Origin: a bacterium
GTDB lineage: Bacteria; Patescibacteriota; Microgenomatia; Woykebacterales; RBG-16-39-9b
Assembly (NCBI GenBank): GCA_030704665.1
Contig: JAUYID010000009.1
Coordinates: forward strand, 586,460-650,459
Direction of reading: 5' to 3'
DNA: 64,000 nucleotides
Both the position numbers and the translations under genes were made by a program. The notes below the pieces were generated by a model. The model worked only from the letters and a program-made list of their open reading frames with translations, had not been told where the DNA came from and did no database searches. How positions within the stretch are numbered: position 1 is the stretch's first letter; every line of letters begins with the position of its first letter. Shown in pieces: positions 1 through 64,000 of the stretch.

Positions 1-1
1 A

Positions 2-850
2 CACACGATTGTTGTTGCCGCCTCCGCTGCTGATTCAGCGACGATGCAATACATCGCCCCTTATGCCGGGACTGCCTTTGGGGAGTACTTTATGTCCAAA
101 GGCAAGGATGCCTTAATCATCTATGATGATTTAAGTAAACACGCCTGGGCCTATCGTCAAATTTCCCTACTTTTGCGCCGTCCCTCCGGACGAGAGGCCT
201 ACCCGGGAGACGTTTTTTATCTCCATTCACGACTGCTGGAACGAAGCGCTAAAATGAACCAGGACTACGGTGGTGGTTCTCTGACAAGTCTGCCAATCAT
301 CGAGACCCAAGCAGGAGACGTTTCTGCTTATATCCCAACGAACGTTATTTCTATTACTGATGGGCAGATTTATCTTGAGGGTGACCTTTTTTACGCTGGA
401 ACCAGACCGGCAATTAACGTCGGGCTCTCGGTCTCCCGTGTTGGAGGCTCGGCCCAAGTCAAGGCCATGAAACAAGTAGCCGGAACCCTTCGCCTTGACT
501 TGGCTCAGTACCGCGAACTAGCTGCCTTCGCGCAATTCGGTTCTGATCTTGATCCCGAAACCAAAGCTAGGCTGCAGCGTGGTCAAAGATTGACAGAAAT
601 TCTCAAACAACCCCAATACCAACCACTCCCGGTTGAGCAACAAGTTGCTCTTATTTGGGCGGCCACCAATGGTTTTCTTGACAGCATCGAGCTGGAAAAA
701 GTTGCCGATTTCAAGGAAAGATACCTTCTCTTTCTTGCCAATAAAAAGGTCAAACTTCTTTCCGATCTTAAGGAAAAACAAACCCTGGAAGACAAATTGA
801 GCGCAGAGCTGAAAAAGGCGACTGAGGAATTTAAAAAAACTTATAAATAA
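2..850 (+). CDS. atpA: F0F1 ATP synthase subunit alpha, C-terminal part; the 5' end lies before the window
   Basis: Translation ...[64 protein letters not shown]... matches the conserved alpha/beta-family core. It is followed by gamma, beta and epsilon in canonical order. The frame is open to the window edge. Confidence 0.9.
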
Positions 851-853
851 CTT

Positions 854-3116
<2,263 letters not shown>

Positions 3117-3179
3117 AACTTGAGATTGGCGCACATAAATGTGCTGAGCAATTTCCAATCTAAGAATTAAAATGAAAAT

Positions 3180-3614
3180 ATGAAATTGGAAATAGTTACT
3201 CCAGAAAAAAAAGCTTTTGAAGATGAAGTTGATCAAGTGACTCTGACCACAACTGAAGGACAGATCACTGTTCTTCCTCACCACATCCCGGTTTTTACTC
3301 AACTTGCTTCCGGTGAAATAGTCGCGAAAAAAGCTGGCAAAGAAGCTTTGCTTGCTTCAGGCGGGGGCTTTGCCGAAATTACGGGAGATAAAGTCTCGGT
3401 TTTGACTGACCTGGCTGATCGCCCGGAGGAAATCGATGAGAAAAAAGTTGAAGAAGCGAAGAAAAGAGCTGAAGCAGCCATGAAGGAAAAACACCTGCTT
3501 TCTGAAGAAGAGTTCGCTGCCACTGCCGCAGCTCTCGAAAAAGCTCTTGCTCAGCTGAAGATAAAGCACCGCCGGCGACCTGCTACTACCCTAAAAACTG
3601 AAACTAGTCTTTAG
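3180..3614 (+). CDS. atpC: F0F1 ATP synthase subunit epsilon
   Basis: 144 aa. LEIVTPEKKAFEDEVDQVTLTTTEGQITVLPHH is the typical epsilon N-terminal beta-sandwich. Position after atpD. Confidence 0.8.
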   Translation: MKLEIVTPEKKAFEDEVDQVTLTTTEGQITVLPHHIPVFTQLASGEIVAKKAGKEALLASGGGFAEITGDKVSVLTDLADRPEEIDEKKVEEAKKRAEAAMKEKHLLSEEEFAATAAALEKALAQLKIKHRRRPATTLKTETSL

Positions 3615-3616
3615 CC

Positions 3617-4465
3617 ATGAACAAAAAATTCACTTCTACCCCATCCAGTCTTTGGGATAGCGTTTCAAGCGAATATGAAGACACCTCCTTTCATCGCAAA
3701 GATGGTCTATACCCGGCCAACTCCTTTCGCTACGAAATCCTTTTTGATTATTTGGACAAGACCCCCAAAGGAAGAGTCCTTGATGCTGGCGCTGGACCAG
3801 GATTGATGACCCGTGAACTACAAAAACGTGGTTGGGAGGTTACTGCTTGTGATTACTCAAAGGGGATGATTGAAACTTCAAAGAAAAAAGCTAGGCAAGA
3901 GGGTTTGCCTGATGTTTACCAACAACTAAAACTCCAAGAGCTTGGGAAATTGGACCAAAAATTTGATTATATAATCCTCAACGGTGTTCTTCCCTATATT
4001 TCCGAGAATGAAGAAACAAAAGTTTTTGAAGAAATAAAAAAAGTTCTCAACCCAGGAGGGATCCTCATTGGCTCTCATTACAATCTTTACTTTGACATTT
4101 TTGGATTTGATCGCTGGGCAGTGGAGGCTGTCACAAAGAATATCTTACAACCGTCTGGTTTGGATGAAGCGGAGATAGCTAAAGCCAAAGAAAAAATAAC
4201 TTCCCTACTCAGGCAACCAGAAGAAACTCTCGATAAAGAAAAAACAATGAAACTAGAAGATCCAACTGGTTACAAATTTAAACTGAAAAAATTTGGTTTT
4301 GATGAGTTTGATCAAGCTTACTACAATCTCTTCTATCTCCCGGCAAAATTTGAAGCAGCTCAAAATCAAGAAACCAGGGAAAAACTAGAAAGAAAACTCC
4401 GACGAGACCCAAAAGGATTACTCCTCTATCGAACTTTCGTTTCTTTTGCCAAGCTGTCTACCTAA
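3617..4465 (+). CDS. class I SAM-dependent methyltransferase
   Basis: Motif I VLDAGAGPGLMTRELQKRGWEVTACDYS and a post-I acidic residue. 282 aa. Confidence 0.7.
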   Translation: MNKKFTSTPSSLWDSVSSEYEDTSFHRKDGLYPANSFRYEILFDYLDKTPKGRVLDAGAGPGLMTRELQKRGWEVTACDYSKGMIETSKKKARQEGLPDVYQQLKLQELGKLDQKFDYIILNGVLPYISENEETKVFEEIKKVLNPGGILIGSHYNLYFDIFGFDRWAVEAVTKNILQPSGLDEAEIAKAKEKITSLLRQPEETLDKEKTMKLEDPTGYKFKLKKFGFDEFDQAYYNLFYLPAKFEAAQNQETREKLERKLRRDPKGLLLYRTFVSFAKLST

Positions 4466-5035
4466 ATCAAAAATTGTTTTCACCCGGCGCAGCTCTAGTT
4501 TGCTTTCTTCCTCAGCCTGCCAATTTATTACATATTTCTCCCAATCTTTGACTATTTCACTCCTAGCCTTTTCAGGAAAGAAAAAAGCTATTTCAGAACT
4601 TCCGACAGGAGCATAGTTTTCTAGCGAAACAACAATAAAAGGAATTTCCTTCAAAACTTTTTTTCCTTTTAAATAATAGCTCAGAAGGCTGTGGTGACCA
4701 TCAAAAAGAATTAGTTTTGAATTTGGCCCGAGGACAAATTTTATGTTCGGTAAACCCCGATTTCCATAAATATGGGTATTTTTTTCAATTTCCTCTGACA
4801 ATTTTTCAATTTGCTTCAAATCACGTAAACCGGATTTATTGTGGAGAGGAACTGCCTCCCCAAGAGAAAAATCTGCAAAAAAGCTTTTCTTTTTCGTTAA
4901 ATCCTTTTTCCAGTTGCCTTTTATTCTTTCAATTATTTTGTAGGGAGAATCCTTTTTTGTTGTGAAATTTGCTACGAAAACACCCATCAATGTTGGAATC
5001 GAGATAGTGACAAAACTTTTCATGGCTTTAAACAA
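4418..5035 (-). CDS. hypothetical protein
   Basis: 205-aa ORF. Convergent with the methyltransferase and overlaps its 3' end by 48 nt. No recognisable motif. Confidence 0.4.
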   Translation of the reverse strand: MFKAMKSFVTISIPTLMGVFVANFTTKKDSPYKIIERIKGNWKKDLTKKKSFFADFSLGEAVPLHNKSGLRDLKQIEKLSEEIEKNTHIYGNRGLPNIKFVLGPNSKLILFDGHHSLLSYYLKGKKVLKEIPFIVVSLENYAPVGSSEIAFFFPEKARSEIVKDWEKYVINWQAEEESKLELRRVKTIFDLGRQLGKRNESSIEE

Positions 5036-5132
5036 GTCACAAAAATATTTTTGCTGCTAAAAGCGGAGTTGTTCATGATTAGGAGGCTATTTTAACCTGA
5101 GAAGTTCTATTTGTAAACAAAGCTATTAAAAA

Positions 5133-5161
5133 TTGAAAATCGAGGCTATTTCTGTTAGAAT
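5133..5161 (+). promoter_or_regulatory. sigma70-like promoter for tRNA-Glu: TTGAAA-N17-TAGAAT
   Basis: TTGAAA (5133-5138), 17-nt spacer, TAGAAT (5156-5161), about 55 nt upstream of tRNA-Glu. Confidence 0.5.
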
Positions 5162-5218
5162 GAATTTTCTTTGCTGGCCCTGTCACTTCAAACGTGACTG
5201 GTCAGCCGAGTTTGACTC

Positions 5219-5295
5219 GGCCCCGTCGTCTAGCGGTTTAGGATACTTGGTTTTCATCCAAGAGATCGCGGGTTCAAATCCCGCCGGGGTCACCA
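5219..5295 (+). tRNA. tRNA-Glu (anticodon TTC)
   Basis: Hand-folded cloverleaf. Acceptor GGCCCCG/CGGGGTC, anticodon stem CTTGG/CCAAG with loop TTTTCAT, T-arm GCGGG-TTCAAAT-CCCGC, encoded CCA. Confidence 0.85.
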
Positions 5296-5365
5296 ATTTG
5301 ACTGATATAGCAATATAAAACGCTACTTTTTGACAACATCTCAATAATTCTTCATACTTACATCA

Positions 5366-6265
5366 ATGCTCGATAATAATGTGCCCAACCCCTTCGCCAA
5401 AAACCCTAATTTCTACACCCACAAAGTCTTTGCAGCAGTCGGTCTAATCTTGATTGGAACTATTATTGCCGCTGCCGGTATCTGGTACTATGTTGAGAAT
5501 CAAGCAGGGGCCAAAAAAGATTCAGCGGACAAAGCTACGAATTTGCAGCCAGCCTCATCATCAGCGCATACTTCGACTCAGACAGAACAAATCACTTGGA
5601 TGCAAACTGCAACCGGTTGGCAAGCCAGTGGCACACCACCAACTTGCCCGAGCCCAGTTTTGAAAACTCCGGTGGCTTTGACCAAAGTTACTTCGATACT
5701 CTACCCTGGACAAGTGAGGGGAGGAAATTACAAACCGCACGGGGGTTTTCGCTTTGATACGGCTAAAAGTAGCAGCGTGTCCGTCAGCGCTGCCATGGAC
5801 GCGGTCGTTGTTCGTGGAAGTCGTTACTTAGTTAATGGGGAAATTCAATATACTTTTGATTTTATTGCACCTTGCGGGATTATGTACCGGCTTGGACACT
5901 TACTTGTCCTGGACTCAAAATACCAAAAAATTGCAGCTTCTTTTCCCGCTGCAAAAGAAGGTGACTCACGAACAGAAAATGTAAACCCGCAGGTGGAGGT
6001 CAATGCGGGTGAAACAATCGCCACTGCTGTCGGAATAACAAAAGGTGGCTTAAATGTATTTTTTGATTTCGGTGTCTACGATCTCAAAACCAAAAACCAA
6101 GCTTCAAAAGATGCTGCTTGGGCAGCCAAACCGGAGCACGATCCGGAATTGGCCCAACACGCTCTGTGCTGGTTTGACCTTCTACCAAGTACCGATACAT
6201 CCAAAGTCAAAAGCTTACCAGGCGCAGATGGGACCGCTGGTAAAACCAGTGACTACTGTAAATAA
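5366..6265 (+). CDS. hypothetical membrane-anchored protein
   Basis: 299 aa. One N-terminal TM helix (VFAAVGLILIGTIIAAAGIWYYV), then a Ser/Thr-rich linker and a globular domain. Immediately upstream of the ABC transporter genes. Confidence 0.5.
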   Translation: MLDNNVPNPFAKNPNFYTHKVFAAVGLILIGTIIAAAGIWYYVENQAGAKKDSADKATNLQPASSSAHTSTQTEQITWMQTATGWQASGTPPTCPSPVLKTPVALTKVTSILYPGQVRGGNYKPHGGFRFDTAKSSSVSVSAAMDAVVVRGSRYLVNGEIQYTFDFIAPCGIMYRLGHLLVLDSKYQKIAASFPAAKEGDSRTENVNPQVEVNAGETIATAVGITKGGLNVFFDFGVYDLKTKNQASKDAAWAAKPEHDPELAQHALCWFDLLPSTDTSKVKSLPGADGTAGKTSDYCK

Positions 6266-6379
6266 CACTGCGCGCGCACCAGAACTTGATTCCTTTCAGC
6301 AAGTTTTCCGAACATATAATTGACCCTGCCTCTTGAGGAGACCTTCTCCCAACAGGTTTAACCAGACTCTCACCTCGAA

Positions 6380-7195
6380 ATGTTCGCACAGTTCCCAAAG
6401 GTTTACGGATCCGGAAAGTACTCCAACAGCAAGGATGGGGAGCATTCTCTTTTCATTACACATATCGTTGATAAAACTCTCGTTTTTATCTACAATACTA
6501 CGGTGGCTGAAACAAAAGAAGCAATTCTCAATTTAACTGACATTCACAAAATCTACAAAACTAGCAGCGAAAATACTGTTGCTCTAAAAAATCTTAACTT
6601 GAGAATAAAAAAGGGTGAAAGTATTGCCATCATCGGCAAATCTGGCAGTGGCAAATCCACTCTCATGCACGTCATGGCCACACTCGACCGACCTAGTAGT
6701 GGTGAACTGAGTATCAATGGTGTCTCAACCACAGAACTGAAAAACTCTGCTCTTGATGACCTCAGAAACAAAACATTTGGTTTTGTCTTTCAGCAATTTT
6801 TCGTCAATCCCCGCAACAGTTGTCTCGACAATGTCATCCTGCCTCTAGTCATTGCCGGTGTCAAAGCAAAAGAACGCCGAGCTCGCGGTTTAGAAATTCT
6901 TGAATCAGTCGGTCTTATTGACAAGGCGAAAGCCAAGGCCAATGATCTATCTGGAGGACAGAAACAAAGACTTTGTATCGCACGGGCCCTAATTACTCAA
7001 CCCGAAGTCATCTTTGCTGACGAGCCAACCGGAAATCTTGACAGTGAAACTGGGAAAATAATTATAGATTTGCTTTTTGACCTGCACCGCAAACACAACC
7101 TTACTTTGGTTGTCGTCACCCATGATCAAGAACTGGCCGACCTATGTGACCGGCAAATTATTTTGAAAGACGGAGTCATCATCCAGGAATCCTAA
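6380..7195 (+). CDS. ABC transporter ATP-binding protein (MacB/LolD/FtsE-like)
   Basis: Walker A GKSGSGKST, signature LSGGQKQR, Walker B IIFADEPTGNLD. The ATG given is probably too early; GTG or TTG candidates lie near 6500. Confidence 0.85.
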   Translation: MFAQFPKVYGSGKYSNSKDGEHSLFITHIVDKTLVFIYNTTVAETKEAILNLTDIHKIYKTSSENTVALKNLNLRIKKGESIAIIGKSGSGKSTLMHVMATLDRPSSGELSINGVSTTELKNSALDDLRNKTFGFVFQQFFVNPRNSCLDNVILPLVIAGVKAKERRARGLEILESVGLIDKAKAKANDLSGGQKQRLCIARALITQPEVIFADEPTGNLDSETGKIIIDLLFDLHRKHNLTLVVVTHDQELADLCDRQIILKDGVIIQES

Positions 7196-7199
7196 AAAA

Positions 7200-8468
7200 A
7201 TGAGACTTTTTGATATTATTCGCACAGCCCAGGGAAATTTATTACGCAGTAAACTGCGGACTTTTCTGACTATTGTCGCGGTTTTTATTGGAACTCTAAC
7301 GCTGTCTCTGACCAACGGTGTCGGCAACGGTGTCAAATCCTATATTGATAGTCAGCTTGGCAACGTTGGAGCTAAAGATGTACTTGTAGTTCAAGCTAAA
7401 CAAGTCAATCAAAATCCGGTTTCGACTGACGTAGTCAAATACGATCCAGATCGCGAAACTGGAACTTTTAATATCACTCTACTTACGAAGGAGGATATTT
7501 CAAAAATAAAAGGGGTAAACGGAATTCTTGAAGTCACACCAGCCTATTTCTTCCAACTTGAGTATATTAGCGCTGGTGGGGAAAAATACAACGTCACCGC
7601 CAACCAATATGTAGAGGGCTTAAACATCGAAATGGCTGCTGGCAGAACAGTGGGCATCGATAGCACCGATGAAATTACGATTCCAGCTCGTTATGTTAAA
7701 CCTCTAGGTTTTTCTTCAAACGGAAATGCTCTTGATAAAGAAGTTAGTCTATCTTTTAAAAATGCCCTTGGGTTTTTGACTGAAACCAAAGTCCGGGTAG
7801 TTGGAATTCAAGAAAATTCTCTTTTGGGCAATCTTGATAGTTCTATTGGTGCGCCTTTAGCTAAAAAAATTGTTGAAGAACAAACCGCGGGTATCACTCA
7901 ATTGGAAAACAAGTTTCAAGCGGTCTTTGCCCGCTTTGATCTCAGCCTTAGTAAAGAGAGCCTTGGAGCACTAAAAAAAGATTTGGACGGCCTGGGCTAT
8001 TCCGCAGTTAGCATTGAAGATCAGATTGGTGTCGTCAACCAAGTGATTGACGCAATTCTCATGGGGCTGAATATTTTGGGCGGTATTGCCTTGCTCGCCG
8101 CCAGCTTTGGCATTGTTAACACTTTGCTGATGGCCGTCAACGAGCGCACCCGTGAAATTGGTCTGATGAAAGCTCTCGGAGCTCACCGCCGGCACATCTT
8201 TGCAATCTTTGCTTTTGAAGCGATTAGTATTGGTTTTTGGGGAGGTCTACTGGGAATACTCGTCAGTATTGGAATAGGAACCGTCGCCAACAATATCGCT
8301 TCGAACTCTTTTCTGAAAGACTTTGTCGGTTTTGATTTACTAAAATTCCCCCCGCTCCCCTCTTTAGTAATTTTACTAGGTATAATGCTCTTAGCCTTTA
8401 TCTCAGGAGCATTACCGTCGATAAAAGCAAGCCGCCTCAATCCAATTGAAGCTTTGCGCTATGAGTAA
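7200..8468 (+). CDS. ABC transporter permease, FtsX-like (MacB-type)
   Basis: 422 aa. N-terminal TM helix, large extracytoplasmic domain, C-terminal three-TM bundle. Immediately follows the ATPase gene. Confidence 0.8.
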   Translation: MRLFDIIRTAQGNLLRSKLRTFLTIVAVFIGTLTLSLTNGVGNGVKSYIDSQLGNVGAKDVLVVQAKQVNQNPVSTDVVKYDPDRETGTFNITLLTKEDISKIKGVNGILEVTPAYFFQLEYISAGGEKYNVTANQYVEGLNIEMAAGRTVGIDSTDEITIPARYVKPLGFSSNGNALDKEVSLSFKNALGFLTETKVRVVGIQENSLLGNLDSSIGAPLAKKIVEEQTAGITQLENKFQAVFARFDLSLSKESLGALKKDLDGLGYSAVSIEDQIGVVNQVIDAILMGLNILGGIALLAASFGIVNTLLMAVNERTREIGLMKALGAHRRHIFAIFAFEAISIGFWGGLLGILVSIGIGTVANNIASNSFLKDFVGFDLLKFPPLPSLVILLGIMLLAFISGALPSIKASRLNPIEALRYE

Positions 8469-8553
8469 TAAAATTTCTTTTGACAACCAAACCAAGTCCT
8501 TCCTTGTTCGTTGCAAAATTTCTTTTTAGTTCTTAAATTTTAATCTTACAGAT

Positions 8554-8931
8554 ATGGAAACCAAAGTAAATTTCAAAGGAGGTGTTGTTTTTTTGACCCT
8601 CTGCGATTTCACTGATGAAACAGAAGCAGAGGAAGTCATCTATTGCGTTGAAAACATTTTCGCAAAAGCGAAACCCCCGATCGCGGCTTTGGTTTTTCTT
8701 GATTGTTACCGAGGAAGTACGACCAAAACCCGCTTTTTGGTCGGAGAATTTTTGAAAAACAAAATGGATCAAGTCAGCAAAATTGCCTTTGTCGGTAGCA
8801 AAAACAAGCCTTTTGAGATCGCCACTATGGTCGTCATGGCTCTCTCCGGTTTTCACAATTTCAAATTTTTTACAAGCGAAAAATCTGCTCTAGCGTGGGT
8901 CAAAGTACCCGCCGCTGAGTTGGTGAGGTAA
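8554..8931 (+). CDS. hypothetical protein, possibly STAS/SpoIIAA-like fold
   Basis: 125-aa ORF downstream of the ABC permease. The fold assignment is a guess from length and pattern only. Confidence 0.35.
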   Translation: METKVNFKGGVVFLTLCDFTDETEAEEVIYCVENIFAKAKPPIAALVFLDCYRGSTTKTRFLVGEFLKNKMDQVSKIAFVGSKNKPFEIATMVVMALSGFHNFKFFTSEKSALAWVKVPAAELVR

Positions 8932-8993
8932 CTTCCTACCACTATTAGCCGCAACTTGCTATAATGAAAAACGCAATAGCTAAATTCTAAAAA

Positions 8994-9734
8994 GTGGTTT
9001 TTCTGATTCACAACAGTAGAAGAATAGTTTACCTTTTCAGTGCTCTGACAGCACTGACGATTTTTTTTCTCGTTCGGGAGTTATTTCCTTCTTCATCCCA
9101 ACAAACAACTCGTCTCGTCCAAAGCTATGCCTTCACCGCCGTCATTTATATTTACTTCGCTCTCTTGGCTAGCCCAATCTACAACGTCTTTCCGTCTCTA
9201 CCCTATAAGCCTCTTTATTTGACTGCTCGCAAAGCAATTGGTGTTTCAGCCTTTTTCTTTGCTTTGCTTCATGTCAGCTTCGCTCTGTTTGGCCCTCTGG
9301 GTGGTTTTCATTTGACTAGTTTCTCGCAATTAAATTTTCATTTTTCTCCTAGTCTTGAGGGTTTTCTGGCTCTTTACTTTTTGCCGATTTCTCTTTTCTT
9401 CCCCGGAATTGCTTTGTTGAGTGAACGCTACCAAATTGCCTTGGTTTTTAGCTCCATAGCCTTTGTTATTTTGTCTCTGATGGCCCTGACTTCACTGGAA
9501 TATTTCGTCATTAAACTTGGCCGCAAGTGGAAAATTCTCCACCGCTTCGTCTACCTCGCCGCGCTAGCGATAGTTATCCATGCTCTTTTGATTGGAAGCC
9601 ATTTTACAAACCTAAATGGGACTGTTCCGTGGGTTAGTTTTCTGGCTCTTGCTTTTTTACTCGTACTTGAAACCATTCGTTTTTATAAATTTCTGGTCAA
9701 AAAATCCCTACTGAAAAAAATGTCTCAGAAGTAA
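8994..9734 (+). CDS. polytopic membrane protein, ferric-reductase-like / MsrQ(YedZ)-like haem-binding TM domain (tentative)
   Basis: 246 aa, about six TM helices, with paired His in helices (ALLHVSF..., VIHALLIGSHF). Confidence 0.4.
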   Translation: MVFLIHNSRRIVYLFSALTALTIFFLVRELFPSSSQQTTRLVQSYAFTAVIYIYFALLASPIYNVFPSLPYKPLYLTARKAIGVSAFFFALLHVSFALFGPLGGFHLTSFSQLNFHFSPSLEGFLALYFLPISLFFPGIALLSERYQIALVFSSIAFVILSLMALTSLEYFVIKLGRKWKILHRFVYLAALAIVIHALLIGSHFTNLNGTVPWVSFLALAFLLVLETIRFYKFLVKKSLLKKMSQK

Positions 9735-10024
9735 TCTAAAAAGAGGATTTTCCCCTGTATTTTGTCTCTGGGAATCAGACCAAGTTTGCGGCTGTCCAAA
9801 CTATCTTCTTTTTTGTCTCCTGACAAAAAGTAGCCGTTGTTGTCTTTTTCCGTAATTCTTTTTACAAAATTTTTTCCTTGCCAATCAAAAACAACTACGT
9901 CCCCAATCTTTGGTTTTTGAAAAAAATAGGCCCAGTGATTTACCCAAACTAGCCTACCCTCGGTTAGTGTTGGCTCCATGCTGTGGCCTTTGATACGATA
10001 GCGGGAAAAAGGAAACAGTTTCAC
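9725..10024 (-). CDS. sodX: S26-family signal-peptidase-like protease, putative Ni-SOD maturation peptidase SodX
   Basis: 99 aa with GHSMEPTL... (Ser of the SPase-I-type Ser/Lys dyad). Lies immediately downstream of sodN in the same orientation, overlapping it by 4 nt. Confidence 0.7.
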   Translation of the reverse strand: MKLFPFSRYRIKGHSMEPTLTEGRLVWVNHWAYFFQKPKIGDVVVFDWQGKNFVKRITEKDNNGYFLSGDKKEDSLDSRKLGLIPRDKIQGKILFLDYF

Positions 10025-10515
10025 TTGTGACTAACGATTTCGCCTTCGGTTGGAAAGCCTGATTTGACCCGAACCACTTCTAGCCCTTTGGATTGATAAA
10101 AAATCTCAGCAAAATCCTGAACCAGTTTCAAAAGTTCCTCGGATCCTTCCAAACTAATTTCTTGTTTGGCTTTTGAGGCTGCTTTCATAATTTTGAAAAC
10201 TTTTTCGTGCAAATCTGGGTACTTCTCAATCTGCTCAGTTTTGAAGTAGTCTCCCCAAATGACTCTAACCTCATTTTTTACTTTTTCGGCGTGTTCCTCT
10301 TTTACTTTTGTAAGGCGGCTGATTTTAAAGTCTGAGCTGTTGTCAGCCTTATTGTCATCAGGATCGTTTTTTACTTCACTCAAAAGCTTCGTCATTCTGA
10401 TGACAGTGTGAGCTGCAACTTGAGCTTCATGAGGATCATAAATCCCGCAGGGGATATCACAATGAGCGAAAGCACTTTTAACTGGGAGAACTTTATCTAA
10501 AATTTGATTAAACAT
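10021..10515 (-). CDS. sodN: nickel-containing superoxide dismutase precursor
   Basis: Ni-hook motif HCDIPCGIYDP preceded by a 17-aa leader, MFNQILDKVLPVKSAFA. Total 164 aa, matching Ni-SOD length. Confidence 0.85.
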   Translation of the reverse strand: MFNQILDKVLPVKSAFAHCDIPCGIYDPHEAQVAAHTVIRMTKLLSEVKNDPDDNKADNSSDFKISRLTKVKEEHAEKVKNEVRVIWGDYFKTEQIEKYPDLHEKVFKIMKAASKAKQEISLEGSEELLKLVQDFAEIFYQSKGLEVVRVKSGFPTEGEIVSHK

Positions 10516-10594
10516 AAACTACCTCCTTTATATTTACTTTCTATTTTGCCGTTAATTTTCCTTCTCTTCAAGAGCCAAGCGGAGCGAGAATCAG

Positions 10595-12604
10595 TTAATT
10601 CTCCTTTTCTGAGGCTATTTTTGCAAATAATCTTCCCAAAACACTATGTTTTCTAGTTCTTCTTTTTTCTTTTTGGCTCACACTTCTCATTATCGCCGAG
10701 GGGATCAGGAATTCCAAAGCGTTGATAAAACGGGAATTAAAGGAAGCGACCACATCCCCTAGCCGTTCTGCTTGAATGGTTGCTTCTTTCTCAGCACCAA
10801 ATTTTGTCGCTGCCTTTAGATTCAAAATGCTGTTGATGAAACCCAAATGAGTGAAGGCTTGGGGAAAATTGCCTAGGTGCTCTTTTGTTCGTGGATCAAA
10901 CATCTCAGCATAGAGGCCCAAAGGAGTAGCAAAATAAACCATCTTTTCAAGCCAAATTTTCGCTTCTTTCACCCGGCCCAAAGCAGAAAGAGTATCGATA
11001 ACCCAAAAAGTCGAGAGGAAAAAAGCACCCTCCCCTGCTTTGAGTTGGTCCAACTCGTTGCTGGTTCGATAAACAAACCACTCCCGAGTCAACCGTGCCA
11101 TGGTGCGATCCAAAGTTGAGGAAACGGTCGGGTCGGACGCTGGCAAAAATCCTACCAAAGGAATATTGAGGTTGCTGCTATCAATATTCTTTGAGCCGTA
11201 ATACTCAACGAAAGCTTGCAGATCTTTGTCAAAGCCGTTCTCGATGATGTCATGCTTGATCTCATCTCTGGTTGCTTCCCAAAACTCGAAATCTGCTTCA
11301 ATACCTATTTTTTTGGCAATCTTAATCCCCCGATCCATCCCCACCCAACACATCAATTTTGAATAAGTGTGGTCCTGATACCCATCTCTTGGCTCCCAAA
11401 TACCTGCATCCTCCTCCTTCCAACTTTCGGCACAGAGATTGACGAGATTGCCGACAAAGGTTTTCATTTCCCCACTCAGCTTTCCACCACTACTAAGAAA
11501 CAGATTAATACAGCTCAATACCTCACCGAAAACGTCAAGTTGTCTTTGCTTGTAAGCTTCGTTCCCAACTCGAACTGGTTTAGAGTTTTTGTAACCGGAG
11601 AGATGGTCCAGTTCTTTTTCAGCAAGAAGTTTTTCTCCTCGCAAACCGTACATTATTTGAATATTTTTCCCCTCTTTCAAACAAACCTTTTCTAGCCAAT
11701 TCATGAACTCCAAAGCCTCTTTCAAATAACCTAAACCCAGCAAAGCGTACATTGTAAAAGAAGCGTCCCGCAGCCAAACGTAACGATAGTCCCAATTCAA
11801 GGCTCCGCCAAGTTTCTCTGGTAACGAAGTGGTTGGGGCGGCGATTACAGCTCCGGTTGGAGCGAAAATAAGTAATTTCAAGGCCAAAGCAGAACGCAGT
11901 AGGTTGGTTTTGAAAACTCCTTCGTAGCGACAAAGACCGACCCACCATTCCCAAAAAGATCTTGTCTCCGAATAAAGATTCCGAGCAAGCTTACTGTCGA
12001 ACCTCTCCTTTTCTTCCTCCTCACCACCAAAAAACCCAACCGCGAAGTAGCCTTCTTCTCCCTCTTTTAGCTCAAACTCTGACCAAACTAAACCATTTTT
12101 TTCTTGCAACTGTCCTTTTTCAACAAAAAGAATAGTTCTTTTTTTACCACTTTTAAAAACTACTTTCTGATTTCCGATAACTATATCTGCTTTTTTCGAA
12201 GCAAAGTCAGGGGTAACTTTGATTTCCAGACGGATTCGGTGCTCCCCAACCTTAGCTTTGATTCTTCTTAAGAATTTTAAGCCGTACTCGGGGACAAGTG
12301 AACTTTGCTCCTCCTCTTTTGTCAGTGGCATAAAGTCAGTAAGGATCAACCGCCCGGAGTGATTGAAGAAATCGGTTTTGAGAATATTGGTGTTCTCTTT
12401 ATAGATCTGAGAGCTTTGGTAAAAACCAAGGGGGTGAATATCAAAATAACCCCCTTTTTTAGCATCAAGAATTTTGCAAAAGTAAGCTTCAGAATCAAAA
12501 TCCGGCAAAGCTGCCCAATCAATTGAGCCCCATTTGGAGACCAAAGCCATGGAACGGCAATTTCCAATCATGCCGTATTCTTCAAGTTTGGGATACATAT
12601 ACAA
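10595..12604 (-). CDS. glycoside hydrolase family 15 protein (glucoamylase/trehalase-like)
   Basis: 669 aa. N-terminal GMIGNCRSMALVSKWGSIDWAALPDFDS and (alpha/alpha)6 barrel motifs such as LWLRDASFTMYAL. Confidence 0.8.
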   Translation of the reverse strand: MYMYPKLEEYGMIGNCRSMALVSKWGSIDWAALPDFDSEAYFCKILDAKKGGYFDIHPLGFYQSSQIYKENTNILKTDFFNHSGRLILTDFMPLTKEEEQSSLVPEYGLKFLRRIKAKVGEHRIRLEIKVTPDFASKKADIVIGNQKVVFKSGKKRTILFVEKGQLQEKNGLVWSEFELKEGEEGYFAVGFFGGEEEEKERFDSKLARNLYSETRSFWEWWVGLCRYEGVFKTNLLRSALALKLLIFAPTGAVIAAPTTSLPEKLGGALNWDYRYVWLRDASFTMYALLGLGYLKEALEFMNWLEKVCLKEGKNIQIMYGLRGEKLLAEKELDHLSGYKNSKPVRVGNEAYKQRQLDVFGEVLSCINLFLSSGGKLSGEMKTFVGNLVNLCAESWKEEDAGIWEPRDGYQDHTYSKLMCWVGMDRGIKIAKKIGIEADFEFWEATRDEIKHDIIENGFDKDLQAFVEYYGSKNIDSSNLNIPLVGFLPASDPTVSSTLDRTMARLTREWFVYRTSNELDQLKAGEGAFFLSTFWVIDTLSALGRVKEAKIWLEKMVYFATPLGLYAEMFDPRTKEHLGNFPQAFTHLGFINSILNLKAATKFGAEKEATIQAERLGDVVASFNSRFINALEFLIPSAIMRSVSQKEKRRTRKHSVLGRLFAKIASEKEN

Positions 12605-12704
12605 TTAATCATAGCGGAAAATTTCTCTCTTCAAAAGCCTTGTTTTGCCGATTTTTGATCTAATTTTGCTTGCAAAAACAGCCTGGCTGAGTTATAAATT
12701 TTTA

Positions 12705-13430
12705 ATGAATCAAAAGTTCGACCCAAGAAACAAAAAATTTCTAGCCGTGAGTGCTCACCCCGACGATGCTGATTTTTATGCTGGTGGAACGATGCTGTCC
12801 TGGCTTGCTTCTGGAGCCAAAGGTTCTATCGTAATCGCGACCAACGGAGACAAAGGCAGTAGTGATAAAAATTTAACTTCGGAGAAACTAGCCGAAACGC
12901 GCAAAAAAGAGCAACTCTCGGCCAGTTCCGTTCTGGGGCTGGAACAAACTTGGTTTCTCGATTTTCCTGATGCTCATCTCGAAATAACCCAAGACTTGAA
13001 AGCAAAACTCGTCAAGATAATTCGTGAGTATAAGCCAGACGCAATTTTTACTTTTGACCCCAGTGATTTTTATTCTGTGCAACTAGGTCAGATCAACCAC
13101 CCTGACCACCGTGCAATTGGCCAAGCTGCTCTGGACGCCGCCTTTCCACAAGCACGGGATTTTCTTACTTTCCCCACAGAGGGGCAACAAGGTTTGCAAC
13201 CCCACAGCGTTACGGATTTTTTTCTCTACAATAGTGATTTGGAAAAAAACAATTTTTTTGTCGACATTAACTCTTTTTTTGAGAAAAAACTTGACCTACT
13301 CAAACTCCACAAAAGCCAAGTTGATATGCAAGAAGCAAAGGCAGAACTGGAAAAACTGAATAGCCAAGCCGGGGAGAAAATCGAAGCTAAACTAGCAGAA
13401 GGTTTTGTCCATGTCCAACTAAGTTCTTAG
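12705..13430 (+). CDS. PIG-L/LmbE family N-acetylglucosaminyl deacetylase
   Basis: AVSAHPDDADFYAGGTM and downstream HPDH motifs. Start trimmed to the Met of MNQKFDPRNKK; the track ORF begins at 12645. Confidence 0.75.
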   Translation: MNQKFDPRNKKFLAVSAHPDDADFYAGGTMLSWLASGAKGSIVIATNGDKGSSDKNLTSEKLAETRKKEQLSASSVLGLEQTWFLDFPDAHLEITQDLKAKLVKIIREYKPDAIFTFDPSDFYSVQLGQINHPDHRAIGQAALDAAFPQARDFLTFPTEGQQGLQPHSVTDFFLYNSDLEKNNFFVDINSFFEKKLDLLKLHKSQVDMQEAKAELEKLNSQAGEKIEAKLAEGFVHVQLSS

Positions 13431-13819
13431 TATACTTTCTTGGGGTCAGTCAGAGAGTGGAGAATACCCCCAACGACGGACATGACCAAGGCCCCGAACA
13501 AAGCAGACCAAAAGCCGCTAACAGAAAACCCAGAAACCAACCAAGCAGCAAGCCCAAACAGGGCCGCGTTGACAATTAGAGCAAAAATTCCCAGTGTCAG
13601 TAGGGTTATTGGTAGTGAAACAATCTGCAGAACTGGCTTAATCAAGGCGTTGACCACCCCAATCACGAGAGCCGCAAGGAAAAGGGTGGCAGTATCTTCA
13701 ACCTCAATTCCAGGCACAATTTTCACCACCACAAATAAAGCAAGCGCGTTGATGATCCAAGCAAGTAAAATTTTCATCTTCCTTACTGATAACTTAACTT
13801 TCTCAAACGAACCTGTCAA
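13427..13819 (-). CDS. 4-TM membrane protein of the phage_holin_4_2 family
   Basis: 130 aa with four TM helices. ...NALALFVVVKIVPGIEV...LGIFALIVNAALFGLAAWLVSGFSVSGFWSALFGAL resembles the family pattern. Confidence 0.65.
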   Translation of the reverse strand: MTGSFEKVKLSVRKMKILLAWIINALALFVVVKIVPGIEVEDTATLFLAALVIGVVNALIKPVLQIVSLPITLLTLGIFALIVNAALFGLAAWLVSGFSVSGFWSALFGALVMSVVGGILHSLTDPKKVY

Positions 13820-13893
13820 CTAGCAAGCACCTCTTGCCAAAATGAAAAAGTCGTTTATAATTTATAAATCGGCCCAGCAAAGAAGCGTATACA

Positions 13894-14580
13894 ATGGCAG
13901 CAGCAAAAAGAAAAACACCAAGAAGCACAACCTCTGTCCCCAGAATTCGAAAAATAAGAAAGTTTTCTTTCAATTTTTCTGACCTTCGCAACAAAACCAA
14001 AAGCGAGTACAACTCTCACGCTAGTCTTTATCCTCTTGTTATTTTCATAATTATAGTTTTAATAGTTTTAGCCGCCCTTTTTACCTTTAGACGTGGTCTT
14101 TTTCTGGCTGGAACTGTGAACGGTCAATTTGTTTCTACCCCCGAGTTCTACCAAAAGCTGGTTCAAGGTGGTGGCACCAGTACTTTTGACACTCTTACTC
14201 GAGATATTTTGATTAAACAAGAAGCAGCAAAAAAGAAACTGACCGTCAGTCAAAAAGAAGTTGATTCTCGTCTAACTACTGTAGAAAAAAACCTTGGTGG
14301 CAAAGACAATTTAAACAACGCTCTTTCCCAAAACAACCTGACTCTGGCTGAGCTAAAAAAACAACTTGAAGTCCAGCTTCTCGCGGAAAAAATTCTTGAT
14401 AAGGATCTTCAAGTCAGTGATGCCGAAGTGACCAAATATATTGCTGAGAACAAAGATGCAACCAAAAATATGAGTCGTGATGAAGTCAAAGAACAGCTTC
14501 GTACCGAAAAATTCAACACCAAATTTACTTCTTGGTACGATGAGCTGAAAAAGAACGCCAAAATAGTTAAGTATTTCTAA
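13894..14580 (+). CDS. membrane-anchored SurA-N-terminal-domain-like chaperone (no PPIase domain)
   Basis: 228 aa. N-terminal TM helix, then a helical domain with the SurA_N/PpiD-like pattern. Confidence 0.45.
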   Translation: MAAAKRKTPRSTTSVPRIRKIRKFSFNFSDLRNKTKSEYNSHASLYPLVIFIIIVLIVLAALFTFRRGLFLAGTVNGQFVSTPEFYQKLVQGGGTSTFDTLTRDILIKQEAAKKKLTVSQKEVDSRLTTVEKNLGGKDNLNNALSQNNLTLAELKKQLEVQLLAEKILDKDLQVSDAEVTKYIAENKDATKNMSRDEVKEQLRTEKFNTKFTSWYDELKKNAKIVKYF

Positions 14581-14606
14581 ACCTTTTTTCCACCAAAAAC
14601 CCTTTG

Positions 14607-15533
14607 CTAACCCTCGATTGCGTCAAAGTAAGCATAAACGTCAGCAGCTGCCTTCTGAATTGCTTTGACTCGATTTTGGTAAGTCCCTCCCCCATTGGTA
14701 AAGACAACCAGAGTAAAAGGATGACGAGGATGGGCAACAATGGCAGCGTCATGAATCTCAGCGTTGTAAGCTCCCCATTTGTGATAAACCTTGATTCCCT
14801 TGGGTATTCCAGGGGGAATTCTGTCTTCTTTGTTGGTGTTGGCCATGTAAGAAAGCAAAAGCTGACGGTGAGTTTTGCTTAGGACTTTGCCAGCATAAAG
14901 ACCATAGAGCAGGTCTGAGACGGCTCTTGTTGTCATGCGATTGTTCTCTACATCAACTTTGAGTAACCCCAAACTATCAGCTTGTCTTTGCTCAGTATCT
15001 TTGCCAATCAGATTGTTGATCAGATCCCAAGAAAGATTGTTACTTTGGTTGATCATTTGCTGAATTTGGTACTGAAGAGTATAACCACCCAAAGGTTGAT
15101 CAAGCGAGAGTTTCCCTTGTTCGACCCCTCTCAAAGCGGTCGTCGCTACCAAAACCTTGATGACGGAAGCAGCGTGCAGCGGGCTCGTTTCTTTGATACC
15201 AAATTTATCATTGATTTCGATATCGTTGATTGAAACACGAAAATCGCTACTGGGAGCTAAATCCTTTTTTAGCTTGGCTAGAAGAGCCTTTTTCTTTTCT
15301 TCATCTGGTTTTCTTGGTTCAGGTGCTTTTTTCTCAGCTGGCTGACTAGCAATCTTTTTCCCCAAAGAAGTAATTGTCTTTAGAGTTGTTTTTTGGTTTA
15401 GAAAAAAGTAAGTTCCAAAAACAAACAAAAGAAGGAAAAGAACGGTAAGCGAAATTTTAACCACTTTCCCAATGAATCTTTTCAAGAAACTTGGTTTACG
15501 GGACTTATAAACAAAGGAATAAGACATTAGCAA
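14607..15533 (-). CDS. serine hydrolase, class A beta-lactamase/penicillin-binding-like
   Basis: 308 aa. N-terminal TM helix, then the SxxK active-site motif (AASVIKVLVA). Confidence 0.6.
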   Translation of the reverse strand: MLMSYSFVYKSRKPSFLKRFIGKVVKISLTVLFLLLFVFGTYFFLNQKTTLKTITSLGKKIASQPAEKKAPEPRKPDEEKKKALLAKLKKDLAPSSDFRVSINDIEINDKFGIKETSPLHAASVIKVLVATTALRGVEQGKLSLDQPLGGYTLQYQIQQMINQSNNLSWDLINNLIGKDTEQRQADSLGLLKVDVENNRMTTRAVSDLLYGLYAGKVLSKTHRQLLLSYMANTNKEDRIPPGIPKGIKVYHKWGAYNAEIHDAAIVAHPRHPFTLVVFTNGGGTYQNRVKAIQKAAADVYAYFDAIEG

Positions 15534-15736
15534 CTATTTTAACTTAAGTAAAAACTTTGCACAAAAAAAGCGCCTTTTTGGCGCATCAACTTTATCTATT
15601 ATAACACCCAGAAAATACCCAAGTCAATTTTTTTCGGTTTCGCTTTCGGTTTTTACAATTTTTGGTGGGCCAAAATCCCCGCCCTTGAAAAACAAGTTTT
15701 TTTGCATTTTTCTGCCGAAGCGTTAGAATTACCTTT

Positions 15737-16315
15737 GTGAAAATAATTTTGGCAAGCTCCTCACCCCGTCGAGTCGAGGTCATGAAAAACCTCGGTCTTG
15801 ACTTTGAAACCATTCCTTCGAGCTTTGACGAACGCGCTGTCAAAGAAGCAGATCCTTTGCGGCTGGTAAAAACTCTGGCATTGGAAAAAGCTCGAGTTGT
15901 CACCCAGGAGAATCCGGGTTCTGTAGTAATTGGGGCCGACACCATGGTCCAAATCGCCGATGAGTTTGTCGGCAAGCCAAAGGATTTAGAAGAAGCGCGT
16001 AGAATGCTGCGTAAAGCTAGTGGCCAAGAAGTCAAAGATTTTGTCGGCTTAGCCGTCATCTTTAATAATCAAGAAAAGGCAATGTCTTCCATTGGAAGAG
16101 CGAAAATGAAGTCTTTTGGAGACAAAGAAATTGACTCTTACCTCAGTCGCGTCAACCCTCTTGATAAAGCCGGTGGCTTTGCTGGAGCAGCAGCAGAAGG
16201 TGGGGAATTTTATGCAAGCTACTCTGGTGAGCCTGGACAGGAGTTTGGTTTGCCCCTGACTTCTCTCGAAAAATTCTTAACTGAATTTGGAGTCGCGGTT
16301 CCCAAGCAAGATTAA
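15737..16315 (+). CDS. maf: Maf-like nucleoside triphosphate pyrophosphatase
   Basis: N-terminal KIILASSSPRR and the overall Maf pattern. 192 aa. Confidence 0.85.
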   Translation: MKIILASSSPRRVEVMKNLGLDFETIPSSFDERAVKEADPLRLVKTLALEKARVVTQENPGSVVIGADTMVQIADEFVGKPKDLEEARRMLRKASGQEVKDFVGLAVIFNNQEKAMSSIGRAKMKSFGDKEIDSYLSRVNPLDKAGGFAGAAAEGGEFYASYSGEPGQEFGLPLTSLEKFLTEFGVAVPKQD

Positions 16316-16345
16316 CCTCTTCTCCCCCAGTGCTAAAATAGAGGT

Positions 16346-16750
16346 ATGGAAAAAACAGCTAAAACTGAATCGGAATTGAAAAAAGAACTTGATCCTGAAG
16401 TCTACCGTATTGCTCGGGAAAAAGGTACCGAAGCGCCTTTCAGCGGCAAATACACTTATTCCAAAGAAGAGGGTGTTTACAAGTGTATGGTTTGTGGAAA
16501 CCCGCTTTTTGCTTCCGCTACCAAATTTGATTCTGGTACCGGCTGGCCTAGTTTTGATAAACCAATTTCTCCCGCTTCCATCGAATATCGAGAAGATAAT
16601 GATCAGGGCATGGTTCGCATTGAAGTGATTTGTGCCCGTTGTGGATCACACTTGGGTCATGTTTTTGATGACGGGCCGACCGAAACTGGGAAACGTTACT
16701 GTTTGAATTCCGTCTGTCTAAACCTTCAGTCGAAAGAAAAAGAAGTTTAA
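16346..16750 (+). CDS. msrB: peptide-methionine (R)-S-oxide reductase MsrB
   Basis: CGNPLF...GWPSF...RIEVICARCGSHLGHVF, i.e. the SelR/MsrB zinc and catalytic Cys motifs. 134 aa. Confidence 0.9.
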   Translation: MEKTAKTESELKKELDPEVYRIAREKGTEAPFSGKYTYSKEEGVYKCMVCGNPLFASATKFDSGTGWPSFDKPISPASIEYREDNDQGMVRIEVICARCGSHLGHVFDDGPTETGKRYCLNSVCLNLQSKEKEV

Positions 16751-17190
16751 AAATCGTGTAAATATTTTTCTGCAAAACCGCCGGCCTCTCTCTCTTGCTT
16801 GGCAACTTCTCCTGCAGTTTGGCGTTCCAAAATTGCGTTGCGGTGCTTGAGGATGACATGACCAATTTCGTGAGCAATGGTGTAACGCTGTTGCCGCCTG
16901 CTTTCAGAAAAAAGCTCATCACTGAGAAAAATCAAATATTTTTTCTGGATTTCTTCTCCTCGCAAAGTAAAACCCCAAGCATCTTCAAAAGAGCTAACAA
17001 ACCAGCAGTTTTTGGTGACAAAATTTTGTATCTCTTGCGGAAAGGCAAGTAAAGTCTCACAGACCAAAAACTGCATCCGTGAATTTCCGATCAGCTTTCC
17101 AGCAAATTTTTCTTTAATAATCTCGAGCTCGGCTCTCATAGAAATATATTGTAGGACTAGAGCAATAAACTGGTCAATCCTTTTTACCAA
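16747..17190 (-). CDS. ImmA/IrrE-family zinc metallopeptidase (COG2856-like)
   Basis: HEXXH motif in RYTIAHEIGHVILKH. No adjacent XRE-type HTH partner was recognised. The start may instead be the Met near 17139, because a hairpin plus T-run (17172-17220 on the minus strand) overlaps the first codons. Confidence 0.6.
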   Translation of the reverse strand: MVKRIDQFIALVLQYISMRAELEIIKEKFAGKLIGNSRMQFLVCETLLAFPQEIQNFVTKNCWFVSSFEDAWGFTLRGEEIQKKYLIFLSDELFSESRRQQRYTIAHEIGHVILKHRNAILERQTAGEVAKQEREAGGFAEKYLHDF

Positions 17191-17386
17191 AAGAAAAGCG
17201 AGCCTTGCGGCTCGCTCCTCTTCTTAAACCTTTCATTGTCATTCTGAACTTGTTTCAGAATCTTTGAAAGATTTAAGGGTTTGACGACTTTGGTTGAGAA
17301 AAGCATTAAATTCCTTGGCTTTGCTTTTCTCGTCGTCATCCCTGCGGTTTACCAATTCCGCTCTCGGTCGGGACCGACCGGTTGCT

Positions 17387-17932
17387 TTAGAAGTCGGTTT
17401 CTGGCTCCTGCTCTCCATAGAACGTATCGTAAACATACGTCCCAAGATAGAAAAGCAAGAAAACCAAGGCTCGAAGTGTGTCTCGTCCTGGATCATGGAG
17501 TGTGACGTCCATTACTGGAAAAAAGACCGAGGCAGCATAGTAAAACATCGGGCCGAAAATGGCGGTGTGGTAGAGTTGGCTCGGCTTACGGATTTGCCGA
17601 GAGGAAAGGCTTCCTGATCGAAAAGCATTGAACTCTTGCAGGATAGCCAGGACTACTCCAAGCCCCAAGATCGACAGATGCCACCAAACTTCATTGTAGA
17701 AACGGTCCGCGGTGTTGTGATTTTGCACTATCACCGCCGCAAACCCTGCGTAAACTGGAAGCCCAACAGTATCTCCCAGTCGAAAGCTCCACCAACGCCG
17801 TAGATACCACCTACCCTCGAAGGCCCGCCTCAGGACCATGATGACACCGAAATCGATGACGAAAATGTAGATCGCGACAAGGAACGGGTTCCAGGACCAG
17901 ATGTCAAACCCAAGACTGGAGAACTCTTCCAC
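17387..17932 (-). CDS. hypothetical polytopic membrane protein (GC-rich island)
   Basis: 181-aa ORF with about five hydrophobic helices. Coding GC is clearly above the window background. Confidence 0.4.
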   Translation of the reverse strand: MEEFSSLGFDIWSWNPFLVAIYIFVIDFGVIMVLRRAFEGRWYLRRWWSFRLGDTVGLPVYAGFAAVIVQNHNTADRFYNEVWWHLSILGLGVVLAILQEFNAFRSGSLSSRQIRKPSQLYHTAIFGPMFYYAASVFFPVMDVTLHDPGRDTLRALVFLLFYLGTYVYDTFYGEQEPETDF

Positions 17933-18081
17933 CTCTGCACCTCCAAGTGCTCTGAAACCAAAACTGTCAATGTGCGAAACAAAAGCAACTGATTGCTGAG
18001 AAAAGCCTTCTCAATTTATCAATTGCCTTTGCAAAGGTGTTTACCGGGTCCAGAGGCGGAGATGCGTGGACCCGGCAGACG

Positions 18082-18780
18082 TTACTTCGTGAGGGTGAGC
18101 TGTTTGAAGACCATCAGCACATGCGGGTGCTGAGTGTCTGGAATCTGTGTGCCGTACTCAGTTAGGTTCACAGCTCCTTTGTACTTGGCGACTGCTTTTG
18201 TGAAGTCACCGCCGTACTGATCAACCAATTCACCAAAGTAACGTGCAGAACAGTAGACGTTTTCGAAAGGATCAAAGCGCAGAGCCGGGTCACAGACCTC
18301 CGGAAAGGAGCTGAGCTGACCCAGGCCAACGCAAAGATCCTCTCCGCAGGCAACCGGACCGGAATTGAGGATTTCCCAATTTTCGTGCGATTCTCGGATG
18401 AAGGAGCAATCCGCACTTTCTGTTCCCCGCGGTACCCAGTGGTAGAAAGAACTCTCCGTGAAGAGAAGCTCCAACCACACTTGGGCAGCATTGGGGTCCT
18501 CAAAGTCGTCCAAAACCGGGGTGATCACCTGCGAGAGCATACATCCCTGAACAACGTCTAACTGCGGGATTTGAGCCTCGATGCGAATCGGACTCTGGAC
18601 AACCGGTGCTGCTGCACCAGCCACCCTAGCATGAGGAGTCGGCACATCCTTGTGCGTGTGAGCGTACGCCCACTTTATTCCAGGCCAAACCACTGCGAAC
18701 ATGGCTAGTGTAACTAGCACGTTCGCCAGGAGCTTGTTTCCCTGCCTGGCTTGTGCCGGACGTGTCCTTGTGGTGGGCAT
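18082..18780 (-). CDS. secreted or membrane-anchored protein with a lytic transglycosylase (SLT)-like domain (GC-rich island)
   Basis: 232 aa. N-terminal hydrophobic segment, then LELLFTESSFYHWVPRGTESADC...CVGLGQLS, which resembles the SLT E-S...GLMQ catalytic pattern. Confidence 0.45.
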   Translation of the reverse strand: MPTTRTRPAQARQGNKLLANVLVTLAMFAVVWPGIKWAYAHTHKDVPTPHARVAGAAAPVVQSPIRIEAQIPQLDVVQGCMLSQVITPVLDDFEDPNAAQVWLELLFTESSFYHWVPRGTESADCSFIRESHENWEILNSGPVACGEDLCVGLGQLSSFPEVCDPALRFDPFENVYCSARYFGELVDQYGGDFTKAVAKYKGAVNLTEYGTQIPDTQHPHVLMVFKQLTLTK

Positions 18781-18898
18781 AGGAAACCTCCTTTACCACC
18801 CTCCTCCAGAACGTGCCCTATAGTATAGCAATTTCGATCGTAAAAATCAAGTACTATAAGATATTTAACCGTCTCCTCTAGCCTGCTATAATTACTCA

Positions 18899-19444
18899 AT
18901 GAAAGAACCTTACAAAAATATTGTTGTTGCCGGAGACGTTGGCGCTGGAACTACTACCCTAGCCAAGGCTCTAGCCAAAGAACTTGGCTGGGAGTTTGAA
19001 TCGGCGGGAAGTTTTTTTCGTGATTACGCAATCAAAAACAGCATTCCTCTCTGGGACAAAGAATCTGTTCCTGATGAGGTCGACAAAAAAGTGGATGCGG
19101 AAATGACCGAAAGATTAAAAACTGGGGAGCACCTAGTTCTTGATACTCACTACGCTGGTTGGTTTACACGAGATGAGCCAAGCGTTTTCAAGATCTTGTT
19201 GCTTTGTGATCGACAGATTGCTACAGAGAGGATGCTGAAGAGAAAACACACTCACGAAGAAACCCCAGAAACGATTGAGAAAAGAAGACAAGGTTTGTAC
19301 GCAAAATTCAAAAAACTCTACAGTGATGAGCCCTACGAAGATCCGAAATTTTATGATTTGGTGATTGATACTGGAAAAAACTCTCCCGCCGAGACTCTCG
19401 CGATTACCCTAAAGAATTTTCACTACGTGAAAAAAGATTGGTAG
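18899..19444 (+). CDS. cytidylate-kinase-like P-loop NTPase
   Basis: 181 aa. P-loop VAGDVGAGTTTLAKALAKELG at the N-terminus. Confidence 0.55.
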   Translation: MKEPYKNIVVAGDVGAGTTTLAKALAKELGWEFESAGSFFRDYAIKNSIPLWDKESVPDEVDKKVDAEMTERLKTGEHLVLDTHYAGWFTRDEPSVFKILLLCDRQIATERMLKRKHTHEETPETIEKRRQGLYAKFKKLYSDEPYEDPKFYDLVIDTGKNSPAETLAITLKNFHYVKKDW

Positions 19445-19450
19445 TAATTA

Positions 19451-19531
19451 CTTTAGAAAAGGTACCAAAAGGAGTGCAACGATGTTGATAACCTTAATCA
19501 TTGGGTTAATTGCCGGTCCAGCGGTGTCTTT
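19451..19531 (-). repeat. intergenic duplicate of the last 27 codons of hppA ([27 protein letters not shown], with stop at 19448-19450)
   Basis: A 41-nt exact direct repeat (19476-19516 = 19588-19628). When translated, the copy encodes a peptide identical to the true hppA C-terminus (19563-19643). There are 11 synonymous codon differences and none non-synonymous. Confidence 0.8.
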
Positions 19532-19559
19532 AAGTCGCCCTAGCGACGCAAAGATACGG

Positions 19560-21578
19560 CTATTTAAGAAAGGGTACGAGGAGTAAAGCAACGATGTTGA
19601 TAACCTTAATCATTGGGTTAATTGCCGGACCCGCCGTATCTTTATAGGGGTCTCCAACTGTATCTCCGGTGACCGCGGCTTTGTGGGCTTCCGAGCCTTT
19701 TCCACCGTACTGCCCTTCTTCGATGTATTTCTTGGCATTGTCCCAGGCGGCTCCTCCGTTTGTCATCGAGACGGCGACGAAAACTCCAGTAATTAAAGTT
19801 CCAACGAGCAACCCTCCAAGCGCTGCTGCTCCCAGAAAGTAGCCGACCAGTACTGGGGCCACGACTGGAATTAGCGCGGGGACGATCATTTCTTTTTGAG
19901 CTGCCGCAGTCACGATAGCAACTGCCCGAGCGTAATCTGGTTTAGCACTCCCTTCCATGATCCCTTTGATTTCTTTGAATTGGCGGCGCACTTCAGTGAC
20001 CACACTACCAGCCGCTTTGCCAACCGCCTCCATTGCGAGAGCAGCAAAAAAGTAAGGTAGGGCTCCGCCAATGAAAAGTCCGACGAGAACTTTTGGATCG
20101 GAAATAGTGAAAGTAACCGTACGACCGGCAGCCAGCAACTCTTCTGAGTAAGCTGCAAACAAAACGAGAGCGGCTAACCCCGCTGAAGCAATCGCATAAC
20201 CTTTGGTGACAGCTTTGGTAGTGTTGCCAACTGCGTCCAGTGGATCGGTCACCGCTCGGACTGAAGCGGGCAAACCTGCCATCTCGGCGATACCACCAGC
20301 ATTGTCGGTAATCGGTCCAAAGGCATCAATTGCCACCACAATACCGGTCATAGACAGCATGCTCACTGCCGCAATGGCAATCCCGTAGAGACCAGCGAGA
20401 TTAAAGGAAACAAGAATAGCGGCGGCAATAAGTAAAATTGGCGCCAGTGTTGATTTCATTGAGACAGCTAGACCAGCGATGACATTGGTCCCGTGTCCAG
20501 TGGTTGAAGCTCTCGCGATTGATTTTACTGAAGGAAAACCTTTGGAGGTGTAGTATTCGGTAATAACTACCATTCCTAGGGTCACAATCAAGCCAATGAG
20601 AGAAGCATAAAAAAGGCTTTGTGGGTCTGGACCGATCACTGAATCCGTAGAAAGAGCGTACACTTTATTCGCAAAGAAATTGTTCGTCACCCACCAAAAA
20701 CCAATCGCAGCTAGTATTCCAGAAACAATTAATCCTTGGTACAACGCTCGCATTATCCCAGTCCCGGAAAGCCGAACGAACAACGTACCAATAATTGAGG
20801 CAATTATTGAAACTGCTCCCAAGGCGAGTGGGTAAAGAACCACACTTGTGTTACCAGGAAAAACAAGTGAGCCAAGCAACATCGCGGCAATTGAAGTCAC
20901 TGCATAAGTTTCAAAAAGATCAGCCGCCATCCCCGCATCATCTCCGACATTATCCCCGACATTGTCGGCAATTACCGCCGGATTGCGCGGATCATCCTCC
21001 GGAATTCCGGCTTCGACTTTTCCAACTAGATCAGCTCCGACATCAGCTCCTTTGGTAAAAATTCCACCACCCAGGCGAGCAAAAACAGAGATTAAAGAAG
21101 AACCAAACCCAAGACCGATGAGAGCTTTGACATCATGGGTGAAATAATAAAATCCAGCCACAGAAAGCAGGGCCAAACCGACGACAAAAAGTCCGGTCAC
21201 GGCTCCACCTTTGAAAGCAGTATCGAGTGCCGAAGCAAGTCCTTTTTTGGCGGCTTCAGCAGTTCTGACATTAGCTCGCACTGCCACATTCATACCGATA
21301 AAGCCCGCTGCGGCAGAAGCGACTGCTCCGACCAGAAAACCAATTCCAGTCACCATTCCCAGTTTCCACCAAATAATGAGGAAAATCAGCAGACCGACCG
21401 CGCCAACTACTCTATATTGTCGGTTTAAGTAAGCAGAAGCTCCTTCTTGAATCGCAGTAGCGATCTCCTGCATTTTTTTGTCCCCGGCCGAAAGTCTTAA
21501 AACCAAACTGACCAGAACCAGTCCGTAAAGGATGGCAGCGCCTCCGCTAGCCAGAATCCAAAGTAAAGGGTTGTTCAT
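19560..21578 (-). CDS. hppA: membrane-bound H+/Na+-translocating pyrophosphatase
   Basis: 672 aa, about 16 TM helices. Signature [22 protein letters not shown] and a C-terminal ...[21 protein letters not shown]. Confidence 0.9.
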
Positions 21579-21699
21579 AAACTTTTGCTGTAGCTAACTA
21601 AATTGTAAAATAACTTTAATTGGCAGATTGGCTGGTAGTTTATCGAAAAATACACACGTTGACAAGATCCTAAGCAATTATTAATAATGTAGAAAGACG

Positions 21700-21850
21700 C
21701 GCAAGCGTCTGTATCAAGAGCTCCTGAGCGAAGCCAAGTCTGACTTGGCGAAGTCGAAGGACGGCAACCCCACAGGTAGGGTGCCAAAACGATACGCCCG
21801 CAAGGGAACTGTCTTTTTTGACACTTTCTTTCGGGAAAGTGTTTTTTTTG
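21700..21850 (+). ncRNA. SAM-I-like riboswitch with intrinsic terminator (metK leader)
   Basis: Conserved SAM-I blocks in order: P1 strand GTATC/GATAC, AUCAAGAG, GGCAACC, GGUGCCAA. The expression platform is the hairpin CACTTTCT-TTCG-GGAAAGTG plus T8 at 21822-21849. The metK RBS AAGGAGG is at 21871. Confidence 0.55.
21822..21849 (+). terminator. rho-independent terminator with UUCG tetraloop (riboswitch expression platform)
   Basis: Seven G-C/A-T pairs plus one G-T wobble, a TTCG loop, followed by TTTTTTTT. Confidence 0.7.
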
Positions 21851-21885
21851 TTTTTATAATCTTGGCTTTTAAGGAGGATTATTAA

Positions 21886-23001
21886 ATGTACAAACTTTTT
21901 ACTTCTGAATCAGTTGCCGCTGGACACCCAGACAAAATTTGTGATCAGGTCTCCGATGCCATTGTTGACGCGGCTCTCAAAAACGATCCTAGCTCAAGAG
22001 TCGCCGTCGAAACTTTGGTCACTACCAACCGCATCGTTCTCGCTGGCGAAGTTACAACCAGCAAAAAACTTGACTATGAAGCCCTGGCTCGAAAAGTGGT
22101 TCGCGATTTGGGCTATACTGATCCAGAACTTGGCTTTTCCGATCAGGCAGAAGTAGAAGTTTACATCCACGAGCAGTCTAAAGAAATTTCTCATGGGGTT
22201 GATCAGGATGGTGCCGGAGATCAAGGTATGATGTTTGGCTTTGCCAACAATGAAACCCCAGAGCTGATGCCGACTCCAATCATCTTGGCACACAAACTAA
22301 CTGAGAACCTCGACTCTCTAAGAAAAAAGGGAACCTTACCCTATCTTTTGCCAGATGGTAAAAGCGAAGTCACCATTCGCTATGAAGGGTTGAAACCAAC
22401 CGCAGTTGAGCGAGTCGTTCTTGCCGTAGCGCATAAAAAAGAAATTGCCGAAAAAGAACTTGCCGCCGATCTCTTCAAAGAACTTGTCGTTCCAAGCCTT
22501 GAAAAGTTCAAGTTCAGGGTTGACCAGAGCGCTGTCATTATCAATGGTGCTGGGCCTTGGACTAGTCCGGGACCAGCTTCCGATACTGGTTTGACTGGGC
22601 GCAAAATTGTCATTGATACTTATGGCGGTTTTGCTCGAGCTGGTGGGGGCGCGTTTAGTGGTAAGGATCCAACCAAAGTCGACCGTTCCGGAGCCTATGC
22701 AGCGCGCTTTTTGGCCAAAAACATTGTTGCTGAGAATCTTGCTGATCAGGTCGAAGTCCAAGTCGCCTATGTCATTGGCCAAGCCCAACCAGTGGCTAAA
22801 GCAATTGAGACTTTCGGGACCGAAAAGAAAAGTTTAAAGCTGATTGAAGATTTTGCCTGGAATTTGCTTGATTTGGCCGTGCCTCATATTTTGACTAAAC
22901 TTGATTTACGAAAGCCGATCTACCAAAAAACCGCCTCCTACGGTCATTTTGGCCGGGACCACTTCAGCTGGGAAAAAACTTTTCCCAAGAAAAAGAATTG
23001 A
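21886..23001 (+). CDS. metK: S-adenosylmethionine synthetase
   Basis: AAGHPDKICDQVSDAIVDA, GAGDQGMMFGFA and GGGAFSGKDPTKVDRSGAY are the MetK signatures. 371 aa. Confidence 0.9.
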   Translation: MYKLFTSESVAAGHPDKICDQVSDAIVDAALKNDPSSRVAVETLVTTNRIVLAGEVTTSKKLDYEALARKVVRDLGYTDPELGFSDQAEVEVYIHEQSKEISHGVDQDGAGDQGMMFGFANNETPELMPTPIILAHKLTENLDSLRKKGTLPYLLPDGKSEVTIRYEGLKPTAVERVVLAVAHKKEIAEKELAADLFKELVVPSLEKFKFRVDQSAVIINGAGPWTSPGPASDTGLTGRKIVIDTYGGFARAGGGAFSGKDPTKVDRSGAYAARFLAKNIVAENLADQVEVQVAYVIGQAQPVAKAIETFGTEKKSLKLIEDFAWNLLDLAVPHILTKLDLRKPIYQKTASYGHFGRDHFSWEKTFPKKKN

Positions 23002-23147
23002 CAAACGAAACTTTTTAGTAGTAGACTTTTTTAGAAAAGACTGATAGTCAATGCTTTTCCTGCTCCCTAAAACTATGAAAAGATCATCACCTCGTGAAGA
23101 ATATTCTTTTAACAAGATTATGAAGGCTGGATAGGGGGTGATTAATT

Positions 23148-23813
23148 GTGACACTACAAGACTACATTAACCTCACTCAAGACTCAATCAACAACTTCTT
23201 CAATGGTCTCGGACCAACTTTATCCAACATCGTCGCGGCAATCGTCATCTTCGCCATCGGACTAATTATTGGCTCAATACTAAAAAGAGTTTGGGAAGAA
23301 ATCAGTAAGGCAGTCAGTCTCGAAAGAAGTCTTTCTGGTTGGGACGCTTACCAAAAACTGACCAAGGCTCATGACGGAGTCGATCTAACTTCCTTTGTCG
23401 GAGAGTTGCTTCGCTGGCTATCAGTCATTGTCTTCTTGCTTCCAGCCATCGATGCGCTAGGAATTGCCGGTGGACAAAGTGTACTCTCAGCAGTCATGGG
23501 TTACTTGCCAAACGTGGTCGTTGCTAGCTTGTTCTTGGTCGTTGGTTTTGTCATCTCTTGGTTCATTCATCGCTTAGTCATGGTCGCGGGTGTTTTGGTA
23601 GACAAAAACCCCTCCCATCTCATTGCTGACGTTGCTGCTTTAGCAGTCATCGTCTTTGCTCTACTTGGGGCTTTACAGCAGCTTGGCTTGGGCGCTGATC
23701 TGATCAGATTCTTTGTTTTGGCTGGCTTTGCTGCGACGGCTCTTGCCTTTGGATTGGCTGGTAAAGATACAGCCGCGGAATTGATCAAGAAATTCATGGA
23801 TCGAGCCAAATAG
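23148..23813 (+). CDS. small membrane protein with repeated TM-helix motifs (MscS N-terminal 'conserved TM helix' type), paralog 1
   Basis: 221 aa, 5-6 TM helices, internal repeat. Clear paralogy to the next gene (e.g. FVGELLRWLSVIVFLLPAIDALG vs LLAELLRWFTILIFLIPAVDQLG; both C-termini carry GLxGKDTAA). Confidence 0.6.
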   Translation: MTLQDYINLTQDSINNFFNGLGPTLSNIVAAIVIFAIGLIIGSILKRVWEEISKAVSLERSLSGWDAYQKLTKAHDGVDLTSFVGELLRWLSVIVFLLPAIDALGIAGGQSVLSAVMGYLPNVVVASLFLVVGFVISWFIHRLVMVAGVLVDKNPSHLIADVAALAVIVFALLGALQQLGLGADLIRFFVLAGFAATALAFGLAGKDTAAELIKKFMDRAK

Positions 23814-23851
23814 GAGAAGAATTACTGTGTTAGAAATTATCAAGGAGGACT

Positions 23852-24532
23852 ATGCAAGAGGTAAGTACAGCGGTCGTTGATGCAATCACCGACTCATTGC
23901 GAGCAACAGCTCGTTTCTTACCGAACCTGATCGCAGCGATTGTCATCTTCATCATTGGAGTGATTGTGGCTGCAATCTTGAAGAACGCTCTTTTGAGAAT
24001 TCTCGAGGTTATCAACTTCGAGCGTTGGCTGCACAACACCGGCATTCCCGAAGCCCTGAAACGGGCAGACGCGACTCTTTCAGTCAGTAAACTTTTGGCA
24101 GAACTTCTGCGCTGGTTTACGATTCTGATTTTCTTGATTCCAGCTGTCGATCAGCTAGGACTTGGGGCGGTCAATGAAGTTCTCAGTCAGTTGCTTCTCT
24201 ACATCCCCAACGTTGTGGTCGCCGTGATCATCGTTGCTGTTGGAGCAGTAGCTGCAAAACTGGCACGAGATTTCGTGACAGCGACTGCAACTGGGGTCGG
24301 AACTCAACTCTCGGGCGTGATCGGTCAAGTCGCTCAGACCTCAATTTTGGTCTTTGCGGTCCTAGCCGCCCTCACTCAGCTTGGTGTCGCTCCCGACTTG
24401 ATCAAAATCCTTTTCACCGGCTTTGTTGCTATGCTAGCAATTGCGGGTGGTCTGGCCTTTGGTCTCGGTGGAAAAGATACCGCTGCCGGTGTCTTAGAGA
24501 CAATACGAAAGAGCTTTCAGGAAAAGAAGTAA
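23852..24532 (+). CDS. small membrane protein with repeated TM-helix motifs, paralog 2
   Basis: 226 aa, tandem paralog of the preceding gene, with its own RBS (AAGGAGGA at 23833). Confidence 0.6.
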   Translation: MQEVSTAVVDAITDSLRATARFLPNLIAAIVIFIIGVIVAAILKNALLRILEVINFERWLHNTGIPEALKRADATLSVSKLLAELLRWFTILIFLIPAVDQLGLGAVNEVLSQLLLYIPNVVVAVIIVAVGAVAAKLARDFVTATATGVGTQLSGVIGQVAQTSILVFAVLAALTQLGVAPDLIKILFTGFVAMLAIAGGLAFGLGGKDTAAGVLETIRKSFQEKK

Positions 24533-24644
24533 AAGGGCAAGAAAGCAAAGTAATTCTCTCTTGTACTGGGGCTTCTTTATGAAGTAAAATTCTTGCTGAA
24601 AATGCACGATTATCTGTCCGCCTCTGTCCTGATAAGGAGGCCCT

Positions 24645-26873
24645 ATGTATAAAAACCTGCTCCTTTTGCATCAACTTGAAAAAGAAGACTCCCCTGAGGT
24701 TGGGTTCAAGGCCGCACGTTTGGGTGAACTGTCCAGGCAAGGTCTAAAAACTCCCTCTGGCTTTGTCATTGCTTCAGAAGCTTTTTTTGATCTCCTCAAA
24801 AATAACAATCTTTACGAAAAATTTGAAAGCCTTTTTAAATCTCTGGACTTTCACCACCATCATGAACTCGAAAGCGCTTCTCTAATTTTTAAAAAGGCTC
24901 TTTTGGCTTCCCAACTACCAACTGATTTGGAGGAAAAGCTCAAAAGCGTCTTTTCTTCGTTTTCTCCTGTCTCAAGCCAATTTTTTCTTTCTTTGAGTAC
25001 AAACAATGAAGCTGTTGCCAGTTTTTTTGAAGAAAAGGAAAAATTTTTCACCGCCAGAAGTCTAAACGTCTTTATCAAAGAATTAAAATCTTCTTGGGCG
25101 GACGTCTTTGACCCAAAAGTTATTTTTCTTGCCAAAAGCAAGGAAGTTGACTTTGCAACTCTGACCCCAAGCTTAGTTTTTCAAGCCCTCGCCGCCGCCG
25201 ATGCCTCGGGGACGATCAAAACAAGGCAAACTTCTCTCGGCAACCTTGTTTCCCTCACCGCCCTCTGGGGTTTGGATACGGACCTTCACAAAAGAGTCGA
25301 TGAGGCAGACACTTACTTGGTTGACAAAAAAACCTTGGCCATTGTCCGAAAAACCATTGGTCAGCAAAAAATTCAACTCATTCCTGTGAGGGATAGTGTC
25401 AAAAAACTGCCAGTACCTTTAGTCTTTTCTAGCCAACAAAAACTTGAGGATCGCCTCATTCAAAAGCTGTGCAAAGACGCAGTAAAAATAGAGAACCACT
25501 TTCTTTCTCCCCAAAAAATCCACTGGTTTTTGGTTGACGACAACCTAATGATCGACAGTACCCAGCCTTTAGAGGAAACAGAGAAGATAAACTTCAACTC
25601 CGCCCGCTTACTTCTGGAAAATTCTCTACAAGTTCTCGCCAAAGGAAGGGGTCTCTATCCAGGAATTGCAACGGGACCAATTAAATTTTTAAGCTCGAAA
25701 TTGACTAGTACCAAACCAAACCTGAGCAAAGTAAAAAATGGGGATATAGTTTTTCTCAAAGAGTACTCGAACAAATACTCTCCTCTACTTCGCAAGGCTG
25801 CTGGCTTGGTAGTCAGCAAACTTCCAGAAAAAGCCTTTAGCGCTTCTTTAAGAAATCTGGGCAAACCAACTCTGGTTGGAGAAGTAGCGGAAAACTACGC
25901 TGGACAAGTCGTTACTCTTGATGGTGGAGAAGGAAAAGTACTGAAAGGTGCTTGGGCTAGGGAGTCCCGGCGCAGTCTTCCCACCCGAGCACAGACAGTC
26001 CCAGAACACCGTCGGCTCACCAAAATTTTTGTTAGTACCGGAGAGCCACAACTTGCGCAGGAACTGGCCCAACAAAACTTCGACGGAGTTGGTTTACTGC
26101 GCGCCGAGCCAATTTGGACGCAGATCGGTACTCATCCCCAGCTGGTTCTGAGAGAAAAGGGAGAGAAAAAGTTTGTTCGCGCTCTCGCAAACCAGATCGG
26201 CAAACTCGCGGCAGCTTTTTCCCCTCGGCCGGTGATCTACCGAGCCAGTGAATTTACTCTCGAGGATTTGCAGGCTCTTCGCGGTAGTCCCAAAGAGCAA
26301 GCTTCTGAGAGCTCTCCCCAAGGAGCTGCCTATTTTCTAGCTCATCCAGAGCACTTTGAACTTGAGCTTGAAGCAATCAAGGAGGTACGCAATGGTCTGG
26401 GCTTTAAAAACCTTTGGCTCGCGATTCCTCTAGTTCGCAGCGTTGAAGAAATGGAAAAAATCAAAAAACAAGTTTCCGGCATTGGTTTACCTCGTTCTGG
26501 CTCTTTCCGCTTGCTGATGATCGCGGAAGTTCCCGCCAACACGGTTCTCATCGATCAATTCTTGGAAACCGGTATTGATGGCCTTGTTGTTGATGTAGCT
26601 GATCTTGCTTCTTTGATTTTGGGTAAGACCACTTCACCGGGTTCAAAAACTAGCCCGGCGGTGCTCGATTCTTTAGCTAGATTGATCAAAGAAACCCGCA
26701 AAAGAAAGCTCTTTGCTTCGGCTATTCTTCAAGCCGGAGAGCTGAACGAGGAAATCTTGGAAACCCTCGTCCGAGCCGGAGTCTCGGCTGTTTCCGTGCC
26801 GCACCCTTACCTGAACCAGGCGGCTTCACTTTTGACTAAAGCTGAAAAGAAAATTGTCACGGGAAAAAACTAG
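24645..26873 (+). CDS. PEP-utilising-enzyme family protein (PpsA / pyruvate,water-dikinase-like), probably non-canonical
   Basis: 742 aa. N-terminal nucleotide-binding domain (GFKAARLGELSRQGLKTPSGFVIASEAFF), central mobile domain and C-terminal barrel (GVGLLRAEPIW, RASEF). The expected phospho-His (GGRTSHAA) appears as LPEKAFSA, and the MCE Cys as MIAEVP. Confidence 0.65.
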   Translation: MYKNLLLLHQLEKEDSPEVGFKAARLGELSRQGLKTPSGFVIASEAFFDLLKNNNLYEKFESLFKSLDFHHHHELESASLIFKKALLASQLPTDLEEKLKSVFSSFSPVSSQFFLSLSTNNEAVASFFEEKEKFFTARSLNVFIKELKSSWADVFDPKVIFLAKSKEVDFATLTPSLVFQALAAADASGTIKTRQTSLGNLVSLTALWGLDTDLHKRVDEADTYLVDKKTLAIVRKTIGQQKIQLIPVRDSVKKLPVPLVFSSQQKLEDRLIQKLCKDAVKIENHFLSPQKIHWFLVDDNLMIDSTQPLEETEKINFNSARLLLENSLQVLAKGRGLYPGIATGPIKFLSSKLTSTKPNLSKVKNGDIVFLKEYSNKYSPLLRKAAGLVVSKLPEKAFSASLRNLGKPTLVGEVAENYAGQVVTLDGGEGKVLKGAWARESRRSLPTRAQTVPEHRRLTKIFVSTGEPQLAQELAQQNFDGVGLLRAEPIWTQIGTHPQLVLREKGEKKFVRALANQIGKLAAAFSPRPVIYRASEFTLEDLQALRGSPKEQASESSPQGAAYFLAHPEHFELELEAIKEVRNGLGFKNLWLAIPLVRSVEEMEKIKKQVSGIGLPRSGSFRLLMIAEVPANTVLIDQFLETGIDGLVVDVADLASLILGKTTSPGSKTSPAVLDSLARLIKETRKRKLFASAILQAGELNEEILETLVRAGVSAVSVPHPYLNQAASLLTKAEKKIVTGKN

Positions 26874-27121
26874 TGCTCTGTGGGCGAGGAAGATGTGGCT
26901 TGTCTAGGAGTCGAGCTTTGAGTGCTGTTTGCTTGTCTGTTTTCCTCCCCACCACTTGATCGGAAAAAGATAAACCCAAGACCAAAAAGAATCAGCAGGA
27001 CAGCTAAAATTGCTACCAAAAGCCCGGTCTTGCCCTGATTTTCGTCGGATTTTTTTTCAGTTGCTAGAACTGCTTGGTCGGTATCTGAACTTGGAGAAAG
27101 CGAAGGAGTTTGTTCTTCCAT
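26870..27121 (-). CDS. hypothetical small membrane protein
   Basis: 83 aa. Ser/Thr-rich N-terminus, one TM helix (LLVAILAVLLILFGLGFIFF), Ser/Thr-rich tail. Could be spurious. Confidence 0.35.
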   Translation of the reverse strand: MEEQTPSLSPSSDTDQAVLATEKKSDENQGKTGLLVAILAVLLILFGLGFIFFRSSGGEENRQANSTQSSTPRQATSSSPTEH

Positions 27122-27221
27122 GGGCTAAAAACTTACCATCTTTCTTGGTTGGCTGTCAATCAAATTTCCTGAAGAATAGATTGCAACTTTAGCCTCGATT
27201 TGTTATCATGCAAATTTGCGT

Positions 27222-27344
27222 GGGCCTCTAGCTCAATTGGCGAGAAAGCCAACTGCTTGTCTTTTGAGAGGAATTTTAGCTAAGATTGATTCTAGCGTTA
27301 AGAAATTCCTGGAAGAGTAGCGGCCTTTGAAGGAGGATCCTGTT
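27222..27344 (+). repeat. partial duplicate of the tRNA-Lys 5' portion (19 nt) plus about 100 nt of hairpin-rich sequence, directly upstream of tRNA-Lys
   Basis: GGGCCTCTAGCTCAATTGG at 27222-27240 is identical to tRNA-Lys positions 1-19. Nested inverted repeats follow (TTGGC/GCCAA, GGAATTT/AAATTCC). A second degenerate anticodon-arm-like block lies at 27318-27335. Confidence 0.6.
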
Positions 27345-27420
27345 GGGCCTCTAGCTCAATTGGTAGAGCAGCGGCCTTTTAAGCCGCGTGTTCTGGGTTC
27401 GAGTCCCAGGAGGCTCACCA
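27345..27420 (+). tRNA. tRNA-Lys (anticodon TTT)
   Basis: Cloverleaf with acceptor GGGCCTC/GAGGCTC, D-arm GCTC..GAGC, anticodon stem GCGGC/GCCGC with loop CTTTTAA, T-arm CTGGG-TTCGAGT-CCCAG, encoded CCA. Confidence 0.9.
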
Positions 27421-27581
27421 GGATCTTCTTTCCTTCGGAAACAAGACAGTCGTTCTGGGTTCGTTTTTAATAAATTGGCAAGAGGCCAAGATCCCAGCGG
27501 GCTCACCAAATCCGATTTATATTGATATAGTAAGCAAAAGAAAAAGGCGCCCATTGCTGAACGCCTATTAATAGCGGTCTC

Positions 27582-27905
27582 TTAGGTCAAAGGGCGTGAG
27601 CTTTGAATAACATTAATCTCCCCTAATGCCCTTTCCAGAATTGGGTTGATTTTGTAGGACCAACCCTCGCTGCATGCAGTAGTGACAACTCCAATCTGCT
27701 CCCCGGACATAGAATTTGAGAGTGGAGAAGTAACAGCTACAACTATATGAGTACCTCTGTAGAAAAGGTGGTATAACTTCACCTCGCTCTTACTAAATTT
27801 AGGTACAAGTGCTTTGTAGGCTGTATCTGCCGAGCTAGACAACATAAACCCAAACGCGACCGCCCTTACCAATTTCATCTTCTGTCCTTTCACCACTAAA
27901 CTCAC
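27582..27905 (-). CDS. small secreted protein (hypothetical)
   Basis: 107-aa ORF. The likely true start is the internal Met at about 27878 (MKLVRAVAFGFMLSSSADTAYKA, a signal peptide). Confidence 0.4.
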   Translation of the reverse strand: MSLVVKGQKMKLVRAVAFGFMLSSSADTAYKALVPKFSKSEVKLYHLFYRGTHIVVAVTSPLSNSMSGEQIGVVTTACSEGWSYKINPILERALGEINVIQSSRPLT

Positions 27906-28079
27906 CTCAGGTTGGCGAGCCTAATGATGTCTTTGTTGTTTTGATTTGGGAAAAATAATTGGGGAAGAAACTTAAACCAAGGCACGACAAGACCGCCAAC
28001 TTAGTTGGATGTCTTGCTTTTCTTGATGTTTAAGTTTAAATTCATTGTTTGGAGTTTACCCCAAGAGCACAGTTTTGTC

Positions 28080-28103
28080 AAAAAGCTGCCATTCTAGCAC
28101 TTT
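28080..28103 (+). repeat. direct repeat copy 1: AAAAAGCTGCCATTCTAGCA(C)TTTT, left boundary of the AT-rich cassette
   Basis: 20 nt identical to 30011-30030; extends to 24 nt with one indel. It overlaps the -35 to -10 region in front of the 28122 operon, and TGTAAAAT lies 10 nt downstream. Confidence 0.8.
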
Positions 28104-28121
28104 TGGTGTAAAATTCGAAAT

Positions 28122-28670
28122 ATGAAACTTTATCGATTCAGCCCGATTAAAAAATTAGAAAAACTATTTGAAGCAATTAAACACATTCATTTTGAGGCTC
28201 ACAAACTTTCAAAACAATCCTTCGGCTATTACCTTCCAAATAACGCTGGTAACATTGGTGTGTTTTGTCACTATGACGATGAATATGAAGCTCTGATAAA
28301 GATTAGAAAAGACTTAACAAAACCCTCCGATAATCCAAACCAAAAGTACTTCACTTTACTAAAACCAATCGTTATTCCAGCACAAGATGATGTTCCAGAA
28401 ACTACTTACACCCATCTTTATATTCGAAAACCAGACCCCTATCGCCATCACGTAGGAGATGTTGATTTCTATTTGGAGCCAGAAGAGTACAAAAAACCAA
28501 AAGGAGAACTACTTGCTGGTAAGAAAATGAAAGGAGCTAGAGTTTTTGAAAGACCTGATTTGGATATGATTGAACTTTTTGATCCGGACGTTGATGTTCT
28601 TGCTTACGTTAGCACTGAAAAGATGTCAGAAGCAGTCAGGGTTAAACTTTCTGAACACACTAAACTATAA
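28122..28670 (+). CDS. hypothetical protein (AT-rich cassette)
   Basis: 182-aa ORF, about 30% GC, first gene of a three-gene same-strand cluster. No motif recognised. Confidence 0.5.
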   Translation: MKLYRFSPIKKLEKLFEAIKHIHFEAHKLSKQSFGYYLPNNAGNIGVFCHYDDEYEALIKIRKDLTKPSDNPNQKYFTLLKPIVIPAQDDVPETTYTHLYIRKPDPYRHHVGDVDFYLEPEEYKKPKGELLAGKKMKGARVFERPDLDMIELFDPDVDVLAYVSTEKMSEAVRVKLSEHTKL

Positions 28671-28671
28671 A

Positions 28672-28962
28672 ATGATAATTCATATAGCTTTGTTCAAATT
28701 CAAACCAGAAATTTCTAACGAAGACATTAATCATGCAATGGTTGAAGTTAGATCATTGAAGGACAAGATTCCTCAAGTTGTTGAGATCTTTGCTGGGGAA
28801 AACTTTTCTAAACACTCCAAAGGTTTCACTCATGCAATCGTGGTAAAATTTGCTAGCAGGGAAGATATTGATACCTATCGAGCTCACCCTGACCACAAAC
28901 CAATAGCAGACAAACTAGATTCTTTAGAGGATGATTCTATAGGAATCGATTTTGAAGTATGA
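28672..28962 (+). CDS. Dabb (stress-responsive dimeric alpha/beta-barrel) domain protein
   Basis: MIIHIALFKFKPE...VVKFASREDIDTYRAHPDHKPIADKL matches the Dabb pattern. Start trimmed to the ATG 1 nt after the preceding stop. Confidence 0.7.
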   Translation: MIIHIALFKFKPEISNEDINHAMVEVRSLKDKIPQVVEIFAGENFSKHSKGFTHAIVVKFASREDIDTYRAHPDHKPIADKLDSLEDDSIGIDFEV

Positions 28963-29567
28963 AAAGACTTTTCTTAGCCTCAGTTTTTGCTGAATCAGCA
29001 GATAAATTTGTTGATGCATTTCACGATTCCCTTGAGAAAACAACGGTAGCCTTTATTCCCACTGCTGCTGACCCATATGAGGACAAATGGTTTGTTGATG
29101 TTGATAGAAAAGCACTGGAAGAGAGAGGTTACTTAGTGCAGGAGGTAGATTTGAAGAAAAAAGGTGAAGGTAACTTGAGAGAAGAAATGGGTAATGCCGG
29201 TATAATTTTTGTCTGTGGTGGAAATACTTTCTACCTGCTTGAAAAGGCTAGAGAATCAGGTTTTGATGAGGTTGTAAAAGAGTTTGTTGAAAAAGGGGTT
29301 ATCTATATTGGATCGAGTGCAGGGTCTGTGCTAGTAGGACCAGACATTGAACCAGTAGCGTGGATGGATGATCCCAGCAAAGCCAAATTAGATTCAACAA
29401 AAGGTTTTGGACTAGTAGACTTTGTTGCCCTGCCTCATTTTGGCAACAAGAAGTACATATCAAAATATGAAGAAATAATGGAAAAATATTCAGGAAAATA
29501 CGATTTGATCAAGCTAACTGATCAAGAAGCAGTTGTTGTGGAGGGTGGGAACCATAGGATCGTATGA
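28959..29567 (+). CDS. peptidase S51 family protein (dipeptidase E / cyanophycinase-like)
   Basis: ...VAFIPTAADPYEDKWFVDVDRKALEERGY...IFVCGGNTFYLLEKA...IGSSAGSVLVGPDIE is the type-1 glutaminase-like S51 fold with nucleophile Ser in GSSAGS. Overlaps the Dabb gene by 4 nt (ATGA). Confidence 0.7.
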   Translation: MKRLFLASVFAESADKFVDAFHDSLEKTTVAFIPTAADPYEDKWFVDVDRKALEERGYLVQEVDLKKKGEGNLREEMGNAGIIFVCGGNTFYLLEKARESGFDEVVKEFVEKGVIYIGSSAGSVLVGPDIEPVAWMDDPSKAKLDSTKGFGLVDFVALPHFGNKKYISKYEEIMEKYSGKYDLIKLTDQEAVVVEGGNHRIV

Positions 29568-29572
29568 AGTCC

Positions 29573-29971
29573 CTAAAGTGGGTAAAGCAAATATATAGGT
29601 TTTTCTGGTAGTCTCTGTCTAAACCCAGCTTCTCGTTTATCAACTGGAAAGTTAAGCCAAGGATCCATCCATCTTTTCCCCATTCTACATAAATAATGTC
29701 CTTCAGGGTATTTCTTAGACCTTCTCAGAAAGACCATTTCCCCTTCCTTGTAAATTCTCTTTCTTAGTTTGGGTTTGATGTAATTGTATTCGTACCTCAA
29801 CCCTTGGTTTGCGAGTACTTCAACGATTTCACGACAATAGAAACCTGTGTTCTGAGACTTTTTCTCACCCTCTCTAAACAGACTTAAAGCACTTTGATAA
29901 CCAATTTCTAAGATTGAGGCAACACAAGCTACGCCACAACCAAAGTCGTCTTCCTGTTTTATTGGTTTCAT
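29573..29971 (-). CDS. standalone peptidase-C39-like (papain-like Cys peptidase) domain protein
   Basis: 132 aa. DFGCGVACVASIL matches the C39 catalytic-Cys motif, with His in PEGHYLCRM. No fused ABC transporter domains. Confidence 0.55.
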   Translation of the reverse strand: MKPIKQEDDFGCGVACVASILEIGYQSALSLFREGEKKSQNTGFYCREIVEVLANQGLRYEYNYIKPKLRKRIYKEGEMVFLRRSKKYPEGHYLCRMGKRWMDPWLNFPVDKREAGFRQRLPEKPIYLLYPL

Positions 29972-30010
29972 AAAGGGATTGTAAGATTTATATATTTATT
30001 AACAAGAAGT

Positions 30011-30034
30011 AAAAAGCTGCCATTCTAGCATTTT
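30011..30034 (+). repeat. direct repeat copy 2: AAAAAGCTGCCATTCTAGCATTTT, right boundary of the AT-rich cassette
   Basis: Identical 20-mer to 28080-28099. Base composition returns to background immediately after it. Confidence 0.8.
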
Positions 30035-30089
30035 AATTATCAGCCGCTCAACTAGACAACCAAGAAAGCTTTCGGCTAAACTTAGGTGA

Positions 30090-31043
30090 ATGAAGCTAGC
30101 ACCGAAACTGGTCCGCATTTTAGGTTTTTCAGAAGAAAGCGAAAGCAACAAATTCCTCTATCTGATCTGCATCATTTATCTTGTGGCTCTGAGCCTTTTC
30201 ATGCTTTGGCATCGCATGTGGTTTTCCCCGGATCAATTTCTGATTGCAGCGGTGGTAGCAGCGCTTATTTTGGGAAAATTTGGTCAGTTTGTCAAAGATT
30301 GGGTGCCTTTCGTTCTCCTCTTTCTTGGCTATGAGGCCCTGCGTGGCCTCGCCCCGATTCTCAACAAAAACGTTCACATCACTGAAATGATCCAAGCTGA
30401 CAAATTTATCTTTGGTTTTTTACCCACGATCAGACTCCAAGAGCTTCTTTTCTACCCGGGCCAGCCACAATGGTACGACTTTGTGGCGATCATTCTCTAC
30501 ATGTCCCACTTCATCATGCCCATGGTAACAGCCTTTGTTTTTTGGCTGCTTGATAAAAAAACCTTCCGGGAGTTTACTTGGGCACTGATCATTCTTTCTT
30601 TCGCTGGTTTTATCACCTATGTACTCTATCCAGCCATGCCACCTTGGCTGGCTGCCAACCAAGGCTACCTACCCCCCTTGGAAAAAATTATGGACGCCAC
30701 TATCGCCAACCTCGCCAACCCTATTGCTCTACCAACCGTTTACAAGCTTTTCCGAGGCGATGAGGTCGCCGCCATGCCTTCGTTACACGCTGCCTACCCA
30801 ATTTTAATCGCTCTTTTCTTTGTGCGTAAATTTCGCCTCTCCGCCCTTTTGACTGTCCCCTATGTAGCGACCGTTTGGTTTGCGGTAGTTTACCTCGGAG
30901 AGCACTACGTCATTGACGTTATCTTTGGAGCGCTCTACGCCCTGATCGTCTTTTTGCTTGTCACAAAGAAAGACTACTTACTGTCTAAGCTAAGGGTACT
31001 AAAAAACGAAACAAGAGCCGAGACTAGCAAAGCTCAGACTTGA
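30090..31043 (+). CDS. PAP2-superfamily membrane phosphatase-like protein (PAP2_C/AUR1-like)
   Basis: 317 aa, polytopic, with PSLHAAYP and GEHYVIDV resembling PAP2 motifs C2 and C3. Confidence 0.5.
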   Translation: MKLAPKLVRILGFSEESESNKFLYLICIIYLVALSLFMLWHRMWFSPDQFLIAAVVAALILGKFGQFVKDWVPFVLLFLGYEALRGLAPILNKNVHITEMIQADKFIFGFLPTIRLQELLFYPGQPQWYDFVAIILYMSHFIMPMVTAFVFWLLDKKTFREFTWALIILSFAGFITYVLYPAMPPWLAANQGYLPPLEKIMDATIANLANPIALPTVYKLFRGDEVAAMPSLHAAYPILIALFFVRKFRLSALLTVPYVATVWFAVVYLGEHYVIDVIFGALYALIVFLLVTKKDYLLSKLRVLKNETRAETSKAQT

Positions 31044-31070
31044 AATTTAACTATTAGCCAAAATTTTGTT

Positions 31071-31466
31071 ATGATTGAAACTGTGATAGAAGATCACGCT
31101 CCTGCCAAACACTTCAACAGCATCCGTTTCGCGGTCGCTGGTCTGATTCATGTCTTCACAACTCAGAGAAACTTTCGCTTGCAGTCCATTTTGGGATTGT
31201 TGACTATTCTTCTCGCCCTCTTGTTTGACTTTGACCGAGTCGAGTGGATCATTCTTCTTTTGACCATTGGGCTAGTTTTAACCGCCGAAATTGCCAACAC
31301 TGTTTTGGAAACATTAGTTGACCTTTCGGTCACTCGCCTTCACCCCAAAGCAAAAATTGCCAAGGACTTGGCCGCCGCCGCTGTACTGATCATTGCCGTT
31401 TTTGCTGCCTTCATTGGCGCTTTTCTTTTTTGGCCCCACTTTTGGACTTTGCTCTGCAGCCTTTAG
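31071..31466 (+). CDS. dgkA: diacylglycerol/undecaprenol kinase (DgkA family)
   Basis: 131 aa, three TM helices, conserved EIANTVLETLVD (E..N..E). Homology clearly begins within the first 10 aa. Confidence 0.75.
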   Translation: MIETVIEDHAPAKHFNSIRFAVAGLIHVFTTQRNFRLQSILGLLTILLALLFDFDRVEWIILLLTIGLVLTAEIANTVLETLVDLSVTRLHPKAKIAKDLAAAAVLIIAVFAAFIGAFLFWPHFWTLLCSL

Positions 31467-31825
31467 AACTCGGAAACGTTTTCCAGTATTTCTACTCGTT
31501 TGACTTTGTTCTCTGCCGCAAACTCCATGGCGACTACATCTATTCTTTCAGACTCTGGTAGTCCGGGGTGGAGAGCTCGAAAATACTCCGCGGTTTTGAT
31601 GATTGAGGAAAGCTTCCTTTTTCCCACCGCCTCTTCCGGCAAACCAAATTCTGCACTCCAACGCGCCTTGACTTCAACAAAAACAAGGCAATCTTCTTTG
31701 CTAGCAACAATATCGATTTCTCCAAAACGGGAGTGAAAATTGCGCGCGATCACTTTGTAACCCTTCTTCGTAAGAAATTTGCTTGCCAGATCCTCAGCGA
31801 ATTTGCCTGTGCTAGTTTTGGACAT
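31463..31825 (-). CDS. yraN: YraN-family (UPF0102) endonuclease
   Basis: KGYKVIARNFHSRFGEIDIVA...LVFVEVKAR is the PD-(D/E)xK YraN signature. Start trimmed to the Met of [12 protein letters not shown]; the 162-aa track ORF has a non-conserved extension. Overlaps rnhB by 14 nt. Confidence 0.75.
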   Translation of the reverse strand: MSKTSTGKFAEDLASKFLTKKGYKVIARNFHSRFGEIDIVASKEDCLVFVEVKARWSAEFGLPEEAVGKRKLSSIIKTAEYFRALHPGLPESERIDVVAMEFAAENKVKRVEILENVSEF

Positions 31826-32459
31826 TGGCAGATAGCTCTGGTTCTGATAAATAGGCCCTGAGGTCGAAACTAAGACGGTGAACCGAGGAAAGGGAGTGTT
31901 TTTGGAGAGCCTCTTGGTGGAATTTGGTCCCATAACCTTTGTTTTTCCCAAAACCGTAGTCTGGAAAACTTCTGTGGAGTTTTCTCAACAAGCGGTCACG
32001 GTAAACTTTGGCAATGATCGAAGCAGCAGCAATTGAAGCTGAAAGCCTGTCCCCATGAATAATCGGCAACTGTTTTTCTTTTCGAATCCGCTTGATATAA
32101 AAAGCATCGACCAGAAAAAAATCAGGGACAACCTTTAACGACTGGACTGAGAGACGGAAGGATTTTTGGGCGGCTTTGCCAATTCCAAAACGGTTGATGT
32201 AGTCAACTTCGACAACCCCAATGGCTGTTGCCGCTGCACTGGCATAAATTTCTTTGGCGAGCTCCTCTCGAAGTTTGGAATTAATAATTTTTGAATCAAA
32301 AAGTTCTCTGGGGAATTGACAAAATTTGGGGAAAACAACCGCTGCACTGACAACTGGTCCAGCCCAAGCACCACGTCCCACTTCATCCACACCAGCAACA
32401 AATTCAAAACCTTTTTCCCAAAGAGATTGTTCGTGCTGCCAATTCGCAGCTCCGGGCAT
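31812..32459 (-). CDS. rnhB: ribonuclease HII
   Basis: [20 protein letters not shown] (DEVGRG catalytic motif). 215 aa. Confidence 0.9.
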
Positions 32460-32463
32460 AAAA

Positions 32464-32760
32464 TTAGACTCCTAGTGCGGCTTTTCCAGTCAGCTTGCGC
32501 AGATAAAAAAGTTTAGCTCTTTTTACTTTTGGTGTTTTCTTGACGGTGATTTTGGCGATTGTTGGGCTCCCGACCGGCCAAATTCTTTCGACACCAACTC
32601 CATCGCTAGCAATTTTTCGGACCGTAAAGGTCTTGGAATTACCTTCACCGCGCATTGAGATGACAGTTCCTTCAAAACTTTGAATTCTTTCTTTGCCACC
32701 CTCTTTAACTTTGGCGTCGACTCGGATACGATTGCCGACTGCAAACTGTGTTTGTTCCAT
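32464..32760 (-). CDS. rplS: 50S ribosomal protein L19
   Basis: 98 aa. ...[27 protein letters not shown]...[23 protein letters not shown]...KLFYLR matches the L19 pattern. Confidence 0.9.
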
Positions 32761-32803
32761 ATTCGGTTGCCTATTCTAAGCTAGGGGTAGATTTTTGTCA
32801 AAT

Positions 32804-33055
32804 CTAAACTCCGCCAACCAAGAGCGAGAAAAGAACTACAAAAACCAAAAGACTTAAGGCGAGATATTCCCAAATTATTTTCGAATTTAAATTTCTTTCC
32901 TCAAGGTGATGAAAAATTCCAAAAGCAAAGTAGAGGGCTGAAATTGCAATAATCAGAACTGATTTTAAGGCTCTGGCCGGAACAATGTAGGCAGCCACCA
33001 AAAGCCCAAGGATTGAAATTGTCAAAAAACTGTATTGGACGACTCTTTTTGACAT
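32804..33055 (-). CDS. hypothetical small membrane protein
   Basis: 83 aa, three hydrophobic helices, immediately downstream of the CAP-domain gene. Confidence 0.4.
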   Translation of the reverse strand: MSKRVVQYSFLTISILGLLVAAYIVPARALKSVLIIAISALYFAFGIFHHLEERNLNSKIIWEYLALSLLVFVVLFSLLVGGV

Positions 33056-34012
33056 CTAAATTAATTTTCCTTTCGAAGTCACCAAAATACTGACGATCAA
33101 TATCCCAATAACAATAGCATGAACCAGAGAATGGCTACCAGAACGTCTCACTCCCTTGCGATAGATAATAAAGGAATCAACCAGAAAGACACTAAAAAGG
33201 CTGAACAAAAGGAGGAGCTCAGCTTTCGCCGCCCAGGGAAGACCATCTAGTTTTTGCAAAACCCCGACTCCAGCGCTGAAAGATCCAGAAACCTTGGTGA
33301 CAGCGGCGGCAGTGCTTTCTTTCACTTTGCCAGAATTTTTGTTGTTTAAAATCACTTTGTCAGAAACTGACTGAGGAGTAGCTTTCGGTATTACTTCTCC
33401 AGAGCCAGTTGAAGAACTGACAGCGGTTGAACGGGCGAAGAGTTGAACCACCAAGGTAGTTTGTTCTCCTTGCAAACTTCCATTAACCACCGCAACTCCA
33501 ATTTCAGTGTAATTTTTGTTGAGCAAATTTTCTTTGTGTGAAGGACTATTCATCCAGCCTTGGACAACACCTTCTGAGGTTTGAAAATCACGGGCGAGAT
33601 TTTCCCCGGCTGCACTGTATTTGTAGCCGACAATATCAAAAAAATGCCAAGGGGAAGTTCCGTCGGGAGCAAAATGAGCCCAGTAATCTTTTGCAAACAT
33701 ATCCGCCGCTTTTTTTTGGGCGGCTTGGTCTAGCAGGGCGCTTTCTTTCAAGCCTCTGACTCCGTTGCTTATTCTCTGCTCGTTGGTCAAACTAATAACT
33801 TCATTTTGGTAAATATTGGTGGCAAAGCCCAAAACGCGAATTTCACCCGCACTTAAATTGGACAGAAACTGAGTTCCAACCACGAGACCTGTAGCTAGAA
33901 ATAAAGAGAAGTGACGGATCAGCAAAGGGTGGTTCTCGTTGCGCTGGTGTGGGATAAGCAGTTGAGCTAAAGTTTCACCAAACCCAAATTTTTTTCTTCT
34001 CCAGGCAAGCAT
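33056..34012 (-). CDS. CAP (SCP/PR-1-like) domain protein with N-terminal membrane anchor and C-terminal TM region
   Basis: YWAHFAPDGTSPWHFFDIVGYKYSAAGENLARDFQTSEGVVQGWMNSPSHKENLLNKNYTEIGVAV is the bacterial SCP/CAP signature. Confidence 0.7.
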   Translation of the reverse strand: MLAWRRKKFGFGETLAQLLIPHQRNENHPLLIRHFSLFLATGLVVGTQFLSNLSAGEIRVLGFATNIYQNEVISLTNEQRISNGVRGLKESALLDQAAQKKAADMFAKDYWAHFAPDGTSPWHFFDIVGYKYSAAGENLARDFQTSEGVVQGWMNSPSHKENLLNKNYTEIGVAVVNGSLQGEQTTLVVQLFARSTAVSSSTGSGEVIPKATPQSVSDKVILNNKNSGKVKESTAAAVTKVSGSFSAGVGVLQKLDGLPWAAKAELLLLFSLFSVFLVDSFIIYRKGVRRSGSHSLVHAIVIGILIVSILVTSKGKLI

Positions 34013-34089
34013 ACGTTTATTATAAGTTTAATAAGGGCGAGAGGCAATCGTTTCTGCGCAGTAAAACAGGCTTGGGTCGGTCAACTTAG

Positions 34090-35883
34090 TTATTTTTCCC
34101 AACAATCGGAAATGTGAATATCGACTTTGATAGGAACTTCTTTGAGGAGTTTTTGCCCACCTTCAACCATTTTCTCTTCAACTATCTTTGCCACCTCATC
34201 AACAATGTCTTCCCTAGCCTCAACGACAATTTCATCATGCACCGTGTGAATCATGTAGGCATCAAGCTTTCTGTCCTTAATTTCTTTGTACATGTAGACC
34301 AAAGCGTATTTGGTAATATCGGCACTGGTTCCTTGAATTGGGGTATTTTTTCCCTGTCGCTCAATCGAACCAAGAAGTCTTTGATACTCCGGATCGGTTT
34401 TGTCGGGAAGAGTAAACCGTCGTTTTCTTCCCCCAAGGGTTCGGACGTAGCCAACTCGAATTGACTCTCGACCAACCCGATCCATCCAACGCTTGACTCC
34501 TTTGTAGGTACTAAAATAAACATCAAGAAGTTTTTTTGACTCATCCACCGAGAGACCAATTTGGCTACTCAAGGAAGCCGGTCCTCGTCCGTACATCAGA
34601 CCGAAATTGATTGATTTAGCTTGGAATCTCTTGTCCTTATCAACTTGGTCCTGAGGAATACGAAACATTTGGGAGGCGGTCAGAGTGTGAAGGTCGACGT
34701 CTTTACGAAAAGCCTCCAAAAAAACCGGGTCCTCGCTGACCTCGGCCATGATTCTCAATTCAATTTGTGAGTAATCGGCTGTAATCAATTTGTAACCTTC
34801 AGTGGCGATAAAACAGCTTCTGAAGCCACTATCAGCTGGTATTTGTTGGAGGTTTGGGTTGTTGCAAGCAAATCGACCAGTGTCAGCTCCCAGCTGAATG
34901 AAATCAGGGTGAAGACGGTTGGTGACGGGGTTAATTTTCTCTAGAATCGATTCTCCAAAGGCAGTGATCAATTTTTCGTGAGCTCGATACTCGCGAATCT
35001 TTTTTGCCAAAGGGTGGGCGGTTTTCTGCAAAGTTGCATCCGAAGTATTGGGAAGATCAACCCCGATTTTTTTGAAAATCGCCAAGAGCTGTATCGGGCT
35101 ATCCAGGTTGACTGTATCCTCAACATTACCAAAAAGATCAACTTGAGAATAAGGGCTGAGATGGCGCAACTCGTCCTGGATTTCTTTGTTGATCTTGTCT
35201 CTTTTTTCCTCAAGCTCGGCGATATGGGCGCGCCATTTTTTCTGATCAATGAGTGAGCCTCTCAATTCCATTTCCGCTACTACTGGAATGACACTAAACT
35301 CCAGTTTTGCAGTTTCAATCAGATCTTCCTGCTGGAGTGCTTTGGTTTGCTTACGAAAAATTTCGTGGAGAATTTGGGCATCTCGCGCCGCGTAAAGAAG
35401 CTGTTCTCCTGAAAAATTACCTCTTAGAGAGGGGTTGGCTGGATCAATAAAACTTTCTCTGATCGTTTTGTCGAGTTTGACACCAGCGTATTTTTCAGCC
35501 AGAGTCTTCAAAGAAATCTCCCGAGAAACACCGTTGGTCAAAATGCGCTCGGCCAGCATCGTATCAAACATCAGGCCTAGGCTAATTCCGGATTGGACTT
35601 TCAACATAGCGTAGTCAAACTTGGCGTTTTGTGCGAGTTTCAAGGGCCGATCTGCTTCGAGCACGGTTTTTAGCGGGGAAAGATCGACTTTGGAACAATC
35701 AATTACGTAAGCGTGCTCCGGTGTAGCGATTTGTACGAGTAACAACTTAGAACGAAAAGGGTCGAGCAAAGTTCCTTCCGTATCCAAACCAATGACTTGC
35801 TGCTTCTCGAGTTCCGGGATGATTTTCAGCAGCTCTTCTTGGGTTTTAATAAAATCAAATTTAGTTTCGGTCAGAGTTTCCAT
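34090..35883 (-). CDS. polA: DNA polymerase I, Klenow-like (3'-5' exonuclease and polymerase domains; no 5'-3' exonuclease domain)
   Basis: 597 aa. N-terminal DEDDy-like block (GLDTEGTLLDP...YAARDA) and family-A polymerase motifs (RRFAKSINFGLMYG, HDEIVVEA). Confidence 0.9.
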   Translation of the reverse strand: METLTETKFDFIKTQEELLKIIPELEKQQVIGLDTEGTLLDPFRSKLLLVQIATPEHAYVIDCSKVDLSPLKTVLEADRPLKLAQNAKFDYAMLKVQSGISLGLMFDTMLAERILTNGVSREISLKTLAEKYAGVKLDKTIRESFIDPANPSLRGNFSGEQLLYAARDAQILHEIFRKQTKALQQEDLIETAKLEFSVIPVVAEMELRGSLIDQKKWRAHIAELEEKRDKINKEIQDELRHLSPYSQVDLFGNVEDTVNLDSPIQLLAIFKKIGVDLPNTSDATLQKTAHPLAKKIREYRAHEKLITAFGESILEKINPVTNRLHPDFIQLGADTGRFACNNPNLQQIPADSGFRSCFIATEGYKLITADYSQIELRIMAEVSEDPVFLEAFRKDVDLHTLTASQMFRIPQDQVDKDKRFQAKSINFGLMYGRGPASLSSQIGLSVDESKKLLDVYFSTYKGVKRWMDRVGRESIRVGYVRTLGGRKRRFTLPDKTDPEYQRLLGSIERQGKNTPIQGTSADITKYALVYMYKEIKDRKLDAYMIHTVHDEIVVEAREDIVDEVAKIVEEKMVEGGQKLLKEVPIKVDIHISDCWEK

Positions 35884-37344
35884 TTAGGACAGCTTTTCTT
35901 TTAAGAGCTCCGCTGCTAAACCCGGGTCTGCTTTTCCTTTAGCTTGCCTCATCACTTGGCCTAGCAAAAAGCTAAAACTCGCAGTTTTTCCAGCTTTAAA
36001 ATCGTCAACTGCTTTTTGGTTTGTTTTCAATGTTGAGACAACGATATCTGCAAGCTCTTCTTTATTACCCAGGGTAGACAGATCTTCCTCTTCAACGATC
36101 TTTCTGGGCATCTCGCCGCTGACAAACATTTTTTCCAAAACCTCTTTGGCAGAGGCGGCAGTGATACTTCCATTATCAATCATGAAGAGTAGTTCGACAA
36201 GAGCGGCCGGCTCGAAACTGATTGAGGAAAGGTCTTTCCCTGAATTTTTCAAGTTCCTAGCTATTTCCCCATTCATCCAATTAGCAACAATCTTGGCTCG
36301 ACTGGATTCTATTTTCTCCTCTTTATTAGCCCGTGCATAGTCTTTAACCGCTTGCTCAAACCAATCTGCCTGCTCAAAACTCTCCGTCAGCAGACTCGCG
36401 TCGTAGTCAGACAAAGCGTAAGCCTCGACAAAGCGTGCTTTTTTTTCTGCCGGCATCTCAGGCAGTTGGCGACGAATTTTTTCTACATAATCTTTTGAAA
36501 AGGTAAGCGGTGGCAAATCTGGTTCGGGAAAATAGCGGTAGTCAGGGGAACCTTCTTTGCTGCGCTGGGATTTAGTTTCACCGCTTGTCTCGTCCCAACC
36601 CCGTGTTTCTTGACTTATTTTTTCTCCTTTTTCAAGCAGTTTCAGCTGCCTTGAAATCTCAAAGAAGAGGGCTTTCTCCAAATAACTAAAGGAGTTTATG
36701 TTCTTGATTTCGACTTTTGTCCCGTATTCTTTTTGCCCTTTTGGGCGCAAGGAAATATTGGCATCGAAGCGCATGCCTGCTTTTTCCATATCGGCATCAG
36801 CTACTCCCAAATAGCGCAGGGTCTGATGCAATGTTTTCGCATAAAGTTTTGCTTCCTCCGGTGAAGATAGATCTGGCTCAGTCACAATCTCAAGCAGCGG
36901 CACTCCACAACGGTTGAAATCGACCAAACTTGCTTTTTCCCCATCAACAGTCGCATGGGTCAGTTTACCGGTGTCTTCTTCCATATGAGCTCGGTTAATG
37001 CGAATTTTTTTGTTGTTAACAAGAAACCAACCATTGATGGAGATGGGCAACTCGAGTTGAGAAATTTGAAAACCTTTAGCAAGGTCTGGATAAAAATAGT
37101 TCTTGCGGTCAAACCTGCTTAAGAGATTGATCTGACAATTGAGGGCCAAACCAATTTTTACTGCGCTCTCAATTGCCTTTTCATTGATGACTGGCAACGC
37201 ACCCGGAAGACCCAAACAAACCGGACAAGTGTGGCTGTTGGGAGTATTTCCAAAGTACTGTGCCGAAGTTCGACAAAACATCTTCGACTCTGTTTTGAGC
37301 TGAACATGTGTTTCCAAACCAATGACAATATCGTATTCCTTCAT
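35884..37344 (-). CDS. gatB: Asp-tRNA(Asn)/Glu-tRNA(Gln) amidotransferase subunit B
   Basis: 486 aa. N-terminus YDIVIGLETHVQLKTESKMFC...CPVCLGLPGALPVINEKAIE is the GatB signature. Confidence 0.9.
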   Translation of the reverse strand: MKEYDIVIGLETHVQLKTESKMFCRTSAQYFGNTPNSHTCPVCLGLPGALPVINEKAIESAVKIGLALNCQINLLSRFDRKNYFYPDLAKGFQISQLELPISINGWFLVNNKKIRINRAHMEEDTGKLTHATVDGEKASLVDFNRCGVPLLEIVTEPDLSSPEEAKLYAKTLHQTLRYLGVADADMEKAGMRFDANISLRPKGQKEYGTKVEIKNINSFSYLEKALFFEISRQLKLLEKGEKISQETRGWDETSGETKSQRSKEGSPDYRYFPEPDLPPLTFSKDYVEKIRRQLPEMPAEKKARFVEAYALSDYDASLLTESFEQADWFEQAVKDYARANKEEKIESSRAKIVANWMNGEIARNLKNSGKDLSSISFEPAALVELLFMIDNGSITAASAKEVLEKMFVSGEMPRKIVEEEDLSTLGNKEELADIVVSTLKTNQKAVDDFKAGKTASFSFLLGQVMRQAKGKADPGLAAELLKEKLS

Positions 37345-37742
37345 AGAGACGCTCCAAGGACAAGCAACCCAGCTTTGATCTTTTCCGCGGTTGCAGCTGC
37401 CTCAACTACTGGCATTTCAAAATTCAGGTTGTGAACCATTTCGTTACGCACTTTGTGCGCAAACCAAACTTGGTCGTATATCTCACGTTTGTATTTAAAA
37501 ATCTCGCGCGCGAGCTTCAACCTTTCGCCGGTCGCAGTTAGTCCCGGATAGAGGCGGTCGAGAGCATAATCAAGAACTTTATCAGCTTCGAGGACAGCTT
37601 GTCTTCTCGAAGAAGGGTTGTTGGCCGCTAAAAGATCTTCAATGTTCTTCCACCGACCCTTGAGAACCTCTTGATCATAGGTTGACAAATAGCCTCTTTT
37701 TACAACTGCCGCTTTTGATTTCAGAAAATCAAAAAATCCCAT
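37341..37742 (-). CDS. hypothetical protein with an R-x4-H (HEPN-like) motif, embedded in the gatCAB operon
   Basis: 134 aa from MGFFDFLK; the track ORF extends to 37793 and overlaps gatA. All-helical prediction, with ...AHKVRNEMVHNLNF... near the C-terminus. Overlaps the gatB start by 4 nt. Confidence 0.45.
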   Translation of the reverse strand: MGFFDFLKSKAAVVKRGYLSTYDQEVLKGRWKNIEDLLAANNPSSRRQAVLEADKVLDYALDRLYPGLTATGERLKLAREIFKYKREIYDQVWFAHKVRNEMVHNLNFEMPVVEAAATAEKIKAGLLVLGASL

Positions 37743-37746
37743 TTTT

Positions 37747-39165
37747 TTATTCAAGCTCCGGCTTTTGTTTGTAATAAGCTGTTTCTTGTTCAAAGGCGTG
37801 AGCCAGTTTCAGTATTTTTTCCTCTTCCCAGTGGGCCGCCTGCAGCTGTAAACCTACCGGCAGGCCAGAGGTAAAGCCGGCTGGGACTGAAAGGGCTGGA
37901 ATTCCAACTAAATTCGCGGTTACAGTGTAGATATCGGCCAGATACATACTCAGCGGGTCGTGGCTTCTCTCTCCAAATTTAAACGGCAAAACCGGGCTAG
38001 TCGGGCCTGCAATGATGTCAACCTTTTTGAAAACTTCTTGGAACTGCTCAAAAAGGACTCGACGCACTTTGGCAGCTTTGAGATAATAGGCATCATAATA
38101 ACCCGAGGAAAGGGCATAAGTTCCGAGCATAATCCGGCGCTTTACTTCCGGACCAAAATTCTCTCGCCCTTTTCCAAAACGAATTCCGTCGTAACGAGCC
38201 ATGTTGGCACTGACCTCAGAAGGCATGATCAAATAATAAATTCCAATCGCTTCCTTAGTTGCAGGTAGACTAACTTCCACTAGATCAGCGCCCAATTTTT
38301 CTATTTTTTTCAAAGCCGACTCAACGACATTTTTTACTTCAGTCTGCAAACCCTCCCCGAAAAATTCTTTTGGAACACCCACTTTCAAACCTTTAATTGA
38401 GGAAGCAAGATTTTTGCTGAAATCAGGTAGTTGTTTTTTCGCGCTTGTTGAATCGTACTTGTCATAACCACCGATTATGTTTAGCACCAGTGCTGCATCC
38501 TCAACAGTTTTCGTGATTGGTCCCACTTGGTCGAGCGAAGAAGCCATTGCTAGGACTCCATATCGGCTCACTCGTCCGTAGGTTGGTTTAAGCCCAACCA
38601 AGTTACAAAACGATGCTGGCTGACGAATACTACCACCGGTGTCTGTCCCAAGCGCAAAAACTGCCTGCTCTGTTGCAACAGCCGCCGCCGAGCCTCCACT
38701 TGACCCTCCTGGAACTTTCTCAAAATCCCAAGGATTGACTGTTTTACCCAAAGCTGAGTTTTCGGTTGAACCACCCATGGCAAACTCATCCAAATTTGTT
38801 TTTCCAAGCAAAACTGCGTGCACTTGCTCCAGTCGTGCGTAAGCAGTTGAGTTGTAAACCGGAATATAGTCTTCAAGAATTTTGGAGGCAGCAGTGGTCC
38901 GGATACCCTTGGTACTGATGATGTCTTTGACTGCAGCTGGAACACCGGTTAACCAACAAACTAGACCCTTATCCTTGCGAAGTTGGTCTGCCTTTTTGGC
39001 TTGTTCTAGGGCCAGCTCCTCGCTAACAGTCAAATAAGCCCCAATTTTTTTATCGAGCTTGGAAATTTTTTCCAGATGGTCTTTGGTGATTTCCAACGAG
39101 GTGAAGTCTCTTTTGTTTAAACCTTCTTCGACTTGTTTGATTGTCAAATTGGTTAAATTACTCAT
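37747..39165 (-). CDS. gatA: Asp-tRNA(Asn)/Glu-tRNA(Gln) amidotransferase subunit A
   Basis: 472 aa. Amidase signature GGSSGGSAAAVA and the Ser-cisSer-Lys context. Confidence 0.9.
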   Translation of the reverse strand: MSNLTNLTIKQVEEGLNKRDFTSLEITKDHLEKISKLDKKIGAYLTVSEELALEQAKKADQLRKDKGLVCWLTGVPAAVKDIISTKGIRTTAASKILEDYIPVYNSTAYARLEQVHAVLLGKTNLDEFAMGGSTENSALGKTVNPWDFEKVPGGSSGGSAAAVATEQAVFALGTDTGGSIRQPASFCNLVGLKPTYGRVSRYGVLAMASSLDQVGPITKTVEDAALVLNIIGGYDKYDSTSAKKQLPDFSKNLASSIKGLKVGVPKEFFGEGLQTEVKNVVESALKKIEKLGADLVEVSLPATKEAIGIYYLIMPSEVSANMARYDGIRFGKGRENFGPEVKRRIMLGTYALSSGYYDAYYLKAAKVRRVLFEQFQEVFKKVDIIAGPTSPVLPFKFGERSHDPLSMYLADIYTVTANLVGIPALSVPAGFTSGLPVGLQLQAAHWEEEKILKLAHAFEQETAYYKQKPELE

Positions 39166-39166
39166 T

Positions 39167-39457
39167 CTAAAGTACCGCTTTTACTTTGAAAAAGCCGTTG
39201 TGGGTCTCCTTGGAGTTTGCTAAAGCTTCTTCTTGGGTTAAACCAGGCTCCACCTCATCTTCAGCTAAAATATCCTCTAAGCCGGTTATATTGGTTATCG
39301 GTTCTATCTTGTTCGTGTCTACCTTTTTTAACTCACCCATATTGTAATCAATCACTTCGGAGAGTTGCTGGGTGTAAAGCTCAATTTCTTTTTCCGAAAG
39401 GGAAAGACTAGCCAGTTTAGCTACGTGTTTTACATCTTCTTGACTAATTTTTTCCAT
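39167..39457 (-). CDS. gatC: Asp-tRNA(Asn)/Glu-tRNA(Gln) amidotransferase subunit C
   Basis: 96 aa. ISQEDVKHVAKLASLSLSEKE is the typical GatC start. Directly upstream of gatA. Confidence 0.8.
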   Translation of the reverse strand: MEKISQEDVKHVAKLASLSLSEKEIELYTQQLSEVIDYNMGELKKVDTNKIEPITNITGLEDILAEDEVEPGLTQEEALANSKETHNGFFKVKAVL

Positions 39458-39458
39458 T

Positions 39459-40397
39459 TTACTGGCCTACCTCCATTGCTCGTAGAGCTTTGACTCTTTC
39501 TTCGATCGGTGGATGGGTGTTGAACAAACTGGCAAACCAACCGACTCCCCCACCGTGACCACCCTTCAAGGGGTTGACGATATAAAGATGGGCTGTACCT
39601 TTGTTGGCCACTTCAAGGGGTTCTTTGTCGCCAGAGATTTTGAGCAAGGCTTTGGCTAATCCCTCAGGATAGCGAGTCAGCAAAACCCCACTACTATCCG
39701 CCAAAAACTCCCTACGCCGGGAAATTGCCAGTTGAATCACTTGCGCGATTAGAGGGGAGAGAAGGGCCAAAATGATACCGACGACAAACAAGATAGCACC
39801 GACTCCGTTTCTTTCATCGTTGTTTCGGTGCTGACCCAACCAAGTCATTCTGAAAAAGACATCGGCAAGCAAAGCGACCAAACCGACCAGTATCGTCACT
39901 ACTGCCATCAAACGGGTGTCATAGTTGCCGACGTGAGACAGCTCGTGGGCCGCCACACCTTCAAGTTCTAGCTTATCAAGTTTTTGCAAAATTCCAGTAG
40001 TAAAACAAAGCACTGCATGCTTTGGATCCCTCCCAGTTGCAAAGGCATTGGGAGCGCTGTCCTCAATGGTGTAAATCTTCGGTTTTGGCAGCCCGGCAGC
40101 AATGCAGAGGTTTTCCACCACTCGATAAAGCTCGCGGTTGTTTTTCTCATCAACCGGGGTAGCCGCCGAAAGAGCTAGGATGATCTTGTCCGACCAGTAG
40201 TAGGAGGCAAAATTCATCACCCCAGCGATGATTAAAAAGATTCCGGTGAAGCCCAAGGCAGTTGGGTTGTCATAGCCCAAAGCTCGAGTCAATACAAAAG
40301 CGACAGCAACCACAAAAGTGGTAAAGAAAAGCATCAAAACCCAAGTTTTGCGTTTGTTGTTATCAATTTGATTGTAGGCGGTCAGAATTTGAGCCAT
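39459..40397 (-). CDS. htpX: M48-family zinc metalloprotease HtpX
   Basis: 312 aa. N-terminal TM helices and HELSHVGN (HExxH). Follows LemA, as often seen. Confidence 0.85.
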   Translation of the reverse strand: MAQILTAYNQIDNNKRKTWVLMLFFTTFVVAVAFVLTRALGYDNPTALGFTGIFLIIAGVMNFASYYWSDKIILALSAATPVDEKNNRELYRVVENLCIAAGLPKPKIYTIEDSAPNAFATGRDPKHAVLCFTTGILQKLDKLELEGVAAHELSHVGNYDTRLMAVVTILVGLVALLADVFFRMTWLGQHRNNDERNGVGAILFVVGIILALLSPLIAQVIQLAISRRREFLADSSGVLLTRYPEGLAKALLKISGDKEPLEVANKGTAHLYIVNPLKGGHGGGVGWFASLFNTHPPIEERVKALRAMEVGQ

Positions 40398-40453
40398 AAT
40401 CTATACCTGCCCCTGTATATTTGGCCAGCAATTTAACCTCTTAGATCTATATT

Positions 40454-41005
40454 TCAGAACTTGACTGCAACAGGCTTCTTCTCTTCTTCAGAAGCTGCAA
40501 AGAATTCGGTGGTCTTAAATCCAAAGACCCCGGCGATTAGGACAGTTGGGAAAACTTGTGTCTTGGTGTTGTAATCAAGTACATTAGCGTTGTAGAACTG
40601 TCGGCTGGCAGCAATTTTCGTTTCTGTGTCTGAGAGTTCTTGCTGTAGTTCTTTAAAATTCTCAGAGGCCTTTAGTTCTGGGTAAGCCTCAGCGACGGCA
40701 AAAAGAGATTTCAAAGCTCCGGTCAACATGTTGCTTGCTTCCCCTGCCTCTTTGGGATTACCCGCACTCATCAAAGCACTTCTTGCTTTGGTTACATTTT
40801 CAAAAACTTCCTTTTCGTGCTTGGCGTAACCCTTCACGGTTTCAAGCAAATTAGGAATAAGGTCTGTTCTTCTTTTGAGCTGAACATCAATACCGCTATA
40901 GCTTTCAGTAACCCTGTTTCTGGCTACAATCAGGCTGTTGTAAGTCATCCAAAGAAAACCAACAACCAGTACTAAAACCCCTAAAATTATGTACGTAGTT
41001 AGCAT
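40454..41005 (-). CDS. lemA: LemA family protein
   Basis: 183 aa. N-terminal TM helix plus the LemA pattern ([38 protein letters not shown]). Confidence 0.85.
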
Positions 41006-41030
41006 TTCTTCCTCCTTAATTGAAGTTAAG

Positions 41031-42734
41031 CTATTTTATCCTTTTGAGTATACGCTTTATTTCAGGTAGTGACAAGGTGTTTATGATGTCTCCCTTTTCG
41101 CACCAACCGCGCCTAGCGACAGAAACTCCATATTCCATCAAGTTTAAGTGCGAGCTGTGGTGAGCATCGGTATCAATTGAAAATTTGACTCCGCTGTCCT
41201 TAGCCAACCTCACTAGGTTGTCAGGAAGATCCAGACGATTGGGAAAAGCGTTGATTTCAATGATTTTTCCCAGCTCCTGCGCCTTTTTAAAAATTATTTC
41301 CCATTCAGCCTCGATTCCTTCCCTTTCGAGAAGCATTCTTGCAGTTGGGTGACAGAGAATGTTCACCAGCGGGTGCTCCAAAGCAGTAATAATCCTTTCG
41401 GTCATTTCTTCTTTGGATTGGCGAAAAGCAGAATGAATAGAAACGAGAATGACCTCATGCATCTCCAAAATTGAATCAGGAACTTGTAGCGTCATATCAG
41501 CATTTATGTTTACTTCGAGTCCAGAAATTACTCTTATTCCTTTCACTGAACTATTTACCTGTTCTATTTCTTCAATACGTTTTTTAAAGTCAAGTAAATT
41601 TGGATAAGAATGATCTGACATAACCAGATACTCTCTGCCTAGTTCTTTGGCCTTTTTGGCCATAATTTCAATTACTTCTCGACCATCACTCCAAGTTGAG
41701 TGGCTATGTAAATCCCCTTTTATATCTTGCAATTCAACTAATTTTGGCAGTTTGTGTTCAAGCGCGGCTTCAATCTCACCTTGATCTTCTCGCAGTTCTG
41801 GAGCTGGGTAGTCCATTCCAAGCAAGTGGTAAACTTCTTCTTCTTTGGTGAACTTGTGCAGTTCGCCGGTTTTTACCTCTTTCGTACCGTTATCGGAAAC
41901 CGAGTAGCCTTTTTTGAGAGCCAAGGAACGCACTTTTATATTGTGATTTTTTCCACCCGTAAAGTGCTGCAAAAGGTTCCCATAAAGCTCAGGTGGTTGG
42001 ACCATGAGATCAACTCGGATACCGTTTTTTAAAGCAATAGTGCTAGTTTTATCTCCTGCCTCAACAACATGGGAGATGCCTGGTGTTTTGGCAAAATGAG
42101 CAACTACTTCTTCTGGTTTATTTGAGGCTACCGAAATATCAATATCTCCAACTGTAGCTAGCCTACGTCTTAAACTGCCGAGAGTATGGGCCTCTTTTAC
42201 CGAAGAGTGTTTTTTCAAATGCTCGATGACACCCTTAGCTATTTCCCCGGCCACCGGAAGAAGAATTCGATCACTCTTGCGTTTGTACTCCTCAACTCCC
42301 CGAAGAAGGTTGGCCAAGGATTTGCCGCTAAACTCTTTCACGAGTTTGTCTTTTTTAATTTTTTCTTCCAAATCATTGATGTCTTCGACCTTTGCTTCGG
42401 CTATTTTGAGCGCAGTTTTTGGCCCAACTCCCGGAATCTTTAGAAACTCAAAGAGGTTAGGTGGAACACCTTTGGAAACTTGCTCAAAGTGCTTGACTTT
42501 TCCCGTACTGAAAAGTTCATTGAGATAGCCGCGCAAACTTTTCCCCAAACCTGGGACATCATCGAGCTGAGCGGTTTCCCAAAGGTCCTTGATCTCAGAA
42601 TTGGTATGCTCCACACTATCAGCCGCCAAATCATAAGCCCGAATTTGGAAAGAATTCATATTTTTGATTTGATAGACAGCAGAAATATTGCGAAAAAGAT
42701 CAGCAACTTCTTTGTTGGAAAAATTGTAGGACAT
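41031..42734 (-). CDS. polX: DNA polymerase X family protein with C-terminal PHP phosphoesterase domain
   Basis: 567 aa. Pol-beta-like HhH and nucleotidyltransferase region ([15 protein letters not shown]), then the PHP domain ([12 protein letters not shown]). Confidence 0.85.
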
Positions 42735-42833
42735 TTAAATTGATTTTAACAAAAGTTGAAGAGGAAATCCCGCGCAGTCGTCGCAAGTTGTTGTGCGCAA
42801 CATGTAACGACCACGCGGCTCTCCTTCCCCTGC

Positions 42834-43466
42834 CTATCTCACCCGTTTATGGAGCTCTTCGTCGACACGGACAGCTCCATTCTCGTCAGTGTAGAACAAA
42901 CGCACGAAAGGCACCCCAGACTCCCTGATTCTATCCCCTCCCCGCTCGTGGCGTTCAACTACAGTAGCCACACCAACCACCTCAGCTCCTTCTCCTCGTA
43001 CTATTTCTGCGGTATAGAGCAAGGAAGAGGCGGTTGTGACCGTATCTTCGATCAAGACGACCCGACAACCGGGACGCAAAAGTGGTCCGCCGTCGTCAGC
43101 CACCGAAGCCGAGATCGTCTTCTCTTCCTTAAGACCGTGGGTTTTACTCTCTCGACGCACGAAAAAGCTGGGAATGACCGCACCCATGTCACGAGCCGCA
43201 GCAGTAAGTGCGGCGGTAACTGGAATTGCCCCTGACTCTTTACCACCGACGGCGTCTGGCCGCATCCTTATCACCGCTGGGGCTAGCAGTTTGCCAATGC
43301 TTGAGGCAAAGTTTGGGTGCAGACTGAGCAGTCGCAGGTTGCAGTAATAGTTGCTTTCTACCGCAGTCAAGCGAATTGGACTGTCGTGGTGGCTAATCGC
43401 AAACCTCTGAATGCTCTCCCGCAACATCTCGACTTCAAAAGCATCAACTCCCCACTGAATCGGCAT
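42834..43466 (-). CDS. pyrE: orotate phosphoribosyltransferase (GC-rich island)
   Basis: 210 aa. PRPP-binding motif VVLIEDTVTTASS and the type-I PRTase fold pattern. Coding GC is far above the window background. Confidence 0.8.
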   Translation of the reverse strand: MPIQWGVDAFEVEMLRESIQRFAISHHDSPIRLTAVESNYYCNLRLLSLHPNFASSIGKLLAPAVIRMRPDAVGGKESGAIPVTAALTAAARDMGAVIPSFFVRRESKTHGLKEEKTISASVADDGGPLLRPGCRVVLIEDTVTTASSLLYTAEIVRGEGAEVVGVATVVERHERGGDRIRESGVPFVRLFYTDENGAVRVDEELHKRVR

Positions 43467-43503
43467 TTCACTCTCTCCTCAATAAGGCAAGGTTGCCTCC
43501 TCC

Positions 43504-44475
43504 TCAGGTCGACGAACCGAGAGATACCAAAGCCGCGTGGGCACTTCTGATCCTCTCGATCTCCGACGAGTAGAACTCCGCCGCCCGCGCTGCCGCCTCG
43601 GCGAAATTCGCCGGGTCCGCCTTGAACTGGTCGCTCAGGTAGGCGTAGAGCACAGCGCTGCTCACATTGACGACGAAGTCAGCAGGTAGGTCAGTACTGA
43701 ACGCGCCCTCGACCGCTCTCTCAAGGTCGCCTCCTTGCGCACCGACACCAGGGATAAGGAACGGCAGTTGTGGTGCAATCTTGCGAACCTGCGCCAACTC
43801 CTCCGGATAGGTCGCCCCGACCACTAGACCACAGTTGCCGGTACCATTCCACCCAGTGGCAACCTTGTGAGCTACCACCTGATAGAGTGGCACGATCTGC
43901 TGACCAGGTATCTTCTGCTCGACTCCTGAAATCAGAGAATCCCCGGTGAGAATGCAGGGTAGGTCCTGGAATTCGGGCGCTCCTGGGTTGGTTGTGCGGC
44001 AGAGCACGTAGAAGCCACGGTCATCGCAGTCTGTAAAGACTTGTCCCGCGCCCTTCCACCCCAGGTAGTTGTGGAGAGTAACGGCATCGAAACCGAGCTG
44101 GCCGAAGAGGGCTTCGACGTAGGCCCTGTTGGTATTGCCGATGTCGCCACGTTTGGCGTCGCCGATAATTGGCATCTCTGAATCGAGGCGGTGAATCTCG
44201 TCGATAACAGACTTCAGCGTTGGCCAACCAGATTCTCCGAGGGCCTCGAAGAAGGCGACGTTGACCTTGAAGACTGCTGCGTGACGAACAGTCGCACGGA
44301 CGATCCTGAGACAGAAGTCGCCAACACTGACTCCCTCAGGGATCTTCTTCGTGTCAGGATCAACCCCAACACAGAGACGTTTGCCAACCTCCGCTTTGGC
44401 TGCCAGTTTCTGAAGATAACTACTCACTGTCTTCCAAACTCCTACTAGCCGCTTACGCAGCTGCCTACCGATCAA
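43504..44475 (-). CDS. pyrF: orotidine-5'-phosphate decarboxylase, long (type-2) form (GC-rich island)
   Basis: 323 aa. LCVGVDPD...IIGDAKRGDIGNT is the OMPdecase catalytic motif (DxKxxDIxxT). About 65-70% GC locally. Confidence 0.75.
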   Translation of the reverse strand: MIGRQLRKRLVGVWKTVSSYLQKLAAKAEVGKRLCVGVDPDTKKIPEGVSVGDFCLRIVRATVRHAAVFKVNVAFFEALGESGWPTLKSVIDEIHRLDSEMPIIGDAKRGDIGNTNRAYVEALFGQLGFDAVTLHNYLGWKGAGQVFTDCDDRGFYVLCRTTNPGAPEFQDLPCILTGDSLISGVEQKIPGQQIVPLYQVVAHKVATGWNGTGNCGLVVGATYPEELAQVRKIAPQLPFLIPGVGAQGGDLERAVEGAFSTDLPADFVVNVSSAVLYAYLSDQFKADPANFAEAAARAAEFYSSEIERIRSAHAALVSLGSST

Positions 44476-44549
44476 CTATTCAGTTGTCGTGTTCACAAAG
44501 GATTATACAAACAGACTATGAGATAAAAAAGAGGGGAAATTTGTTTAAA

Positions 44550-44625
44550 TGGCGGGCCCGACCGGGTTCGAACCGGCGATCTCCTCTTCGACAGAGAGGC
44601 ATGTTAACCGCTACACCACGGGCCC
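44550..44625 (-). tRNA. tRNA-Asp (anticodon GTC)
   Basis: Reverse-complement cloverleaf. Acceptor GGGCCCG, anticodon stem CCTCT/AGAGG with loop CTGTCGA, T-arm GCCGG-TTCGAAC-CCGGT, encoded CCA. Confidence 0.9.
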
Positions 44626-44664
44626 ACTAAGTTAAATGGCAAAACTTTCTTAAACTTTTAACGA

Positions 44665-44717
44665 ACGGGCGAGCTCTTCACTGGTGCAGAGTGCGAAACG
44701 AGCTACACCAGAGGCCC
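44665..44717 (-). pseudogene. degenerate tRNA-like remnant adjacent to tRNA-Asp
   Basis: The minus strand reads GGGCCTCTGGTGTAGCTCG...GCCCGTTCGTTAA. Acceptor and D-arm resemble tRNA-Asp (GGGCCCGTGGTGTAGCGG) and there is a T-arm-like GTTCG, but no consistent anticodon arm could be folded. Confidence 0.3.
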
Positions 44718-44900
44718 TTGCAAGGTGCCTAGTTTAACAAATCGTCAACCGTCAGTCAATTTACCTAGTTGACAAGGTCTTGAATTTTATGTTTACTAAA
44801 AGACAGCACGAAAGAACAGAAGTTTGTTTTTGCCCACGGTCCTTTTTCTGCCAAGTCAGCCCAACTTAAATTTTAACTATTCTCGGAGGTATTAAAACGT

Positions 44901-45464
44901 ATGGATTTGATGAAGTTTTTTAAGGAAAGACAGTCTGCTTTAGCTTCAGGTCTGGCCGCAATTATCATTATCGTGGTTGGGATTTTTCTCTTCAATGCTA
45001 ATACAGGCAAAATCACGGACAAAGAAAAAACTCCGGAAACAACCAGTACCAAAACTGAAAACAAATCAAACTCAAACCAAGAAGGAAACCGAGATGGGAA
45101 AGGCAAAAAAACTGTCACTTATCATGTCAATTCTGGCGACAGTCTTTCTTCTATTGCCAAGAGTTTCTACGGTGACGGTAACAAATGGACTCTCCTCGCC
45201 AAGACCAACAAACTAGCCAATCCAAGTGTAATTCACGTGGGAAATGTTTTGACTATCCCCAGCGCTTCAGCAGCAATAGCAGCAGTGCCACAAACCTACA
45301 CCGTGGTCCGCGGTGACAATCTTTGGGATCTGGCAAGCCGCTTCTATGGAAGTGGTTACCAATGGTTCAAGATTCGCGATGCCAACAAAGACAAGGTTGG
45401 GACCCTAGCCAACGGTCGACCTCTGATCACACCCGGTCTGGCTCTGAAAATTCCCGCTAACTGA
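44901..45464 (+). CDS. LysM-domain protein (two LysM repeats) with N-terminal membrane anchor
   Basis: 187 aa. TM helix, low-complexity linker, two LysM motifs (TYHVNSGDSLSSIAKSFYGDGNKW...; TYTVVRGDNLWDLASRFYGSGYQW...). Confidence 0.8.
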   Translation: MDLMKFFKERQSALASGLAAIIIIVVGIFLFNANTGKITDKEKTPETTSTKTENKSNSNQEGNRDGKGKKTVTYHVNSGDSLSSIAKSFYGDGNKWTLLAKTNKLANPSVIHVGNVLTIPSASAAIAAVPQTYTVVRGDNLWDLASRFYGSGYQWFKIRDANKDKVGTLANGRPLITPGLALKIPAN

Positions 45465-45541
45465 TATTCTAGTTGAAGCTAGAAGCAAAAAGCTGTAAAC
45501 TTGTTAGAGACTTTTAATCTAGCGAGGCTAGTTCAGCGTCT

Positions 45542-45601
45542 GCGGGAGTAGTTCAGCGGTAGGCTAGTCTAAAGACTGGTCCTACCGCTTCCTACTCACG
45601 C
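45542..45601 (+). repeat. partial duplicate of the tRNA-Gly 5' portion folded back on its own complement (60-nt imperfect hairpin) immediately upstream of tRNA-Gly
   Basis: GCGGGAGTAGTTCAGCGGTAGG equals tRNA-Gly positions 1-21 plus G. It is followed by a loop hairpin (AGTCT.AGACT) and then CCTACCGC...CTACTCACGC, the near-perfect reverse complement. TAGTTCAGCG occurs three times in 45528-45627. Confidence 0.6.
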
Positions 45602-45612
45602 AAACCTTGTCT

Positions 45613-45687
45613 GCGGGAGTAGTTCAGCGGTAGAATGCTTCCTTCCCAAGGAAGAGGTCGCCGGTTCGAATCCGGTCTCCCGCTCCA
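45613..45687 (+). tRNA. tRNA-Gly (anticodon CCC)
   Basis: Acceptor GCGGGAG/CTCCCGC, anticodon stem CTTCC/GGAAG with loop TTCCCAA, T-arm GCCGG-TTCGAAT-CCGGT, encoded CCA. Confidence 0.9.
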
Positions 45688-45703
45688 AGGCTCCTTGATC
45701 AAA

Positions 45704-46957
45704 ATGAAAGAATCTGCTCAAACTGAAATAGTGATCTTAGGAGGCGGCTTTGGCGGTGTGATCACTGCCAAATACTTACTGCGCAAACTTCTTTCTGGCT
45801 TTCACATTACCTTAGTGGACAAACACGAATATCAGGATTTCCACGCTGATCTTTATGAAGTTGCTAGTTCCTGGATCGAGGAAGACCATCGTGGCAAACA
45901 CGATTATCACGATATAGTTGGAACTGTCAGCTTACCTTACAAGGACATTTTCTCTGACAACAAAAATATCACAACCTTGGCTGATGAAGTAGTTGAAATT
46001 GACTTAAAGAGACGGAAAGTTAAACTCTCTTCGGAGAAAATTCTTGACTATAATTATTTAGTAGTGGCTCTTGGTTCGGAATCGAATTTTTTTGGAATCC
46101 CAAACCTAGAGGAACATTCCTTTGCCCTCAAATCAGTCGATGATGCCATGAATCTTCGTAACGAGATCGAAGAAAGGTTTTTTGATCCCAACCCCGAACT
46201 TAATATTCTCATCGGTGGTGGGGGTTTTACTGGAGTTGAACTGGCAGCAGAACTGACCAATTTTATTGGTAAAATCTGCAAAAATAAGAACCTGCCTCAA
46301 ACCGGTGTCACAATCACTATTCTTGAGGCAACTGAGGGCCTTCTCGGAGGTGCAGAAGACTGGTCGAAAAAACTAACTCAAAAGCGTCTGGAAAAACTTG
46401 GTGTCAAGGTCAGGCTAAATTCACCAATTAAAAACGTAACAAAAACCCATGTGGAACTTGCTAACCAAGAAAAGCTTAGTTACGACATTCTGGTTTGGAC
46501 TGCCGGAGTGAAGGGAAATCACATTTTAGCCAAAACCGAAGGCTTTGAGATCACAAAAATGGGTTCAATTGTGGTTGATAAGTATCTGAAAGCAAAAAAT
46601 CTCGACAATGTTTTCGCTCTCGGGGATGCAGCAACTTATTTTGAAGAAAACAGCAAACCTGCTCCCCCAACTGCCCAAAAGGCAATCCACGAGGGCAAAC
46701 TAGTTGCCAGCAACTTAGCAAACCAACTTCTTGATTACCCACTACTGCCTTACAAAAGCAAAAAACCTACTTTTATGATTCCTTTGGGTGGGAAATACGC
46801 ACTTGGAAAAATCGGTCCGGTGAAATTCACAGGTTTGGCTGGTTGGATCGTCCGAGAACTCATTGCTTTACGCTATTTTTCTACTATCTTACCTTTCTCA
46901 GTAGCCTTTGACCTTTGGCTTGATGGCGTCCGGGTCTTTGAACGTAATGACAGCTAA
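45704..46957 (+). CDS. ndh: type II NADH dehydrogenase (NDH-2) / FAD-dependent pyridine nucleotide-disulfide oxidoreductase
   Basis: Two Rossmann GxGxxG sites (VILGGGFGGV and ILIGGGGFTGVE). 417 aa. Start trimmed to the first ATG after tRNA-Gly. Confidence 0.8.
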   Translation: MKESAQTEIVILGGGFGGVITAKYLLRKLLSGFHITLVDKHEYQDFHADLYEVASSWIEEDHRGKHDYHDIVGTVSLPYKDIFSDNKNITTLADEVVEIDLKRRKVKLSSEKILDYNYLVVALGSESNFFGIPNLEEHSFALKSVDDAMNLRNEIEERFFDPNPELNILIGGGGFTGVELAAELTNFIGKICKNKNLPQTGVTITILEATEGLLGGAEDWSKKLTQKRLEKLGVKVRLNSPIKNVTKTHVELANQEKLSYDILVWTAGVKGNHILAKTEGFEITKMGSIVVDKYLKAKNLDNVFALGDAATYFEENSKPAPPTAQKAIHEGKLVASNLANQLLDYPLLPYKSKKPTFMIPLGGKYALGKIGPVKFTGLAGWIVRELIALRYFSTILPFSVAFDLWLDGVRVFERNDS

Positions 46958-47048
46958 GGTATAATGTTCCCACTTAAAAACCTAATTTAACTGTGATATT
47001 ATCCCGATGTAGGAACCTGAGATTCAGAACCCTGCGTCGTCAACTCTT

Positions 47049-47123
47049 GCCGATGTAGCTCAGTGGTAGAGCAACGCTTTCGTAAAGCGTGGGTCAGAGG
47101 TTCAAATCCTCTCATCGGCTCCA
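47049..47123 (+). tRNA. tRNA-Thr (anticodon CGT)
   Basis: Acceptor GCCGATG/CATCGGC, D-arm GCTC..GAGC, anticodon stem ACGCT/AGCGT with loop TTCGTAA, T-arm AGAGG-TTCAAAT-CCTCT, encoded CCA. Confidence 0.9.
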
Positions 47124-47131
47124 AGGCTCAA

Positions 47132-47914
47132 ATGAAGAAAAGAAGTGCCATTCCTCAATACACCTATCGTCAGTCCTCCAAGGCTGAAGAAAAAATCATT
47201 TATCAACGCATTGCCCTAGTTTGCGCCGCTACTCTAGTAATTCTTTTGATTATTTACTTCTGGGGACTGAGTTTTATTAATGTCTTGAGTTTACTTGGAG
47301 GTAGTGGTAGTACCTCTACAACTGAGTCGAAGACGAACAATCAGTTTGTCGTTCCCCTCCACAAACCAGAATTTAACCCTTTGCAATCCCCTACCAATAC
47401 TCAAAAAATTGACGTCACCGGTACCACAACTCCGGATGCCCAACTCAGCATCAGTATCAACGGAAAAGAGTTGGGAGAAACACAAACAGCCGACAAAAGT
47501 GGCTACTTTAAATTTTCCTCTGTTTCACTCCGAGATGGCATCAACCAAATCAAGGTAACTGCCACTGATTCAAGCGCTACTGTAGAAAGCGCAAGTATCA
47601 ATGTTGTACTAGACACAACTGCTCCCAATCTTTCAATTGGCAAACCGGCAAACAACGAGAGCTTTGATGAGGGGACGAAAACAGTCACGGTCTCAGGAAC
47701 CACCTCTGATCCTGATGGTCTGGTTTATATAAACTCTATTCAAGCAATTCTAAACCCAAAAACAGGTAATTTTAGCTACAAGCTAGCTGTGACAACCGGA
47801 CAAAATCAGATTGAAATAAAAGCTTCTGATGCAGCGGGAAATAGTGTTACTCAAAAAAGAACGATCACTGTCCAGAGTTCAACTTCTACCCCGACGGGCT
47901 ACTACGAGCCTTAG
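47132..47914 (+). CDS. membrane-anchored protein with bacterial Ig-like (Big) domains
   Basis: 261 aa from the first ATG after tRNA-Thr. N-terminal TM helix, then beta-rich repeats (…ISINGKELGET…KVTATDS… / …VTVSGTTSDPDGLVYINS…IKASDAAGN…) typical of Ig-like surface domains. Confidence 0.55.
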   Translation: MKKRSAIPQYTYRQSSKAEEKIIYQRIALVCAATLVILLIIYFWGLSFINVLSLLGGSGSTSTTESKTNNQFVVPLHKPEFNPLQSPTNTQKIDVTGTTTPDAQLSISINGKELGETQTADKSGYFKFSSVSLRDGINQIKVTATDSSATVESASINVVLDTTAPNLSIGKPANNESFDEGTKTVTVSGTTSDPDGLVYINSIQAILNPKTGNFSYKLAVTTGQNQIEIKASDAAGNSVTQKRTITVQSSTSTPTGYYEP

Positions 47915-49154
47915 TCAAGAAAACCCCAAAGGCCAAAAGCAACCAAAACTGGGCTGAAAGATCGTTCTTAAAAAAAGGTACATCTACCAAACCGTGGGTG
48001 TAGATGACCACAAAGCTTGCACAGAGAAAAATCCGCAAGAAAACCCCTTCCCTATATCTAAGAAGCTCAAAAACCAGAAGCAAAGTGACCCACAAAAAGG
48101 CCAGCAAACCAACCAAACCAATCTGAGTCCAAAAATTTAGGAAAATATTGTGAGGATACTCATTTTTCTCTCGATTACAAGTAGCATATTTCGGATACTC
48201 AAGGCGGAAAGCATCTAAGCCACTGCCTTGTAGGGGTCTGTCAGCCAATAATTTCTTAGTCCCGTCCCAAAAACACAATCTTGATTCGACAGAATTTCGT
48301 ATTTTTCCTTCCGGCAAAAGGAGGTTTAAGTTTAAAAAGAAAGTCGCGATGCCAACAAACAAGAAAACTGTGACCGCCAAATAAATTTTAGGAAAGCGGT
48401 TTTTGCGAAAAATTGCTTTCCCGAAAATCCAATAGAGAAATAGGAACAAGCCGGCAAGCGGCAGCGCCAACAAAGCTCCTCTTGATCCTGAAACCCAAAT
48501 ACCCAGAAAAAGGTTCGGCACAATGATGAGGAGCACTTTCCAAAGTGACGACTTGTGAAACCTCTTAAACTCAAGAAAAAACCAACCTACAGTCAAGGGA
48601 ACAAGCGGCCCGACAAACAAGCCCACTGCGTTCGAAGTGGTGTAAACTGCGCTGACACGATCGCGCAGCAGCTCTTGAGGAGCAAAAGGGTTGGACTGGC
48701 TTAGCCACTGCCAAACCGAAAGCCCCGCAACCCAAGTCGCGGCCAAAACCAAACCCAAAAGAAAAAGCCGAAACTTCTTGGTCAAGAGGAGATAATCAAG
48801 GCTGACCAGATAGAGAAAAAAACCTTCAAGAAAGTAGGCTTTAAATACCCCCAAACCGCCTCGTAAATCAGCTGAAATCAGCGCTCCAACCAAAGCTGAC
48901 AAGAGGAAGACCCCGAGAGGCAGAAATATAGGCCCTTGAAGCCTCTGTAAGAGCTTCTGCCAACTGTCGGTTCCGGCAGACATCTCTTTGTACTTCCAAA
49001 CGATCCAAGAAACGAAGGTGGCCAAAATAAAAACTTCCAACAAAGTAAAAGGTAGTGGAGAAAAAGTCTGACAAAAATCAAAGTTTTTGCACCGCACGAT
49101 GTAGAGCGGCAAAGAAAGTGAGGTAAAAAATAAAAGCCACTTAGTTGTCTTCAT
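47886..49154 (-). CDS. O-antigen ligase (WaaL/Wzy_C) family polytopic membrane protein
   Basis: 422 aa, 10-12 TM helices with a large periplasmic loop. Lies in an operon with a flippase-like gene, overlapping it by 14 nt. Confidence 0.55.
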   Translation of the reverse strand: MKTTKWLLFFTSLSLPLYIVRCKNFDFCQTFSPLPFTLLEVFILATFVSWIVWKYKEMSAGTDSWQKLLQRLQGPIFLPLGVFLLSALVGALISADLRGGLGVFKAYFLEGFFLYLVSLDYLLLTKKFRLFLLGLVLAATWVAGLSVWQWLSQSNPFAPQELLRDRVSAVYTTSNAVGLFVGPLVPLTVGWFFLEFKRFHKSSLWKVLLIIVPNLFLGIWVSGSRGALLALPLAGLFLFLYWIFGKAIFRKNRFPKIYLAVTVFLFVGIATFFLNLNLLLPEGKIRNSVESRLCFWDGTKKLLADRPLQGSGLDAFRLEYPKYATCNREKNEYPHNIFLNFWTQIGLVGLLAFLWVTLLLVFELLRYREGVFLRIFLCASFVVIYTHGLVDVPFFKNDLSAQFWLLLAFGVFLTKARSSPSG

Positions 49155-50439
49155 TGGCGGATTTAAAGAAGGTTGTTAAAAAAACCACCATCAAAAGCAA
49201 AATGATCAACTCGGTCACACCAGTCAGTACTGCAGCAGTATTATAGCCAAATTTTGGGACAAAATAATAATTGGCTACAAAATTAAAAAGAGCCGCAAAA
49301 CCGTAAATTAGCGGCAACAACTTTTCTTTTTTGAGAATGATAAACAATCCAAAGCCTAGGCTAGTGACAAAAAATAGAGGTAGTGATAGAGCCAAAATTC
49401 GAAACGACACAACTGCCTCTGGGTAGTTACCGAAAATAGGGATGAGATAGCCTGCAGAAAGATAGCTAACTAAAAGTGCAAGTACCCCAAGCCCCAAAAC
49501 TGACCAGAATATTTTTGTAGCTAAATTTTTCAGATTGTGCTGATCCTGCTTGGTTCTTTCAATCAAAACAGGAAAAACAGAGTTTATGACAAAACTTGGA
49601 AAAGAAATGACAAAGTCAAAAATCCGGTAGGCCAAACCGTAAATCGCCACGGCATCTTTTCCATTTTGCCCCAATGTAGGCTGATAACTAGCCAAAGCGA
49701 CAACTTGTTTATCAATGTTGGCTGTGATTTGAGAAAACAAAGCCGACAAACCAAGAGGCCAAGAAATCATTAGGAGCGATTTCCAGTAGTTGGTTTCAAA
49801 TCTTAAACCGGGCCGAACGTAGCTTCTCACCAACACCAAAGCGACAAGTGCTTTGACTAGATTGGCTAGCAAATAAATCACAATAATCAAAAAGACACTG
49901 GCCTGAACAATTGCCAAAAATCCGACCAAAGTAAGCAAAAATATGTTGCCAAGAAAGTCAGCTAAAACAGAATAATCAAAGCGCCGAAAAGCCTGAAAAA
50001 TGGCGTTAGTAGAAAAAGACACACTCTGCGCCAAAACTACAAAAATTCCGATAATAATCCCAAGCTTCACGGCTGAGCCGTGACTAGTGAAAGAAAGACC
50101 CGCCAAAGCAATAAAAACAGCTATCAAGGCCAAACCGAGGCGCAAAGACAAAAGATTTTCGAAGCTTGACTGCCTTTTCTCTGGGTTTTCGATTATTTCT
50201 CGAACGAAAATACTGTTGAGGCCAAAATCGGCAACTAGCGTAAAGATTGAGATGTAGGAGGTGATTGTCACATAATCAGCCCAGGTACTTCTACCCAACT
50301 GTCTGGTCAGCAAAACAACAACTGCTAAATTGAGCAGACCCGCCAACAAACGCCCACTCGCTTGGACAAAAGTGTCGTAGGCGATTTTTAGAGGTAACTT
50401 CATTTGAAGGATTTTAGCAAAAAATTGATAATCAATCAA
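49141..50439 (-). CDS. oligosaccharide flippase (Wzx / polysaccharide biosynthesis protein family)
   Basis: 432 aa, about 12-14 TM helices. N-terminal ...LLNLAVVVLLTRQLGRSTWADYV... has the MOP-flippase pattern. Confidence 0.6.
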   Translation of the reverse strand: MIDYQFFAKILQMKLPLKIAYDTFVQASGRLLAGLLNLAVVVLLTRQLGRSTWADYVTITSYISIFTLVADFGLNSIFVREIIENPEKRQSSFENLLSLRLGLALIAVFIALAGLSFTSHGSAVKLGIIIGIFVVLAQSVSFSTNAIFQAFRRFDYSVLADFLGNIFLLTLVGFLAIVQASVFLIIVIYLLANLVKALVALVLVRSYVRPGLRFETNYWKSLLMISWPLGLSALFSQITANIDKQVVALASYQPTLGQNGKDAVAIYGLAYRIFDFVISFPSFVINSVFPVLIERTKQDQHNLKNLATKIFWSVLGLGVLALLVSYLSAGYLIPIFGNYPEAVVSFRILALSLPLFFVTSLGFGLFIILKKEKLLPLIYGFAALFNFVANYYFVPKFGYNTAAVLTGVTELIILLLMVVFLTTFFKSANEDN

Positions 50440-50562
50440 AAGGACTTTTAAACGAAAAAAGGGCGAAAATTACTACATAATTGCTTGTTTTAGATAGAAG
50501 AAATCTAGCAGAAGACCTATAACAAGTGCTAAAAGGTCACTACTTCTTGTCAGGCTTTATAT

Positions 50563-50638
50563 TGGTGGACGTGAGAGGTCTCGAACCTCTGACCTTTCGG
50601 ATGTGAACCGAACGCTCTGACCACTGAGCTACACGTCC
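50563..50638 (-). tRNA. tRNA-Val (anticodon CAC)
   Basis: Reverse-complement cloverleaf. Acceptor GGACGTG, anticodon stem TTCGG/CCGAA with loop TTCACAT, T-arm AGAGG-TTCGAGA-CCTCT, encoded CCA. Confidence 0.9.
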
Positions 50639-50807
50639 AATCAAAATTGGGCAGCTGTAAACGAAACGTCTGCTTCTAAAAAACCCTTCTCAAAAGAGCA
50701 GAACTGCTTTCTCATTTACAACTTCACTAAATAGCCAAGTCAAGGCCAATTTTAGCAAACTCGTGCTTGCATAGCAATGTGAGAACCCCTATACTAAAAT
50801 TCTATCT

Positions 50808-51389
50808 ATGCAAGAATCAAAAGCCTCATTCTGGGGTTATTTTGTTGACGTAATCGAAACTGTTGTGGTTGCGGCGGCCATTTTCGTCATCATCTATCTT
50901 TTCCTTCTCCAACCCCACCAGGTCAAGGGTGCCTCAATGGAACCCAACTTTCATGATGGAGAGTACATCCTTACTGACAAAATCACTTACCGCTTTAGTG
51001 ATCCAAAAAGAGGCGATGTCATCATCTTCAAATCTCCAACCAACACGGATTTGGATTTTATAAAAAGAATCATTGCTCTTCCAGGAGAAAAAATCGAACT
51101 CAGAGACGGGCGCATAATGATTTACAACAAAGACCATCCGGATGGTTTTACTCTTGATGAAACCTATCAAACAACCAAACCAACCAAAACCGAAAAAGAT
51201 GGCTTCCTCAAAGAAGGGGTTCCCACTGAAGTGCAGACGGGTAGTTATATCGTCTTTGGTGACAATCGCCTGGAAAGCTACGACTCAAGAAGTTGGGGTC
51301 AAGTTCCAAAGGGAAATATTATCGGCAAAGCTTGGCTGCGCTACTGGCCTTTGAACAAGTTGAGTTTTGTTAAACACGTGAATTACTAA
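50808..51389 (+). CDS. lepB: signal peptidase I
   Basis: GASMEPNFHDGEYIL (Ser), KRIIALPGE (Lys), GDNRLESYDSRSWG (box E). 193 aa. Confidence 0.85.
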   Translation: MQESKASFWGYFVDVIETVVVAAAIFVIIYLFLLQPHQVKGASMEPNFHDGEYILTDKITYRFSDPKRGDVIIFKSPTNTDLDFIKRIIALPGEKIELRDGRIMIYNKDHPDGFTLDETYQTTKPTKTEKDGFLKEGVPTEVQTGSYIVFGDNRLESYDSRSWGQVPKGNIIGKAWLRYWPLNKLSFVKHVNY

Positions 51390-52195
51390 TCTTGCCTGAT
51401 TAGTTTCTGATAGACTTGGTTCAACTCTTCGTCGTTTTTGAAAAAAAGAAGAACTCGACCACCCCGAGAGGAACGCAAAAGTTTAGTTTTGAGCCCGGTC
51501 GTAGAAGAAATTTCCTCTTCCATCTTCGCAACTTCAGGGCTGTGTTGATACTCTCGCCTCGTTCGCGGCTTGATATCTGCGCTGGATTTCATCCTCCGAA
51601 CCATTTCTTCAGTAGCTCGAACTCCCAGGCTTTCTCTGAGAATTTCCTTATACGCCGTGATCATCAAGTTTATATCTTCTAAACCCAAAACTGCCTTTGC
51701 ATGACCTTCAGTGATTGCACTGGAGAGAATTCCATCTTTGATCGCATCCGGCAAATCTAGTAATCTAAGTGTATTTGAAATATAAGGACCGCTTTTTCCG
51801 ACTCTCTGACCAATTTCAGTTGCAGTCAGACCAAATTCCTCAATCAGTCTTTGGTAGGCTTGAGCTCTTTCCATGGGGTTGAGATCAACTCTTTGGACAT
51901 TTTCGACAATTGCCATCTCGAGCATACCCTGTGGGGTTGTTTCTTTGATAATGACCGGAACTGTATTTATTCCAGCTAGTTTGGAAGCCCGCCAGCGCCT
52001 TTCACCGGCAATAATCTGGTACCCCGCCGGGGTTTTGGCTACAATGATTGGTTCGAGTAAACCATGCTCGCGAATTGATTCGGCTAGTTCGACTAGACTG
52101 TCAGGTGAGATTTGTCCTCTGGGTTGGAGTGGGTTTGGTTGTAGAGAGTCAACTTCTATGTGGACTGCATCTGCGGAAATAACTTCTTCAGGCAT
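51386..52195 (-). CDS. parB: ParB/Spo0J family chromosome partitioning protein
   Basis: 269 aa. ParB box GLLEPIIV...QIIAGERRWRASKLAG and an HTH region. Confidence 0.85.
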   Translation of the reverse strand: MPEEVISADAVHIEVDSLQPNPLQPRGQISPDSLVELAESIREHGLLEPIIVAKTPAGYQIIAGERRWRASKLAGINTVPVIIKETTPQGMLEMAIVENVQRVDLNPMERAQAYQRLIEEFGLTATEIGQRVGKSGPYISNTLRLLDLPDAIKDGILSSAITEGHAKAVLGLEDINLMITAYKEILRESLGVRATEEMVRRMKSSADIKPRTRREYQHSPEVAKMEEEISSTTGLKTKLLRSSRGGRVLLFFKNDEELNQVYQKLIRQD

Positions 52196-52236
52196 TTTTT
52201 CCCCTTTCGAAAGATATTTTTAAAGAAAAGTGAAGT

Positions 52237-52485
52237 TTAGCGAACTTCAACAACAGCTTTACCGAGTTTCGTTTTGATTTGAACAGAACCGTCGGTCTTG
52301 GCAAAAAGTGTGTGGTCTCGGCCAACACCTACGCCTACACCTCCATGAAACTTGCTTCCTCGTTGTCGAACGATGATTTGTCCGGTTTTGATTGCGGAAC
52401 CACCGGAAATTTTGAAACCAAGTCTTTTTCCGGCAACGTTTCCTTTTTGTTTAGCTTTTGAACCACCGGCTTTTTTGTGTGCCAT
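52237..52485 (-). CDS. rpmA: 50S ribosomal protein L27
   Basis: [29 protein letters not shown]... is the L27 N-terminus. 82 aa. Confidence 0.9.
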
Positions 52486-52592
52486 AACTTAAAAACAACC
52501 TCAGCTTTCTATAAATTTCTAGTTTTTAAGATACATCGCGCGCATAATAAATTTTTGGTTTTTTCGAAAACGATTTTAGCGCGATATAATTC

Positions 52593-52937
52593 TTATTTAC
52601 CCTTCTGGTCGATATAACTTTCCTTTCCTAATTTTATCTCTTCAATTTTAATTGTGGTTTGATCCTGACGGTGCCCAGCCCGACGATGCTGACCAGTTTT
52701 TGCTTTGTAAGTAAAGATTTTTACTTTCTTGGCTTTTCCGTGCTCAAGGACGGTACCAACAACACTAGCTTCAACCAGGGGTTGGCCGATTTTGACTTTG
52801 TCTTCCTCGACTAGAAGTAAAACTTGATCAAGATCGATTTTTTTATTTTCCTCACCAATTTTGGCAGCAACACTGATAGAGTCGCCCTCTGCGACTCTGA
52901 ATTGTTTGCCACCAACTTTTATTACTGCGTATTTCAT
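52593..52937 (-). CDS. rplU: 50S ribosomal protein L21
   Basis: MKYAVIKVGGKQFRVAEGD... 114 aa, upstream of rpmA as in the canonical rplU-rpmA operon. Confidence 0.9.
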   Translation of the reverse strand: MKYAVIKVGGKQFRVAEGDSISVAAKIGEENKKIDLDQVLLLVEEDKVKIGQPLVEASVVGTVLEHGKAKKVKIFTYKAKTGQHRRAGHRQDQTTIKIEEIKLGKESYIDQKGK

Positions 52938-53033
52938 TTTTGCTACAGGACTCTAAAAACTCGGTGCAGAGCACGCTTGTCTGGCCATAATAATATAGGC
53001 TCCTTTCCACAATGTCAACTAGCGCTCTTTGTA

Positions 53034-54119
53034 TCAACGCTGCTGCCGGGAAACAACTAAGACAGACTCGACTAAACCAAGCATTGCAAAAACCGAAACG
53101 AGAGAACTTCCTCCGAAAGAGACTAGTGGCAAAGTAATTCCGGTGATCGGCAGCAAGCCGAGATTCATGCCAACGTTGATAAAAAGCTGAGTCATAAGGG
53201 TGACTACCACACCAACGATTATTAAAGATCCTTCCGTTTGGTGGAGGTGGGTCAGACTAGATAAGAGACGGTGGATCAAAAAGGCAAAGAGGCCAAGCAA
53301 GAGAAGTACCCCCAAAAAACCTAGCTCCTCAGCCATAGTCGCAAAAATAAAATCAGTTTTTTGTTCAGGCAAGAAATTTAAGTGGCTTTGGGTACCTCGT
53401 CCCAAGCCCCGACCAAACAACTGACCACTCCCAACTGCGATAATTGCCTGAACTAAGTTGTAACCCCGTCCCAAAGGATCAGAGGTCGGGTTCAGGAAAC
53501 TTTCCAATCTTGATTTTTGATAATCCTTAAGAAATTGCCAAACCAAGGGAAAACTAATTAAAGGCAGTAAAATGACAGTAAAAATAAAGAAGAAATTTGC
53601 CCCCGAAACAAAGACAAGGGCAAACCAGATGAAACCAAGAATGGCAGCGCTCCCCAAATCTGGCTGATTAAAAATTAGTGCTAGCGGCAGCAAAACCACA
53701 AATAAGGAAATGAGAAAATAGCGCAGGCGTTGGGGCGGGTAACGAGTGAAAAGATAACTTAGGAAAAGAATCATGATTGGCTTGGCAAACTCAGAAGCTT
53801 GAATTGTGACAAATTTGAGGTCAATCCAACGTACCGAACCTCGCGTTTCAACCCCGATCAGATAAGTAACCAGTAGCAAGACAAGCAAAAAAAGGTAGAG
53901 AAAAAAAGAGTAGCGAACAAAAACTCGATAGTCCGAAAGAGCGAAAAAGAAAAAGACTCCTAAACCGATCAAAGCGTAAATCAATTGTCGAGTGAAGTAA
54001 CTCCAATCAGTTCCGGTTTGACTCACTGAGGTACTGAAAATCATCAACAAACTCAAGGAAACCAAAAGAAGAGCCGGGAGTAGAATCAACCAATCGATTT
54101 TCAACAGAGATTTTAGCAT
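53034..54119 (-). CDS. FtsW/RodA/SpoVE (SEDS) family peptidoglycan glycosyltransferase
   Basis: 361 aa, 10 TM helices, SEDS pattern (...VGSGQLFGRGLGRGTQSHLNFLPEQKTDFIFA...). Confidence 0.8.
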   Translation of the reverse strand: MLKSLLKIDWLILLPALLLVSLSLLMIFSTSVSQTGTDWSYFTRQLIYALIGLGVFFFFALSDYRVFVRYSFFLYLFLLVLLLVTYLIGVETRGSVRWIDLKFVTIQASEFAKPIMILFLSYLFTRYPPQRLRYFLISLFVVLLPLALIFNQPDLGSAAILGFIWFALVFVSGANFFFIFTVILLPLISFPLVWQFLKDYQKSRLESFLNPTSDPLGRGYNLVQAIIAVGSGQLFGRGLGRGTQSHLNFLPEQKTDFIFATMAEELGFLGVLLLLGLFAFLIHRLLSSLTHLHQTEGSLIIVGVVVTLMTQLFINVGMNLGLLPITGITLPLVSFGGSSLVSVFAMLGLVESVLVVSRQQR

Positions 54120-54209
54120 TGGGAGTATTTTAGCAACAGCAAAAGGGAGTTAGAAGCCCACAGTCGGTAAAGATCATGGGCTTCTCCTCCTCTCCAGTTC
54201 GACCTTGTT

Positions 54210-54752
54210 TTAAGACACTGCTAGCGGCAGTCTCTGTATCCAATCGATGTCCGGGTGGCAAACTTCAGAACCGGCCGGTCCTTTGTAGAGAATCCGCTTC
54301 CAAACTTCCTCGAACGGCAATTTGAGAAGGAAGCAGTAACCGGCTATCGGTCCAATCAGAAGATCACAGTTGCAGACTGAGTCGATGAGTTCGATTGCCT
54401 CTGGGTCGTAGCGTCCCTTCCAAGCCATACGACAGAGCCAGACGCTGGCTGCGATTGGGTCAGGGAAGAGAGGGACCTGAAGACCCCTGTGTCCGAGTAG
54501 AACTACCCCCAAACCTTGGTAGAGTTCTTCCTCGCTATCAGCGAGGAAAACCGTCACCGGGGCTTCGTACTGTGCTAGGTCTCCTCCCACATCACTCTGG
54601 TCCTTGTCTAAGAAACGCGCCACTTGACCTCCCCACACGATTTGTTCTGGTTGGATTATACAGAAAAGAGGCAAGCTAGTCTTTTTTGATAGAAATTTCT
54701 GAACCTTGAAGCAACTCTTTGGCCAGAGTTTGTTGTTTGATAAAGTCTTCAA
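54210..54752 (-). CDS. hypothetical protein (GC-rich, Cys- and Trp-rich)
   Basis: 180-aa ORF at about 58-60% GC. The ATG given overlaps the ileS 3' end by 77 nt; a GTG at about 54647 would remove the overlap. Confidence 0.35.
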   Translation of the reverse strand: MKTLSNNKLWPKSCFKVQKFLSKKTSLPLFCIIQPEQIVWGGQVARFLDKDQSDVGGDLAQYEAPVTVFLADSEEELYQGLGVVLLGHRGLQVPLFPDPIAASVWLCRMAWKGRYDPEAIELIDSVCNCDLLIGPIAGYCFLLKLPFEEVWKRILYKGPAGSEVCHPDIDWIQRLPLAVS

Positions 54753-57633
54753 ATTCGGCTGGCCAGTTCGGGAGAGTCACTGTAACCAAAGCGTTTAATT
54801 GCGTACCAGCCGCTTTTCGGGCGTCTTGAATCTGGCGAATGAGATCGCGGACTTCACCCTCTGTTTTTAGCTCAGGGGTAATGGCTGTGTCCAAAGTAAC
54901 CTCGCTTTCCTTTAGCTTGGGATCGCTAACTACTTGTTTAACGTTAACCTCACCGCAAATCAACTTTTCAATTTCTTCACCAAGTTTTTCTCCACCGTAG
55001 CTCAATTTTGCCAACGGTTGTCTGACCTTGATGTTTTCTGCTTTTCTGGCAGCGTGTGCCAAACTTGCAATCTCCAGTGCTCTGGCCATTTCCTTTTCAA
55101 GATCTTTGTCAGCTTTGTAACCCATTTCCGGCCAGGGAGTGAGATGAACAGATTCTTGCCCAGTTAAATCCTTGAACATTGCTTCTGTCATGAACGGAAT
55201 CATTGGAGAAAGAACTTTTGTATAAGCAACAAGGATATAAAATAGCGTTTCATAAGCATCATTTTTGTCTTTGCCCTCCGGAGCTGTCGGACCAACTCGA
55301 TCACGGATGCGGCGGACGTACCAATTTGAAAGTTGATTCACAACAAAATCTTCGGCTTCGGCAACCGCAGCATCTGGTTGATACTTCTCCAAGGACTCCT
55401 GAATCTTCTCAACGCTTCCTGTAAGTTTCGACAAAATCCATTTATCAAGAACACTCTCCGGGTCAAAACCCTCCTCACTCGGCTCCCATTTATCCAGTGA
55501 GGCGTAATTCATAAAGAAAGCGAAAACGTTCCAAAAGCGAATGTGAAAATAGCGCCGGATCTCATCAGCCACGTGATAGCCAAAATTGACGTTGTTTTCA
55601 GGATTAGTGCGCAGATAGAGCCAGCGCATGACGTCAACTCCCATTTTTTCCGCTGCCTCATCAAACCAAATCGCGTTTCCCTTACTCTTGTGCATTCCCT
55701 CACCTTTTTCGTCACGAACCGATCCGTGTCCTAGCAAAGTCTTGAACGGGGCTATATTTTCCAATGCAGTGGATAGGGCTATTAACGAGTAAAACCAGTT
55801 CTTAAATTGCCCAGCAAATTCCTCAGTAATAAAATCAGCTGGAAACCATTCTTCCCAGTGTTTTTTGTCAGTGAAATAATTCAAGGTTGAAAAAGGCACG
55901 ATTCCCGCGTCCAGCCAAGGGTTCCCTACATCTGGGATTCGTGAGCTAAGCTGACCGCATTTTGTACATTTAATTTTCACTTGGTCGATCCAGGGTCGAT
56001 GGGGACTATTGCCCTCAAACTCTCGCCAACCCTCAACTACTTTTTCTTTCAACTCTTCTTTAGAGCCAATGACATCGAAATTTCCACATTCGGCACATTC
56101 CCAGATTGGCAAGGCGAGACCCCAATAACGTTTCTTGCTTATTAACCAGTCGTGCAAGTTGTTGAGCCAATCAAGCTCGCGCTCATAGCCCCATTTCGGA
56201 ATCCAGTTGATGTCTTTGATCACCCCCTTCATCATCTCGCGATAAGTTTTCTTCGTCTTGGGATCATCACGATCAACGGCAATGTACCACTCGTCCACTA
56301 CCCGCCAGACCAACTCCGTCTTGCAGCGCCAACAAGTCGGATAACGGTGTTTGTAGTTCTCTGTCTTGAAAAGAAATTTCCCGCCCTCCTTCTTTTCGAG
56401 ATACTCGATAATTAATTCTGGGTGTTTCTTTGCATTCTGACCAGAGAACTCTCCGAGTCCTTCAATATAGCTTGCATCTTCTTCAATAAGAGGTATTAGC
56501 AACTCTGGATAAGCCTTAAGATTCATCAAAATCTTAAAGTCCTCGGTTCCAGCACCTGGAGCAATATGAACCAAACCTGTTCCCTCTTCTTCTGTAACTA
56601 AATCTGGTGCATCAATAACATGATGGAAAATTCTTGCTGTTTCTTCTTCCTTTGACTTACTCTTTACCTTTGAAACTATTGGTAATTCTTCAAAAGGCCA
56701 CTCATATTGGTGTCCTCCTGAGCTTAATTTATCGCCACCTAAACCAGAATCTACGACCTTTGCATCTTTTCCAAAAACCCTTTCAACCGCAGAGCTCATT
56801 ACCCAATAACCATCTTCATTAATTTCAACCAAAGAATATTCTTTTTCTGGATGGACAGCCAAAAAGACATTACCCGGAATTGTCCATGGAGTTGTTGTCC
56901 ACGCCAACAAGTATTGCTTTATTTTTCTGTCGCCCTTAATTGAGATCGGTTGGAATTCTCCACCTGTAAGTATGGGTGCTCTGACAAAGACTGATTTGTG
57001 AACTACTTCTTTATACTCCTCAGTCAAAATTTCGTGTTGAGAAATGGCGGTTCCGCAACGCGGACACCAGGGAACAGAATCGCGACCTTTGTAGAGCCAG
57101 CCTTTGTCGTGAACGGTTTTCAGATAATGCCAGATAGAATAGTTGTTTTCGTCAGAAGAGGTATGGTAAGAATGCTCCCAGTCCATGAAATAACCCAAAC
57201 GCTCGCTTTGTTCTGTCTGGACCGCGGCGTATTTTTTGACCCGTTCCTTGCAGAGGTTAACAAACTTCGCGATTGAGTCAAAGACACTGCCAGGAACTAG
57301 GTTTTCTATGTCTTTCTTGGTGTGTAGCTCAAGCTCTTTTTCGACCTCAACCTCAACCCAAAGCCCCTGCTCATCAAAACCGTTTTGAAATCTTTGCCTT
57401 TTCCCAAGCATATTGTGGAAACGCTGCCAGAGATCCTTGTAGGTTCTGCCCCAAGCGTGGTGGACCCCCATTGGATTGTTGGCGGTGATGGGTCCGTCAA
57501 TGAAGGAAAAGGTTTCTTTCGAATCTTTGTTTCTTTCGAGATATTTTTTTAGGATTTTGTTCTTTTCCCAATAGTTGGCTATCTTTCTTTCCAACTCTGG
57601 AAAATCGACCTGGCTGTTTACTTGCTTAAACAT
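54676..57633 (-). CDS. ileS: class I aminoacyl-tRNA synthetase, most consistent with isoleucyl-tRNA synthetase
   Basis: 985 aa. HIGH-region equivalent ...GPITANNPMGVHHAWGRTY, KMSKS equivalent GMHKSKGN, Zn-finger-like CPRCG...C..CG pairs. The size fits IleS and the editing-domain pattern TTPWTIPGN is IleS-like, but valyl cannot be fully excluded. Confidence 0.65.
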   Translation of the reverse strand: MFKQVNSQVDFPELERKIANYWEKNKILKKYLERNKDSKETFSFIDGPITANNPMGVHHAWGRTYKDLWQRFHNMLGKRQRFQNGFDEQGLWVEVEVEKELELHTKKDIENLVPGSVFDSIAKFVNLCKERVKKYAAVQTEQSERLGYFMDWEHSYHTSSDENNYSIWHYLKTVHDKGWLYKGRDSVPWCPRCGTAISQHEILTEEYKEVVHKSVFVRAPILTGGEFQPISIKGDRKIKQYLLAWTTTPWTIPGNVFLAVHPEKEYSLVEINEDGYWVMSSAVERVFGKDAKVVDSGLGGDKLSSGGHQYEWPFEELPIVSKVKSKSKEEETARIFHHVIDAPDLVTEEEGTGLVHIAPGAGTEDFKILMNLKAYPELLIPLIEEDASYIEGLGEFSGQNAKKHPELIIEYLEKKEGGKFLFKTENYKHRYPTCWRCKTELVWRVVDEWYIAVDRDDPKTKKTYREMMKGVIKDINWIPKWGYERELDWLNNLHDWLISKKRYWGLALPIWECAECGNFDVIGSKEELKEKVVEGWREFEGNSPHRPWIDQVKIKCTKCGQLSSRIPDVGNPWLDAGIVPFSTLNYFTDKKHWEEWFPADFITEEFAGQFKNWFYSLIALSTALENIAPFKTLLGHGSVRDEKGEGMHKSKGNAIWFDEAAEKMGVDVMRWLYLRTNPENNVNFGYHVADEIRRYFHIRFWNVFAFFMNYASLDKWEPSEEGFDPESVLDKWILSKLTGSVEKIQESLEKYQPDAAVAEAEDFVVNQLSNWYVRRIRDRVGPTAPEGKDKNDAYETLFYILVAYTKVLSPMIPFMTEAMFKDLTGQESVHLTPWPEMGYKADKDLEKEMARALEIASLAHAARKAENIKVRQPLAKLSYGGEKLGEEIEKLICGEVNVKQVVSDPKLKESEVTLDTAITPELKTEGEVRDLIRQIQDARKAAGTQLNALVTVTLPNWPAEFEDFIKQQTLAKELLQGSEISIKKD

Positions 57634-57644
57634 GTGGCTAGAAT

Positions 57645-57680
57645 TAAACCAAAAAATCGCTCTTCTTACAAGCGATTTTT
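57645..57680 (-). terminator. rho-independent terminator of the KGG-repeat gene (10-bp stem AAAAATCGCT/AGCGATTTTT, followed by a U-run on the minus strand)
   Basis: Perfect 10-bp inverted repeat with a 9-nt loop. It ends about 12 nt before the ileS start codon. Confidence 0.6.
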
Positions 57681-57753
57681 GGCTCTAGTTAGTTTTAGGT
57701 AAATAATTCCTGCCCCAAAACTGGGGCGTCGGGTAGCTGAACTGCTACCAAGA

Positions 57754-58011
57754 CTAGCCTTCCTCTGGTTGGTTCTTACGTGCCCTTGCCTGTCCACCTT
57801 TACGACCAATCTTGGAGTAGAAAGCTTGACCGTGTTTGATGCGAACTGTCTCGCCACCTTTTTCACCTATCTTTGAGAAAAAATCAGGGCCATAGGTGTC
57901 TTTTGTCGATTGCCCACCCTTTCTACCAATCTCTGAGTAAAAAGAAGGGCCATACTTATTCTTGACTGCCAAACCACCCCGGCGGCCTGCCTCCTCGGTT
58001 GTGATTGCCAT
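57754..58011 (-). CDS. KGG-repeat general stress protein (YciG/GsiB-like)
   Basis: 85 aa with four copies of the ~20-aa repeat ...YG.(S/D)F(Y/F)S(E/K)IG.KGG(Q/E)... Confidence 0.7.
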   Translation of the reverse strand: MAITTEEAGRRGGLAVKNKYGPSFYSEIGRKGGQSTKDTYGPDFFSKIGEKGGETVRIKHGQAFYSKIGRKGGQARARKNQPEEG

Positions 58012-58186
58012 CTAACTTTCACCCCCTTTCAAGAGATAAGTTATAGTGGTTTTATCCAAATACCTTACATTAATGATGTAACATATTGTTGAATCTCTGT
58101 CAAGGTCTTGCTTAGAAGCATTCTTAACTTTCTGAAAGCTGCCCTTGCAGCAATGGATTTCTTTAGTGTAGTATGTAGAGCAAGTC

Positions 58187-58501
58187 ATGGATACCGCTGA
58201 GACGAAACCAATTTTCACTCTCTCCGTCGCTGCCGAAATATTAGGAGTCCACCCTCGAACCCTGATGATTTATGAAAATGAGGGTCTGGCAATTCCGGCG
58301 AGGACGAAAACAAATCGTCGCCGCTACAGCCAGAAAGACCTGCGTAGTTTGCAATTTATCCGCTTTCTTACCAATAAAAAAGGTGTCAATCTTGCTGGTG
58401 TAAAGGCAATACTGCAAATGATCAAACTCGGAAGTGAAAAGGGTCTCGATCTGCAGAAAAAAATCTTCCCCGATTTTGTTGAATCCAAAACTCTTTTCTG
58501 A
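58187..58501 (+). CDS. MerR-family transcriptional regulator (HspR-like, short)
   Basis: 104 aa. N-terminal HTH FTLSVAAEILGVHPRTLMIYENEGL, typical of MerR/HspR. Divergent from the KGG stress gene. Confidence 0.75.
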   Translation: MDTAETKPIFTLSVAAEILGVHPRTLMIYENEGLAIPARTKTNRRRYSQKDLRSLQFIRFLTNKKGVNLAGVKAILQMIKLGSEKGLDLQKKIFPDFVESKTLF

Positions 58502-58637
58502 TCACACCGCTTGCTTGTTGATTTCTAAATTCAATAGTGATAGTCTCACTGTAGTGTTTAGTTAGCTCAATATTCTAAAGAAATAATAATTATTCCACAG
58601 AACTCCCGTAAGCCCTCGCGGGAGTTCTTTCGTTAAT

Positions 58638-60263
58638 TTACTTTTTTAAAGACGCTTTGATGAACGAACTAAAAAGTGGATGAGCCTTCAAAGGTCTACT
58701 TTGGAATTCGGGGTGGAACTGTGTTCCCACAAAAAAGGAATGATCGGCTAGCTCAACGATCTCAACTAGCTTTCCGTTAACACTCGTACCTGCAACTAGT
58801 AAGCCGACCTCCTCAAGATCTTCTCGATAAGCGTTGTTAAACTCATAACGATGACGGTGACGCTCACGGATTAGCTCAGATCCGTAAGCACGACGGGTGA
58901 TTGTTCCGGCCCGAAGTTTACAGGGATAGGAACCAAGCCTCATTGTTCCTCCGTATTCCCGACCGATGAGCAGTTTTTCCTGCTCCGGCATGATGTGGAT
59001 CACTGGATCAGGGGTTTTCGGATCAACCTCGGCGGTATGGGCTTTCTCAAGTTTGAGTAAGTGCCGCGCCACTTCGATTGTGGCCATATGCATTCCGTAA
59101 CAAAGACCAAGGTAGGGGGTCTTCCTTTCGCGGGCAAATTGAACTGCTCGGATCATCCCTTCTACTCCCCGCCCACCAAAACCGCCAGGAACGCAAATAC
59201 CGTCCATATTCGCGAGAACTTTTTCAGAATCTTTCTTTTCTAGCTCATCGCTATCGATCCAATTTAACTTAACTTTTACTCCGTTTTCCCAACCGGCGTG
59301 TTTCATCGCCTCAATCACCGAAACATAGACATCAGAAAGTTGGAAGTCTCCGGTAGCAAAATATTTTCCCACCACCCCAATGTTGACTTCCTTTTTTAAT
59401 TTGTGAATCGAATCAAGCAGGCTGCCCCATTCCTTCAAATCTTTTTTGCTTGTACCTAGACCAAATTTTTCCAAAATACGATCGCCCATATGTTGTGATT
59501 GTAGGGTCAAGGGAACTTGATAAATCGTCGAAACATCTGGATTGGAAATGACATCCTCGGGCGCCACGTTGCAAAACAAGGCCAATCTTTCCTTGCGGCG
59601 TCGATCTATGGGCAGCTCGGAACGGCCAACAACAATATCTGGTTGTATTCCTAGTGCATTCAGAGCTCGTACTGACATCTGGACTGGTTTACTCTTCATC
59701 TCGCCCAAATGGCTGGGGATTGGTAAATAGGCGACGTGAATTTGAAGAATATCCTTTGGGTGCTTGAGGCGCATGATACGAGAAGCTTCAAAAAAGAGTG
59801 TGTTCTGATACTCTCCGACGGTTCCTCCGAGCTCAACGAGGACTATATCAGCTTCTCGAACCTTTCCGGCAGCATAGAGGCGACGAATGATTTCGTCAGT
59901 CACATGAGGAATAGCTTCGACATCCTCACCATCATACTCAAAGGCTCGCTCTTTGCGCAGCACTTCTTGATAGACCTGGCCGGTGGTGATGTAATTGGCC
60001 CGAGTAAGAGAGGTACCGAGAAACCTTTCGTAGTGACCCAAGTCCTGATCAGTTTCAATCCCATCGTCGGTAACAAAAACTTCACCATGCTCTTGCGGTC
60101 GAATCGTTCCGGCATCAACATTCAAATACATATCGATTTTGACCGGAGAAACCTTGTAGCCCTTGGACTGGAGAATCAAGGCTAAAGAAGCGGTGGTGAT
60201 ACCCTTCCCAATTCCGGAAATCACACCACCAGAAACAAAGATGAATTTCGTAGTTTTTGCCAT
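58638..60263 (-). CDS. pyrG: CTP synthase
   Basis: 541 aa. N-terminal KFIFVSGGVISGIGKGITTASL, and a C-terminal GATase domain (GLCYGMH, Cys nucleophile). Confidence 0.95.
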   Translation of the reverse strand: MAKTTKFIFVSGGVISGIGKGITTASLALILQSKGYKVSPVKIDMYLNVDAGTIRPQEHGEVFVTDDGIETDQDLGHYERFLGTSLTRANYITTGQVYQEVLRKERAFEYDGEDVEAIPHVTDEIIRRLYAAGKVREADIVLVELGGTVGEYQNTLFFEASRIMRLKHPKDILQIHVAYLPIPSHLGEMKSKPVQMSVRALNALGIQPDIVVGRSELPIDRRRKERLALFCNVAPEDVISNPDVSTIYQVPLTLQSQHMGDRILEKFGLGTSKKDLKEWGSLLDSIHKLKKEVNIGVVGKYFATGDFQLSDVYVSVIEAMKHAGWENGVKVKLNWIDSDELEKKDSEKVLANMDGICVPGGFGGRGVEGMIRAVQFARERKTPYLGLCYGMHMATIEVARHLLKLEKAHTAEVDPKTPDPVIHIMPEQEKLLIGREYGGTMRLGSYPCKLRAGTITRRAYGSELIRERHRHRYEFNNAYREDLEEVGLLVAGTSVNGKLVEIVELADHSFFVGTQFHPEFQSRPLKAHPLFSSFIKASLKK

Positions 60264-60454
60264 TAAACGTCATTCTCAGCTTAACTGAGAATCTTCTCTA
60301 AAGATCCTCGTTTTCACGAGGATGACAAGTTGTAATTCTAGGTCTGGGAGACTTAACTCACAAAAATGCCCCTTCTGGTTTTCGGGGAAAACTTTTGGGG
60401 CCCACCATTATCTTAACAAACAGCAAGCAAGCGGTGTCAAGATGTTAAAGCGCT

Positions 60455-61219
60455 TCAATCTTCAACTACCAAGCTCTGAAGTAGTTCTTTCGCGGCTTTA
60501 TACTCTAATGAATTCACAAACTCTTGTTTTGAAATTGTTTCTTTAAAGCTCATCTCAAAGCTAAAGTTAACCGGACCAGTAGGATCTTTCGTTTTCAACG
60601 GTATTACATTATCCAACACACACGACCATTCTTTTGAGCTAGCTAAATAACTAGTTTTGACTTGGTTTTCGGAAGAACTTCCAGTAAACCGCAGGTAAAG
60701 GTTTTGATTGTTCACCTTGATTTTTTCGCTGCTTACAATAAGGTTAGCGGGTGGTTTGGTATCCTCTGGACAAGCACCACCAATTCCTCCTGGAATTTCT
60801 GAAATTTCAATCAGAAATCCATTTGACCCAGTAATAGTATAATAATGCCCAGAATTTTCGTTTTTCGAGTCGTCTTCTTTTAACAACCAAGTTTCTGGAG
60901 CCTTAAAGGTTAACATATGTGTTTTTCCTTTTTTAGTTGAGTGATCAAAAAGACTGTCGTAGAGCTTTATTATTCTTTCAACTGTCTTGGTAGAAGGAAG
61001 TATCTTCTCAGCTGAAGAACTAGCTTGCTTAGCGCTATTGGAAGCGGTGTTGATCGGAGTGTTGGTTGTATTGGGATTTTTGGATTGCTGGTCGAGGTAG
61101 TACCAAGCCCCAGCTACAACCAAAGCAAGGATAATAGCTACGGCTACAACTGCCAGAGTAACTCGTTTCAAACTAAAACTGCTCGTTGCTTTTAAAGGGG
61201 ATTGAATCAGCGTTGCCAT
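60455..61219 (-). CDS. hypothetical membrane-anchored protein
   Basis: 254 aa. N-terminal TM helix, Ser/Thr/Asn-rich linker, and a globular C-terminal domain. Confidence 0.45.
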   Translation of the reverse strand: MATLIQSPLKATSSFSLKRVTLAVVAVAIILALVVAGAWYYLDQQSKNPNTTNTPINTASNSAKQASSSAEKILPSTKTVERIIKLYDSLFDHSTKKGKTHMLTFKAPETWLLKEDDSKNENSGHYYTITGSNGFLIEISEIPGGIGGACPEDTKPPANLIVSSEKIKVNNQNLYLRFTGSSSENQVKTSYLASSKEWSCVLDNVIPLKTKDPTGPVNFSFEMSFKETISKQEFVNSLEYKAAKELLQSLVVED

Positions 61220-61243
61220 AAAAATTTTCAGATTCAGCTAAAA

Positions 61244-61489
61244 CTAATGAGCTGAACTGGTAGCTGGCTGAGCACTTTTTGAAGCTGAGTTTGTCGCTTG
61301 TTTGATGGAAGCACCTTTGTCTTCTTGGTTGACCACGTTCCAGGTGTACCAGAAAAGTGCTCCACCGATCAAAGCAGCGATGACCGCAATGACAGCGGTC
61401 GTGATCAGTGTCTTTTTGAGATCAAGCTTTTTTGAAGAAGCCGTTTGTGGCGGAGAAGTTGGCGACGGAGTGGTAATTTCTTCAGGCAT
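61244..61489 (-). CDS. hypothetical small membrane-anchored protein
   Basis: 81 aa. The N-terminal region (TM helix plus S/T-rich segment ending SSAH) resembles the N-terminus of the neighbouring 60455-61219 product, so it may be a paralogous fragment. Confidence 0.35.
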   Translation of the reverse strand: MPEEITTPSPTSPPQTASSKKLDLKKTLITTAVIAVIAALIGGALFWYTWNVVNQEDKGASIKQATNSASKSAQPATSSAH

Positions 61490-61527
61490 TGGCTTTATTA
61501 TCTAAAATATAGAGGTTTGTGTCAAGC

Positions 61528-61737
61528 TTACTGAGTTTCGAGAGCTTGAATTCTCTCTTCGTGTCCTTGCAGTCTTTCATCGTAGCGATTGACAGCATTA
61601 TTCAAAGTTCTTTCAATTCGATTCAAAATCTCTTCCATTCTATCTGTATCGTCCTTAAGTGCAACAACTGGAAGAATATTTTCCTCTACAACTTCTCCTA
61701 CCAACTTAACTAATTCTTTTTTGTCTTGTGTGTTCAT
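61528..61737 (-). CDS. hypothetical small coiled-coil protein
   Basis: 69-aa ORF, charged and helical. Possibly spurious. Confidence 0.3.
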   Translation of the reverse strand: MNTQDKKELVKLVGEVVEENILPVVALKDDTDRMEEILNRIERTLNNAVNRYDERLQGHEERIQALETQ

Positions 61738-62004
61738 TTTGACTTAAAGCTAGTATCGTAAATACTCTTACTTTCACCAATATATTTCCTTTTCCAATTA
61801 CTCATTACCCTTTTTATTTCGTCCTCAAGCATCTTCTTCAATTTTTCACGTTCTGGAATACTCATGGGAACTTATTTAACTAAAAAAGGTACTTTCTGTC
61901 AATTAAGAAATTTTGCTAGAGGATTACTTTCTAAAATTGTCATGCTGAACTAGGTTCAGCATCTAGATCCTGAACTGAATTCAGGACGACCTTTCTTACC
62001 TTTG

Positions 62005-62052
62005 TCTCATAAATGCCGGGATATATACTTTGCTGTGCAAAGACTGCATTCC
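62005..62052. repeat. structured repeat unit copy 1 (ftsZ-downstream intergenic region)
   Basis: TCTCATAAATGCCGGGATATATAC-[CTTTGC tgt GCAAAG]-ACTGCATTCC. Conserved flanks around an inner hairpin. Confidence 0.6.
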
Positions 62053-62115
62053 CTCTCTACCTAAAAAATTAAGTTGTTTTAATTGGGAATAGTGGGCAAA
62101 AAAAGTTTACCTCTG

Positions 62116-62166
62116 CCTCATGAAAGCCGGAATGTATACTTTTTCTGGCGAAAAAGACTGCATTCC
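62116..62166. repeat. structured repeat unit copy 2
   Basis: CCTCATGAAAGCCGGAATGTATAC-[CTTTTTC tggc GAAAAAG]-ACTGCATTCC. The outer GGAATG/CATTCC pair is possible; the inner hairpin has a different sequence but the same shape. Confidence 0.6.
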
Positions 62167-62226
62167 TTTTGAGCGTTAACGTCCAGTTAACTTGTCAGCT
62201 AATATAAAGGGGGTAGTTTAGCGTTG

Positions 62227-62270
62227 TCTCATAAATGCCGGAATGTAAACCTCGCTTCGCGACGACTGCA
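62227..62270. repeat. structured repeat unit copy 3 (more diverged)
   Basis: TCTCATAAATGCCGGAATGTAAAC-[CTCGC ttc GCGAC]-GACTGCATAC. Ends 9 nt from the ftsZ stop codon. Confidence 0.5.
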
Positions 62271-62278
62271 TACTGCTT

Positions 62279-63355
62279 TTATCGCTGACGCATAAAAGCA
62301 GGTATGTCGAAGGCGTCTTCCTCTTCTGTCTCCCCACTAGAAGACTCGGGTACATCGGGAAGGGCCTCAACTGCCTCACGAGAAACTGCGGCGCGAGCTT
62401 TGTCTTCAGAAAAACCAGTCGCGATGACGGTAATTTTTACCTGATCGACGAGATTTTCATCAATGGCTGCTCCAAAAATGATATTGGCATCGGCATCCGC
62501 AGCAGCGGAAATGATCTTGGCCGCCTCATCGACTTCAAACATGGAGATGTCAGCTCCACCGGTGACATTGAAAAGCACTCCTTTGGCTCCTTCGATCGAA
62601 ACTTCAAGCAAAGGAGAGGCGATCGCTGCCCGTGCTGCTGAAGCAGCGCGGCCCTCACCGGTACCGTAGCCAATTCCCATCAGAGCACTTCCAGCGTTGG
62701 TCATGATGCTGCGAACATCAGCAAAGTCGACGTTGATCAGACCAGGCATGACGATGATGTCGGAAATACCTTGAACTCCCTGACCAAGAACTGAATCGGC
62801 AACTTTGAAAGCTTCAATCAAACTCATTTTTTTATCAACCACATCGAGCAACCTTTGGTTGGGAATGACGATCATAGTATCAACTTTGTCTTTGAGACCA
62901 TCAACCCCTTCTTCGGCTACTTCCCAACGGTGCGCTCCTTCGAAAGTAAAGGGTTTAGTTACGACTGCAACTGTCAGGGCCCCACTTTTGCGAGCGATAT
63001 CAGCAACGATTGGGGCAGCACCAGTACCAGTACCACCACCCATTCCGGCAGTGACAAAGACCATATCGGCATCACTGACAACTTCGGAAAGCTTTTCGGC
63101 TGACTCTTCAGCAGCTTTTTTCCCAATATCCGGATCTCCTCCCGAACCAAGACCGCGAGTCAATTGCTCTCCAATTTGGACTTTGGTCGGAGCTTGGCAA
63201 GTTAGCAGTGCCTGAGCATCAGTATTAACACCAATAAAATCGACACCTTGAATTTGTTGAAGAGTGATCATAGAGTTGAGGGCGTTGGTTCCAGCTCCGC
63301 CAACACCAATGACCTTAATTTTTGCAAAACGGTTTACTTCCGGTTTTATGAGCAT
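62279..63355 (-). CDS. ftsZ: cell division protein FtsZ
   Basis: 358 aa. Tubulin signature [11 protein letters not shown]-terminal [19 protein letters not shown]-terminal conserved peptide DIPAFMRQR. Confidence 0.95.
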
Positions 63356-63430
63356 GGTTGAAACCTGAAATTAATTGTCTCTCAAGGGACAGATAGAGGC
63401 AGAATACAACGAATAGACTTTCTTGTCAAT

Positions 63431-64000
63431 CTAAGGCAAAAAGGATTTAGCCCAGTTGAGTAGTTTTTTTGCTCCATCGAGAATGCTAGCGCCACGCATC
63501 AAAGGAACTGAAACTCCACTCGAGGAGGCCCCAAGTCTTTCTCCATAGAGGAGCAAACCAACCGTGGCCGCGTAAGCTGGGGTGGAAATCTCATCAACCA
63601 GTCCGGTCACTCCGGTTGGCTGCGCGATACGAACCGGCATCCGCAAAACTTCCTTCCCGACACCCGCAACTCCAACTGTTTCAGCCGCACCTCCGGTCAC
63701 CACCAGCCCAGCAGGAAGCAGTCCAGCATAACCAGAGCGCTTTATTTCCATACCAATAAGGGTAAAAATCTCTGTCAAACGTGGTTTGATGATTCCGTCC
63801 GTCAAAGTTTTTTTGGACAAAACACCCAGATCCTCGGTCAAACCAAGTTTGGAAACGTCCAGCACATCTTCTTTCCTGGTTTTTCCCTCCTCGTCTTCGT
63901 CGGCTTTTCTTTTAGTTTGGTTGGAGAGTTCAAGTTTGATTTTTTCAGCCGATTCCAAGCTACCACGCAAGCCAATCGCCAAGTCATTGGTGATGTTGCG
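63431..64000 (-). CDS. ftsA: cell division protein FtsA, C-terminal part; the 5' end lies beyond the window
   Basis: Actin-like ATPase C-terminal half (...GLLPAGLVVTGGAAETVGVAGVGKEVLRMPVRIAQP...). The frame is open to the window edge. Upstream of ftsZ as in the canonical ftsA-ftsZ order. Confidence 0.85.
   Translation of the reverse strand, partial: RNITNDLAIGLRGSLESAEKIKLELSNQTKRKADEDEEGKTRKEDVLDVSKLGLTEDLGVLSKKTLTDGIIKPRLTEIFTLIGMEIKRSGYAGLLPAGLVVTGGAAETVGVAGVGKEVLRMPVRIAQPTGVTGLVDEISTPAYAATVGLLLYGERLGASSSGVSVPLMRGASILDGAKKLLNWAKSFLP

Follow-up and report, generated by a model that had tools for sequence, protein, structure and literature searches.

The C-terminal peptide of FtsZ (CTP or CTC) is the docking motif for FtsA, ZipA, and SepF, and is a hub of Z-ring anchoring and regulation. 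The motif is defined here as a core of I/V-P-x-F/Y-L/M/I-R/K situated at the very C-terminal end, with a few residues between it and the stop. Small proteins such as MciZ, SulA, lambda Kil, and P1 Icd act on FtsZ directly, binding it and preventing its polymerization. With respect to gene organization, a hairpin that occludes a downstream start codon until the upstream cistron has been translated is classical in phage MS2 and in many operons. The divisome of CPR bacteria is minimal, and to our knowledge division in this group is essentially unstudied.

Three published systems provide further points of reference. P1 Icd is a division-directed small protein of 73 aa (PMC11897509). Free C-terminal fragments of FtsZ (residues 354-383) inhibit E. 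coli in vivo; they are predicted to bind subdomain 2B of FtsA, and ZipA binds fragments of this kind at about 20-35 uM (PMC11831152). Finally, the key signals of translational bypassing in T4 gene 60 are matched take-off and landing codons, a stop after the take-off codon, and a take-off stem-loop (PMC7026636).

The locus described here lies within a 64-kb stretch of DNA (64,000 nt; hereafter, the window) and follows an ftsZ gene taken from the ORF list (358 aa; 62279-63355, minus strand; Pfam Tubulin, 7.7e-49, and FtsZ_C, 8.3e-34). FtsZ homologs assign the gene to Ca. Woykebacteria, and ftsA is located immediately upstream. By translation, the last codons of ftsZ and its TAA stop (62279-62305, minus) encode the C-terminal peptide IPAFMRQR, the same tail that is seen in the Woykebacteria FtsZ set, where it occurs in most of the tabulated proteins. 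Three repeat units occupy 61996-62049, 62107-62160, and 62218-62271 (plus-strand coordinates), with start-to-start spacings of exactly 111 and 111 nt. The initial annotation had described three repeats of ~50 nt about 110 nt apart; the repeats and their periodicity are real, whereas their left boundaries had been placed ~9 nt off. A pattern derived from the units, ATGCAGTC-N8-20-GTNTAYATHCC, has three matches in the 64 kb, all of them adjoining, where shuffled sequences predict 0.

Read on the ftsZ (minus) strand, each of the three units is an ORF that begins with ATG, extends for 17-18 codons, and ends in TAA. The encoded peptides share a layout of MQS, four or five variable residues, VY, and an FtsZ-like tail, and the last eight residues of every mini-ORF, IPAFMRQR, are the C-terminal peptide of the FtsZ encoded directly upstream. 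All three units thereby display the tail motif as defined above. The likeness to ftsZ begins exactly at the Ile codon, upstream of which are found MQS, a hairpin, and VY. Translation and codon comparison place mini-ORF 3 (62218-62271, minus; 17 residues) with its ATG 7 nt past the ftsZ stop, followed by mini-ORF 2 (62107-62163, minus; 18 residues) and mini-ORF 1 (61996-62049, minus; 17 residues). Since an in-frame stop lies four codons upstream of the ATG of mini-ORF 2, that ATG is its sole possible start. The region had been described as ORF-free, but it holds these three ATG ORFs and, in addition, a 43-codon ORF (61734-61865, minus). Likewise, the "conserved flanks" that had been taken for an RNA or repeat feature are actually codons for MQS and for the FtsZ C-terminal peptide plus its stop. 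That the flank encodes FtsZ's own C-terminal peptide had been missed.

Conservation in the array follows the codons. The mini-ORFs are separated by spacer A (54 nt; 62164-62217, minus), which lies between mini-ORFs 3 and 2 and contains a GTTAAC-TGGAC-GTTAAC palindrome, and by spacer B (57 nt; 62050-62106, minus), which lies between mini-ORFs 2 and 1. The two spacers are 44% identical, which is near the 36 +/- 6% of shuffled sequence, so they are not detectably homologous, and Tandem Repeats Finder did not detect the array because the spacers are too diverged. Across the three units, in contrast, the 14 conserved codons vary at ten sites, every one of them synonymous and one an AGG/CGC Arg switch; three of the ten fall within the codons for MQS and VY, to which nothing in FtsZ corresponds. 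Because only 19% of random single-base changes in the conserved codons are synonymous (the null used here), the probability of this outcome is P~6e-8. Synonymous-only variation next to unalignable spacers points to selection at the protein level, and the start codons, stop codons, and synonymous substitutions together fit a protein-coding small ORF under purifying selection. ORFs of ~17 codons are too small for gene callers, which miss them; here, the presence of several diverged copies makes them recognizable from sequence alone.

The region downstream of the array is of a different kind. The next operon (61528-61865, minus) lies outside the array and comprises the 43-aa ORF (61734-61865), which overlaps a 69-aa ORF (61528-61737) by ATGA. 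A promoter-like block, TTGACA and TAAATA separated by 17-18 nt (61873-61902, minus), ends 7 nt before the ATG of this operon, so that the 43-codon ORF begins 7 nt past a -10-like box; this distance from -10 box to ATG is common among the genes of this genome and is repeated at many genes in the window. Alignment shows the block also in a related locus, L082, and on the downstream side it delimits the lineage-specific array of ~350 nt, which constitutes an insertion relative to L082. In the latter, an 83-aa homolog of the 69-aa ORF directly follows ftsZ. A Pfam search of the four ORFs that directly follow the array yielded no significant family and no recombinase, transposase, or integrase.

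Several hairpins are superimposed on the coding units. The strongest local hairpin, which the initial annotation had missed, surrounds the ftsZ stop (62268-62308, minus). Its perfect 10-bp arms (62273-62282 and 62292-62301) enclose the stop codon, and the fold of -17.4 kcal/mol (z -4.11) was equalled by none of 200 shuffles. In this structure, the D-I-P-A-F codons of ftsZ pair with a stretch that directly follows the stop and contains the mini-ORF 3 AUG. Unit 2 contains a two-tier hairpin (62129-62166, minus; -14.9 kcal/mol, z -4.1 vs shuffles) with an outer GGAAUG/CAUUCC stem, in which an SD-like GGA and the start codon pair with the Tyr-Ile-Pro codons, and an inner CUUUUUC/GAAAAAG stem. A similar two-tier hairpin in unit 1 (62018-62053, minus; outer GGGA.AU/AU.UCCC, inner CUUUGC/GCAAAG) folds at -10.9 kcal/mol (z -2.0 vs shuffles). 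The earlier observation that the inner hairpin differs from copy to copy holds for these two units; in unit 3, a CTCGC/GCGAC stem had been proposed, but only the 4 bp of UCGC/GCGA can be formed, with a fold (-6.1 kcal/mol, z +1.1) that is not more stable than shuffles. When a fixed 48 nt upstream of Ile-Pro was folded in all units, the mean z was ~-1.1, compared with 0.04 +/- 1.12 in 91 ftsZ tails, a shift too modest to support a significant hairpin in every unit.

Directly after mini-ORF 1 is a double hairpin (61939-61990, minus) in which UCCUGAA/UUCAGGA and AUGCUGAAC/GUUCAGCAU are adjacent and both perfect. The two small hairpins had been reported at 61942-61986 and are indeed present, folding together at -23.6 kcal/mol (z -4.4). 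A scan for intrinsic terminators from 61400 to 62500 on both strands returned 0 terminator-like sites, and a T-run follows none of the hairpins. An intrinsic (Rho-independent) terminator was rejected on this ground, as the double hairpin, with no U-tract, does not fit the consensus. It is a candidate for the transcript end or for a 3' stabilizer of ftsZ mRNA.

Selection on structure, as had been proposed, finds support in comparisons among genomes. A hairpin that encloses the ftsZ stop at dG <= -12 occurs in seven of eight unit-bearing loci but in only seven of 83 unit-less loci. Its 3' arm tracks the synonymous codon choices of each ftsZ, with 77% of cells paired vs 32-48% in slid controls; four pairs have changed on both sides, and the covariation score was reached by 4 of 500 shuffles. 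RNA secondary structure is thus a real, selected feature, given that the hairpins of units 1 and 2 are more stable than shuffles and that compensatory changes occur in the related ftsZ-stop hairpin. Control of translation in and around the mini-ORFs is a better reading of these structures than a stand-alone RNA gene.

Initiation signals bear on how the units might be translated. A purine-rich GGA abuts the ATG of the mini-ORFs at a spacing of 0-2 nt, while the SD-led genes of the window carry AGGAGG 3-8 nt upstream, and most genes of this genome appear leaderless. Given this GGA spacing, and with AUGs buried in stable stems, independent initiation at units 1 and 2 is not obviously efficient. 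The start of unit 3, on the other hand, is 7 nt from the ftsZ stop and compatible with re-initiation, and a layout in which the start is occluded by the end of the upstream ORF and lies near its stop suggests a translationally coupled cistron.

The repeats are, with somewhat better than even probability, ftsZ-coupled mini-genes for peptides that mimic the FtsZ tail and compete for FtsA. We infer co-transcription and coupling with ftsZ, and translation, binding, and competition for FtsA by the products. The mini-genes would lie on the ftsZ transcript; between ftsZ and the mini-genes there is no promoter or terminator consensus, and the double hairpin follows the last of them. Their start codons would be hidden in mRNA hairpins. 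A ribosome finishing ftsZ would open the stop hairpin and could re-start 7 nt downstream at unit 3, in a form of translational coupling, whereas translation of units 2 and 1 would be structure-gated, since each AUG is paired with its own Tyr-Ile-Pro codons. The freed peptides may then occupy the tail-binding pocket of FtsA or another tail-binding partner, and competition with FtsZ would tune Z-ring anchoring. The inhibitory E. coli fragments of FtsZ set a precedent for such an effect, although, judging from the affinity of ZipA for fragments of this kind, a 17-residue peptide would probably bind weakly.

The distribution of such units among relatives is patchy. Neither 80 species-representative ftsZ loci nor the nearest relatives contain window-type units, which leaves no orthologous array alignable for R-scape-style analysis. 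The array is missing even in the closest relatives, with FtsZ 87-93% identical, and is therefore dispensable or recent. Comparable units do appear after ftsZ in other Woykebacteria and one member of the Levyibacteriota, with tail-ending units right after the gene in loci L105, L104, L097, L098, L103, L100, and L010. These represent independent lineages. In L105, for example, an ORF of 32 codons starts at an ATG that shares bases with the ftsZ stop (ATGA); it has been called as a gene, with a protein cluster of one member, and L104 has a TTG ORF of the same length. The junctions between ftsZ and unit in relatives read ATGA, TTGA, or TAAATG. In each case the tail variant of the unit is that of the cognate FtsZ: FMRQR in general, FLR in L100, and FLRQRN in L010. 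Nevertheless, unit A of L098 and the units of L100, L010, L097, and L103 have no canonical start in the tail frame, so simple translation of a mini-ORF is not the whole story for the family.

An alternative, which we regard as unlikely, is that the units are untranslated scars. The 3' end of ftsZ would be a hotspot for insertion or recombination, each event leaving a copy of the tail-coding core; synonymous differences would come from different functional ftsZ alleles, and the hairpins would be by-products of recombination or template switching. An event of this sort is seen in L101/L102, where a 1.8-kb insert with MUG113/T5orf172 and HEPN genes lies between ftsZ and a displaced ftsZ 3' end. 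The displaced and resident tails differ only synonymously in their shared core, and the two loci demonstrate that such differences can be inherited from a different ftsZ allele without selection on the copy. In addition, gene content in the ftsZ-pyrG interval differs in almost every Woykebacteria locus, and the ~350-nt insertion relative to L082 and the start-less units of several relatives fit the same scheme. However, the genuine scar in L101 retains the acidic FtsZ linker, while in the window the likeness starts at the Ile codon, with MQS, hairpin, and VY in place of the linker; no FtsZ of the set has Tyr or Ser before Ile-Pro. Scars also do not account for MQS and VY codons that vary only synonymously, nor for start codons that are kept in all three units and structurally gated. 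Moreover, although the disrupted layout is common to L097 and L098, seven of nine third positions in their tail codons differ, all synonymously, and the stop has changed from TAA to TGA.

It is less probable still that the units act purely in cis as RNA, as a structured 3' UTR of ftsZ (an mRNA stabilizer, processing site, attenuator, or protein-binding site) with an incidental coding appearance. This is also the most plausible form of the ncRNA idea put forward in the initial annotation. Such a role agrees with the covariation in the stop hairpin and with the significant folds seen in units 1 and 2, around the ftsZ stop, and past unit 1. It also agrees with the comparison of L097 with L098, in which the block of leader, hairpin, and right flank differs at only 2 of ~73 nt against a 39% third-position divergence of ftsZ. 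Left unexplained are the spelling of the FtsZ tail, the ATG, the stop codon, and the restriction of variation to synonymous sites, and unit 3 has no hairpin of its own above chance. A cmscan search of 61400-62600 at E <= 10 found nothing in Rfam beyond noise, with five chance-level hits of 10-18 bits against gathering scores of 40-91. The proposal of a structured ncRNA or a repeat-element cluster is not supported in that form and misses the main feature of the locus: the flanks are FtsZ-tail codons, they vary only synonymously, Rfam has no match, and the units are not dispersed in the 64 kb or among the metagenome contigs scanned.

Equally improbable is the production of alternative FtsZ C-termini, in which the units would be reached by +1 frameshifting, stop readthrough, or hopping to yield forms of FtsZ whose tail is exchanged or followed by another. 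In the window, each of the three units lies in frame +1 with respect to ftsZ, and no stop interrupts that frame from 62379, past the end of ftsZ, into unit 3; the units of L100 and L010 lack a start codon and share the reading frame of ftsZ, from which one stop separates them. Against this are the absence of a slippery or known frameshift motif at CGA-TAA-A and the in-frame stops that precede units 2 and 1, by which these two are not linearly reachable from ftsZ. The frame of the unit relative to ftsZ also varies among relatives (0, +1, and +2). Furthermore, because the 5' arm of the stop hairpin precedes the stop, ribosomes that terminate there would unfold the structure rather than be stimulated by it.

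Mobile palindromic repeats of a REP/MITE-like or integron-attC-like kind that happen to lie after ftsZ are very improbable: although each unit is a ~38-nt imperfect palindrome with conserved outer arms and a variable center, and a dispersed REP/MITE-like family had been raised as a possibility to test, only three copies exist in the 64-kb window, all adjacent, variation is codon-structured, no recombinase or transposase domain is encoded in the next four ORFs, YIPAFMRQR-stop was recovered from three contigs only in a metagenome-wide scan (two with a unit adjoining ftsZ and the third, L096, identical in its overlap with the ftsZ-adjacent L105), and a scan of viral contigs gave 0 matches. Integron attC and Xer/dif sites, which the imperfect palindromes brought to mind, were also rejected on direct reading, with no RYYYAAC/GTTRRRY ends, no integrase in the four ORFs, and codon-structured variation. 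An assembly artefact, namely strain variants of the ftsZ 3' end placed in tandem, was rejected as well. The units carry no ftsZ linker, the spacers are unique, and related architecture recurs in independent assemblies, as in the agreement of L096 (JGI) with L105 (ENA) over their overlap.

The units of relatives raise a broader possibility. In L097, L098, L103, and L104 the units are split: a short ATG ORF ends in UAC-stop and is followed by a stem-loop, whose outer stem includes the UAC in L103 and L104. A GGAG is then placed 6 nt ahead of another UAC, which the tail codons follow; the gap measures 38 or 46 nt. It is conceivable, though doubtful, that some Woykebacteria and at least one member of the Levyibacteriota possess an undescribed layer of division control based on re-initiated decoys, with gap-hopping in some. 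The ftsZ mRNA itself would be the template for the decoy peptides, through re-initiation coupled to termination. In the four split loci, a peptide might be assembled across the 38-46-nt non-coding gap by a hop from UAC-stop to the second UAC after GGAG, which would amount to programmed translational bypassing in a cellular, non-phage setting. The three-copy array of the window would represent an uninterrupted, amplified form of the same device. The split units are candidates with which non-linear decoding could be tested beyond phage T4 and yeast mitochondria.

Compared with T4 gene 60 and yeast-mitochondrial bypassing, L097, L098, L103, and L104 show the matched codons, the stop, and the stem-loop. 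They differ from T4 gene 60, with which they share no sequence homology, in the long nascent-chain signal that the phage gene needs; such a signal is impossible in a leader of only 9-10 codons, which specifies a nascent peptide of just 9-10 residues. In the window itself, the units are continuous ORFs with no internal stop, and no bypass is needed. A parallel there is with coupling of the MS2 type, in that the AUG of unit 3 is paired with ftsZ tail codons, the hairpin encloses the stop, and a restart would take place 7 nt further on. The window departs from that model in two ways: the occluding arm encodes the very motif that is re-encoded by the downstream ORF, and in units 2 and 1 the gating would come from codons of the unit itself, not from a preceding cistron.

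At the level of the product, MciZ, SulA, lambda Kil, and P1 Icd are also small and division-directed, whereas the window peptides bear no sequence relationship to them, mimic the FtsZ tail, and would target partners of FtsZ. Relative to the tail of FtsZ proper, the window peptides keep the consensus core I-P-x-F-[LM]-R, but the residue before Ile, an acidic D or E in the FtsZ motif and D, E, or N in 84 of 84 tabulated proteins, is Tyr in the window units and Ser in some relatives. The motif is also not joined to a tubulin-like polymer and would instead be part of a free 17-18-mer. No description of a natural FtsZ-tail mini-gene was found in the literature searched. If the proposal is correct, free tail peptides gated by ftsZ translation would provide a simple stoichiometric titration of FtsA or another tail partner, a kind of regulator for which the same literature likewise held no description. 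The logic is that of microProteins and dominant-negative fragments, in which a small protein that has only the interaction motif of a larger protein competes with its parent. Dominant-negative FtsZ fragments are engineered, while the window version would be genome-encoded, arranged as a tandem triplicate behind the parent gene, and under purifying selection; it would represent a natural bacterial microProtein, or dominant-negative fragment, in the CPR.

The ftsZ gene (62279-63355, minus strand) was identified from the ORF list, its translation, and Pfam, and its protein homologs assign the window to Candidatus Woykebacteria (CPR/Patescibacteria). Downstream of it, the initial annotation described three repeat units spaced ~110 nt apart. 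A repeat search bore this out, placing the units at 61996-62049, 62107-62160, and 62218-62271, exactly 111 and 111 nt apart from start to start. The pattern is confined to these three places within the 64-kb window, where none is expected by chance. Tandem Repeats Finder did not report the array, and the recommended Rfam search of the region reported no family.

Each unit is an ATG-started mini-ORF on the ftsZ (minus) strand. Unit 3, nearest ftsZ, runs from 62271 to 62218 and encodes 17 residues, unit 2 runs from 62163 to 62107 (18 residues), and unit 1 from 62049 to 61996 (17 residues). The conserved flanks noted around a hairpin are real, but translation shows them to be mini-ORF coding sequence. 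Read on the minus strand, the long flank (TTACCTYTGYCTCATRAARGCCGGRATRTAWAC as written on the plus strand) becomes GTW TAY ATH CCG GCN TTY ATG AGR CAR MGN TAA, which codes for ten residues and a stop, and the final eight residues match the conserved C-terminal peptide, or tail, of FtsZ (IPAFMRQR) exactly. The ORF opens with ATG CAG TC, which makes up the short flank (GACTGCATWC), while the "variable hairpin" comprises codons 3-8 of each unit.

Across the 14 codons conserved among the three copies, all 10 variable sites are synonymous, among them a switch between the arginine codons AGG and CGC. Of the possible single-base changes in these codons, only 19% are synonymous, and the chance of an all-synonymous pattern at 10 sites is ~6e-8. 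Three of the sites lie in the MQS and VY codons, which have no counterpart in FtsZ, so an ftsZ allele could not have been the source of this variation. The inter-unit spacers, at 44% identity versus 36 +/- 6% for shuffles, show no likeness above shuffled sequence. Synonymous-only variation between such unalike spacers argues that selection has preserved the peptide and not the DNA.

An inner hairpin had been proposed for every unit, and it holds for two of them. On the minus strand, unit 2 forms a two-tier hairpin (-14.9 kcal/mol, z -4.1 vs. shuffles) and unit 1 a weaker one (-10.9 kcal/mol, z -2.0), but the 4-bp stem of unit 3 (-6.1 kcal/mol, z +1.1) does not stand out. The outer stem of units 2 and 1 forms between GGAAUG (or GGGAAUG), i.e., purines plus the start codon, and the Tyr-Ile-Pro codons of the same unit. 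The AUG of unit 3 is buried in another, stronger hairpin, overlooked initially, in which the Asp-Ile-Pro-Ala-Phe codons of ftsZ pair with sequence directly 3′ of its stop. The repeat search found its perfect arms at 62292-62301 and 62273-62282 (minus strand), and folding of 62268-62308 gives -17.4 kcal/mol (z -4.1), a stability equaled by none of 200 shuffles. The ftsZ stop sits inside this hairpin and the ATG of unit 3 starts 7 nt past it, matching the textbook geometry of translational coupling.

Two further perfect hairpins follow unit 1 (61939-61990, minus strand; -23.6 kcal/mol, z -4.4), with no U-tract after them. Downstream of these, a TTGACA...TAAATA box lies 7 nt upstream of the ATG of a 43-codon ORF. 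Since many genes in the window show this -10-to-ATG geometry, the claim of a 540-nt ORF-free region does not stand. The 43-aa ORF overlaps a 69-aa ORF by ATGA (61528-61865, minus strand, from the ORF list); neither matches a significant Pfam family, and hits to XhlA and coiled-coil models were weak and below threshold. An 83-aa homolog of the 69-aa protein directly follows ftsZ in a relative (L082) that is missing the 43-aa ORF. Most window genes lack a Shine-Dalgarno site; most long ORFs carry a TAAAAT-like -10 box 6-8 nt upstream of the ATG in its place, which suggests that leaderless mRNAs are widespread. A minority of ORFs have AGGAGG 3-8 nt upstream of the start.

The stop-enclosing hairpin is specific to ftsZ loci with extra copies of the tail codons (tail units). 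In eight such loci, its energy ranges from -9.8 to -17.8 kcal/mol, with seven of eight at or below -12, versus a mean of -6.5 +/- 3.1 and 7/83 in unit-less loci. Folded one by one, five further loci with units gave z -2.4 to -4.7; the hairpin is weak in L105 (z +0.2), and z is about 0 in L081, L082, and L087. The 3′ arm tracks synonymous codon choice in ftsZ (CCU/AGG, CCA/UGG, CCG/CGG), and 77% of cells pair in the shared register versus 32-48% in slid controls. Four pairs show both-sided changes, with a covariation score reached by 4/500 shuffles.

The 80 best-matching species-representative ftsZ loci contain no units of the window type, and a looser motif scan of these yielded one tail unit, in L010 (Levyibacteriota). 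The nearest relatives (FtsZ 87-93% identical) have no units, and their next gene lies just 4-66 nt from ftsZ. Alignment with L082 shows ~350 nt of extra sequence in the window, inserted after the ftsZ stop and before a promoter block common to both. A metagenome scan for YIPAFMRQR-stop, with further look-ups, recovered tail units directly 3′ of ftsZ in more distant lineages. For instance, L105 has a 32-codon tail ORF, called as a gene, whose ATG overlaps the ftsZ stop (ATGA), and L104 has one of equal length with an overlapping TTG start. Units ending in the tail also follow ftsZ in L097, L098, and L103, and SSIPAF[ML]R... ends occur in L098 and L100. The L010 unit, DESQACFWPPAFLRQRN (5150-5206), ends in PPAFLRQRN in frame behind the ftsZ TAA stop, with a synonymous codon in place of that of ftsZ at 8/8 shared positions (CGT to AGG twice, TTA to CTC). 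The unit lacks a start codon, and the next gene begins within it in a different frame. In each case, the unit carries the variant of its cognate FtsZ tail: FMRQR, FLR in L100, or FLRQRN in L010. Some public MAG records whose ftsA-ftsZ is clearly of Patescibacteria type (e.g., L001, L002, L004, L006) bear the title "Candidatus Nanoarchaeia archaeon" or "uncultured Gammaproteobacteria bacterium" and are probably mislabelled.

The main rival to a coding role, which we consider unlikely, is that the units are scars of recombination at the ftsZ 3′ end. In L101/L102 (3093-4935), a 1.8-kb insert with MUG113/T5orf172-like (PF13455) and HEPN_Cthe2314 genes separates ftsZ from a genuine displaced ftsZ 3′ fragment (about 4880-4935, 1.8 kb downstream), which differs from the resident tail only synonymously. 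Gene content between ftsZ and pyrG varies in nearly every Woykebacteria locus, making this interval a hypervariable islet between core genes. The variable interval up to CTP synthase was seen in L081, L082, L087, L090, L099, L100, L101, L106, and the window (60264-62278), with genes such as a PMT glycosyltransferase, PsbP_2-like protein, ParE-like toxin, PIN, and small membrane proteins. Together, the displaced end and the variable content point to the ftsZ 3′ end as an insertion/recombination hotspot whose scars can imitate the unit pattern in part. However, the likeness of the window units to ftsZ starts precisely at the Ile codon, the upstream MQS...VY residues resemble no FtsZ linker and also vary only synonymously, and each unit keeps a structurally gated start codon.

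Alternative FtsZ C-termini made by recoding are less probable still. In the +1 frame relative to ftsZ, 53 codons run uninterrupted (62218-62379, minus strand) through the ftsZ stop into unit 3, and L098 is likewise open, so a frameshift route to a tail-bearing product is formally available, but the conserved tail codons probably keep this frame open incidentally (TAA read as xTA Axx). A purely cis-acting RNA is equally doubtful, and a mobile palindromic repeat is highly improbable.

Some units in relatives are not simple ORFs, a matter that bears on those genomes and not on the window. Split tail units occur at L097:2857-2961 (minus strand), L098:4802-4904, L103:2555-2650, and L104:1205-1300. 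In L097, L098, and L103, the ATG that directly follows the preceding stop leads into nothing longer than M[Q/L]VLKTREY-stop; an alternative leader among the four split loci is MNTESKMREY, and the leader ends in UAC and a stop codon. From there it is 38 or 46 nt to the tail codons, which lie in a different frame and lack a canonical start, and this frame relation differs between close relatives. The order is UAC-stop, a covarying stem-loop, GGAG-CGAUCU-UAC, and the IPAFMRQR codons, with GGAG 6 nt upstream of the second UAC. UAC is included in the outer stem of L103 and L104, and L105 has UAU at both positions. Between L097 and L098, ftsZ third positions diverge by 39%, whereas leader, hairpin, and right flank are almost invariant (2 of ~73 nt); in the tail codons, 7/9 third positions differ, all synonymously, with a TAA-to-TGA switch of the stop. 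Such divergence indicates continued selection on the tail at the protein level, in a layout that would need non-linear decoding. If joined at the Tyr codons, leader and tail would yield a peptide of 17-18 residues, equal in size to those of the window. This anatomy is similar to that of the T4 gene 60 bypassing signals (PMC7026636), although the 9-10-codon leader is too short for a gene-60-like nascent-chain signal. The split units are candidates for translational bypass, or for re-initiation at AUU 9 nt after GGAG.

For the window, we lean, if only somewhat, toward the units being mini-genes for FtsZ-tail decoy peptides. The three mini-ORFs would be carried on the ftsZ mRNA, where a ribosome finishing ftsZ would melt the stop-enclosing stem and expose the next start. 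Unit 3 would then be translated by ribosomes that terminate on ftsZ, while units 2 and 1, shut by their own hairpins, may open conditionally. The peptides would compete for the FtsZ docking site on FtsA, whose gene lies directly upstream of ftsZ, or on another partner, and lower effective FtsZ anchoring. Tail-peptide competition, the last step, has experimental precedent in FtsZ fragments from E. coli (PMC11831152). The literature searched described no natural FtsZ-tail mini-gene, and the proposed decoys would belong with dominant-negative fragments, microProteins, and small-protein regulators of division.
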